DNA from: Bispira polyomma
Lineage: Eukaryota
Reading direction: 5' to 3'
NCBI GenBank assembly: GCA_965649765.1
Contig: OZ287760.1
Location: 17,298,001-17,362,000 of the forward strand
DNA: 64,000 nucleotides
Part shown: positions 1 through 64,000 of the stretch, in pieces
Layout of the letters: every line of letters begins with the position of its first letter
Numbering within the stretch: position 1 is the first letter of the stretch
Made by a program: the position numbers and the translations under genes
The notes under the pieces: generated by a model
What the model was told of the DNA's origin: nothing
Databases searched by the model: none
Seen by the model: the letters and a program-made list of their open reading frames with translations, nothing else

Positions 1-2009
1 GTAAAAACACCATACAGATATTCCAACTGATTTATGCAATGTAAGGGCACGAGAACGTCATTAAGTGACTCGGCCAGTCTGTGTAGTTTACAAATGGCAA
101 TAAAGATTAAAAGCAAAATTAAAAGGTGTGGATTTTTACAGCTATTCATTCTCTTTATCATAAAAATGATCTCCACTATTTGTGATTAGTACCTAGAATA
201 TAAAATTACCTGAAATGTGTGTGACATAATATGATTTCAATTATACCTGTCTGTTACTAGTTTGGAAATGGAGATTTTATGTCCATGAGTACAATTGTTT
301 GCAATGGAGGTGGCAATAAAGCTAAAAGTGTTATAGCCATATCTCCACACTTAAACTACTATTTTAAGCAGCCCATAACAGCAACAACATGCTTTTAACA
401 CCTCCCATGCACTTCTCTACCATCATGCCTTTTTTGCCTTGTATATCACCTAGTTCCCATAAAATATCTATTTAGCGTTTCAGTTATACACACACGAGAT
501 AAAGAACCTTACCCGGCAATTAGGATTGCAATTGGCAATATCATCATAATACCTTTTATTAAATAAAGCCGTGCAGTGAAATTCACTGAAGATGTCATAA
601 ATACTTCATGCTTTTGATTATATTCAGTGATATTTAAAGCAAAACTTTAATGCTTAAGTTTGCTGAAATGAAGTCAATGCCTCTTATCCTATTCAATTAT
701 TATTGAGATACGTTGCAACCATATGCTTGTTAAAATGGTAAGGTATCATATATCTATGAGGTCAAATGTACTAGGAACTGTCTTATTTAAAATTATTATG
801 GAAATATAACATAAAAATTTTAAAAATGTCACAAAGTAAATTATCAAATCTTGAAACAACAAAGTTTATTTTCACATACAATGCAGTACAACTGCTTCTA
901 TACATTTCCAGAACACATAATGAAGATGTTACTTTCGTATTTTGAATGCATCAATGCCTGATAAAATGATCTGGTCATGTTAATTATATATGGATTTTAT
1001 GTTCAAGTTTTAGTTGCCCTAGATTATAAAGAAATGTTGTCTCATTCGACATTCAATTAAGTAAGTGTAATAAATTGTCAATGCACCTGTATAACATAGA
1101 TATCAGTTCATGCATGTATTATCTGTTTGTGTTGGTTGTGGTGTTTCTTGAAACCCTTCTGCATAAATTAACAGTGTAATTATCTTTAGATCCAATAGAA
1201 CCAGACATTACAAAGCAGGTAAGGTTTTATGATCACAGGAAGAACAAACACACACCGCGGTATTCGAGCTATATTTAGAAGTCAAGGATGTGTTAATCTT
1301 TTAAAAATAAAACTTATCTCATAAACCACTGGCACAGTTAATGGGTTATTTATTTACTACTGAACTCTTTCATTCAGCACGTGCAAAACTTGCTGCTTCT
1401 TTAAATGCCTCCCCCTCCCCTCTCCCTGACCCACCACCTTCATAAACTAGGAGGAATATGGCCATTCGCGGCACCTATATGCCCCCATAACAGCCCCATA
1501 AATAAGCCAGCCCGGCGTGAATATGCCCCTCTCTCTATGGTCTGTTTTTACCAGCCTTCTCTACACCAGTCAGTGTGTCCAGTGCTAACAATAATCACAA
1601 GCTACTACTAGTATCTAAGCACAGCCAGGGGAACATCAACAGTTAGTAGAGAGGGACGAGGTGGAAACAAAAAACAGAAAGGAGAGAGAGCTTATTTCAT
1701 AAAATGACACCACCAACCTGGTGGAAAGTGGGTTTAAATACCTGATGCCATAAATTATCTTAATGGCAACAACATAGTTCCCTCGTGTTTCTTGTAAGGA
1801 ATACGAGCAGTTATATGGCTAATCAATATATAGTCGGTCTATGTGTTGTCCAAAAGCCCACTACTGTGTTCTATTGCCTGATGAAGTGTGTTTCCTTCTT
1901 GTCATCTTTCTATTTTGGGGGTTGTTATGTAAGCAAACACGAAACCCCCTTACTTTTTTTGCAAAAAGTTAAACCTCGCTTTGTTGGTCTTGTTTGTTTT
2001 GTTTTTCTG

Positions 2010-2225
2010 CTACTTCAATATGGCGGCATGTTACACAACCCTAGGAACTGACTAAAGAGGCTCTCTCTCTCACTCACTGTTTGTGCAAGGCCAGAGCAGA
2101 AATTATGCTGTACTTCGTGATTGGCCGTCGCTTAGAGTTCGGGCTGCAAGCCTGGCAAGTTGTTGTTTCTGTATAAAATTTCCCCCAGCGCACTCCACTG
2201 CAAGAGAACTCACAAATCATTTGCG
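2010..2225 (+). promoter_or_regulatory. Putative Lox4 core promoter
   Basis: YY1/Pho-type AATATGGCGGC (2017-2027), (CT)n run near 2061, reverse CCAAT box GATTGG (~2119-2124), TATAAAA (2172-2178) and Inr-like TCATTT (2217-2222), about 600 nt upstream of the ATG. Confidence 0.55.
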
Positions 2226-2798
2226 GCCAGCCGGCTCGTATCTCAAAAGCAAAAGGGGGGCCTCTCTTATGATATAATATATATATATATATCTACACAC
2301 ACACACACAGTGTGTGCATTTAGTGTAGTATTATAGTCTAGTAATAATAATAATATATAATAGTGTGTGTGTATGTTGCTGCTGGTTTATTAATGGTATA
2401 TATAGACAGCCGAAGAAGAACGAGAGACTCGCCAAGAGGAGGGGGGCTGGTGGTTGTGTTTCGGTTTTAATGTGTTTCTGAGTGTGTGTGTGAGTGAGTG
2501 TTTATGACGATGCGTGCAAAAGGAGGAGGAGGAGGGGGCAGAATGAGGAGAAGAGAATAATAAAAAAAAACCAACAAGGGGACACTTTTATGATGAGGAT
2601 GATGGCAATATGGAGCTATAAACTTTGCTGTTGTATGTGTGTGCAGGAGGGGGCCTGATTACCACTACCAGTTCTCAACAAGCTAATATAACTACTACAC
2701 TGGTGCTTTACTACACTTTTTGACGACTTCTACACGACGACGCCTACTATACTATTTTATTACCAAGAGTGAGAGAAGAAAGACAGAGAGAAGAGACC

Positions 2799-3474
2799 AT
2801 GAACTCCTATTTCAACCACCACTCCTTTATGGGTGGAGGTGGCGGGGTGGGAGGGGGCGTCCTCCCTAACGACGGTTGCGGTGGCAACGTCCTCTCGGCG
2901 ACCAACTATTCGGCCAGGTATGACCACCACCAACTCGCCGCGGCCGCCACCGCGGGCAACCAGTCCCTGTACCATGAGAGCAACCATCAGGCCTCCTCTC
3001 AATACGCCCACTCCAGTAGCCCGGGACTAGGGGTGGGGGTCCCCAGTGGTGGTGGTCAGGGCAGCCAACAGCATCACCACGGCGGCGGCGGTGGGAACCT
3101 GCAGCCGCCTCTCGGAGACGGTGGTGTGTGTGGTGGGCGGGGAGTGGTGGGCGCCCCGCCGGAACTCAACAACGGCTTCGACAGCCCCCCTCAGGGCCAC
3201 CACCACCACCTCAGCTCCCCGACCGGGCACCACTGGGGTATGCAGGCATCGGCCCTCACCGCCAACCACCAGCAGGCGTCCCCGGGCAACGACTCCCACT
3301 ACCACGGCACCAACGGCAACGGGCTGGTCGTCTCCTGCGGGGACAGCAGCGCCTACAACCCGGGTTCGAGTCCCATCGGCCCCAACGTGGTCAACAGTAA
3401 CAACAACCCAGTGGCCTCAGGAGGAGGGGGACAGCAGCAAACCATTCCTTTTTACCCCTGGATGGGGGTCGTGG
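2799..3474 (+). CDS. Lox4: Hox gene Lox4 (Ubx/abd-A class), coding exon 1
   Basis: ATG at 2799 (GACCATGA context) opens MNSYF, the conserved Hox N-terminal SSYF-type motif as in Ubx. A Gly/His/Gln-rich region follows, ending in the hexapeptide FYPWM and GVV-G. Donor G|GTAGGT at 3474/3475 (phase 1) joins in frame to exon 2. Confidence 0.95.
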
Positions 3475-6282
3475 GTAGGTTATTATACAAACAAATGTAT
3501 TAATAATAATATATATATATATATATAATGTGTATATTAATCCAAAAGAATATACACCCCTGCATACATTTATGATCAGTAGCAGTGCATCCACACCCCA
3601 CTCCCTCTAATTAGTATTATAAGTGTGTGTGTGTGTTTTCTGTTGTATATAAATATTATAAAAAAGAAATCCCAACCATGTGTTTTAATGTTGACTTCTT
3701 TATGTACTACCACCAACTATTAACTAACTACCCACAACATTCCACCACTGAATTGAGTTTTTACTCGTTTTATGACAAACCATATGGGGCTATTTGTCAT
3801 CTCTTTTCCCCCTACAGTTAAAACATGTTTCAAAACACACACCAACATCATTTCCCCCTCACTCACTCTTGAGTTGGTTTTATGATTTTATTTATGAAGT
3901 TGTTCCAGCAAGGGGCTTTTGGTGCTGTGGTCGGTCGGTCGTAGTAGTATTTGTGGTGGTGGTTTATTAGCGAGTTAATGGGCCTGAGCACCCAACGTGA
4001 AGTGGCAGTTTATTGGCTATTGATAAGATGTATAAAGGGCAATTGGTTTTCATGATGGTGGTTGAAAATAAAAGAATACTCATAATAATCATAATGGTAC
4101 TATAAAAGGGGTATATAAAAGAGAGGGGAGTTGATTTTGTGAGTACTATATATATATATATATATATTATGGATAGTGTTACTACTACATCACTAATTAC
4201 CTCGTAACTATAACCATTAAGCCACACTATAACTTGCTCAATGAAGACGAGGGAATATAGAGAAGTGGGTCTGTTTTTATGTATATGGGCCAGTAACAGA
4301 TTCATTTGACTCTTGTCTTCTTTCTTCTTCTTTCTTTTTTTTGACATTATAACCAGCTGATTCCTGTGTCTGTTGCACATGACTGATGTGTGGATATATA
4401 TTACCCAGTTTTACTGCCACATTGCAAGCACAGTGAGGGGCGGATATTTCTCTTCTACACTTTAAGCACAATAATAATAATAAAGAAACAAAAAAACATT
4501 GTAAACACAACACACATGGGGAGATGAGCTATGATCGGCAGTAAATCTGTTATTAGTTTTATTTCTTTGGCCTGGCCTTACACAGGGAGAGTACCCGTTT
4601 TCTCCTATCTCTCCTCCCCCCCCCCCCCCCCCAGTCCCCTTCCATGTGCGAGCTATGAAATATTGGATATTCTATCAGACGGTGCTGCCCCTCGTGGGAA
4701 GTCTTAGAAATAGATGACAGGAGGAGAAGTAGGTATCCCAAGGTTTTTGTGTGTACAATGAAGCCTATATCTTTTCCATTTTCTCAGCGTGTATAATAAG
4801 GTCTACTCCTCCCATCTCCCCCCCATATGGTGGCTGGCTATGTAGAATGGTTGTGTCTGTTTTTCCTCCCCTGCAGAGAATTCGGTAGACAACTTGGTCA
4901 GATTCCCTTCATTGCCCACCTGGAACAGGTTTGATGATTACTATTATGATTCGTCCTGTCCTGTGCAATAAGTAAGTGGAGTTGTTCTGCTTACTGTGCA
5001 GTGTATGTGTTAGTAAAAAAATACTATGTATTAGCTCAGTATATGATTGTTATTAGTAGTCATTTTATGTGGGGACAGAAATGTTAGTATATGTCTCAGT
5101 TAGCATTTCTCCATCCTGTCGTGTGGGCTTGCATGTACACATGTGTACATCTATTTTGCCAAATTTCATTTTGAATTATTATTAAATCTGTCTTCAAAGA
5201 AAATCCAAAATCAGTTTACATTTAAATCTCCGCTGTTAGTATTTTTTTTCATTTACGTGGGTGAAAAAGAAGATCTGATCTATTTGTTTGTCTGTTGTAC
5301 TGATCTCTTGTGGGCTTGTTTATAGCCCTTAAATACATGTTTTTGTACACAATATAAGCTATCAATATTTACTAATTTCCTTATATTAAGCCTCAGAGTA
5401 AAAAAGTTTAAAACTTTTTTTGGAACAGAGCTGTTTGAATTGGACCTCTGAACTTCATGTATATAATGTAAAACACATTTAAAGCTTATGACACATTTAC
5501 CAGAGCGGACCTGTGTGAAGTCAGATTAATTTCAAAAATAACATCAGTTTTTTTGAAGTGAGGTATCCAGAAAATAATCAACTAACCATAAAAAATCTGG
5601 GGTGTAAGTATGGCTATAGATTATGTAACCCTATTCATGGGTGGTATGAGATTATTGTTATTTTACAGGGGAAAAGCACTTAGATCAAAGTTACCATAAG
5701 CTCTCTACCATGTCTTGATGCTTTTTTACCATATAATGGTACTTTAATTCTCCGAGTAGGTGTCAAATACACATGTAGACCTTAAAATACCAACAGCCAA
5801 TGATTTATTGGGCCCCAAAGCAAAGTGTGAATGGTCTATCTTACATTAGCATAAATGATATTGTACATACTTTTGCATTAACATTCAGTTGGTGACAGAC
5901 GCATGCTTATAAGCATATAGTGATATACTGCTTCACTATTTATCTGGTCATTTCAAAAGCCATGCAGTGGAATTTCGTTGCATGCCCAACATTGTCCAGT
6001 ATTACACCTTTAAACACAATGCCAGCTTATAACTACTATTTGAAAACACTGCAACAACAGCCCAATTGTTTTGACTGATGAAAAAGGTCCTGTCCAACAA
6101 ATGAGGCTTTTAAAATACAATATATAGCTTAAATTGTTTCCACATAACATTTTTTTTACAATTGCATTATAATAAATCCACAGCTTCTATTGAGCCTAAA
6201 TTAATTTACATATCGACTAATTAAACATAGTGACATACAAACATATTAAAAACATTCTAATTTAATACAGACGCAATACCTT

Positions 6283-6509
6283 CAGTGTATAGGGCATTTT
6301 ATGGTTGGGCCTGTTTTGGCGTCTTACCTGGTAGCTTTCCAGTGTATAGGACATTTTATGGTGGGCCTGTTTTGGCGTCTTACCTGGTAGCTTTCCAGTG
6401 TATAGGACATTTTATGGTTGGGCCTGTTTTGGCGTCTTACCTGGTAGCTTTCCAGTGTATAGGACATTTTATGGTTGGGCCTGTTTTGGCGTCTTACCTG
6501 GTAGCTTTC
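6283..6509 (+). repeat. Tandem minisatellite, 4 x 57 bp
   Basis: Units start at 6283, 6340, 6396 and 6453 (57/56/57/57 bp). Consensus CAGTGTATAGGACATTTTATGGTTGGGCCTGTTTTGGCGTCTTACCTGGTAGCTTTC; units differ by one substitution and one indel. Confidence 0.97.
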
Positions 6510-9500
6510 CAATGTCGGTGAATGTTACCAGCCAGAGGTGAACAAGTTTACCTGTGTTTCACACAGGATCAACATGTAGAGCAAAATGCATGACAGGGAG
6601 CATTTAGTCTTGAGGTCAGAGATCAAGCTGTAGCTGCCTTTTGATGTAGGTCGTAGACCTCTCAGACCCCCTATGGCCCAATATTGCCATGTCATTCATA
6701 AAAAAGGCCTTATTATTGTAAAGGCAACAAGTTGAATTATGATGAAAGCCAACCTCTCTATATGTAAGAACCACATCTAACGGTTGTAATGCCCTCATTT
6801 CCTAAGGGTTTGTGGTTTAAACTTCAGTTCTACTTTCACCAGTTCATGGACTCGGTCATAGATGCATTCCTCTGACTACAAAGTCACTCACAACTAGTCT
6901 ACATACACTGCAATGTTGCAGCTGTCTAATTAAGATTGTAATACAGGGACTTCATCCCCAAGAAAAGCACACAAAGTTAAGAGCCTGTTCTACATTCACT
7001 GTTGAAGGCCATAAGTGTTGGTGATTATTTACCTGAATAAGGTCAAAATATTAGGATTAGCTAGGAATAATACTTATGGAACCGTAGTATGACTATTATT
7101 TCCAAGAACACCAAGCCGAGTCACCCATATCTGTATGCCGCTACTGCATTGCTTTTAAGATTACTCTTAAGAGTTGCATGAGTAAACAAATGATGCCCAA
7201 CAAGTCTAAGATTGATAGATAATTGCACAAAGGAACACCCATGGTTGATCCAGCTCAAGCATATGTGACAAATAGGTGTACAACTATCTCAAGTAAACAT
7301 AGTTGGAAACACCATGAAATGGACAAAAATGTTCTCGGGCTGGACACGGATTGCCAAGAATAAACTGTTCCACGAGAAATATCTAAGAATTTCTTCTAAA
7401 TTACTCTAAAGCGAGGCAATATGTGACAGGACCTCAACATTTTAGGGGTTGGTCAAACAAACCGAAATACGCACGATTCATCAACTAAAACTAGGGTTAA
7501 AACATGGCATTTGAAGTATATACAAAGTTGTATATCCGACTGTAATGTCAACTGCTGTTCAAAGGGACCCCAACCATACAAATAAGAAATGTTAAGCACA
7601 AACTTTAGTTCATTATATAATTTGGTTATCCAGTGTGTTGGGTCTACATCCACTAAACTCCAGCAAGTGACATATTTGATTACACCAAGCTGTTAGATCT
7701 ATACACTTACTTCCTCATTAAGGTGGGCTTTTAGTGATATTACACTCTAGATAGGCTTTGATCACAGTTTACATAGTAGGCAATTCCATTATGAGATTAC
7801 CAAGGAACTTGTAAAAGGTATCAACCAGGAGCATAAAAATGGGAGTGCACATAACAACAAAAGGCCAGGGGGACACTATCGTTGGTCAGTGAGATCACAT
7901 TTGGTTTACATAAGTCAGAGGGAAATGGCTATTCTCTTGAGGCATGATGTTGGTGATATTTTCTTAACATACCCAATACTCAAACTTAAACTACCTCTGT
8001 GTTTGTATGTGAGAGACACAGTATTGAACTGTGAACATGGAAATGATCCAGCTGTTTCATCATTTTACAATTAACTGTTTCAAACAGAGCCAATATATTG
8101 TGTTGAACTGCAATATCTGAAAGTTTACAAGTGGGAGTATATATATATATATATATATATATGATGGGAGCCTTAAAAAGGATGTTCTCTGAAAAACTAG
8201 ATATCCAGATGCAGGCAAAGGGTCGCACTGGTGTCTGGTACAAGTTACACAGAGGGATTAGTTACCATAGCAGTCAAAGCCCAAGCTTTAACGAAAGTGA
8301 ATAACTGATGGCCAGTGAAAATTAACTTTTGTAAGAGGGCCAGGCGAATACAGACCTGCATTAAAATGATATGTATACAGTCCAGTAGTAATGACCACAA
8401 TGAGGGAATGGCATGATATGGTGACAGTGTGTGTAAACAATAAAGCTAGTACCAGATTGGAAAAGGGGCCAGTTACACTTAAAGGTTATATACACTAAAC
8501 ACAGGTTAAATAATTATAATAATGTTCAGAAATCTGTTTGTTAATGTCAACTACAACTAAAGACCCAAACCAAGTTTGTAAAGTAGGATTTATTATAAAT
8601 ATAGTACTTAAACACTGGTTTTAGAGTGACATATGAACACAAAGCTATATCAAGTACCTACATATTACAAGTAAGCGATTATTTTTTACATATATTAACA
8701 TATGTACAGATATAAACATTAAATAACATTGTATCACACATAAAGAGTTGAATGAGTGCACACGCTGTCCAGCTTCCAAGGACTCAGTTCGTTTAGAGTC
8801 TCTGATAATTTAGAGGAAGTCTCTTTCTTATCACCACAGTGATCACATTATCTCACAAGGCCAAGGGTGTGTGTGTGTGTGTGTGCGAGTGTTTTCCATG
8901 ACACAACTGTGGTTGTGTCAGTTGGGCCTGTCCAGTTCAAGGTTTTCTGCATGAAATATTGTCTTGTGATACAAGAACACCACCACCCCCACCAGCCCCC
9001 TATTTGATGTTCTCTACTAAACAAATCCCTCCCCCCCGGTACCTTCGTTTTCATGGCAATACCATAGCCCCAGGGGGAAAAGGGGGTGTTTCTCTCCTGT
9101 GACTTAGAGACCCCCCCCTTCCACCCCATTTATACAACACTCTGACTGTGGGCCTCATATGTAACAGATTTCCTCAGCACATGTATGCAAATCCACCCAT
9201 AAACTACAAGACCCTCACATTCGACCAACTTGGGGGCATTTTATGGTGAACATATCTTTTTGGTATCTAATATTTTTTTGTGAATCTCTGAATAAGTTCC
9301 CTCATCTCATCTGTGATGTGTGCATATTGGAAAATGTGACTTTTACAAGCCAGTATCATTGGTGCCATATGATCTTCCATGTGCAGCCCGATCAAACAGG
9401 ATTATTTGTATTTTCTTGTGTGCCACATGTTCTTCCACGTGCAACCTGAGCTAACAGAGGATTATTTATGTTATCTTGAAATAGATTTATTTGTCTGTCA

Positions 9501-10238
9501 TACTGTTTGTATGTCATATATGTATCAGGCAAGATATGTAATAACTATATTACATACTGTGTTTATGCCTTTGGAACTGAACAGTTGTGTACTCTGTACA
9601 GATTGTGCTCATATTGTTCTCCCAAACTCTACCTGTGTATCAACTTTAAAAGGTACTAAATCTTTGATATCTGTCACAAAATCTGTGAACATACTTGTGG
9701 ACATCAATTTTCTGTAATACATTGGGGAAAAAAGGCATACGTGAATATCTTGTCAGTATTGCACTGGGAAAAAACATAAACGCTCGAACACAGTTTAAGG
9801 ATACTACAGGATGGATAAAACTGCAGCATTTCCTTGTGAAATGAGTTATCATTATTGGATCTTGGAGAGGGCAGCATATGGATCAAAGCTAAGCTATGGC
9901 CATTTTGCTCTCAAACTTTCTGCTACACAATATGCCCTTCTACTCTACTTACACATGTATGAGGTGTTCAAGCAGACATCTGGCCCCTTTGTGCTGGTGA
10001 GTGTGTGATATACTGTGGAAAAACAGCACATCAAACTAGTATATTGTCAAGGTGTATATAAAGTGTAACACTTTGTACAGTGAACAAAGAATACACACTT
10101 GTGGTACTGCTGAAAAAAAACAACAAGAAGGTGTAAAATAGGAGACAGCATTACTTCTATTTACAGGTTACCCAAGTTGATTGTCGTAAACTTATGACTG
10201 CTTAGTTTAGTATTGTCATTGTTTTTAGAAAATGCAGC

Positions 10239-10266
10239 GGGGGTGGGGGTGGGGGTGGGGGGCGGG
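10239..10266 (+). other. G-quadruplex-forming motif in Lox4 intron
   Basis: G5-T-G5-T-G5-T-G6-C-G3 on the sense strand. Confidence 0.6.
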
Positions 10267-13018
10267 TTCTTAATCACAGCAGGAGCACAAGTAAATCATC
10301 TAATACAAACAAATTCTTGAATAATATTTGTGCTGACATGTGCAGACAGACAGAAAGTGGTCTTAGACAGCACTTTTTCAGGACTTGAAGCTTCTATTCC
10401 TTATAATACATAGAGAGAACAAAACTTCTCCCTATACTCTCTATAGTACTTCCAATGTCCATAGATTGATAGCATGCTTTTGCTACACATGTGTCTATAG
10501 CAGGTCTCATTGACAATGCAGACACTAGTCATATTTCTTCTTTTGAAGATTAAATCAAGGCCCATGCACCAGATTTTCTATTAATCTGTATTCTTTAAAA
10601 ACCAGCATCTCGAACAGTTGTGAACCACAGATAGATGATACAGTTTGTCCTCTAAGCTCCTCATACCTCCTCCCCGTCTTGTGATCTATAGCATGGTGCC
10701 AATAATGACAGGGACATATGAACTCAAAGTAGCATCACAATTGTATCAAAGGGTTACTAATCAATGCTATTTAACAATAGGGAATTTGTAAGTGATTAAG
10801 GTGGAAGAACAGTCTCTATTGTCGATAAGTGAAAGCCTTCATCTGTAATTGATTAGGTTAGGGTGTGTTTTATTTTTTTGCTGTTACATCCTTCTTAAGA
10901 ATGTTTAAGTAAAACTGAAAAAAATGACTATTGACTGAGCGAGTACAATTTCTTGCAGGACATTTTTTCATTGACTTAATCAAGGCGTTTGCTGTCTTGA
11001 GACCCAAAACTTAAATAATCAAGACAACCATTATTTAAGAAGTGGATGTGTTATCATATACAGAATTTTAATGGTTGCATATTACCAATGAGGCAAAACT
11101 TTAGACTCTATCGTTTGATACACATATAATAGTATGTTTCAGAGCAATTAAAATTTGAAACAATAGGTTCTTTTCTTAAAATAGCCATGTAGGAGCTACT
11201 TGATTAAACTTGGAAGGAAAACCTCAAATTCCAGGAGAGCTAATTATAGAATAGATAGCTGTAGAACACCCAAAACAGAAACAAACACTGTCCAAATCTA
11301 AAACAAATGTGCTCATACGTCAGCACTTCATGTGTACATCCAGGTTATGTATGTACCTCATGTGGACGTGAAATATTCCTGTCTGTCTACATACTGATTG
11401 TTGTTGATTTTTTTGGCCTACCAACAAACACAAGATGTGAGCTGACAGTCATAATTAGGCCCTTATGAATTGATCGGTCGTGTTAATGACTCGTCTGCAC
11501 ATGTGATGAGAAAATGTCATAAAAAAGGAAGAAAAATAACTTTAACCACCCCCAAAAAAACCTGTGCTTATACCCGGGGATGATTCTGCAGCACATCTTT
11601 GTCATCTGTCATACTTCTTGGAAACTGTACAACAATGGGGGAGACCTCTCTTTAATATGACAGATATGGTGTATTTAGTTGGTGTTGACATTGTCCACAT
11701 CAAAGAAACTACACTGATATTTATCATCATCTTCAGGCAACAAGGCCAGCCAGTGTGCAGAAACTTAGCAGCCTCAGACTCAAGCTTAGATCACACTAGT
11801 CAATACTTTCCAGAAAATACATAGAAAGGTACACAAACAGGGGTTTATGTGAATGCAAATGGGACATCAAATAGAGTTATGTTTTTGTTTATTTAACAAG
11901 GTGTTTCACAGTTTCATTGGATTTGCATGCTCATTCCATCAACATAAGTCATGAAACTGATATGCGAGTTTGAGGTGGTTTTTGTAGCCTGACAGCTATA
12001 ATGCTGCTCACACACAGACACAGTTGTCACTGCCAAACTGTTCAAAGTGACAGTGAAACATTAACTAGGAACATGACAGTGAATGTAAACAAAAGAGACA
12101 CCAAAGAGGCTTTAACCTGTGTCAAGTTATATTCGACTGCACAGAACTAATACCATCAATGATTTGAATGAATGCTCTCTCCAAACACACACAGCAGAGT
12201 CTATATAATATGTATTGGTGGTTGTAACAAACACAAAGTGTTTATAGGCATTATTTTTTTTGTTATATACACATTGAAATAGTCAAACAGAATGATTGCT
12301 ACAGACACATTGTTTGCAAAGACTTAATGCTCTAAATTCAAGATACTGTAAATTACTGTCCCACACTTTTTTGCTTGTTTTCCCCAGTTAGTTACCATTT
12401 AATAGTTACTTATATAGGTTGGAAGGGTTTATGCACATAAGACGATATTGTTTGAGTCCCCATCTGTTGTTCTTACTAGTGTAAGTAGACCATGAAAGCC
12501 TCACATATTTTAGACTCACTCAATCAACAAAGGTGATAACAACCCTTAAAGCACCACACAATTCATTTCACTGCATTATAGTCAGTTTGTACATGGCTGA
12601 CTGCTTTATCTTGACAGTTTCCTTATAAAATATGGGTACATATAGCTTATATTTGATCCACAAAGTGAACCTTTGTAAACTTGAGTTAACTCTTCTAAAT
12701 TCTGGAAGAAAGGTCTATTTTATAACTTGGAAGATTTACATATTCAGGCATTTATGTATGCAAAAACAAAACCTACCGAAACAATGTTGTCACTTAAGTA
12801 TACATGCTCAAAAGTTATAAAAAATACAAATTTATATTTGTTTGAAATAACAAGAACCCAAATTTCAATAAGCTGCAATTAAAACCTGGAAAATGTAACA
12901 TTTCATGTGAAAAACAAAATAGTTCTGTTGTTTATGTTAAATAATAATAGTGAACTGTTCAAATATTGAGAGCAGTTAGAAAATCATCTGTGTAAGGCGA
13001 ATGTCCCTAAAGCCCTAA

Positions 13019-13357
<339 letters not shown>

Positions 13358-14212
13358 TAGTGTAATTTTGCAACCTCAAGCAATCTTTCTACTACAGCCA
13401 TATTCTGCAACAGAAACTGTCATGTCCAAACTCTACTCATCCATTCACTTAAAACACTTCATGCGACATATTCTTAAATACATTCCGGGCTAGACGGAAC
13501 AAAAAAATGGTTGAAATCTAGTCAAAACACCAATCATTTAAACAAAACAAGGAGTCTGAGTTCGGTCTGACAATTTTTGAACAGAGGATTGGCATTAGTT
13601 TATATGTACGTGTACACTTACGTACGTGCTATGTATTCTGATGTATAACTACATGTGTTTTGTTTTATATTTAAAATACAGGTATTCTGTATTTCCATGT
13701 CCCCTGTTAGACAGTTGTCAAGACCCTCTTGTGATGTTAGTTAGGTGGCATTGCATCATCTTCTATACACAAAGTATTATATTAGTAGATATATTATATG
13801 GAGCACACTCAGAAGAGGCTCTCAAATGCTATAGCTGTTGTCTATACACATAAGACACTTAAACGTTTTCTTTATGTTGTCACTGTAAATTAACAAAATT
13901 TAAACCAAAAAACCACAAAGAGCTTTAAGTTGGGTATATTTTATTGTCAAATTGATGGTTAGTGTGTTAGCATAGATGACCATTTGGATGACTGTACAAA
14001 CAAGTATTTAAGCACGTCTGAACAGTGTGAAACCTTTTTTTTCCTTACAGTTGATCAGCATAATTAAAGTTGTGGCTTAAACATGCCTAAGTGGAACATT
14101 GATTCACATATTGCATTCATTAAAAACATTGTACTTACTCAGTCTGTAATTATGTTGCCCTCCAAACGTTCCAAATCTAACTGGTATTCTTCTTCTGTCT
14201 AGCAGTATGGTA

Positions 14213-14545
14213 ATGGTCCATTCATATTGCAACAAATCCTTATTTATCAAAGAATTCGGCAATATATACGAAACCGAATTTGATACATTTACAGTACATA
14301 CACAGCCGAAACATTCGGCCGAATCTTGCGCACACATAGCACTTTTCCTTATATTTAGATGGTGCTGTTTTATTTCCGTTTGCTTTTATTTATCTCCCTC
14401 AATAATTCGTGTGAAAATTAGAAAAGCGATTTGTGCAACTTTTAATCCCTACCGAATTTTTAGATCATTATCCTAATTTGTTGCAGTGTGAATATTCATG
14501 GTAATTTATAAGAACCAACGATACGTTGCAATGTGAATGGGCCAT
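14213..14545. mobile_element. MITE (non-autonomous DNA transposon) in putative 3' UTR
   Basis: 21-bp TIRs ATGGTCCATTCATATTGCAAC / GTTGCAATGTGAATGGGCCAT (2 mismatches), plus an internal subterminal copy at 14476-14492. Confidence 0.7.
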
Positions 14546-17065
14546 AAGTGTAAAGCAATTTACTTGGCAGTGCACTCCCTACATATTGGCCGTTCAGAAT
14601 GCTTCATAAGCATGCAACGTTATTGCCAAGTTATTCTTCAATGATATTAACAGTAAGGCAAAATGGAAATACGTGTAGATACCATTGCAACATGCATGCT
14701 CTGAAATGAAAATACACATTATCATGTAGTTTTTACCCTTGTAATTAGGTAATATGAGTTAAATATGGTATATATTCCTGTTTTACAGGATGCCCTAGCA
14801 TGTCAATTGTTTGATTTTGTTGTAAGGATCTGATGCCAGATGTCATGCTGGTAGGATCAGACTGCAGTGGCATGGTTATCTAATGAAATGGTGTATCTCT
14901 GTCTGATAACTGACATCTTGATTTGGCTCTTTTTTGATAGAAACACAGTTCACAATTGGTTTGTTAAAGCCTTTGATTCCTTATGTAATATTGATGACTA
15001 GATCGGCTCTTCCGGTTTGTCCATAAGTATGATTTTAGGACAAACTTGATTGCTGCATCATTTTAGTCTGCACTTGCTGCACAATGGAACAGGTTGAAGT
15101 GTCATATAGTGGGTGTTCTGAAGAGTATACACCTACCATTGTAAATTTTGCAGCTGGTAGGTTTTGCCTTTAGATGGAAATGCACTGAAGACACATGGGT
15201 GGTTAGAAGTGTTTATTGACTGTGTGGCTTTGGATATTTTGTTCATAATGTAAGAGGATTTTATTTTCAAAATAGGCAGTTGTAAGATTCCCTGAAGAGA
15301 TCTGTGTGCATAATAAAGCGGTTTCAACCATTTTTGTATATATATTTGATGGGGTTCCTCTCTGCTAGCTTTTCTTTGGCTAATTTCAAGACAATAAAAC
15401 ACTCGACAAGACTTGTTGCATCCTTTCACACTTCTCATCTTTTGCTGCTATTGATTAATGACTTTGCTTAAAGCTCTCCCTTTAGCTTTCTTTCGGGACG
15501 GTTTGAGTAAGGCTTATCACGCTTCATTGCATCTCTTGGCTGCATATGCACAAGAAACAATTGGTTTTGAATCTTACGTGTTCTTTATGTTCTACACATA
15601 TTATTATAGCTAAGGCAGCCCACGTGCAGCTACACGAATCTCGTGTGAAGAATTTCATCCACATTTTATTTCTGTTTTTTATTACTTTACAATGAAATTA
15701 CTACAGAAAGTATTCAGCTGTTTTAAACAGTAGATCTTGATGTTGTGGATTTCGTGAATGTTATCGTCTGTCTTTGTCCTATGCTCTCTACATATATATG
15801 TAATATGTATAATTATGTTTGTGCATATTTAATACCTGATTGTTCCTTTATTATAGAGTGTATACATATACCATAGTTGTTTGTATGTCGTATGGAGGGT
15901 AAAATAGTATCAAAGGAAGTAGGAAAGGGCAGAACTTTGAAATTTTCTATAAACAATAAATGCAACCCGGTGAATACATCTGAAGTCAGTGTAACTGTCC
16001 AGCATTCAATGCTGATTTCAATTGTTTGCTCTAAACCTGCCCAGCATTGTACACAGGATTGTATTGATGTTGTGAGAAACTCTGTAGTTTAGGATTTTAA
16101 CTGTTCACTGGTATTGAATTAACCAAAGATTTTTTCTAGTTTGTTTTGCAATTAGGTACTCTATATGGTCTCGGTGGAATAATTATTGTAATGTAAATTA
16201 ATTGTTGTTTTGGCGTTGCTCTCACCAAATGCAATCAATGTCAAATCACGAGCTCTTCCCAGAATGTGGATTTTATAAAGGTGTAGTATACTGCAGATTG
16301 CAGGTATATATCATCTTTCAGATCACAAGTAACGTTTTGTCCTGTGAGAATGTAAAGTGTAAAGATACTAGTAATATCTGAAAACAGGAACTTTTTGGGT
16401 GCATAGATCTAAGTTATTTAATTTATTTAAGTTACAAATTGTTAGCTCTCAATTCAGCATCCATACCATTAGATATTTGCCCACATTATTCAACATTCAA
16501 GTTACTTTGACTTTTTGAACAATTTGCTTGTCCACAATTTGTCAATTTAAAGAGGTTTTGAATGCTAGATGTTTATCCGTTTATCCAGATGTTTATTCCA
16601 GTGCAGATTACACTGTGGATATGTCTCTACTGACAGGTATATTTATAAATGCATTGCTTAAGGCCTGGTCTTATTTAGACGTACGTACGCAGTTGTCACA
16701 TTTCCGACATAAATTGTCACTTTTAATAAAACCTGCCATAAATGGTAGTAAGTCCAGATCAAAATATTTTTAGCAGTGTTACGATTCATCATTTACCAAG
16801 ACGTTGCTGAAAATGTTTAGCAGGGCTACTTTTCAGCACAGATTCCCACAGGTTGGCGTTACGTATCAGTGAGACCCAGGTATCAGATAGTGTTTGCAAT
16901 ATATTGGTCATGTTCACCAAATTGTTTCTGTATTAATATACTTTGAGCTTACACTTAACATGCCTTTATTCTAGATAGAACTGAAGTTTATTACATTTAG
17001 AAATTGTTTGTTTTGGTGTTGCAAACTTCTGCATTTTCTTTGATGGTCAAGTAATATATATTAAT

Positions 17066-17077
17066 CTACCTCAGGGA
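17066..17077 (+). promoter_or_regulatory. Overlapping let-7 (CTACCTCA) and miR-125/lin-4 (CTCAGGGA) 8mer seed sites
   Basis: CTACCTCAGGGA seen directly; complements of let-7 UGAGGUAG and miR-125 UCCCUGAG. Functional only if inside the 3' UTR. Confidence 0.5.
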
Positions 17078-18343
17078 GCATTTTAGAAGTGTCACTTTGC
17101 TTTTAAGTCATAACTTTAAGACTAGAAAAAATAATAAATCCATTAAAATTCATTTTTCTGCAGGCAATTAATACTGCCATAGAGGCTTTAACAATGTTCA
17201 TTAAAGATTATTAGCTCAATTTGAATTAAAAGTAAAGTAGCTCTTCTTTATGTATCCATAGTTATAGGTGTTTATAGCAACAAACTATATTTATTCATGT
17301 TGATAACTAATAACTGGTGTATATATTACAAAGTTGTTTTATAGGTAGGCTTAGAAAATTAGCTGACAGACTTTAATTTTGAGACAAATAGCTACTGTAA
17401 TACATGTGTGGTGAAACATCAAAGAAGTATTCCTAGGTGCTACCAACTCAATGGTAAAACCTTATATGGAAACTATTTTATAATAATATTACACATATAG
17501 TAAGCCTGAAGGTCATCCTGCATGTCACATAACACGTACAGTTATAGCGGTAGTAATCAGAAGTTTGATTACCATATGTACACGTATAATACTACACATG
17601 CAATCATAATGTTATATCAATCATGATATTGAAGTATAAAATAGCATCAGCATGGAGTTGACATACCATATACTTTCATTGGTTTGGTAATTATTTATCT
17701 TTTACTGTCAATTATTGCAAATTGAGTCTCAACTCTAGTTAGACATGTATAGTGTGTAACCAAAAATTTGCCCAAAATCTAAAATTCACAAGCCATTGGT
17801 GTCATGAAGTTATAAATATCCAACCAAAAATAGATGGTCATAGAATGGTGAATTTTAGATAGGTGAAAATATTAGATTTTGTGTGAAACAAATATTAATT
17901 TATTGTCTTTATCTTGCAGAATACCTCAGATATTAACTGTTGTAGCAAAAGCGTTATTTATTTGTCCATTTGTTATTTGTGCACGGATAGCAAAGTTCAT
18001 CTGAAAGTACTAAATGTTTTGTTATGTATGTGACTAGAATTCGGTGTTACAGTTTGTAGCTATATTTAGATATTTATAAATCCAGTTCTAGTTGTTTATC
18101 TGAAATGGGCTGGTATCCACAAAGATCGCTGTCCCCAGCTGTTGGCTTGTGAAACTACACTAGTGCCTGAAGTTGGCCAAGTTAATGTACAATGTTGTTT
18201 GAAATCATATTTATATGGTATAAGTATTCATTCCTTACTTGGGCAAGGGGATGCCCTTCTATTTTGAATGTGTTTTCCCTGTTCTAGGGCTTATCCTTGA
18301 TATATTAATGCCAGTGTGTGGCGGTGTGGTTTTAAAACAGCAT

Positions 18344-18717
18344 TAGTTGACGTTTCCATGCGGAAAATTTTCTGAGGCGATGAGCCGACAGCAATTGTAT
18401 CAGTTTCATTGAGTTAAAACCAAGCTTTTTCCTGTTAGCAATGCTAATATGCAAAGGGCAATGCAAGGCAAGTTTTTTTGCTATCAGGAGCATCGCATGT
18501 AAACATTGCTGGTTCTTTATTAATAACTAAAGGTAAAAATTGAAAATTATTAATTTTTAGTTGGGTTTATTGTACTTTTCGGTTGAGAAATGGCTAAAAT
18601 ATTTAGGTTTCAAAACAGGTATCCATTTTTAAAATAATTCTATGGAAACGTAAAAATTGCCAATTGCCCGTCCGACGTCGGCTGGTCGTTAATTGCAGAC
18701 ATGAAAACTTTCACTTA
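18344..18717. mobile_element. MITE family M1, copy 1
   Basis: Imperfect TIRs (AGTTGACGTTTCCATG / CATGAAAACTTTCACTT). The interior matches the reverse complement of 61192-61854 (e.g. TTCTGAGGCGAT and TTGTATCAGTTTCAT). Confidence 0.75.
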
Positions 18718-20277
18718 CTTTCATGAATACCAGACAGCCTTACTCCAGTATAATATACAACCTAATTCCTCTGCATTTAGTTTTGCAGTTTCAAGTCCAC
18801 AAAATGCATTAAAGATATAGTTGCTTTGATTAAGGTAAATCAACATACTATTTCTAAATACCAGGTTGGATATGTGATTCAGTGATACAATATATAACAT
18901 GTGGTATATTTAAGTGCAATTTGCTAGTTCTCTAGACTCTGTGTTTTTGTTTTTTTTTTTCATTAAGGTTAGAACCATTTTCTAGTCTTGTCTGAATTCC
19001 ATTTTGCTATATGTTGGGGCCATGTGAAAGTGCTCAAGCTCAACTCAGGAGAGCTTCCAAAATTTATAAATAAATCAAGGGCCCTGTGTGCAATTTGTTC
19101 AATCTGGTCAGTGTGTGAATTGAGCGTGGGAACTTTCAGTTCAGATGGTTGGTTGGTCAGTGGCGTATAGCCATTGCTGTAGAATTTTGGTGTATTTTCT
19201 TTGTTTACATGTATTGGGTAAAGTACAGGTATGTTCTGAAAGCTAGAAATGCTGTCGAGCTTCCTGTTCTAGTGCAACATAGGAAAGGTTTCTGGTAGTT
19301 TTCAACGGAAGTATTGCTGCTACTTAAATGATATGAATTTGCCATACTTTGCAAATGAACCGTATAAGTACTCCGAAATATAAGCCAGTTTTCCCTATTT
19401 ACTGTACAGTGACCGGTGCTTATTTAATGATTCCCTCACTTTAAATGCACCTTACACTGTTAATATCAGCTTCTAATTCTACATGTGCTAATCTGATAGA
19501 ATGACCATCTTATCTTTAATTCAGTATAAAATATTGAAAATTTTTAATGGCTTCCTAGAAATACTTTGAAAATGTTTTACTCTTTGCTTGCTTTACATCT
19601 TTTGTTTGTGGGACTACTTCTAGATTTCACTTCCAAGTCTGTGGTTATGGAAATTGTTTCTCTATTTGATAAGTGAATGACTACATGCATTGGTATACAT
19701 GTTGGTTGTTTTGAGCCTATTTTGGTGTAGTACAGTGTAAACATAACACAGAATCACTGAAGGCGCCAAGGCTCAAAAAAGTAACATTCTACATTACAAA
19801 TGATAATTTTTGTGTTAAAATTTTTTTTTTGTGATATTACCTAAATCGCACTTTGTAGTAAACTCCAAAAGTTAAATTGAGCCCATGTCTGTAAACACTT
19901 TCAAACTTGGGCCTTGGTAAGATTTCTATGAAGCAGTTATTTTTGGTTCTTGTCTCAGGTTCAGTTTTCTTAACACCAAACGTTAACCAGAACTACATTG
20001 GCATTTTCTCTTCTTTTAAATGGCTATGGGTCATTTCAGGATGAATTCTCACTTGTGTATATATTATATAAAATCATATTTTGTTACTCTTCCTATATAT
20101 TCATATGTAGCCATAACAATCTTATTGTAGTGTGTAAGTGGTTTTGTATATCTTTGTGCCATAAAGACAATCTCTTATTCTTAATATTTATGTGAAGTCA
20201 TTGTTTCTTTCTTCATTACAAAATGTGATTATGTTTTCAATGTTGCTGTATATTATTTCAGAACTTCACTTTGTTGA

Positions 20278-20283
20278 AATAAA
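20278..20283 (+). terminator. Candidate distal polyadenylation signal
   Basis: AATAAA with upstream TGTA motifs and downstream gtatatacatgttgtag...tttttatttttg. Confidence 0.4.
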
Positions 20284-20416
20284 GTATATACATGTTGTAG
20301 AAGCAGCTTTTTTATTTTTGCGCAAGAAACCATGGTACATTTAATATTACTCTTCTTTTATAAATGTGTTCCTATTGGATGTTTCGCATTAATATACTTT
20401 ACATTATAAGCTCCAG

Positions 20417-20625
20417 ACAAGCTTGGAGAAAGCTTTTTAACCTTTTCAACCTTGCCTACCCACCTTAAGTTTCCTCCTGTACGCCCTCCCCCCCCCCACC
20501 ACATCTTTCCTTATGACCTTGCAATGCCAATGGACTTTACGATTGGATCAATGATTTTGCTGTTGCGCTTTATAAAAGATCAATAACGCACGTTAAATCA
20601 ATAACGCACGTTAAAAATTTATAAC
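20417..20625 (+). mobile_element. 5'-truncated L2-like LINE 3' end with 12-bp target-site duplication
   Basis: TATAAGCTCCAG flanks it at 20405-20416 and 20626-20637. The body resembles 45960-46130, 53660-53838 and the reverse complement of 60070-60320. Internal tandem duplication of ATCAATAACGCACGTTAA. Confidence 0.7.
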
Positions 20626-22786
20626 TATAAGCTCCAGGAAAAAATTTTTTTTTACATCCTCACTTTTAATATAATTTGTGATATTGTAAGGGCCCAATTT
20701 CACTGGTTGACGAAACTGGTAATACTGAAAAGTACCAACGGCTACTAACAACAAGCAAACTGTTCCACATGAAGGAAGCAGTAGGTGGTGAAATGCTGGA
20801 GATATTAAAACAGACACTGACAACCACTGGACTATCAATATACCCAAATATATGTTCCACCGTATATTGCAAGTCAAAACCTTGCACAACCATACATTTC
20901 TTTGGTGGTGCATATTATATGGTCAATGCAATCAGATTCGCAACCTACTGCGGTTAAGTTTGTTCATTATTTCATAGACATAGTTCCGGAAATTGGAATG
21001 CAATTGTCACTGGTCTGTTCTTTTGGAAATGATTTGACATGGTCAACTAAATTATTATGACCTGTAGAATGCATCTCATACATATCCTCCAAAGCCCTAT
21101 ACATAAATCAAAACTATGAAGACTATATATGTCAAATAGCACCTTACTTTTTTCCCTTGAAACCTAAGCTTGGACATTAGATATACTCTCATCAGAGAGC
21201 AAATAGCTTCATTCACAGAAGTTAAAACTAAGTATGTCTAGTTAGCACAGCTGCAGCTGTCCTGACAGGCACAATACGCTCTGTAATGCTATATATATAT
21301 ATATATATATATATATTTCTTTTTTTAAAACTTCGATATATTACGCCATGACGGGTCATGTTGACGTGTGATAGAACTACATATTAGAATTACACATGTT
21401 GGCTGGCATATGTAGCTTCACTTTAACTGGTAATTTCTAGACCTCATCTGTGTTAGGTTTACGGTATATGCATAACACCTCTAATTGAATTCTCAACAGA
21501 AATTAAAGTTTAAATGCCAGTACAGGTTTCAGGCAAAAATGATCTGAAATTAAAATGGAAAAAAAACACCTAAGCATGTTTTAAAGGATATTACATAGTC
21601 AATGCATCTAGTATGTATCGGATACAATACACTACTTTCATCTACAAGGCTCCTAGAATAACCCCAGAATAGTTTTTTACCTCAACCTATTTCAAAGGAT
21701 ATCATTACATACTTAATGTTTGTAATATCAGTCGTTTGTGGGATAAAAATTCCCAGGGTACACCACTTCCATCTTTAAAGATTCCAGAAAAGAATAGTAA
21801 AATAACTTGGGAACATTTACACGTGATCTATGCTAATACCGTAGTAAGATATAGCATGATATGCCTGGAACAGAATAAAACAACTGTATATTTCATACTT
21901 CGTTAAACTGTAATTATTGTCAAGTGGAGGTGGTCCAGATGCCAAGTAATTTTTTCCTTATAAACCAGCTGCAGGTAGATAGGTCGTGTTCTGAGTTCTC
22001 CACTTGACAATTGCTTGTGTCAAAATGAAAGTTCAATATATGTTTTCTTCTGTTATTAACAACAAAATAACAATGTTCACAAAAATATATATAAAAGTAC
22101 AAGTTCTTTCTTGGTGGTGCCTCTGGTTAAATTCTCTAAAAACTGAGTTACATCACTCTCACAAGTTGATATTGGTATGATCTAAACTGGCTAAAAAAAC
22201 CTCATTAAATGTGTTTACCTAACTCTAGAATGCATGCCCTGACTGGAATCATACAGAAAAGACTAATTACATGGTTATAGCAAAATAAGTAAAATGGCCT
22301 AATATAGAAGTTACATGATCAGGAATTTAGTAACTTAGTAAATGTTGATGCATTGCTTGGTCATGTGATTAAAATATTGCCTAATATTGTATTGCAAAGG
22401 TCAAGTGATTTCGTGAGTAGTAAACATATTAATAGTCAAGTGACGAGGACAAAAGAATTGTTGATGGTCATGTGACCAGTTATCTGATAATATTTGAATA
22501 ACATTGCCTTTTATGGGGTATCATAGGGTGACCTGCATAGAATTATGGGTAATATAGTTTTTGATAGCTTAAGGGGTCACATGATTACATATTTTACTTA
22601 ACCTAGGCGTAAAATGGGGAAGGCTTTTGTACTACATTTCTAATGCCCCTGTTTCACTGTCAAGATTGATCTGGAGCATCCCCGATTTTGACGATCTTGG
22701 TGGCACCCTGCTGAATCCTCTGGACCACCTACCGTGACAGGAAATACTTAAAATATTTTTAAATGCCCCCCCCCCCCCCCCCCCCC

Positions 22787-23106
22787 GGTTAGAGTGTCAC
22801 ATGTTGGATTTGAGTGATTTCAGACCCCCGGTTCGATCCCCACAGCTGCTGGAGATTGTAACCTTGGACAAGGTGCTTCACACAAAGTTGTCCGTCTCTA
22901 CCCAGGTGTATAAATGGGTACCTGGCACCTAAAAGTGTTTGTATTTGTATGCTGCATGTGGCAGCACAGCTGGTATGCTTCCTGAGGGAGCTGAGACAGA
23001 ACAATTGGTTGACAAGTAAAAGAACCTAGACTGACAGTGTAAACTGTAAAGTCGACTGAGACCTCAATAGAGGTGATATCAGACTATAAACCTACACACA
23101 TTTACA
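22787..23106 (+). mobile_element. tRNA-derived CORE-like SINE, copy 1 (5' end replaced by poly-C run)
   Basis: B-box GGTTCGATCCC; CORE-like CCTTGGACAAGGTGCTT...CCCAGGTGTATAAATGGGTACC; close homologue of 61257-61601. Confidence 0.85.
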
Positions 23107-24700
23107 CATATCATTTTATACGCTGTCTTTTGGCAGTATTTGATTTTGAGTAATTTTTACTATATTTTGTCTAATTGTAGTGTTCCACTTATGCAATTTT
23201 GAAAAGAGACTCCCGTTTAAGCACTGTGACAAGCCAGTTGCACGTATTTCACCTGTGGTCGAGTTTAGAAACAAGCGAGTGAGGTTGCGATTGTCAGAAT
23301 TTAGGGTATTTGCGGCATTGTAAATTTTTCGTCTAATGGCTCGCAAACAGCATCAGAGTCAAATTAGAATGGCAACCAGCTTTGCCATTGCAATGATCGC
23401 ACAGTTGATGGATAAGGGTTGCCCCAGTCGAGTGAATGCCCTATTAGATCCCCATCAAAGCTATAAAGATAATTAGTAAATGCGTTTTCAAGGCTGTCTT
23501 GACCACCAAAAATGACTTAAAATACCCTTACAAAATCGATCTTTTTTCCTGATAAGCTGATATTAAAGTAATGGATAGATGAAATAATTAAAAATAAGCT
23601 AGTTTTGTAAGATTGCATTATTCGCACGTGAAACAAGTTGTATTCAAATTAGAGGCAAGTTAAGAATGCATCATGGACATGGGCGAAAGCTAAAAATCGA
23701 ATGCAACCAGTGCTGACAAGTGCAATTTGTAGGTCGCATAGATTGCCCCCAAATTGCTAATTGAGATAACAGTTGGGGACGTAGCTAATGCAGTTATATT
23801 ATTAGTTTTAGTCTATAAACATTTTAATTTTCCAATGACTATTTAAAGATGGTCTGAATTAAAACCGGGACCTAAATATCCTTACAGTTAATTAAAAAGA
23901 AACATATGTAGTTGTTCTCTCACTTGAGATCTGGCAACAATAAGCATACTATTAAAAAGTCTTACACTATGTCATCTTAAGCAAGGTGCACCAACTATGA
24001 GGAAACATGTGATGTCATCTCTTCACCGTCGGTAGGATGATTTGCTGTGTTACCAAATATCAGGGGACAAGCTTCAAAGAAGCGTCAAAACAAACACTTA
24101 AGAAGACTGCAATCATAAAAGGGATATTGTAAAGTGCCACACAGTAACAAAAAAGACACCATCATAACCTCAGAGTACGAAGCTCTTTCTACTGTCATCT
24201 GTGTCTGTTTGACTTATGGTGTAAAACATGGCCTTATACAAAGAGACGTGTCAATTACACATTCTCATCTCATAAATCTCACAGTCCTGGCTTTTGAGAG
24301 GTTTTGGCTCGACACACAGGCTTCAAAAGTCGCCTCACCCGAGGTATGCTAATTTAAAGCTGTTTAGTCGAGTTAAGGTGATGGCATTACACTAAATATT
24401 TCATAAACTACCCCTGGCCATGGGGCCGGTGTATCACTTTGCTTTTCAAAATGACAGCTGCTCTGGGCGATATTTGATGAGTTCTGGGTGATTTATAGGT
24501 ATTTTATGGAGGAGAGGTCCGGCCAGGAAGAACTTACAATGCCATATAACCGACAGAGACTGTCACAGTAATTTAGTGGTCTTGCATGGCTGTGTGCATT
24601 AGATGTAAACAATACCTACTTTGTATCGAAGTTTAAGAGACAATTAGGCTGTCTCTTCTCTCCTTGTCTGTATGTGTCTTTTTTGTGCATTACTTTTCTA

Positions 24701-24706
<6 letters not shown>

Positions 24707-24761
<55 letters not shown>
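24707..24761. repeat. (TA)n microsatellite
   Basis: Uninterrupted TA run. Confidence 0.95.
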
Positions 24762-24764
<3 letters not shown>

Positions 24765-24999
24765 TGTGTAAATAGGTATTTATGTCATTTAAAATGATGA
24801 AGTGCCTCTTTGTCACCTTTTTTCATTCCAATTCTATTACAAATGTGTTGTTGTGGTCCAGATTACTATTTTTGCCATTTATCCATAAAGTTTGGATCAG
24901 TTTTACTTAAAAGTAATAATTTGACACTCAAGCCTTGGCTGATGCTATGGATCTAGTTATATACTCATAGCCATTTATTGTAGCCATGGCAAACATTAC

Positions 25000-26480
25000 A
25001 CTGATTTGCAAATTGTAGTTGTGCAATTTACTATGCAAGGCCGGATCTCTCCTCTGTAACAGTAACCAAAACAGTCAACTGAAGAACTACACCAGTATTC
25101 TCTATTTACCATAGTATTTGCCACAATAAAAGGTGGTAGCCCTCCTCCAGAAACCTTTATGTCTTTTTCTGCCGGATTTTTCACCGGTTCAGATATCAAC
25201 ATAATATCATATTTTCCGTACATTGCAATGGTTATAGAAAAGAAGGAACAAAGCTGTTTTAATCGAGTCAATTTCAAAATGGTGCTTAATCTCTATACTA
25301 GCTGGTTCTTAGGAGCAACAGTAAAAATCATCGTTCAGTAGTCGTATTGTGGTGGACAGAAAAAGAGGGTGATTATCAGAGAGTGAGTTGGTGATGGTAA
25401 GCACTTGTCAGGTGGGATAAGCTTTTTAATACAGATAGGTATTAAGTTTGCTTCTGTAGATTAAAAGAGAAATTAAGTCCCTAATATCTTGTGATAGGTC
25501 GTTGAGGTAAGTGGATATTACATGGATATTGATAAAAAAGGCTTTGAGGTATCAGGTCAAGGTTTGCGTCCTGGTGACTTTTCACATCCTTTACTTACAT
25601 CCAGATTTTTTCTCTAACTTTTTGTCTTAATTTTACAAATAATGGCATTGAGGATTCAAGGATTTAGGGTCAACAACTTAATATGGAAACCCACATCTCT
25701 GAAACGGCCTTGAAACTATCATAACCTACAAACTATATTTTAATGATAATGGCTTACGACTCACTTCTATCATTAAGCAGGAACCCTTAAAAGTACCTCT
25801 TATCTTATCTTTCTTGGGGAATCATATCTTTTTATAAGTAACTTTTGTAGCAACATCTTTGTGGATCACAATAGTCAGCATTCCATTTTTTTCGTAGACT
25901 TAACTTGTATCTATCGCCTATGCACTTTAATCTAATAATCTAAAAGCAATTCAACAATTTTAAAAGGTATCATCTTGAAAGCTAAAGATTCCCTTTTGGC
26001 GAAAAAGGCTAAATACATAAAGTAAAGCCGTCCAGGCAGCAAATGACTTAGAAGCAAAGCGCCAATTTTGAAGCAATAGCAAGAAGCTCATGGAATCAAT
26101 ATCCATCAAGCAAGGATGTTTCAAAGCACCATTACCAGCTCCCAAAACGCAGATTCCCATAGTACTTGCTGCTAACAAATAAAATGAATTCGAAGCTATC
26201 CCATTGATGCCAGCAACTGATTGCATTAGTCTAGGTATATGTATCATTAGTAGGAGGAAGTCCATCTACTCCCCCAACACAGAACCTCTTTATTCTGATC
26301 AGCAAGCCAATTCTAAGGTGAAACTAAATTACATTGTCTTCATTAGCAAAGTGCCACCAAATCTTCAAAGCACCAACTTGGAAAGTTTTCACAGAAAACT
26401 CAAAATACTTGAGTTGTGCTGACAGATTTATATATTCTCGCAGACCAAAATTATGCTGATGATACCTTCACCAATGTGAT
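25000..26480 (-). mobile_element. Highly decayed CR1/L2-type LINE reverse transcriptase remnant
   Basis: Minus-strand reading RGSVLGE*MDFLLLMIHIP...LLAASTM...DIDSM...WRFASK parallels the RT motifs QGSVLGPLLFLLYINDLP...FADD...DLD..W..FN..K in order. A QHNF (QHGF-like) motif lies upstream and LPPFIV downstream. Many stops. Confidence 0.5.
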
Positions 26481-27984
26481 GTTTTTCCCGGATGAAAATT
26501 ATATTAGTTACACATAACACTTCAGCAGATTTCAACGTTGGCCAATTTATTAATATTCTAACCAATGCGACATCAGCTGATGTAGCGCTTCCTTTTATCA
26601 GATTAGATATGTTGGCCCAACAGACGTCTCCCTACTTCTGATCAGATCGACCTCAGCCCAGGAAGAAAGCCCAGGCTTTGTGTTTTTAATTAGTTTTAAT
26701 TAAACAGAGACAATGTGGCTCAGTATTCCTTTTGCAAAATACAGATGCAAGTTTCATCATAAGATTTTATTAATAAAAATAATTACCACTTCATGTGTGG
26801 GAACAGCTACAGCATTCCCTAAGCATATGTGTTAGTTGTACACAACCCTTTTGTTGCTTCCGCTCTCCCTTGGCCATAGTTTGTGTATCGGACAGATCTT
26901 TGCAATTGTGCTATGGCAGAGCTTTTTTCACACAGCCCCACTTCTATTGTCCTAGGCCAGAAAACCTTGACAGATATACTGCCTTATGCTTTTTGTGTGT
27001 ACTGGTGTAACGATATACCTCGTCTCTTGTGAAATCAAAGTGGGCATTTCGTCCCTGTAAAATGTGTGGAAGTTTTCATAAAACTACTATTATAACTATA
27101 CTAGAATCAGAGGGAAAAACACTGCTCTTATATCGTACTATATTCCACCAAAACCAATTTGTGTAGTGATGCATGGATAGGTTGCTACTTATAACTGTTA
27201 CTTATCCATATTCAGTTGAAACTTATCAAGCTTTATCTTCCATTATGTATAATACAGTATTTTTTGTAACCTTAAAGTGGAATCTTTTGCAGCAAAAAAA
27301 AGTATTTAAAACAAATAGCTGGATCGTTTATAATATGTGACTGGCCTGACATAGATAACACAACTAGCACAAAGAAGCAAAGTAGCCCTGGGAGTAAGAA
27401 CTGGGCCTCTCTGATTCACTGATAGAGAGCAATATTGGACATTTCAGATCTAGTGATCAAATGCAAATGCCAGTATTTCTATTGCAATTATGTAATGGGA
27501 ATACTTTAGAATGGGTTGTACACGTCAGTTGCAATGTCAGGGTTATAATACTAGGTGCTGCCCCAGTGGAAGTGTAGTGGTAATAGAGACACTCGCCCTC
27601 TCACCTCTGGTGTTGTGGTAGACCAGTAATCTGACCCATTTGGCAAGATTCCTTGCTGTTATTTTGATGATGCAATCGAGGAAAAGGGACAAAAAAGGGA
27701 CAGAGACGGCTACAAAACATTGTAACTTTGGTCGGACATAAAATGGCGGAGTTGTGCCAATGTTTGTGGTTGTAGTTTTATGTTATATTAATTTGTTTGT
27801 ACCTTGTCGGTATGAAACAACACAAAATCGTATCATATATAAGGCATAAGGATATGTATTTATTTCAACCAGATTCCATGTCTATATATGCTGATTTTGA
27901 TTCACAACGTTTTGTCAATGAAAGCCACTCGGTCGCCAATTGGCTGTCCATAAGTAAATTTGTCCAATCTGTCATTTGGCAGCA

Positions 27985-28200
27985 GAATACTCGGTCCAGT
28001 GTCATGGGTTCGAATCTCGGCCCAGGCATGTGCATGCCGGGGAAGGTTGGTAGGTACTTGCTGAGGGTCAGTGGTTTCCCAAGCCACCAAAAAAAACCCT
28101 GACCATCTACACTGTTCTCATTTTCTCCATCAGTGAACTGCCTGTCTTTGATACGACCCACACAAGCCGTGTTGACAGCGACTGAAAACCCCTACCGACC
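27985..28200 (+). mobile_element. Meta-like SINE
   Basis: B-box GGTTCGAATC, then GGGAAGGTTGGTAGGTACTTGCTGAGGGTCAGTGGTTTC (Meta-domain-like) and tail GTTGACAGCGACTGAAAACCC. Confidence 0.65.
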
Positions 28201-29729
28201 TACGCTACACTAAACACGGGCTTCGTTAGGCACGATAACTTTTTACTAGAGCTTGTATTGTAATAGTTTGGGGGTGAGGGTGGGGGAAGAAGTGGTGGGG
28301 GTGTTCTGTTACAGTGTTATAGGGACACTACAATGGCATTCCAGTAGAATGATCAATCACTTAGTCTATGCACACATGTATGCATCTTCCAATATACAAC
28401 TCCCGATTTTCATTAACAAATTTTTTTTGTCGCCTTGTCATTTTAGTTTGTGTCAGACTGCGAATTGCGACGCACGATTAGCAACAAAATCATGTGAAAA
28501 TGTAAAATTGCACTGTTCAAGGCGATAATCAAATAATTCTTATATGTACAAATCGCTTTTTATGTGAACATAAATTTGTGCTTCGCACATCAGTCATCGG
28601 ATATCGGATGTCGCATACGTGTGGACTTATGCGGTTAACACTGACTTGTAGACTGACTTAATACAAGACTAATAATATGCATGGATGTGTTCGATGTCTA
28701 ATTGAATACTCAATTGTAGTACATATACAGCACGCTTGTGTAGCAGGTTTTATTTATCTCTAGTCAATAAAACATTTTTTGAAACATTTTAAGCTCTCTT
28801 GGAAATCAGTGCAATACCAGGATATTTCTTTAATTTAAATATATAACAAGTACAAAAAAAGAAGAAAAAAGGACTACTTTGTCTTTTTAAAAATTAGCAA
28901 GATTATTAAACGTGTCCACATATAATGTGAACAATGGGTAATGTTTGTGAACCTATATATATATATATATACCCCTTCTTGTATGTATGTCAGTAGCATA
29001 AAATGTGTGGAACAATGCCTGTGTTCATATATTTTTATATTTTAACTAACCAAAAAACTTTACTTGTCAATAATTAATGACAATTTCAATACGTTTTTGA
29101 TAATGTGCATGGTTATGCAACTTTTGGCTGGGAGTGTAGATATAAATACAGTATTATTCTAAATTATGTTCAATTGAAGTTGGGGACAGGTTGCTAAATA
29201 ATGTTGTCCTAAAACAACTGATTTTTTAAAATGTAATTTTTTCTGTTTTCCGTGTGTCAAGGATATAAGTTAACACTCGTCCCAGGTAAATTGTGTGTGT
29301 CAAGGACAAAACATTCCATGCCACATTGACACTACTACATTTAATATGGTCTTGTCTTCCACATTAACCACACATCTTCCCCAGTAGGGGAAAAACACCA
29401 TTTCCCTGTATACATGAATATTGCTGAACAACAAAACCCATGATTTTCAATAGTTGTTTTTTTCCAATATACAGTCATGACGTCCTCGTCCACATCATCA
29501 CATTCCTTAAATCATGCACTCTCTGCCCGGTAGTAGGAGATAGTGTACAGTGTGTGTGTGTGGTATTATGTTGATGTCAATATGATAATGGTATTGATGT
29601 ATATGGCCAGACCTTGCACACGCAACGTGTATGTAGGAGGAACATGGTCAGTGTATCCTTTTTTTGTAGTTTGCTGTTATAATTGGGGTTTGGGCCACAT
29701 AGTAAATTTTAATTGGGTTTGTCGTGTGT

Positions 29730-30062
29730 TGTGGTTATACTGTCAGACATTGGATCTGAGTGATATCAGAGCCCTGGTTCGATCCTATCCTTGCTGCTGG
29801 CCTGGAGATTGTACTCTTGGATAAGATGCTTTGCACAAAGTTCTCCCTCTTTACCCAGGTGTATAAATGGGTACCTGGCCGCCAATGTGTATTAGTTTTG
29901 TGCGCCCTGTATGGCAGCATGGCTAGTATGCTTCATGAGGGAGCTGAAACTGAATAATTGGTTGACAAGTGGAAGAACCCAGGCTCGGGTAATAATGTCA
30001 AAGCGCATTAGATAACAATGATGTTCATAACTGCACTATATCAAATGAATAATTATTATTAT
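29730..30062 (+). mobile_element. CORE-like SINE, copy 2 (different 3' tail)
   Basis: GGTTCGATCC, CCCAGGTGTATAAATGGGTACCTGGC and GAGGGAGCTGA...TTGGTTGACAAGT are shared with copies 1 and 3; ends in (ATT)n. Confidence 0.85.
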
Positions 30063-30911
30063 ATAAAAACATTGTTACAGAACATGCATGCTGCTTACCT
30101 AGCAATTATGGCCACAGTAAAACAGTTATTGGCCCCCTAACTTTTAATCACAAATTAATATAATGCTTGTATATTAATGGTACTTCAATCTAGATAATTG
30201 TAATAATAGAAATAATTTAAGCATTTATAGAGTATCAAATTGATGAAAAAAACATCCTCTAAGGCGCTGATATCCAAAACGGGAAGGTCCAGGGACGAGT
30301 AGAAGGTCGTTGCCGAAACTATTCCGATGAGTTTTTGAGATGGCGTCTGAAACAGGGAGTTTTTCCTGTGGTCGGACATTCTGTGGGAGCATGTTGCATT
30401 CAACGGGAGCAGCAAAAGCAACTTCTGCAGATTGTAGGAATAAGAATAACTTGTGGATAATAAATTGCATACACACTACCCATACATAATGGTTGGCCAA
30501 ACAAAAGTATAGAATACCTTTGTTCTACTGTAATCTAGATTGGAAATACACATAAAATATATTCTGGTATTACTAAGTTAATATATTACCACTCATTACT
30601 GAATATATTCATATCTACAAGCTATATATACTACAAGATCACGTCACAGTAACACATGATTAGACTCAATGGCTATAGATGAGTGCACAAACATAGCAAA
30701 CATTGACTCTGTATGGGGTAAATGCCACTGTTGGAGGGGATTAAACACAACAGGTTTTTTTTTTATATTTTCAAAAGATGGGAGTGTTTTATAGAATTGA
30801 GTATTAAGACATGTTTAAGGGTGAGCTTTTAGTTACAATGTCGACACAGGCCCTTCCACCAATCTAATCACTCCTCCCCCCCCCCCCTTCCTTTGACCCC
30901 CTTCCAACTGG

Positions 30912-31011
30912 TGCTTTGTCTGGTGTGTAACGTCCCTGTAAAGATAGTTAACTTGTCTATAATCTATTGACCTACCTTTATAAGGAAACCACTTTTATCT
31001 GTGCAGACAGC
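30912..31011 (+). ncRNA. Candidate pre-miRNA-like hairpin with miR-10-type seed
   Basis: 5' arm 30933-30951 pairs with 30967-30986 (17 of 19 positions, by hand), 15-nt loop, basal TGTCTG/CAGACA pairing. Confidence 0.3.
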
Positions 31012-31876
31012 TCTTCAACTGTATACATTGTCCTTGAATCATTTCGTGCTAAGGGCCCATCATTTTGTTTAAATACCTTCTGATTTGACATGCCATTAAA
31101 CTTTGCATCTTGTTTTAAATTTAAAAGAAAAATCATTCGAGTTAGTTTTTGTATGGCAGTTGATGTTGCTGGTTCTTTTTTTACACCCTTTAAATCGATA
31201 GCAGCTTTTGTTTTGGGTTGAATGTTAACTACACAGTATCAGGTGATGTTAATTACAGGTGATCACATGATCCTTTTTACTGGGTGAACACATCAAATAT
31301 CCAGCACTTCCTGCCTGTCTCCGGCTGACAACTGGGACCACATACCGGGTTCTGGATTGCGTTAGCCTGTCATAAGGCACAATTTCAACGAAGTCTTACT
31401 TTCTTTATTTTATACATCATGCAATTTGCCATGCCCTTATACATTTCAGTACACGGGTGAGACAAATTCTTAGACCATATCATGTTACTATTTTACCGTA
31501 TTACATTTTTATTATTTTTTATAATGTTGATGTAATCTGTCATAACATGATGATACATTTCAGTACATGGGGGTTAACAACATAAAAAAGGTTGACAAAT
31601 AGATATTTTGTTAAAAATGATATTTAATAGGGACACATTGGAAAGGCTAGTTTGCTAGACAGATAAACAATAGACATCTAAGCAAAATAAACACAGCAGA
31701 AAGACCAATTTAAAAAATTGCTTTGGAAAAAAGGAATAATACAAAGGCTGGTGCATTATCATCAATCTGACAATAGACATTGGGACTTCAGTGGTGTGTA
31801 GAAATGGTAGCAGTAGACTTACTGACGGCCGGTGACAGACTAGAATACCTTGCCCACATAAGACCTCTTCCCACAT

Positions 31877-32105
31877 GGGGCCGCGGTGGCCTAGTGGTTA
31901 GCAAGCATTGCGTTTCACAATCACTGGTCTCTCACCTCTGGGCGGCGTGAGTTCGAATCCCGTCGATGCCTATGTGGGAAAGGTGGTAGTTCCTTACTGT
32001 GGGCCGCTGGTTTCATTGTAGAACCTTGATCAAATGTATGTACCCGTCCCAATATAACCTAAACAGGTACCAGAGTGGACGTTAAATATCCAAATTAAAA
32101 AAATA
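31877..32105 (+). mobile_element. tRNA-derived SINE family A (Meta-like), with 14-bp TSD
   Basis: A-box TGGCCTAGTGG and B-box GTTCGAATCCC; perfect TSD ACCTCTTCCCACAT at 31863-31876 and 32106-32119; homologue at 46416-46667. Confidence 0.9.
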
Positions 32106-33787
32106 ACCTCTTCCCACATTGGCTAATTGGCTTGGCGATAACATGAAATATTGTGCTATCACAAAGGGTTCTCCCGATTGTCTCCTGTATGTCTCCTTAA
32201 TTCCTTTTGGTGTATCTCTATTCTCTCCAGTAATCGTCACTGCTAGATTATCAGGACACATAATTTGAAAATGTTCAAATTTACAGCCAAACGACAAACT
32301 TTTGAGGCGACACTGAGGAGGTAATTGCCTATTGACTTATTCTTGCCGACCTGTTGCTTTGATGTTGTACCATTGTGTTTATTGTTTTCCATTTTTACTA
32401 TACCAATTGAAGTAGGTGACAAGCGTTAGACATTAAAGAAAAAATCGCATTAATGTCTCACGGTGATCTAATCACTTGTACAACTACCAAAAATGGCCAC
32501 TTGTCGCACCGTTGTCATATCCTTTTCTCAATGTTGTTTGACTGTGGTATCATGACTGTCCAATCTCAGGTGTCATCATACTGTCTCAACAATGGCATTG
32601 AAATGCCTTTTTTGTTGTTTTTTCCCCAGGTCAATGCACATGAACAATGGTGACAAGCACTAACAAAATATTGCAACAGGGTTCTTTATTATGTCACTAA
32701 TGTGTGACGCCGGTTTTACCCTGTTCTTATCGCACCATTTGACTAGCACATCGTGATACGACACTGGATGTGTTGAAAGCGATGTTACGGGTAACTAAAC
32801 TAGACAAGACAACTACTAACAGATGACAAGTACAATCATAGCTGCGCTCATTATTTATATGTTCGAAGATTAAGCCGTCTTCCTACTGTCATCAGGAGAA
32901 GCAACACAAATATATTTGTCTGTGATTTGCCATTTTAGTAATGCTTAAAATAAATGTCTTTTGAACAAAATCAGCAACAAGCATCTGACACATGAAAATA
33001 TTGCAATTGGTTGTTGACCATTATTTATCATCCGTCAGTGGTCCGCTATCTAGTAGCATCAGGTCTAACTGGATAGTTGCATCTGCTTGTAAATATATTT
33101 TCTTCTTCAGCATTCTGTGACAGTTTCCAATTTGTCTTCCAGAGTGCATTCTGCATGTTAGGCATTCTGCAAGACAAGTTTATATCCAGAGTTGACCAAA
33201 TTCCCACAAGTTGAGAACACATCTGATTTCAGAGGGGGGTGGTTACCATAACTGCAATTACAATATAGCAAACGATAATTTTCCCTTGATGTTGCTACTC
33301 ACCAAGCATCACGATGTTGCAAAAGGTCTCAGACAAATTGAAATAATATGAAGAGCCTAATAATAAAACATGATATCTGTTGCTCACATAGGCTTGGAAC
33401 ACCAACATTAAACTGTTAGGTCTCCTTAAGCATGCACTGTAATGGTTTTTAATAATCATTATGTATCTGTCCCTACAGAGGCTTTTCAACTCTGCCAAGG
33501 GGAAATGAGTATAACGCTGATGTTAATACATAAATCTATAGAGACACTGTATAATCAGTTCCTGACTGTCTTTTTGGTATCTGACAAATTGTGCTTGAAT
33601 ATGGTAAAACCTAGATAAAAACTATTGCTGGCTCATTAGTTCCGAGGCTCAAACAGGATCTGCTACTCTTCCTCCCTCATTCGTAGCAATGTTTTTTTTT
33701 TCTGTTAACCTTCCCTCTGTGTTATCTCTCTAAATACCTTCCTGAGGCACATGGTGATCTTTTGATGTGCACAAGATACCTGGGCCC

Positions 33788-34018
33788 GTATTCTCGAACG
33801 TATACTCAGCTTAAACTCATACTTAACTCAAATACTGGCCATGTGGAAATCATTGTACATGGAAATAACCTGTACTTGTGACATTTATTTTAATAGAGCT
33901 TTCAACTCTGAATTCAAATATGAAGTAAGATTTTAGATATCTTTGCTGTATCCAGAGTTATAGAGAATCCAAATTTGAGTTGAGTATGACTTTGAGCTGA
34001 GTATACGTTCGAGAATAC
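33788..34018. mobile_element. MITE / foldback element with 46-bp inverted repeats
   Basis: 33788-33833 (GTATTCTCGAACGTATACTCAGCTTAAACTCATACTTAACTCAAAT) versus the reverse complement of 33973-34018: 3 mismatches. Confidence 0.85.
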
Positions 34019-36295
34019 TTATGTGGCGTTCAATGCATGTGCACTGTCATTCTCTTGGTTGGGAATGTCTGTCATGGCTTTGAAGTGGTTGTTTGTCTCC
34101 CCCAGGTCTTTTGTCAGTGACAAAAATATGGGTGTTTAAAATGCAAACTTTTCAACTGGTTACAGTCGAATTTAACATTTTCAAAGGAAGCAGCAAATAT
34201 ATACCTTGAACTAATACATGACTCCATCATGTAAACCATGGTAAATAAGAAATAAGGAGATGTGGTGATTTGAATGACATTCATAAATTCAGGGAATTGC
34301 TAGCTTGAAGGAAGAGTATTGATGCATGGGTAAAAGGGGAGATGTGTGGGAGAACTGCTGTATCTGCTGCGTAATGATGCTATAGCATGGTCTGAGACAG
34401 TGCAATGCTACTGGTTGACAAGTTTAGCATACAAAGCTGTATCAATACAGATGTGCTGTTACTTTTGTTGATTATTTCATAATATATTGGGTTTACACTA
34501 GCCTTAACTAAATAAAGCTTACTATAAATGTAGCACTTAATAATGTTTTATTATACTTTTCAATTTACACCCCAGTCTTCTTGTATTACAAAACAGTTTG
34601 TTTGGCATAACCATGTGCACATCCATCCATGCTCTCATTGAATCAGGTCTTATCCAGTCATGCCTTATGGTATCTAATGTTGATATTTATATCATATTTA
34701 TATCATCAACTTTGCAATATGGCTCTCCTTGTCTTTGAAATTCTCTTATACAACATAGTCAATCTTATATTTTTGTTGCCTCATCAATGAGAAAGGACTT
34801 AAGCCCTTAACACAATATAAATTCCACTCCACACATATATTCATTTGTATTGCTGTTTTTTGGGGGTAATGATCATCACAGGGTAGCATATTTTATGTGG
34901 CTCTACCATATTCCCCCCTGAATTTTTTAAGACTGTGTGGATTTGGAAGATCAACATAAATGTGGCTCACAACATTTTGACTATTTCTTATAAATGATAA
35001 ACCTGGATTCTGACAAATCAGTTGATGCTGGCCTGTCTTTGGTATTAGATATATGTGATTCAACACATCACCCCATGCCACAAATATACCACTTTCAGTC
35101 TACACTCCATGACTCAGCAGTGCATGTGGTTCGGTTTTGGGGTCTCCCACTATATCATGTAATTCCAACTGAAGACACCAGGGTGCGCACTGTCACTACA
35201 TAGCTGGGCCGAGCCTTTCAGCCTTTCAATGTATCCCAGCATTAGTTTCCTCCGAGTTTCTTTTGGTGTGTTGTTTTCTTCACCCTGAATTATCTCCCTG
35301 ACATCTTGACGATTTCTAGCTATTCATTTACCAGAGGGTTTTTATGTCACCAAAGCTCACATTAGATTTAAAAAGAATGAGTCACTAAGCTATATTGCCC
35401 CAATAGAACACAGAATGAATGGCAATGCCCTTTAATGGATGCATCTTTGAAAAACTTTAAGTTTAAAAGTTTTAGTTTTTTTTTTTAGGGGGGGAGGGGC
35501 TGTACATGGGTAAGACATTGGCTTGTTAATAAGACAAGATGGCTAAGAATAATTAAGGAGATTCCCCTCTCTGCTTAAAGCTTCTTAAATGACATTTAAT
35601 CAATGCCCCTGGTGTAGTACAAGCCGGCTTGTCTGGATTTGCCTTTTATCTCTCCGGGGCCATATATCAATGAGGTTTTGTGAAACCTCAAGAACAGGCC
35701 ACCAGTTGAGGCTTTACAAGTATAGAATAATTAATGGCCCCCGGGAATGAAGTAAAATACGGCCTGACCCACATGATAGGGTGATATTTCTTTTTTCACT
35801 AAGTGAACTATTTCTTTTTTGTAGTCTGTAGATAAAGTAGGCCAGATAATGAGTGGTATTCCTGGGATCTCTCCTTTTAGTTCTTTACTTTCCTACACAT
35901 GGCCAGGCTGAACTTCACTTCCTTGGCATTTCCAAGGTACCTAAATTTTTAAAGGCTCCCCTGTCCCACACAGGGGGACATTAAATGTTGTGTAATCGCA
36001 AAACGTTCTGTTCATTGTCTTGTGAAGGTCTCCTCTATCCCTTTCAAGGTCTCTCTGTTGCCTCTTTGTTGTCGCCAGTTAGCGCTTCCACTTGATTGTT
36101 GTTGTGGCGCAGAAATATAAAATGTTTAAATTCGGAGCCATAAGAGCCTTTTGAGAAGACAATATGGATACAATTGCCTTATTGTACCTTGGAAATGAGC
36201 TTTACGATGTCGTATACAAATCGTATTACAGTCTCACAGTTGTCTTACCATTGTTGTGAATAACCAAAACTCACCGGCTCTCAATATTTATTGTT

Positions 36296-36446
36296 AAATC
36301 ATTGGTCTCTCGCCAATGTGGGTTTGAATCCCACACATTTTTTATATTGGAAAAGTTTGTCCGGTACTTCAGCACTGAGTTGCTTCAACGATAAATCTGG
36401 CCACCTTGATATGACCTCAGCTGTTAAAAGCGACGTCAAACCCAAC
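36296..36446 (+). mobile_element. Degenerate Meta-like SINE (family B)
   Basis: GGGTTTGAATCCC...GAAAAGTTTGTC...TAAATCTGGCCACCTTGATATGACCTCAGCTGTTAAAAGCGACGTCAAACCCAAC; tail shared with 45050-45176 and 47940-48160. Confidence 0.6.
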
Positions 36447-38175
36447 TGCATCGAAATTACAAAACTATAGGTGCCACTCTATGCAGTCTTGTGTAATTCA
36501 AAAGGACAATAAAAAAACTGACTAATTTTAAATGCACTGAATGTATACCTTTACAATTTTCCTAGTTTTGACGTACTGGTCGATACTCATTAAGGTACAC
36601 AGTAAGTATTCAATAGTTGTTGTTTTTTTTGTAATCCTGCCAACAAACCAACAAACAAACAGGCATAAACATAACCTCTATTTGGTAGAGATAATAGTAG
36701 TAGTCAGTCGTTTTCAATAATTATAAGATCCAAAAATCAATACTCCTCTCAAGAACAAAGAAAACATGTATACTTTAAAGTAGATCTCAGAAATATTTTC
36801 TCATCATTTCACTTGTTTAATCTTAACCTTAGATAGCCTTTGCTGATAAAATGCCCAAATATGTGTTGTTTTGATTTTGATATAAAATACCATGTCCCTA
36901 TTTAGTACACTACATAAGTCAATAGTCACAAAGATTGATTAATAACCCAAGTTAAGTATGTAGGCAGCTATCAAGAAAAACACGTGCTGGGATAAATTCT
37001 GTATCATCAGATATAGTCAAAGCTGTTTTTATTGACTGATGTAATAAATGTCAGGTGTTTTTTTGTTTTTTTGTTGTTGTCAATGACCGAGTAGAGATAT
37101 TAGCAGTCTGATTGTATATGATGAATACTTCAATTAACATTGAAGATCAGAAAAGATAACACTCATATATACATGTATAGAACAGTCACAGCAGTGAGCC
37201 TAAGTCTCCACCCTAACTTTTTAATTTTTGAAAACATAATGTGATCATTTTTAGAATTACCAATATTTGTTCAAACATTTTTTTTTCAGCAAATTTATCA
37301 GCAATAGTTCTTCTCCTGTCGAAAAGTTTGTCCTTTTTTTTGGCTTTTATAATATTAATATGTCACACAAGAAACCGATTATGATTTCAGACTAAAAATA
37401 CATAACATGTTGTGCAGTATATGTAAACTAATGAGATCTGACCATAGATAACAAGAAATAATGCTGTAGCATTTTTTTTTTTTCATTCAAATTGAACTAC
37501 TGGAGGAAAAACATGTTAATCATTCTTTAGTGAGTGGCTTTTTTCTTCTATTATTTTACACATATATATTCATTTTTCCCCACAGTCTCCTATAGTCCTT
37601 CTTACTTTAAGATCTACTGGTTTTTTTTATTAATGCCTTCAATAAATACAGACAAACTACATCACTGGGAAAAGATTCATAACCCAAATCTTTCTTTACA
37701 CACAAACAAAAACCACTTGAAACAATAATTCATCTCTTTCACAAAACTCAAAAAATTGATGAAAGGCTAACGACCACGTCTGAGGAGGGGGGGGAGGGGG
37801 AGGGATTTGAGGTGATGAAGTCACGTGTGCATATACATACATACTGCATATTATCCTTCAGATTTACCAACAGAAAATGTGTACTGCAAAGTATTTCAAT
37901 TGTATACTATGTATAGACTCCTTCCACCATGTGGTATAACATAACTAGTCTCTCAGCCAGTACACAACAGGCTCAGCCTAATTCCTGAGGGTGCTTTTTT
38001 TTTCTCCCAAGTATTCAATATATACAAGTACTCGTACTGCCATGACCTGTTTTCTTTTAAGAGAATAATTGTTTATTCTGGCTGTAAACTTGGTGATTTG
38101 ATAGTCAAAATAAATACATAATTAAATATTTATTTGACCGTGTTTATATTATTTTATTATAAATTACATATCTTT

Positions 38176-38181
<6 letters not shown>

Positions 38182-38244
<63 letters not shown>
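38182..38244. repeat. (TA)n microsatellite
   Basis: Uninterrupted TA run; shorter runs near 3510, 4147, 8138, 21290, 42765, 55756, 57754 and 63279. Confidence 0.95.
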
Positions 38245-38248
<4 letters not shown>

Positions 38249-39914
38249 TAAAAATGATAAAACATAATATAGCAGTATATCTGTCAGCCACTGTTTGTGA
38301 TGTTTTGAGGGGTGTTTTTTTGTAATTCCGTAAAAATACACCTTAAATGATCATTTACTTGAGAAAATACTTTTTCAGATGGACGACATAGTCTCTTAAT
38401 CTATACCATCACAGGCCTTGATTTAACTTTACTATCTGATGTATATAATCTCATATAGAGACCCTTGCCCCTTTTTTGCTCATATTTTGGGTTTCATCAG
38501 ATACAATTAGAATTAATTTCTAGTATTTTTGTATGTTTACTTCAACCTAATCAGACAATAAACCACAAGGACAGATTATTTCCTTGCAACATCTGTATTG
38601 ATGAAATGAGATATAATGTTAACCGGGGACAAGCTGTTGTGGTACCCATTTAATGTTTTCTTTTTTTCTGTTTCTCACAGGATAATAGTTTGTAGCAAAA
38701 TGCAGTGTTGGAGTATATAGCCTATATTTATTCTCTCTCAAATTGACTTACCTAATTAAGCTTACAGCATTCTAGTTAATATTTTAAACTCTATGAATTG
38801 GTTCTCAGCGTTGACAAGACTTTTTCAAAATTTTATATAATTAATTTTATTTAGTTCTTTTTTGAACTATTTCTTTTTTTTTTTTTTTTTTTTTGTGGTA
38901 GATTCTGAAAATTGGCATTCCACCTAAACTGTATGGCGAGAGAAATATTGTTATATAAAACCAAAACTCATGCTGTTTTTAATTTATTCTTAAGTAATTC
39001 ATTTTAACTCAGCAGTACATGAACTAAATAATTTAAAACCACATTTCCTTATGTACATCTTGCAATTCTCAATAAAATCAATAATATAAATTTATCTGAT
39101 GAATAGTATTACCTGTTCTTACGGCCAAGCAGGATAAAAGGATGTGTAATAGAGTATTATTTAAACCTACATGCAATGAACCAGCTGTTAAATTAAATAC
39201 ACATAAACTGCCTGGGATTTTCTAAAGCAATAAATGGGCTTATCTTCAAATGAATCAAATATCAGATCAAACATCAGGCATGTATTTATTGTTTTTAAGT
39301 TCCGAGAGATGCATTATGAATTGCTGCGACATCTGCAGCATATCCTAGAGTGATTTGTCTGGTAATTGAGTTATCTGATTTTAGAACTAGTTTATTAAAC
39401 ATAATAAGTTGAGATTGTCTACATTGATTACCCTTATTCAATACAGAAGTTTTTTTTACAAGATTATATCATATACATGTAGATGTATTCTATAAGATCA
39501 CATCAAAATATTTTTTTTTAAATAGATTTTACGGTACAGCACTAAAACAAACATAGCATGATTACTTCAAATAGTATAAAAATATAATATGAAATAAAAA
39601 TCACACATCTCTATTGACAAAAAGAGTTCAATTGGATACAATGTATTCTTTGTCTAATCAGTATTTTATTTGGATAAATACATCCAGTTGTTTCCATACA
39701 CAATGCATTGCTAGTAGGAACAAAATTAGCTTTCGTATTTCTCTAAATTCTGTTTATAGTGCACAATGACAGCATCACCATTTTTGTAAAGCATTCTATA
39801 TTATACCAGAAAAAACTGCTACATAGTTACATTTTTTTATAATGGTGTTCTCATACATGTCACACTCTCCCATTAAATATATATGTTTATATTTTGCGTA
39901 TCAATTTTGAGTTT

Positions 39915-40070
39915 GTAGTTGAGTTTTTTACGTCATGTTTTAGAGCTTAGGTCATATCAAGACGGTCATACAACAAACTTTCCTACACGAAGAAACAAAC
40001 GGGATTTGAACCCACATTGGTGAGAAGCCCATTGATTATATATGAGCACTTCTAACCACTTGGCTCATTG
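39915..40070 (-). mobile_element. Degenerate Meta-like SINE (family B), minus strand
   Basis: GCTTAGGTCATATCAAGACGGTCA...AAACTTTCC...GGGATTTGAACCCACATTGG is the reverse complement of the 36296-36446 pattern. Confidence 0.55.
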
Positions 40071-42425
40071 CTGTCACCTCCCTCTGCCTAGGCTTTGTGA
40101 ATAATATCCACAAAACTATTGTAGAAAAAGGTTTAAGCACTGATCTACCTAGACACAACATCCATAAGCATTTTCTCATGCAACTGATTTTGTCAAGCAT
40201 ATAGCTAAATTATCACTTTTTGTGGTCAGACAATTTCTATTTTTGGGCCAAAGCTCCCCCCACCCCTTACATATTATATATAGGTTAATAATTTACAGAC
40301 CTTCTCTATATTATTTTTTATTCAACATTATAACAGCATTTTACACATGCCTTTTTTTACCAAAACACTAAAATACATCACTCACCAAAAATGCATATCC
40401 ACCCAGAATATCAAATACTCTTTCACACACAAACAAAATGTTGTATTGGTATTAAAAAAGGTTTGATTTTTTTACAAATATTATTCATATTTTTTTTCCT
40501 CCATGAAAGTGGAGGATGGGCGAATCAGAATGCAACTTGTGCAATATAAAACAACACATAAATATAATTTTATCGTTGGTGAGGTTTGGTGGTGTTTTGT
40601 CAGAGGTCTGACTGGCAATACAGTGGAGGAGGCTTCTCTAGTGGTAAAGGTTTATCCCCCCGACACCCCCAAGCCTATAACTCTGTCATTTTCAGCAGTT
40701 TGATGTCAAAATTATTTTGCTATAAAACTAGAATTATTAGCAATTTTAAATAGGCCATAGAGAAAACAAAACCATGGTAATAAACTCTGTCACATTTTCT
40801 CTTCCTGGTTAGTTGGTTTGTAACAAGCAGGGGTGATACTCTCTGGTCCTGGTATACACACACTCTCTGTCCATGTGTCTAGTTGTGGACATGTGTGTGT
40901 AGCAGAATGCTCAAGTTTTAACAAGTGTAAAAGTATATAACACATTTGTAGAACAACATAAAAGTGTGTATGGCAAAATCAGGTTTAAAAGGCAAAGTTT
41001 GAGATAATACCGAATAAATATAGATAGTTTGCTGCATAACAATAGTTGTGTCAATTTTAGAGTGGTTATTTTTTATTTTTTTTTTTGGCAATATTTAGGT
41101 GGATATACACTGCTAACATTATTGCATATATGTATATTTATATATGTTGCAATATATTACTGAATACAAGGATTTTGTTTTATTTTCTTAGTAGAAAACT
41201 AGACAATTCAGTTATATTTGGTATCCTTATGGTCTACAGATTTGCCAAAATGATTTGTTGATAGATCTAAATATGTAGATACATTAACCAAATATAGTTT
41301 AAATTACATTTTTTTTTCTTGGTAGAAACTTGGACAATTCAGGTTGAATAGAATTATGGGGTTTTTTTGGTAGAAAATTTGACCATTTCGTTACATAGTT
41401 TTTTATCATCATTGTAGTGATTTTTCAGATGATTTTATATATATATATATATTATATATTCAACAATGATTTTTACCTGTCATGCAATTTAAAAATGCAT
41501 CAGATGGATATACAAATATTTGTTTTTTATTTAATCACAAAATAATTAGTTCTGCAGTCGGATAGGACTTATAAGAATATTTAATATACTGTTTAACCTA
41601 TAACATAAATATATTTATCCTAATGTTTTAAAGGTGATGTAACATAACAACTGAATAAAGAAATTATGTCAAAATCTTAAGTTGAAGAGACTTTCTTGTC
41701 TCAAGAGTTTTATGCTCCCTACCATATATCTTGTCTAGTTCTAAATAAATACGTATATAATTTAGAATATGTAATAACACACACACACACACACACACAT
41801 AATATATATATATATATAAATATATATATATATACATAGTCACAGATCAAGTGTGTATACTTTAAAAGTACTGTTCACATTTTTTTGGCCCTGCATACTT
41901 AAAATAAGAGAGTGTTTTAGAGATTTAGAAAAAAAAAGCACTGGCAAAATATTTATGTGCTTCACTAGACTATACATGCTTTTTAATTAAACCCCCAAAA
42001 AATGAAACCTTTATGAAGGTCTATATTTGCTAATTGTATGTTGCAGTAGATTAACAAACCAATATAAACTGGCTTGTGTGGTGTATAGAAAAGTATTTGT
42101 CGGATATATATGTACAAAATATAAATACTGGATTTGGATACCAGGTGTGACTGGCTTTTTTGTTGTTGTCAAAATGGAGGGTGGATATACCATCATTGCC
42201 AATGGAAAACTAAACTAAAACGAATTTAAACATTGATGTAGATGTGGGATTTAACCTGTTACATATGTGATATAAAATCATTTGCCATATGAGAAAGAAC
42301 CACTATGTTTCCATAACCAAATTCTTTGGTTTGCAACATCAGGTGTGTGCCAGTGAAGTTATTGCTTGTGTGTAGAGCCGAAATAAGAAATAAGCCAGTA
42401 TTGTTCCTTCTAGGACAAGGCTGCC

Positions 42426-42439
42426 TGCCTAGGTGGCGC
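42426..42439 (+). promoter_or_regulatory. Candidate CTCF site
   Basis: TGCCTAGGTGGCGC contains the CTAGGTGGCGC core of the CTCF consensus CCACYAGRKGGCGC. Confidence 0.4.
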
Positions 42440-42742
42440 CCTCGTACAGTACAAGCTTTTTTTGTTAGAAAATCAACAATATGTCTGCCTCATATTGGAT
42501 TGTTGAAGTTGGGCTTTTTCAGGGTAAGAAACTACCACGGTTAAGAGGCCTATACTGATTTTGTATATATAAACATTGTGGATCAATAGTGCAGTAACTA
42601 ATGTAAAATTTGCTACACACAATAAACATTTAGAAATGTTATTTTAAAAAGATACTGAAGTAAAATAGCTTAAAGGGCATTATTTTGGGGTTTAACATAT
42701 AAAACAGTATAGCTTAGTAGATTAAGATTGTTGGGATATTTT

Positions 42743-42786
<44 letters not shown>

Positions 42787-45049
42787 GTATATATGGTGTT
42801 GATTTTCTGTAAATTAAATTACTCTAATTGTACATACCTTCATATATATGTTTTTTTTAACTTTCATTTAAAATTAATTGATTTTAAACTTTCACATAAA
42901 CATGTATTTTTTCTTGTAAATTGATGCATGTAGTAGTATCTTACTGACTAGCACAGCAATAGTAGATTCTTTTTTAATTACAGTAAACTACACAAGTAAA
43001 CCAGTGTTATTTTGGTACAAAGCAAAAAAAGCTTTGGTGTAGTTGAAGGTGTCCTGGTAATTTGGCAAACTGTTTGTTGAGAGTCTGTCTGTAGAATATA
43101 TTTGGGGGTCAGTTGTTTCTGGTCAGTGGGTTGGTCATGTGAGTCACATGATGTGCAGGTGGTGCATTGCTTGTCTTGTATACACTATATATATATTTCA
43201 TTAAATTTGTGTTTTGCAGGCCTCAGTGAAGTGAATGTCTAGGAGGAAGAGTCACCAAGAAAGCAGGTATGTGCTGTATATGCTATCATTACAATTTATT
43301 TTTACCAACTAATTTTTTTACACAATGTGTGACTTAAAATAATATTTTTATATGTTTTATAGATATATGTGTATAGTCTGGTATAAAAACAGTTTTTCAA
43401 AAAAATAAAATAAAATCCTGTAATCTTGTGTTGACTGCTTTGTTAGATATTTTAGAAGTGTGTTTTTTTAATATTTGTTGCTTGTATATTTGTAATTTAT
43501 ATTTTGTATATGTTTTATACAAATTGTTTTGATATACACGTTTAATTACCTAATGAAGACAAAGAAATGTATAATTGCCTTACTAACGATAAAAACCAAT
43601 ATTCAAGTGGTATTTTTCAAAAGTTGTATGTATCCTTTTTACAAACTCTATGCCATCCAGGGAAGCCAATGGTGTTTTAAGTGGACTTGTTATGTCTTGG
43701 AGCAAGACAAGTATTGTTCTAGGGAAAAAAAGCATCCAGACATGCGAATTAAAATATAAGGCTTTGAATATCTTTCAGTTTTCATAAGTTGCTGGTGCAG
43801 CATCCAGTGGGTTGTATTTCTTTTCTCTTTTTACCTGTTCAGTGCTGTCATTTGTTGCATACAATTAAAAAGGTGTTCTTTGTTTATATCATTTTTATCA
43901 AGACTTAACACAGTGTGTATACTTTTGATGTGAATTTTAAATTTCATTTATTTTATTATTATGTGTTGCTGAAACTTGCTGTGTTACTGTACTCCAGATT
44001 TGGCCGATCCTATTTGAGTGAGAAATGTTGTTTTTTATATTTATTGTGTGAAAGGAAAACCCAAACAAGGTTATTGAACAGGATAACTAATAGTGAAAAA
44101 ACATGGGTGTTCTGTTATAAAAAGGTGGCTGTTATCGACCGTGAATTGGCCACACTTCAATACCTTGCCACTGATTGGTTGATATAATAATGTTTCAATA
44201 AAACAGATCATGTTTGTTTTTGCTTCAAATGATGATGACTTAGATAAGATGGTGTACATTTTTTATTTGTAATTGGTTTCTGCACTGTATGATCTATTGT
44301 TTGTAGGAAGTAAAGACCCAAAAATATGTAACAAGAAAAACTAATGAGCCTATCATTCAAATTGGTCAAAAACCAATCAACAATTAATTATATTCTCTAC
44401 TTGGGGGGTCTAGTCTGTATGTTAATATGCAAATCAGCATATTAAGGTATTATCCAAGACACCTCTATCCAGATAACATTTGTGTGAAGTTGTATCTGGA
44501 GATTTGCCACAGCCATAAAAAATGCATAGAATTTTCTAGGTTTCATTTTAATCAATTTAAATTCACTTTACCACTAGATAGTGCTCTTATATGTCATACT
44601 TATATTATACTATCATATAGAAAATGCATGTCACTGCAACCAAAAAATGACTGTGTGTTGGTAGAAAATGGTTAGATAAGTTGTCGTCTGGATTACTGAA
44701 ATTCTCTCATTTTTTTGTCTTCATGCAGATCGGCTGACGTATCACGGTTCATAGTCTAGAGTTTAAAGTTCCATGGTTCTGAATCTCTTTGTATCAGTTT
44801 AGCCAGCTATTTACTTGCTTTTCTAAGATTCAGTTGTTATACTTGATAAACAGTGTTCTTAACTCCAATGATAAGTTAAAAACCAATAAATGCTACTTTT
44901 CTCTCCTTCATGATGTATTCTCCACTTAAAACATATTAGAGACTGATAATGTAAAACATCTTCCCTGGATTCTAGGTGAAGTTTGAAACCCATCTTTGCT
45001 GAGTTACCTTTCGACACGAGCAGCTAATTCCCTCAAATCCTTTCTGTTT

Positions 45050-45176
45050 CGAACACTGAGTTCAAACTGGCCACACATCTCACATTTTCCTTCATATGGA
45101 AATGATTTCTCCACTGCATAACATGACCGCCATCATATGACCTAAGCTGATAAAAGCGACAGATGTAAAACCCAAC
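45050..45176 (+). mobile_element. Meta-like SINE remnant (family B)
   Basis: TGACCGCCATCATATGACCTAAGCTGATAAAAGCGAC...AAACCCAAC tail. Confidence 0.55.
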
Positions 45177-45769
45177 AATTATTAAAAATTGAGATCGTAG
45201 ATTGAATTATACTAGTGTACTTAGAAATAAATATTTGCCCTAGACTGATGCTTAACACTACAAATATAGATTTTTATACAAAGATGATTGTTGATACACT
45301 GATTAGCTAAAGCAGTAAATTCATATCAAAGACAAATATTTTAAAATGAAGCCAATAATATAGTTACAATTATATAGTTAGATATTGTTACAGTTTGTAC
45401 CTTACCTAAATATCAACTAAAGGTTTAATTATTGGCAGATTATATTAATTGATATGTCATGACTATTTTTATACATATCTTTTTGATGAACTATGACTTA
45501 CCTCATAATACAAGTTACCATAAATGTGAATCATGATATAACTAGTACATATATTACTGAACCAATATAAGCATTCATATTAACACAACTGCAAATATTT
45601 GTTGTATTTCTCCAAAATATTTTACTCATTGGTTACATAAAATCATGGGATTTATCTAACTACCGATCTAAATACTCAGTGTTGACTCTTTTATTAAACT
45701 AAGAATGAGATAAGAAGTTTAATGAATTAGATTGTTGCGAGTGAGACAAAATCTTTTCTTGTGAAGCAC

Positions 45770-45890
45770 CAACAAACTGTCATTTTATCAAATCTGTTTA
45801 AAATCCATGCCAGGATTTTCAAAGCTGTTGTCTCTCTCAACAGCCCTCTTATATACATTGCTACTCGTCTTTTCATGAGTAACCTCAAGA
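45770..45890 (-). mobile_element. Possible CR1 ORF2 C-terminal remnant
   Basis: RVAMYIRGLLRETTALKILAWILNRFDK loosely resembles RVV..WN.LP.EVV.A.S.N.FKNRLDK. Confidence 0.3.
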
Positions 45891-45959
45891 GAGGAAAGAG
45901 ACTTTCTGTTTCCTCTGTTAAACCTGATTTCTCAATCACTGCCCCTATGTTATGAAAAA

Positions 45960-46130
45960 AATCTATCCCTCACTTACCCCCTTAGCTTCCTTCATGTACA
46001 CCCCTACATCCTTGCTTACGATTGGGCTGTGTTTCTTGGGCTTCTCGAATGATTATTGATTCTGTAGTTGTACTTTAGAAAATGCCTCGTGATCAATAAG
46101 GTGCATTAAGAATGAAAAAATACAACACAA
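45960..46130 (+). mobile_element. L2-like LINE 3' UTR fragment
   Basis: TGTACACCCCTACATCCTT...GATTCTGTAGTTGTACTTTAGAAAATGCCTCGTGATCAATAAGGTGC, shared with 53660-53838. Confidence 0.65.
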
Positions 46131-46303
46131 TATCTGAAGGCCTTAATACCATCATTCCATTTGCATTATAGTAAAGTATATCAATTGGTTTCAACTTGTC
46201 TGTTCGACAATCCCTTTTTTTTGCAACAAGAAATCCTGGTGTAAGGCATCATTGATTGTCTGCTCAAACCCACTTCTTACATAACTTTCTACAATACTAA
46301 GAA

Positions 46304-46870
46304 GTGAGTTTAAGCAGACAGTGTAGACTCTTTCTATCACTCCAAATGACTTTACAATTTACACCCAGCTTGTGTTCTTCTAGTTGTCAACCAGATGTTC
46401 ACTCTTATTCTCCAAAGGGGGGCCGCAGTGGCCTAGTGGTTAGCAAGCGTTGCGCTTCACAATCACTTGGCTCTCACCTCTGGACGGCGTGAGTTTGACT
46501 CCTGTCCATGCCTATATGGGAAAGGTGATAGTTCCTTACTGTGGGCCGCTGGTTTCAGTGCAGAACCTTGATCAACTGTATGCAGTGTTACTTCCAGCAT
46601 TTCCAACTACTGTTCCCAATATAACCTAAGCAGGTACTAGAGTGGACGTTAAATATTCCAATTTAAACTTAGTCTCCAAGGGTAGCATCCTAGGCAAGCT
46701 GCCATATATACTCAAACGGTAACACCCATTGATACCCATGAATACATCTGGGTGGATGGGGAAAAATTGAATGAAGTTCCTTGTCCATAGGTTCAATCTT
46801 AAGGCCTGCAGCAATGTTTGATCCTCTGATCTAAAGGTGAATGCTCTAACTGCTGGACACTAAGACCACA
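46304..46870 (-). mobile_element. Old CORE-like SINE, split by a younger SINE insertion
   Basis: 46304-46403 is the reverse complement of the family tail (GACTTTACAATTTACACCCAGC...TTGTCAACCA). 46680-46870 is the reverse complement of the body and head (GATACCCATGAATACATCTGGGT...CCTTGTCCATAGG). Confidence 0.7.
46416..46667 (+). mobile_element. SINE family A, second copy
   Basis: Colinear with 31877-32105 plus a short extra internal segment; TSD CTTA(T/G)TCTCCAA at 46404-46415 and 46668-46679. Confidence 0.9.
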
Positions 46871-47939
46871 GTGCAGACAGTCATACTTGAGAGTATTCAC
46901 TTGTGCATTTAAGTTTTGGCATATTAATTGAATATCACACAAAATGTTGTTAGCAGATATTTGGTCCATAATATCTATACAGGTGTACACAAAGGGGCAT
47001 CTTGTACAACAACCCATAGGTAAATGGATTAAAGGTCCAAAAGATTATTTAAAGAGAAAGACAGAAAATACATTTGTGTTACTAACTTGAGGATGTTATT
47101 GTTGCATATATAGCACATGACACACATCTGATTGCTACATTGTATGCTATATTGTGCACATCATGCCCATTATATCGTCAATGTAATTATTGACAATTAC
47201 AGTTAAATGTGTACACTGTGTCTTTATCTGGCTCTTGCCACTTTAACAAGTCAAAAGATTTAATAAATTGTTCTATTGGATATACTTGTATGCAGTTTAG
47301 TGCTAATAAGATATTTTATTCATTGGTTGAAACTATTTGAACATATACGAATGCATAGCGTTATCAATCTAGGTGATGACTAGCAACTGGTGCTTTGCCT
47401 CAGACCTCTCTTATTGTAGCTTTTTATCTTTGCCCGAGTATGTACATACAAAGTTGGCAGTAAACCGGCGTAAGGTTTTTAGTTGAAAATCTTGGACCAA
47501 CTATTTTGTTCCACTATCCAGAAATTACCTTATTGTCATAATATTATACGTAGTTGTTGAAACTCAAACTACATTTAAATCTAGAAATTTAGGTCAAATG
47601 GCTAATATATAGTCACATATATGACTATCACCAAACCAGATTCTACCACTAAAATATGTTCTGTTTGGACGAGGTGATAGAAACTACTTGTATACTATGA
47701 CCTATACCTACTGAGTTTTTAGTCAGTCAAACTTTATCTGTGATGCATACTTATGCACAAATTTAATGTTTAGAAACACTGAATGTTATTTATATAGAGT
47801 TGGTATGGGAAATGTATAGTAAAGCTTCATGGAGTGCAGAATGATGACTGTCTTATTGTTCATCAGTTCGCCTAAGTAATGCCTCACTACTTTGTCAGGC
47901 AAACTATAGCAACAGGTTGCCATCTTTTGTTCCCATACA

Positions 47940-48160
47940 CTTGGCTACATGATCTAGTGGTTAGTTTGTTTCATGTCGTTTCTTCACCGGTATCACCAAA
48001 ATAGGTTCTATCCTGTCCATTCCTTCATGCTGGAAATTTTGTCAGGTACACATTATAGGCCAGTGGTTTACAGTGCATCAGTAGTAGTTTTACCCACCAT
48101 TAAATCTGGCCATCATGATACGTCCGTAGTTGTTGAAAGTGTCTAAATTCTACACCTAAA
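47940..48160 (+). mobile_element. Degenerate Meta-like SINE
   Basis: CTAGTGGTTAG head, GGTTCTATCC, GGAAATTTTGTCAGGTAC...CAGTGGTTT and TAAATCTGGCCATCATGATA...TTGTTGAAAGTG tail. Confidence 0.55.
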
Positions 48161-51020
48161 CAAACGAAATGGTATATACGGCTTTTGAATGGAATAAACT
48201 CCTGGAAGTTACCAGATATTACAAAGTAATATAATATGAAGGGCAATTTCTGTAGAATGAGTTATTCTGTGCTTCCTGACTATGTAGTTACTGCTTAGTC
48301 ATAGACAAAATTTGTAAATAGAGATATTTGGGTTGATGAAAGTCATGGTTATTACATTTCTATGTAGTGCTTCTTCTGGTGAGGTGTCATCAAAACGATA
48401 GGTAAGAATGACGAAGCAAGTTTACAAGAAGAAATGCCATTCTTCAGCTTAGCAGACCAGTTTTCAGTTCAGTTCTATTCATGTAAAGTACTCTGTTTGA
48501 TTGATGGTTCACATTTGTTAATTATGGTAATGAGGACTATTTTTGTTAATTTAGATCACATTTAATTACTTCAACAGATAAAAAACAGAATTGAATAGCA
48601 TGCTGTATATTACAGTTCACTATTATATATTGAATGGCAGATGGCTGAGACTGAGACACCCTTCTGGCCATATTAAAATGCTAATTATTGGTGACAAATA
48701 CAAACATTGCACCAGTGATGCTCATGTATAGGACTCCTTAGAGCCACTTCTGACATTTCACCATAGGCTATACATATGTATATAGGTACAATCGTTTCTG
48801 TGTCACTAAATAGATTATATGTAATTGCCTTCTTCATTATCAACACTGTCAATTCACATGCTCTAAAGTTGTAGGAACTGCTCTACACCAGTGTTAGGCA
48901 ATATATATGTTATAGAATAATTATAGAATTTTCTGACATTATTAAGATAGCAAGTCTGTCTTATACTGATATGAAGTTGTTTGGGTTTTTTTCGTATTAA
49001 ACCATGTAAAGTTTAGCAATGTGATAGCATGGCATGGGGCATGCACATTATGTCATTGAATTCTGAAAAAAAAAAAATTTAAACCCTTTAATTAATATCA
49101 CCACTTTATTTTGTAGTATTCCTCTATATGATATATTAGTTAGTTATAAATCGAATATGATTATAAGTAAGATGAGTGTGTAAGATGAGTGTGTCATATT
49201 GAATCAGACTCACACTGTATTGGAACTACTAGTCTTAATTTTTGATTGCATAGGCAAAAGTTTTTTCTCACAATGCTGTAAGCGATATTTAGCCAATTTC
49301 CACCACCCATGACCTCACAGAAGACATACAACCTCTATTGCCTGTAATTTCACTCAGGTAACATCCAACTTTCTTTTCAGGTCATTCTTTACACTTCTAA
49401 GGCTGTCCTTAACTTGGCATCAGTTAATATATTTAGTTTATGGTTGACATGCCAACCATAAAATAGCCAATGACGTTGCTGAGACGCCCATTAGCATGGG
49501 AGGGGGGGGGGGGGGGGGGGGGGCACATCAAGTGAAGAGATTCAAAATAATTATCTTTGCCAAGTTCTACTCCACAAAATATTTTCATATCAGAAATCTT
49601 TGCTGTATAGTTGTTTCTATCCACAACAAATGTCGGAAGAATGGATTTGCCATTAACATCGTGAAGGATGGGGGGCCATAAATATACCTTAGAAAACAAT
49701 TTCTGCTGACCGTAGTAAAGGGTATAGAGTTAGTGTTTTCAGCCATCCTCTAGTATGTAATCTGCTTATTGTTGTCGTCTCAGCTGAGGCTGTTGTGCCT
49801 GTGTCCTTCCAAGAATAGAACTTTTCATTCAGTGATTTGTAGCAAATAATAATATAATTCGGTATTTATATGATGCAAAATTGATTGGAATGAATCTGTT
49901 TCCAAGGATTGGGGGGGGGGGGGGGGGGCAGAAGTAGTTTCTATGTACATCCAGATGTTGTTTCATATATGGAGTTGAGTGGTTCTAGACCCGGACAAAT
50001 TCGGTGGTTTTCATCAATACAGCAGGTATGGATTTTTTTATCTTTACATTAGATTATTATTTTGATGTACTGCACTCTATTCGTCAGAGGCTGGTTTGTT
50101 TAGTATTTTAACAGAAGCATTTCAAACAGGAAGAGGTGGGGGGGGGGAATCTATGTTCTGTATATATCTGTGTTTTTTTACTTATTTGTTTTCCTCTTAT
50201 GATATTGTATTATTTAACTCATTATTATTATCACATATTCTCATCAGTCAGTTTCTTCCTTATTAACTGTTGCTTTTGCTACACATGTTTACAGAAGAAC
50301 ATATTAAATGAAAGAATTCGGAACTCTATGCAAACACATAGTAAGTAGTAAGATTAAAAAAACGAACCACCACACAAACACAGCATGTATCACTACGCCA
50401 GTCACTTGAGAACTAACTCATTTTCCAGAGCAATTGCTTGTCGAAGAAACGAATCATTTACTATAAATAAAACCATAAAGCTGTCACAAACGAATGCCGT
50501 GTATGTACATTTGCTTATTTTAAAAGATGCAGCAATATAACTTAAACATATCGTGAATGGTGCGCAAATAGTTCCTGCTTCCTAATCAATATTATCCCTC
50601 CGCCAAATTTGGGTCTGTTTTTTTTTTGTTTTTTTTGCTGTCTTGAAAAGAAGCCACAGCTGAAATATGTGTTTATTTTTCAAAGTCTCAGAAATCGACA
50701 CAGTTTAGGTTTTATAATAGAAAAAGTACACAGGGTTGTTGACAGCACAAGTCCATGTCTGTAGTATTTACAGAGATAATAAATATATACATGACTAGAC
50801 TTTTTTTGTAGTCTTGTCAATGTAAAAACATAAAAAGCTCACCCATGATTTAATAAATTCCCTACTTATTTCAAGACAAAACAAACTCCCTCTATATTGT
50901 TGTTTCTTTGTATTTTATACATTTTTTAGTTTGTTTTTAAGTATTCTTACTTGGCTGGGTTGTTTAGCATTTACACATTTGGGGCAGATACATGAATTCA
51001 ATTGATTGACTTAACATTTA

Positions 51021-51323
51021 AATACTGATAGTTTTTACATAATATATACATTTTAAAATTTATTCCTTCATGTATGTATAAACTATGTATGCTACATTTT
51101 ATTTACATGTAAATTACAAAATATGCTTCATTACTAAAATACTTGTTACGGATTAAAAATTTAAAAAAAAAACAATTTGGAAGGTTAATGTATTTGTTTT
51201 TTATAATACTGATAGTTTTTAAATAATATACACATTTTAAAATCTATTCCTTTATGTATGTATAAGCTATGTCTGCTACATTTAATTTACATGTCAATTG
51301 CAAAATATGCTTTACTACTAAAA
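51021..51323 (+). repeat. Local direct duplication of ~119 bp (period 184)
   Basis: 51021-51139 and 51205-51323 both read AATACTGATAGTTTTTA...ACTAAAA with scattered substitutions. Confidence 0.9.
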
Positions 51324-53659
51324 CGCATGTCAAAAAATATAAAAGAAAACAAAAAACAAGAAAAACATTTTTGTTGATGTAGATTTTTTTTATAAACTTG
51401 TCCAAAATATGCAATTATATTTACAATTATACATATATATATATATATATTTGTGTTATACATGACACTTTGGTCCAGAATTTAGGAATTTTATGCATGT
51501 GTATATTCATTTAAATTTGAAATGATTCTTTTTTTGTTTGTTTGTTAGCTGTAGATACTTGACTTATGATAACACTACACTAGCTTATGCAAGAGGTACA
51601 ACTTACAAAATGAGTATCATTGATACAGATGTAGGTATACAGCATTTATTCTCTATCTCAGAGATTATTTCCTGTTTCCCATTTTAAGGTTGTTGTCTGT
51701 TTTCCCTTGTGAACTGGTGTAAATCATTATTAAATTATCTGTACACATATACACTAACTGGAGAGTTTTATTGTTGGGATATAGTTTGTATGTAAATGAG
51801 TGAGTTTTTCTTGAGTTGGTGGCCTTATAGAAGTAACTTATAGTCATGTGTAATGTTACAGTAAGAATTAATGCAATAATTATTGCAGTGGATTGCAGAC
51901 ATCACATCTGGTTGTCTTCGTGATATCTCGTTATTTTAGAGTAAGCTAAAATGCCAAGCATACATCTGCATGTCTAACATCTATATTACCACTTCAACCA
52001 CATATATAAATATACATGTAAATCCGAAAGTAGATAGCAATAATAATATGATAATTTTTATTCTTGTAAACATGAAACGTGATACAGAGAAAAAAAGAAA
52101 TGATAAACACAATTTATAATTTCAACAGAGAAGTAGAGAAACACATTTGACAAACACAAATTACAATTTAAATAGAAGAAAACATTTTAAGACTAAACAT
52201 TATTATTATTTGGTACAGACACAGGAGATCATTTCAGTTATCTCCAGACAAAGTAAGCATAGTGCCCTTTGAATCTCTAACACAGAACATAAATCTACAA
52301 TATTTCCAGCAATTTTGACATGTTCTTACTCATTGAACTGAGAACTTAAAGTAATGGATATAAAGACTGAATTTGAATCAATAAAACCTAACTGATCCTT
52401 CCTGAGGTTTATATTAATAACCTAGTCTATTTATATTATTACATAAGCTTGAACTACTACCATCTAATGCTGAGAACATACAAGTGCAGACACATTGTCA
52501 CTTTTTGGAACACTCTGTAAAGTATGGCTGTAAAGACATTTTAAATGTGTTTTATATACATATCTCCCTGTCACACACAATACCCATATTATTGGGATTA
52601 GTTTTTCTTTTTCAAAACCAAAGTAACATTCCAACAAACACTGTCTTCTAATTGTGCGAAGTAAAACAAAGCCAAAAATCATCTTTTCAGACAAAAAAGA
52701 AATGGTGGTTGTAAGCTTTTTGTTTGGGAGTATATGTAAAAATGGCTGTCTTGAGGCTCACTGCTACATCTCACAGACTGGTTATCACAACAACCAAACT
52801 ACTGCAGCTGTCTGTTGATAACAAACATTTCACTCTTTCTTCACTATGTTGTGGTTTCTCTAGCAACCAAAAGTCTAAAAATGTTTTAACAAATACGAAA
52901 TATTAATGGTTTAGCTGTATATAATATATGTAGTACCGTGCACATAAATTGCATTGTGTATTTTGTCATATATACAAAGTACCCACTACATTTGCATTCA
53001 ATATATATTTGTATATACAAAATACTTTCTGACAATTGAACTAGCTACAGATGCATTTATTGTTATGTGTTGATTTGTGGAATAATATGTATTATTTGTA
53101 GACTGCCTATCTATTTTATAAAATATGTCTTTAACCTAATTTATGAGTCGCACAAGATGTTTCTTTTTACATAAAAGTGTAAAAAATCTATTGTAAAAAA
53201 ATGTCTAGTATTTGAAACAATTAAAATTTTTGTGTTGATTTAAGCCATTGTGCTTTAAACTTAATAAGTATAGTTTAATAAATTATAAATAAGGAGAAAC
53301 ATTTATATCATAAAAAATAACAGTTTTTTGTAGTTCTCAAAAAAAAAAATTACCTTTCAAAAAAACCAAACCACAATAAATATTTCTTTTAGGGTTGAGT
53401 GGATATATGAAACCGTATCAACTTGTAAAAAGAAGAAGCAATTTGTCTTTCGATAATATATTTTTTAAACTTTAAATTCACTTTCAATTAAAAAACCGAT
53501 TAATCTGTGTCTTCTATTTTTGGAACATAATCTGCAAAAGAACATGAAATATGTATAATGATAGGGCAAAAAGGATAATGGAATGAGAGGTTGCAAAATA
53601 GGTAAACAGTATTCTTGCACTTTACAGATCATGTAAATGGGTTTAGGAAAAAAAACTTG

Positions 53660-53838
53660 AAACCTATCTCTTCAACCTCTACACCCCTTAGTTACCTGTG
53701 TACACGCCCGACATCCTTCCTTATGACTTGACAATGGTTTTTTTGGACTTCTCGATTGGTTAATTGATTCTGTTGTTCCTCTTTAGAAAGTGCCTTGCAT
53801 CAATAAGGTGCCTAAAAATGCAAAGTACAATACAATAT
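53660..53838 (+). mobile_element. L2-like LINE 3' UTR fragment
   Basis: Same family as 45960-46130, with a TACAA-repeat tail. Confidence 0.65.
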
Positions 53839-55751
53839 AAAACAAATTGTTTGATTATTTTCAGAAGAGTCTTTTATGTAAACTTCTTGTTACACAAACA
53901 CTAAATTATTCGATGTCATAACTTCGGACTGGTCACACAACCGAGTTAAATTTATCAAACTATTCTACTGTTCTAGTATCGCTGTGTTGTATTATATTAA
54001 ATATCTTCAGCAACTGGAAAATTATATGATGTTTTATTGTGAACAAAACTGTCTGCATTCAAACAAACAATCAGCATTTTTTTTATTCTCTTTTGGTCAA
54101 TACAACCTACTTCAAAGTGTAAATACACACAGTCTTCTAACAAATTGTTTCTTGCATACATTTTAGTATTTTATGTTGTCACGTGACTGATTCGAATTGC
54201 AACGTCAATGTAAAATGTCAGTATAACACCAAATGATGTACAGTATATATACAAGTCAGCCACATATAGCTTATTTTTGTATTTCACTATTTGTGTTCAG
54301 TTTCAGATCCACTAGTGTGTTTATCTATACCAGTTTCTTACGACACAATTACATGTCAAATAATGTAAATATATATCTCTGGTTAATGTAACTTTATTTT
54401 TTGTACAATATGCATATTCACAATATTTAATCATTAATTGTTTTGGGTTTGGGAAAGTATGGACAATTTGGAATATACTGATATAGTACTGACATCATAT
54501 ATTTTATCCTAGTAAACCACAGATTACAGAAAGAAATTTCAGACAATTTTACAAGTATAATTGGCCTATTTTTGCCCTGGATAATAAGGTTTGCATAACT
54601 GTCTCAGAAGGAATTACACATCTATGTTATCTAAGCTTCCAAACACCTCATTTTATAATAAATTTTGCATATGTGTATACCCCAATATTGAATTGGTATG
54701 CAAAAATATAAATATATAATAATAAAGTTTACATGTTGATTGATATTTTTACCTTTCTATCCATGGAGCTTACTGTATTTGGAGAAAATCAGTGCATTTA
54801 GTTTTGGTTTCTCATCAATGTCTTTATATTTAAAACACCGAATGCCATGTCCCATACATTACTGTATTACACTAATTAACAATATTATACATGTTAGGCT
54901 TTTCTTATAAATAGTATACCTGTTGTTCAGTTTGTAAGGTGTCATACATATCTGATTCTACTTCTCTGCATATTTAAAACCCTCAGACCCTTTTAAAACT
55001 ATTTGAAAGAAAAATATTTTAAGCGAGACTTGTTTATTATTTTAAATGATTTGCATATCTTGATAATTCTTGGACAGGATTACTTGATCTAGTCGCTGTG
55101 ATATGGTGCTAAATAAATTCAAAATATTGATATGTTCTTGAGCTCTATTTTGGTCTGATATTGTCGGTTAGGAAATGGCTAGTGGCCCAAGAGAAGATAT
55201 CCAGCAAATCTGTTTGATTTTGTAATGACTGTTGTTTTGTGCACTGTTAACTTGTTAACCATATCTTTACATTTAGGTGTCAATTAATATTTGTGTTCCA
55301 ATCTCTGCTAGTATTTATTTATCTTCCCTTTTTGACATATATGTATGCATATATATTACTTTTACTCCATTGACTGAGCCTGAATTTTACTGAACATTAT
55401 TTCTGATTCATCACATTTTATTTAGCATTTACTTCAATTATATTGGATTAACACTGTCATTGATTGTGGGTGCTATCCAGCTTAAACTTCAAACAGTCAT
55501 TTGTTCATATTTGTAAAACGATGAATCAATAGACCAGTATTGGTATCTGTGTGGTGAATTCTTTTGATGTTTCGTCGTTTCAAACATCCTGAAAATGTGG
55601 CCTTGGCTTAGTCCATAGTGCTGCATTTATTTTATGACTTAAGTGTTGGTAACCTGATCAAAAGTTACATTGCTTTGTCATTTTTCATTACAGATTTAAC
55701 AAAAAGATGAAATAATAAGAGATATGAAGAAATATATTAATGCACATCTGG

Positions 55752-55795
<44 letters not shown>

Positions 55796-57751
55796 GGGAA
55801 ACAGATAAAACTAAAAGATCTGCAAAAGTAGCAACCAAGGAAAAACTCCCATCATTTCAAGAAATTATTTCTACATTTTTGAAACACAATATAGAAATTC
55901 AGTTTCTGGAATTTTTTTGAATTTTTGGCAAAGCTGCAATATGTGTCTTTAGACAATAGTTATTGAGTGAGAGGGACCAAAAGTATTATCTCTATAACTC
56001 CAGGAGATACCAGTGCATGTTGCAACTATTAACCAAGAAATAGGGACTGCCTGGGATGTGTATTTCAGTTGGTCTCGCATGTAATTTTTGGAAGAGGGTA
56101 TTTTTTTTTAAATCTCGGTATATATTACCAATAAAACTGCTTCGGTATTTCCGTGACACAAATCAGTTCAAAGTCCACACATATAAATGAATATACAATC
56201 AACTCTGGGAAAATAAATACTTCAATGAAATATCAGTTAAATTTCACACACATACATATATATAAAAAAGGTCTTTTTAAAAATATGAATATAAGCTTTG
56301 GTAACATGAGATATTCCGATAGTATAAGCACTGTTTGCTATTTACTTAAATCCCGTTTTTGCCTCTTTCTAGCATAACATGGACCTCCATTTTATTTATG
56401 TTTTGTTTTGTTTTTATATAATATGCTACACATAAAAAAAAAAACAAAAAAAAAACAAAAAACAACTGGGACATTTGTTTGAAGCCAATGATGTAATAAA
56501 CTGTCGTTTATATGCCCTGACGAGTTATATATTGCCCTCAGAAACCATAACTCCTTGAGTACTGTACTAGCCCGGATGTAACAGAATCCAGTGAATACTG
56601 ATGCAATATACTTTCTAATTTCTGTCAGTCAGTTCTGGTGTACTTAGGATACTAGCTCTGTGTGAAATCATGTTAGTATATATTAATACTTATAGGGTTA
56701 TGAGTTATATTGTGGGTTTGTTTTTTTCAAAGCACGAACAAAACATTAGGATATACCTATAACATTTAGGATATAATTACATTTTAAAAATATCAGTTTG
56801 AATGCTGTGCTATTCACTTATGTTGGTCTGTATATAGTTTTTGTTTGTCGTTGTAAATTAAACTTTTTCTTATTTTTTTCTCTCTATACAGAAACGTTAA
56901 GCTTATACCTGTACAAAGGCCACTAAAAAGAATATTTATCTAATTAAACCATGTTTTTTTTTCTTCCTATAATGCTGTTTTGTGATGGGGAAGAATTTTC
57001 CTGATTATTTCTGCATTACTTTTTTTTACATATATTTACTTTGTCATGTCTTTCTTCAGTTTTTCTGAGTGACACCTCATTCTCTTTCGTCAGTAGAAAT
57101 GTGCATTTTGTATTCCAAGTATTGGGAACCAGATAGATAATAGTCTTACTCACATTTTGTATTTGTGCATATGTAAAATTTGGGCATTACAAAAAGAAAG
57201 GCAATGTTTCAAATGTAAGGAGACCTTGTAAGTAAAATATAGGCATTCATTATTGAGGTAATTCTCAAAATGTAATTACAAACAAGGTTAAATGATATGT
57301 TTGTATTTATTTCCCTAAGTGTCTCACATAAGAAAACGTACATCGATGGTACAATATCAACAAACCTCAAATGTAGGGTTACTCCTTTGGATATTTGGGG
57401 AGTCAGTATAGTGTTGCAAATCGCCACTTGGCGGCGCTCCATAACGGGGAGAGGTTATTGATGATTTCCGCCATCTTTGTTTTTATAAGAAAGCATAAAC
57501 ATCTCAAGGTTTCATTGTGGTTCAGAAAGTCGCCAATAATTTACTGACTTCTCTTTACACAAGTTGTTATATGTAAGACGGAAATCTGGACTTCTAGAAA
57601 TCTACAATATATCCCTTGACACATATAATCCTACAGTTTGCATTAAGTTTGATCTATTTTATGGGCATATCTACTATTAGAACTGTTACTTTAGGGTCCT
57701 TTAAGATATGTATGTATGCATGGTCTTTAAGAGGCTGGTTATATGCAGTTG

Positions 57752-57782
<31 letters not shown>

Positions 57783-58024
57783 CTATAAAGAGGTTGTTGA
57801 CAGAGTTTGGTTAAGACCAATACTTTTAAAATTGTTGGTTATAGTGAATACAACAGCATGTTTGCTGTTAATGATGCTGGTTCCTACTGAGCAATGGAAG
57901 GAGCATCCTTGGCATAACTTTTTTTCACTGTCCACGTTCTTCGGTTGAGCTCTATTTTGTTCCCCTTTCGAATGTATATGTGAATTAAGTGTTGTTTTTT
58001 ACATGTTCCATTTTAAACATTAAG

Positions 58025-58150
58025 GCCCATCTCTTCATCCTTTGCTTACCCTTCATAGGTTTTTGATTTTAACAAGTTTGTCAATAATGTTGCGCTTTAG
58101 AATATGCCTCGCATCAATTAGGCGCATTATAAAAATCCATTATACTATTT
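58025..58150 (+). mobile_element. Degenerate L2-like 3' tail
   Basis: GTTGCGCTTTAGAATATGCCTCGCATCAATTAGGCGCATTATAAAAAT matches the family tail. Confidence 0.5.
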
Positions 58151-58319
58151 TGATAAGGCAATACAAAATTTAAACTATAAGGACGAATTTAGTGGCTGTG
58201 TGGATTAATGTGTTATTTTAAATAAGCGACATCATTTTGTGAATCATATTATCATGTAAGAGAAGTTGATGTTAAAATGTAAAAAAAAAACACAGAAAGG
58301 CTGGAAATTGATGAAAATT

Positions 58320-58830
58320 TGCTTTTGATTAATTCATTAGGCCCTTTTTAGCCCCCTTTTCACTGGGGAGGCCTGTAGGTTTTCTTTGCATTAACCAACT
58401 ATATGACCTTTTTTTCTTCATTATGACAGGCTGGCAGATATGTCTTTGCCTTTCATCCCCCTGCCATAAGTTAATTACAAAGTGTGAAGATGACATTAGA
58501 AAATAAGGGGGAGATACCTTCTAGAGCCCCTCATTGGATGTTTTAAAAACCCCTGGCTAAGCACATATATCCCGGACTTTCAAGATATTCCATGTAATTT
58601 AGCTAGTTCCGCCTCCCATAAAACTCGCTGGGCATATGGTGCATTTCCATTTAGGAGGCCAAATGAAAGGTAAATTAGATCGATTGGTATTCCAGGTCTA
58701 AATGCCCATTTATCATGATTTCTTCAATAAAGTCTCGAAAATGGCCAGGGAATCAGCAGGCCATAAGCTCAGAGCAAGGTCACCGCCATTAACTGGGCTA
58801 AAGGCGGGGAATGCCAAGTAGAGGTGGCAG
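58320..58830. promoter_or_regulatory. Candidate Hox/TALE-responsive enhancer
   Basis: Locally GC-richer, non-repetitive block dense in TAAT/ATTA, CCATAA(A), CAATAAA and TTATGACAG motifs. Confidence 0.4.
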
Positions 58831-60069
58831 TTTTGCCGGGAAGCAGACGACACTTTACCCCTCCACAGGAAGCTCACCGGCGGAAGTCTTGGTGGCCATG
58901 GTGATTTTTCTGAAACACACAAAACAAAACCCCAGTGAAAACAAGTTATCACCAGAATATTTATATTTATGGAGCTCTTCCTACACGTTTGAAGTTTTGT
59001 TGCAAATTTGCAAATATTCTTTTTTTGGAAGATGTTTTATGATACTTAATGCCAGATCTGAACAATGCTTGTAAATACAAAATTTAAAAAAAAATGGTTA
59101 CAAATTGGTCAGCAAAAAGGAATGACATTTAAAAATTAAGATGAAGGTTTTCCTGTGTTGTGAATATATACCATGCATAATGACATATATAAGTTATTTA
59201 CTTAGTTGTACTAAAGGTTATACGAAAGTGATTTGTACTGGGGGTGGTGTATTGACATATTTGAACTTTTTACCTTCACACTTAATGCCAACATGTCACA
59301 TTCTCATAGAATTATGTATACATGTGGCACATACATATATATAGAGAGAGATTAAGTTGTGTAGAATGGATCCAATATTCTAATATACTAATATCACAGC
59401 AATTGCCCAGTAAAGCAAACCTTAATCAGGAAAAAGACATCATATGTGTTATTAACTTCTCATAACTGTTGATTGGTACTGAATCAAATATATTCCTGGC
59501 ATATTTGACTATGACTGGGCAAGTCATCTGAAAGTGTGAAATGTCTTTGGCTATAATGACTGTGACAGTAAATTTAAACTATCATGACTCGGAGCTTTTC
59601 TGTCTCATTTTCCAGATTATACATGGCTATTGACTGGCTAAACCTTTTCTGACACGGTTAAATGTCAGTGGGTAATGATTCAAAGTCAAGTCAAACTGTT
59701 ATGCACTGGAGGGCTGCTTTTATTATTGTAATCATTATATTTGCTGTACATTTGATTTGTTTATAAGACACAACTGTTCCTAACTTCATGCAGTTATGAA
59801 TATTTCAGTTTACAGTTTTGATATCATTGCTTTTAAGATGTTTAAGACTATTCTCAAATATTGATAGGTCTTACTTAGTTTAGTTTGGGTTTAATATTCA
59901 CAAGTAAAAATCATAGCATGTTAGTTGGTTTCCTGCTCTACCATGGACCAACCTTCTGGAGGTCAACTGCAAACTTCCCCGCTTACGCGCCAGGTATGTG
60001 CTTCAAACCATGCAGCGACTGCAGAGATGGGAGCCAAGTGTGGTACCACTACATCACTGAGGTCCCCAG

Positions 60070-60320
60070 AATTATTATTATTGTTTTATCATTATTATGC
60101 ATTTCTTTGCCAGCCATCTCCTAAATTGCAACAGCAGAATCAGTGATCCAATCGTATGATCCATGGACATAGCAAGGTCACAATGAAGGATGTAAGGGTG
60201 TACAGGAGGGAAACTACGGGGAGAATGGCAAGTTAAAAAGGTGGTTTTAATCTTTTTTCTAGTGTGGTCGACTGGAAGACTGTTCCATAACAAGGGACCT
60301 GCAATGGAGAAAGCTCTAAC
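60070..60320 (-). mobile_element. L2-clade LINE 3' fragment including ORF2 C-terminus
   Basis: Minus-strand translation RAFSIAGPLLWNSLP...KKIKT resembles the conserved C-terminal motif of L2 ORF2, followed by the shared 3' UTR and an (AAT)n tail. Confidence 0.75.
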
Positions 60321-61191
60321 AAATTTCAATTTATGTAACAGTATTATATCATTATGTCTCTTTCACATGTGTACTTCCTGTTATGATATTATAAGACCAT
60401 TGTCAATTGCTCTAAACAGATTAGATAAGATAATGGCCTGTAATCATATGTGGCGGTGCGTCCTTTAGTATGTGCCCATTTTATGCCAAGAGCTGTTCAC
60501 ATGGCGTACTTTGGCCCTCCTAGTTGAAGCTTTTACCTGAAGTGGTTATTTACCTAATGTCTGACATCTAGGGAATGCCTGTGCTGCTATGTCATCTCTT
60601 GTATTAAAGCTTGACCCCCAACACTTCAGCAGCTTTGAAGTATGTTGAGAGTTTCCTCAACATATAACCTCAATTTGTCTTCGAGACATATTAATTGTTT
60701 TATTTAGTATCAGCATCAGTACACATTAAGTGTATTGACAAATGGTGTTTCAAAGCCAAATTTTGTACATTACTTATATTAGTTACATTTGATATGGCTT
60801 TAAGTACATTTTAAGGACAAGTTTGAGGAGCTTTGTTATCATTCAGGTAACATATTAATCTATGTCAGACAAATCTATGTATCATACTGCATTCTACCTA
60901 TAAGTACTTTAACAGTGTGCTTCACATATCTTTGGTATTTGTCTACTTAACTATTTACAAATGCCCTGGAAATAGCCAAAATATTGCATAGTTTTGTAGA
61001 ATGCATTGCTAATTTGTATCATATCTCGTGCAAATAAACCAATTCTATGCCAAACAGTGCGAAAAAAATGCGACTGTGAAATGTGCCTTCATGTTTTTGC
61101 TCAATTTGGGTATACCAAAATGCAAAACAACTTTCTTACATTTTGACAACAGCTTAACTATTTGTAAAAAAAAACTAAAGTAAAATATTAA

Positions 61192-61854
61192 AAGTGTATG
61201 TTTCCATGGCGGCAATTGCCGATGGGCAATCAGGCAACGGCCGACGGCAATTATGTGGTCTCTGTGGCCTAATCGTTAGAGTGTCGGACTTTGGATCTCA
61301 GGTATCTTGAGAGCCAGGGTTCGATCCTCGCCTGCAGGCTTGGAGATTGTACCTTTGGAGAAGGTGCTTTACACAAAAGTTGTCCCTCTCTACCCAGGTG
61401 TATAAATGAATACGTGGCTGCTATTGGGTGTTAGTCTTTGTGCGCTGCATGTGGCAGCATGACTAGTATCCTTCCTGAGGGAGCTGAGACTGAAAAATTG
61501 GTTGACAAGTGAAAGAACCCAGGCTGGGGGTGTAAATTGTAAAGTCGGCTGAGACCTCAATAGTTGTGATATCAGACTATAAACCTGCACACATTTACAT
61601 TATCAATTTGTTATGTAATATTTAAAAAAAAACTTGATACCTGTGTTTAAACTTAAGACTGCTAACAAGGCAATGAGCAATGTCAGGCGATTTTTGCGCT
61701 CATGGTACCGGAAAAAATCACCTGGCATTGTCTATCGACTATCGGCGTTGCTCACATGAAAACACTTGATTTTTAATCTATGAAACTGATACAATCGCCG
61801 TCGGCCGTCCCCTTGATCGCCTCAGAAAGTTGCCTACATGGAAATACTCACTTA
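61192..61854. mobile_element. MITE family M1, copy 2 (interrupted by a CORE-like SINE)
   Basis: TIRs AAGTGTATGTTTCCATG / CATGGAAATACTCACTT; inverted homologue of 18344-18717. Confidence 0.75.
61257..61601 (+). mobile_element. CORE-like SINE, copy 3 (full length)
   Basis: A-box-like TGGCCTAATCG, B-box GGTTCGATCC, CORE-like domain and tail GATATCAGACTATAAACCTGCACACATTTAC. Confidence 0.88.
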
Positions 61855-63275
61855 CAGGGCTTACAGGAGCCCAAAGTTGACAAGTTTAAAGGTTACCTAG
61901 AGATGCTTGCTGACAGAAATGATATGGATGAAAATCCATAGTAGGAGGCTCCTATTATATGTATATCTACTGACGCATAGAGGTTCAGTTACCAGAAGGA
62001 CTTGTATACCGCTGACAGTAGATTATTAAACAACCATTTCAAATATTTAGAAATGTAATTTTTTGTCTTATCATCTAAAATCACATGTTTTGGAGACTGA
62101 CGACTTCTTGGGAGACTGACAACCTTTTTTTCTTGTTCATGATGAACTGTTAATTTGTGTTAGTAAATGCAGCAACTCTACCAAACCTAAATATATTTCT
62201 ACAACCAGAAAGGAAACTTTGGGATTTTTAAGCCATATGTATTAAGTATTCTGCTTGTGTGGGTCTGCAGTGGGGGGGAAGGAGGGGGGAGGGGTAGGGT
62301 ATGCTTTGTGGACCTTTATCTCTCACTGGCAGAATATAATGGCTCCCTGTATGCGGGGTGATATCAGCTGTAGCCGCCTGTTATCACAAACATACTCAAG
62401 CACTGTGCCACATTCAATGTATACACACTTCATTTTGGTCAATCTTGGCACACCCCAACAGAGTGGAAACACACGGTTTGGTTGGCCAGGCCCATAGTTC
62501 AGCTCATATGTGAATTAGAAAATTTCACCAAACATTTGCCATTCTTCACTGGTGTTTTAGTTAAGGCTAAGAGCCATAATATATCCCACTGCCTTCAGCC
62601 CAAGATGCCCCTTTTGTACCAGAAAGATTTGATTTTACCATAATACTCTTTTATGGGGGCCACTTTGTGGTTAATAATATCAACCAATGTCTTTACACAT
62701 TGTAATAACGACAAAGGCAATGTTATCATGTTAATATGCACAATGTGTAATTAAGACAAGGCCAATGTTAATGTACATATAGATGAACTGTCTTTTGTGA
62801 GTTCTGTTTTTGTTGCAGCATTTTAAGGTTAACTTGGATATCTAGTTCAGAGCTATAAACTCAACAACAGCAAAAAACATTCCAGCAGCAAAGGCAGAGA
62901 TAAAGAACAAATTAATGAAGCTTTCCCTTTTGTCTACATTTTTCATCCCTGGCTTTTCTGCGTGATATGAATGCAGATCTTCTCTCTCTCTCTCTCTCTC
63001 CCCCTCTGCCTCCCTATCAGCACCATCACTAGAGGGAACAAATGGAGGCAGAGTGTTTGCAATTAAGGCCCAAAAGTGGGAAGGTTTTTTTTGCAGCTTA
63101 TGTTGCAGCTTACAGACCCTAACTGAATTCCAGTTCAGGAACCTTAATGGGATAATTAGTTGGGGCTGATAATACAAAAGCTCTCCCCTTTTTTCCAAAT
63201 GAGGTGATATTTTGAATTTATTACCTCTGTGTGGAAACAGCATTTTAAAAGGGTATATATTCTGGGTTTCTTACA

Positions 63276-63315
<40 letters not shown>

Positions 63316-64000
63316 TGTGTGTGTGTATATATGCCTCGTTTTAGCAATGCTACTACACCATGTATGAATTTGATCAATGTATAGTTATCATTTATTCAAC
63401 ACATCATATGATGCATATGTCAATAGTCTTACAATTACACCTATGTATGAGTTTGATTTGAGTTAATATGTGTGTTTACAACCGAGCTAGACTTCTGTCT
63501 CTTTACAAGCAATTTGCATAATATTGATCTCCTCGAGGGAGCGCATGCAGTTGCTTTGTGTCCGCCAGAAACATTGGCTGCTATAGGCATCACGTGATGC
63601 TTTCAAATAGACCTTTTTCTCTAAATACTAAGTGTATGCAGGAAAAAAAGATGGAGTATATACCACAGAAAATCAATGTAAGTCAACTTGGTGTTGTGTG
63701 TCTCTTTTGGTTGTTGCTTAATATTGTGGGTTTGCAAAAAATATAATGTAAAAACATAGACTAAGTATATTAGTACATCGTAATTTTGTAGACCATATTC
63801 ATAAGGATACATTAATCCTTTGGTGTGTATGTTACTGTTAACAAAAAAAAAAAAAAAATGTTTTCTTTGATTTAAATACGTTTATCAGTTTGCTCGATGT
63901 ACAAACTAAAAAAAAAACCCTAAAGATACTGATTAAAATTGTGCACTTCTCCCCCCACTGCGCCATATCCAATTGATCACCTCCTTTCACAATCTTGAAG

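Follow-up and report, generated by a model that had tools for sequence, protein, structure and literature searches.

The Lox4 locus and its 12-mer

The window, by which we mean the whole 64,000-nt stretch of DNA analysed, lies within the Hox cluster on contig C13, where every gene is on the + strand, and its sole homeobox is that of Lox4. The gene was assigned from an alignment covering 81% of the query, at 97% identity, with a Urechis protein that carries the name Lox4, and its exon junction (MGVVG-PNSSQ) agrees with a spliced Lox4 mRNA (L016). The features needed here are as follows.

2799-3474 (+): Lox4 coding exon 1, from the ATG to the hexapeptide YPWM, with a GT donor at 3475; from the sequence and the junction
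13074-13357 (+): Lox4 coding exon 2, with the homeodomain and the stop codon TGA at 13355-13357; from sequence comparison
17066-17073 (+): let-7 8mer seed match, read from the sequence
17070-17077 (+): miR-125 8mer seed match, read from the sequence; its CTCA is also part of the let-7 site
17922-17928 (+): let-7 7mer-A1 match, TACCTCA, at its background frequency (0.045 per kb)

We take L098, L099 and L100 to be Lox5, Scr and Dfd, respectively, from their peptide motifs. An Antp/Hox7 homeobox was detected neither between Lox4 and Lox5 (G000:C13:17311354-17419323, by tblastn to 17412000) nor genome-wide, and this gene may have been lost or may be missing from the assembly. The Hox cluster also holds four miR-10-family hairpins, two of them flanking Lox4 (L135:6810-6880, 3.2 kb before the window; L186:4858-4930; L181:468-535; L124:821-897); Hox-cluster miR-10 paralogues are known in annelids (PMC12257675).

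The preliminary description of this DNA had pointed to two full 8mers, for let-7 and miR-125, interlocked through CTCA in an AU-rich setting downstream of Lox4, with a second let-7 match further on, and all of these elements are present. The 12-mer CTACCTCAGGGA occupies 17066-17077 on the + strand, which is the Lox4 sense strand, 3,709 nt 3' of the Lox4 stop codon and within single-copy DNA; the second let-7 match follows 850 nt beyond it, and neither strand of the window harbors another let-7 or miR-125 8mer. The 30-nt flanks of the 12-mer are 73% A+U, slightly above the nearby DNA, which is barely lower at 65-71%. No other contig or genomic match covers the site. Three sequencing runs revealed no sequence variants at the site, a result that is uninformative on constraint; the runs are even over the intron and flanks and hence behave as DNA, and they may be the assembly's own source.

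Predicted extent of the Lox4 3' UTR

The preliminary description had made its proposal dependent on a Lox4 3' UTR extending beyond 17.1 kb, for which base composition offers indirect support, with a T+G skew that runs to about 20.3 kb, and against which stand four polyadenylation signals that precede the 12-mer.

13358-20300 (+): predicted Lox4 3' UTR of about 7 kb, from composition only
14290-14530 (no strand): high-copy repeat between the Lox4 stop and the 12-mer, seen as a depth spike
15312-16730 (+): four AATAAA (15312, 15393, 15955 and 16725), all 5' of the 12-mer
17133-17138 (+): AATAAA 56 nt 3' of the 12-mer, with a weak downstream element
18331-18717 (no strand): high-copy repeat within the predicted UTR, from depth
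20278-20283 (+): AATAAA with U-rich surroundings, a candidate for the distal poly(A) signal; the skew ends about 100 nt beyond it

In the repeat-free DNA from the stop codon to 20300, the sense strand has a T+G skew of 0.087, as compared with 0.001 in the Lox4 intron and -0.004 beyond 20.6 kb, with a change point at about 20384. The skew continues past the last upstream AATAAA as well as past 17133 (0.099), and stops about 100 nt beyond the AATAAA at 20278. It starts about 1 kb 3' of the stop, with none in the first 1 kb, the change-point score was equalled in 7 of 78 overlapping control stretches, and the remainder of the window is itself mildly skewed (0.035), so that the skew does not prove a UTR. 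A similar pattern was found behind other Hox genes: in the first 6 kb 3' of the stop codons, the skew amounted to 0.057-0.085 in six of nine (Lox4, Post2, Lox2, Lox5, Scr and Dfd, with Hox1, Hox2 and Hox3 unskewed), while 2.9% of 136 background windows reached 0.075; the skew ends near an AATAAA at +6921 in Lox4, +7122 in Post2 and +6017 in Dfd. These compositional data suggest that these Hox genes may have unusually long 3' UTRs. Given the end of the skew near the 7-kb AATAAA and the five other skewed Hox genes, the 12-mer likely lies mid-way in a long 3' UTR, and we judge the odds to be somewhat in favor of its inclusion in at least one Lox4 isoform. In the spliced Lox4 mRNA of another lophotrochozoan, the UTR measures at least 1,987 nt and reads through an AATAAA. 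We regard this compositional hint of very long Hox 3' UTRs as a sturdier by-product of the analysis than the 12-mer itself.

The same region yields part of the case for a different reading, to which we give real weight while holding it tentative, namely that the 12-mer has no function, being a chance word or a worn repeat relic that is not part of the main Lox4 mRNA or goes unused. Use of any of the four upstream AATAAA would give an isoform that excludes the 12-mer, and among the signals listed, the downstream elements of those at 15312 and 15393 are the richest in U. In addition, 3' UTRs in Platynereis have a median length of 704 nt (PMC12257675). Against this reading, the skew suggests that the 12-mer is transcribed, the local sense skew of 0.086 around it being above that of all 40 other genomic copies inspected.

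Antisense transcription has been described across the 3' end of Platynereis Lox4 (bioRxiv 10.1101/2021.01.30.428931), and the Platynereis genome supplements contain no entry named 'Lox4'. Two splice-acceptor-like stretches (pyrimidines followed by CAG) were noticed at 17150-17164 and 17903-17919, the second just 5' of the let-7 7mer; these could mark exons of another transcript.

The microRNAs and the other copies of the 12-mer

This genome has its own let-7 and miR-125 hairpins (G000:C5:2026719-2026795 and about 2011043-2011134), and the mature sequences cut from them fit the seed sites in the 12-mer, so that the match claimed at the outset is true for the microRNAs of this very genome. The miR-125 is identical to the mature Platynereis sequence and let-7 differs from its Platynereis counterpart solely in the last letter (PMC12257675). 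An intact microRNA cluster has been confirmed in annelids (PMC3384580). The distance from miR-125 to let-7 is about 15.6 kb here (G000:C5:2011043-2028196) vs. about 1.4 kb in Platynereis (PMC12257675), a spacing that renders co-transcription less certain. Within the window, no microRNA hairpin matched Rfam at the gathering score, and at E<=1 there was just AT-repeat noise. A stretch at 32676-32793 combines a miR-10 7mer, an antisense miR-10 8mer and a miR-100 8mer inside 120 nt, with no Rfam hairpin.

A third reading, which takes up the 'either-microRNA' element of the preliminary description, is that of a selected dual element where let-7 would alternate with miR-125 on Lox4, lowering it in maturing segments of the nerve cord; we consider this unlikely. 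In its favor, the exact 12-mer is rare, the genome rate predicting 1.5e-4 copies per 7 kb and 1.3e-3 across nine Hox tails, both microRNAs come from one cluster, and the site lies on the sense strand of the skewed zone with a let-7 match 850 nt on. Genome-wide, the 12-mer occurs 44 times vs. 39 for the reversed control, so it is not enriched, and a count at the control level speaks for absence of function and against selection. In simulations of nine Hox tails, 8mers from 15 designated pairs overlapped in 0.8% of trials and any two of 60 random seeds in 59%, rates that are rough because the seeds were random. The 12-mer would thus be improbable at a single gene chosen beforehand and expected somewhere when many genomes are scanned, as the reading of no function would have it at 0.8% per Hox cluster for the designated pairs. 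The two seeds have CTCA in common, and hence a lone let-7 or miR-125 site turns into the 12-mer whenever four extra letters fit.

We fetched 40 of the 43 other copies. Thirteen of these 40 are parts of a single dispersed repeat, which is about 330 nt long and which we presume to be SINE-like; 11 of them share an orientation and 2 have the opposite one. The repeat's core is near-palindromic and one or two letters off the 12-mer, and either of its strands can yield it. Its copies in the window are listed below.

22787-23116, 29731-30062, 61252-61607 (-) and 46303-46887 (+): copies of the 330-nt dispersed repeat

This repeat gave 16 matches in 360 kb of unselected DNA, and a 15-letter pattern over the 12-mer site had 679 near-matches vs. 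15 for its control. Among 18 repeat copies picked regardless of the motif, the miR-125 8mer was present in 1 and the 12-mer in none. The 12-mer of the window continues with the GCAT..TAG of the repeat, and the similarity of the flanks by themselves had p values of 0.0007, 0.003 and 0.017 under three nulls, which fits a worn relic. Set against these numbers, its flank score was 18 as compared with 64-121 for members of the repeat and 22 for one non-member, a profile built from unbiased repeat copies found no match at the window's 12-mer, and there were no 80% matches. A repeat origin is therefore a weak possibility.

The other 27 copies are outside the repeat and have no UTR-like context, with a mean skew of -0.004 and positive values in 14 of 27, and this lack of preference for UTRs again counts against selection of the motif. 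From 129 listed open reading frames near these non-repeat copies, 97 were checked against Pfam, yielding reverse transcriptases and unrelated domains; no domains of lin-28, lin-41 or other heterochronic gene types were found among the 97, and lin-28, sought as a positive control, was not located. At L146:2797-3510 (-), an uninterrupted open reading frame of the p53 family, possibly a retrocopy, combines a DNA-binding with a tetramerisation domain.

Site quality, conservation and interpretation

Effective 8mer sites tend to have A+U-rich flanks, accessibility, 3' supplementary pairing and closeness to the end of the UTR, with the middle of a UTR as the least effective position. The 12-mer has the A+U-rich flanks; its predicted accessibility is average to poor, it lacks the supplementary pairing, and it is probably not near a UTR end. 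Neither let-7 nor miR-125 shows 3' supplementary pairing to microRNA nucleotides 13-16; the duplexes have predicted energies of -15.3 and -14.6 kcal/mol; the predicted accessibility is at the 49th percentile for the let-7 site and the 15th for the miR-125 site; and the local fold is predicted to be ordinary (z -0.62), with the 12-mer within a stem. With the signal at 20278 in use, the 12-mer would be mid-UTR; it would be close to the UTR end only with that at 17133. The 7 kb hold a single overlapped pair plus the 7mer-A1 at its background rate, and so fall short of several separate sites above chance.

We looked for the same sites behind the eight other Hox genes, with Hox5/Scr counted among them. 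In their first 6 kb, 7-8mers numbered 4 for let-7 vs. 3.5 expected and 4 for miR-125 vs. 3.4. Single 8mers on the sense strand occur behind three of the eight and on the antisense strand behind none, with 0.66-0.91 expected (P 0.03-0.06). Thus let-7 and miR-125 sites behind Hox genes are not enriched overall, with 8mers alone marginally so. The Post2 tail, with a let-7 8mer at +4.9 kb and a 7mer-A1 at +5.5 kb, is in line with a selected dual element. For comparison, miR-10 gave 9 sites vs. 3.0 (P 0.004), or 10 vs. 5.3 under a local model (P 0.045). Matches to AGGGTA, a word of shifted miR-10 seeds, cluster behind Scr (L099; 5 in 0.9 kb, +2339 to +3248) and behind Lox2 (L097; 4, +3467 to +4791), with one AGGGTAA behind Lox4 at 15896-15902 of the window; pooled across the nine Hox genes, miR-10-type words were not significant (P 0.08-0.14), and the clusters behind Scr and Lox2 fit with long UTRs. 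A sense excess of miR-100 8mers behind the other Hox genes (3 vs. 0) was discarded: one of them has flanks resembling the repeat at 18.6 kb of the window and another is repeat-like, both as judged by eye, and miR-100 was left out of later counts.

The conservation record is scant. None of 78 metagenome loci with a readable homeodomain end (among the best 80 of 222) carried the 12-mer, and neither the 12-mer nor the miR-125 8mer occurred in 15 Lox4-type loci, only 1 of which extends to 3.7 kb; a let-7 8mer was present in 1 of the 15 (29,918 nt, partly redundant). No downstream region of the Lox4-type loci aligned with the predicted UTR. In the limited orthologous sequence covered, no conservation was seen.

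Known co-targets of the two microRNAs provide both likeness and difference. In Drosophila, chinmo is, like the predicted Lox4 case, a transcription factor mRNA with let-7 and miR-125 seed matches, and its phased control is a precedent for a dual element; however, its sites are separate, conserved and numerous, six and four in 1.4 kb (PMC4979967), as against a single overlapped pair plus a 7mer in Lox4, both distant from the stop codon. Similarly, the UTR of broad-Z3 that carries its let-7 and miR-125 sites is an extended one that had not been annotated before, as predicted for Lox4, but its three let-7 sites and its miR-125 site are about 900 nt apart, conserved across eleven species and reporter-tested (PMC7144073). 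The same microRNA pair acts on lin-28 and lin-41/Trim71, targets that drop as the microRNAs rise (PMC4979967); annelid Lox4, in contrast, turns on late (PMC3734159). As for the miR-10 family, its sites are likewise found in long Hox tails, exemplified here by the AGGGTA cluster behind Scr, but they are clustered and the microRNAs reside inside the Hox cluster (PMC12257675), while the let-7/miR-125 match is isolated. Searches of the non-subscription literature listed no paper describing an action of let-7 or miR-125 on Lox4, or the 12-mer as an element; the only paper to contain the RNA form of the 12-mer has it within an unrelated siRNA (PMC12403323).

Expression of Lox4 bears on the selected dual element in both directions. 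In Alitta, Lox4 begins at the late nectochaete stage and its overall level climbs with age, which speaks against it, and there is also a posterior-to-anterior gradient in which Lox4 declines from the young segments at the posterior towards the older ones at the anterior, as such an element would predict (PMC3734159); in Capitella, Lox4 persists in juvenile ganglia (PMC4764619). This timing differs from that of a classic let-7 target that is switched off, yet it would fit a damping of Lox4 in older segments.

Sites that overlap cannot both be filled at once, and thus the mutual exclusivity of let-7 and miR-125 proposed in the preliminary description stands by geometry, while a selected element is not supported, given the genomic counts, the context of the other copies, the lack of conservation in the scant orthologous sequence and the late, rising expression in Alitta. 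The reading that we prefer, at a rough probability of 0.45, is an ordinary incidental overlap in which the 12-mer likely sits mid-way in a 3' UTR of about 7 kb and any damping of Lox4 by either microRNA would be modest at most; the weights given to the three explanations are a matter of judgement, not computation. With both microRNAs present, only one Argonaute complex would be bound at any moment, and the 12-mer would then act as one site answering to either microRNA, without cooperation. The 12-mer, the Lox4 gene, the microRNA genes and the strand skew are observed in the data; inclusion in the mRNA, binding, repression and the lack of selection on the overlap are all steps that we infer.

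We also entertain a broader speculation, which we deem improbable: posterior and central Hox genes might have UTRs of 6-9 kb, on which miR-100, along with let-7 and miR-125, would use distal sites, including the Lox4 interlock, to lower Hox expression as segment neurons mature. If true, heterochronic microRNAs would be tied to the segment-age gradient of Hox expression. In the preferred reading of an incidental overlap, the Lox4 12-mer would be an ordinary candidate site, the overlap of the two seeds is probably coincidence, and Lox4 may be added as a candidate to the co-targets of let-7 and miR-125. If the site is real, it would connect a central Hox gene of a lophotrochozoan with the oldest microRNAs of developmental timing, and would provide a compact test of the behavior of overlapping sites for two co-transcribed microRNAs.
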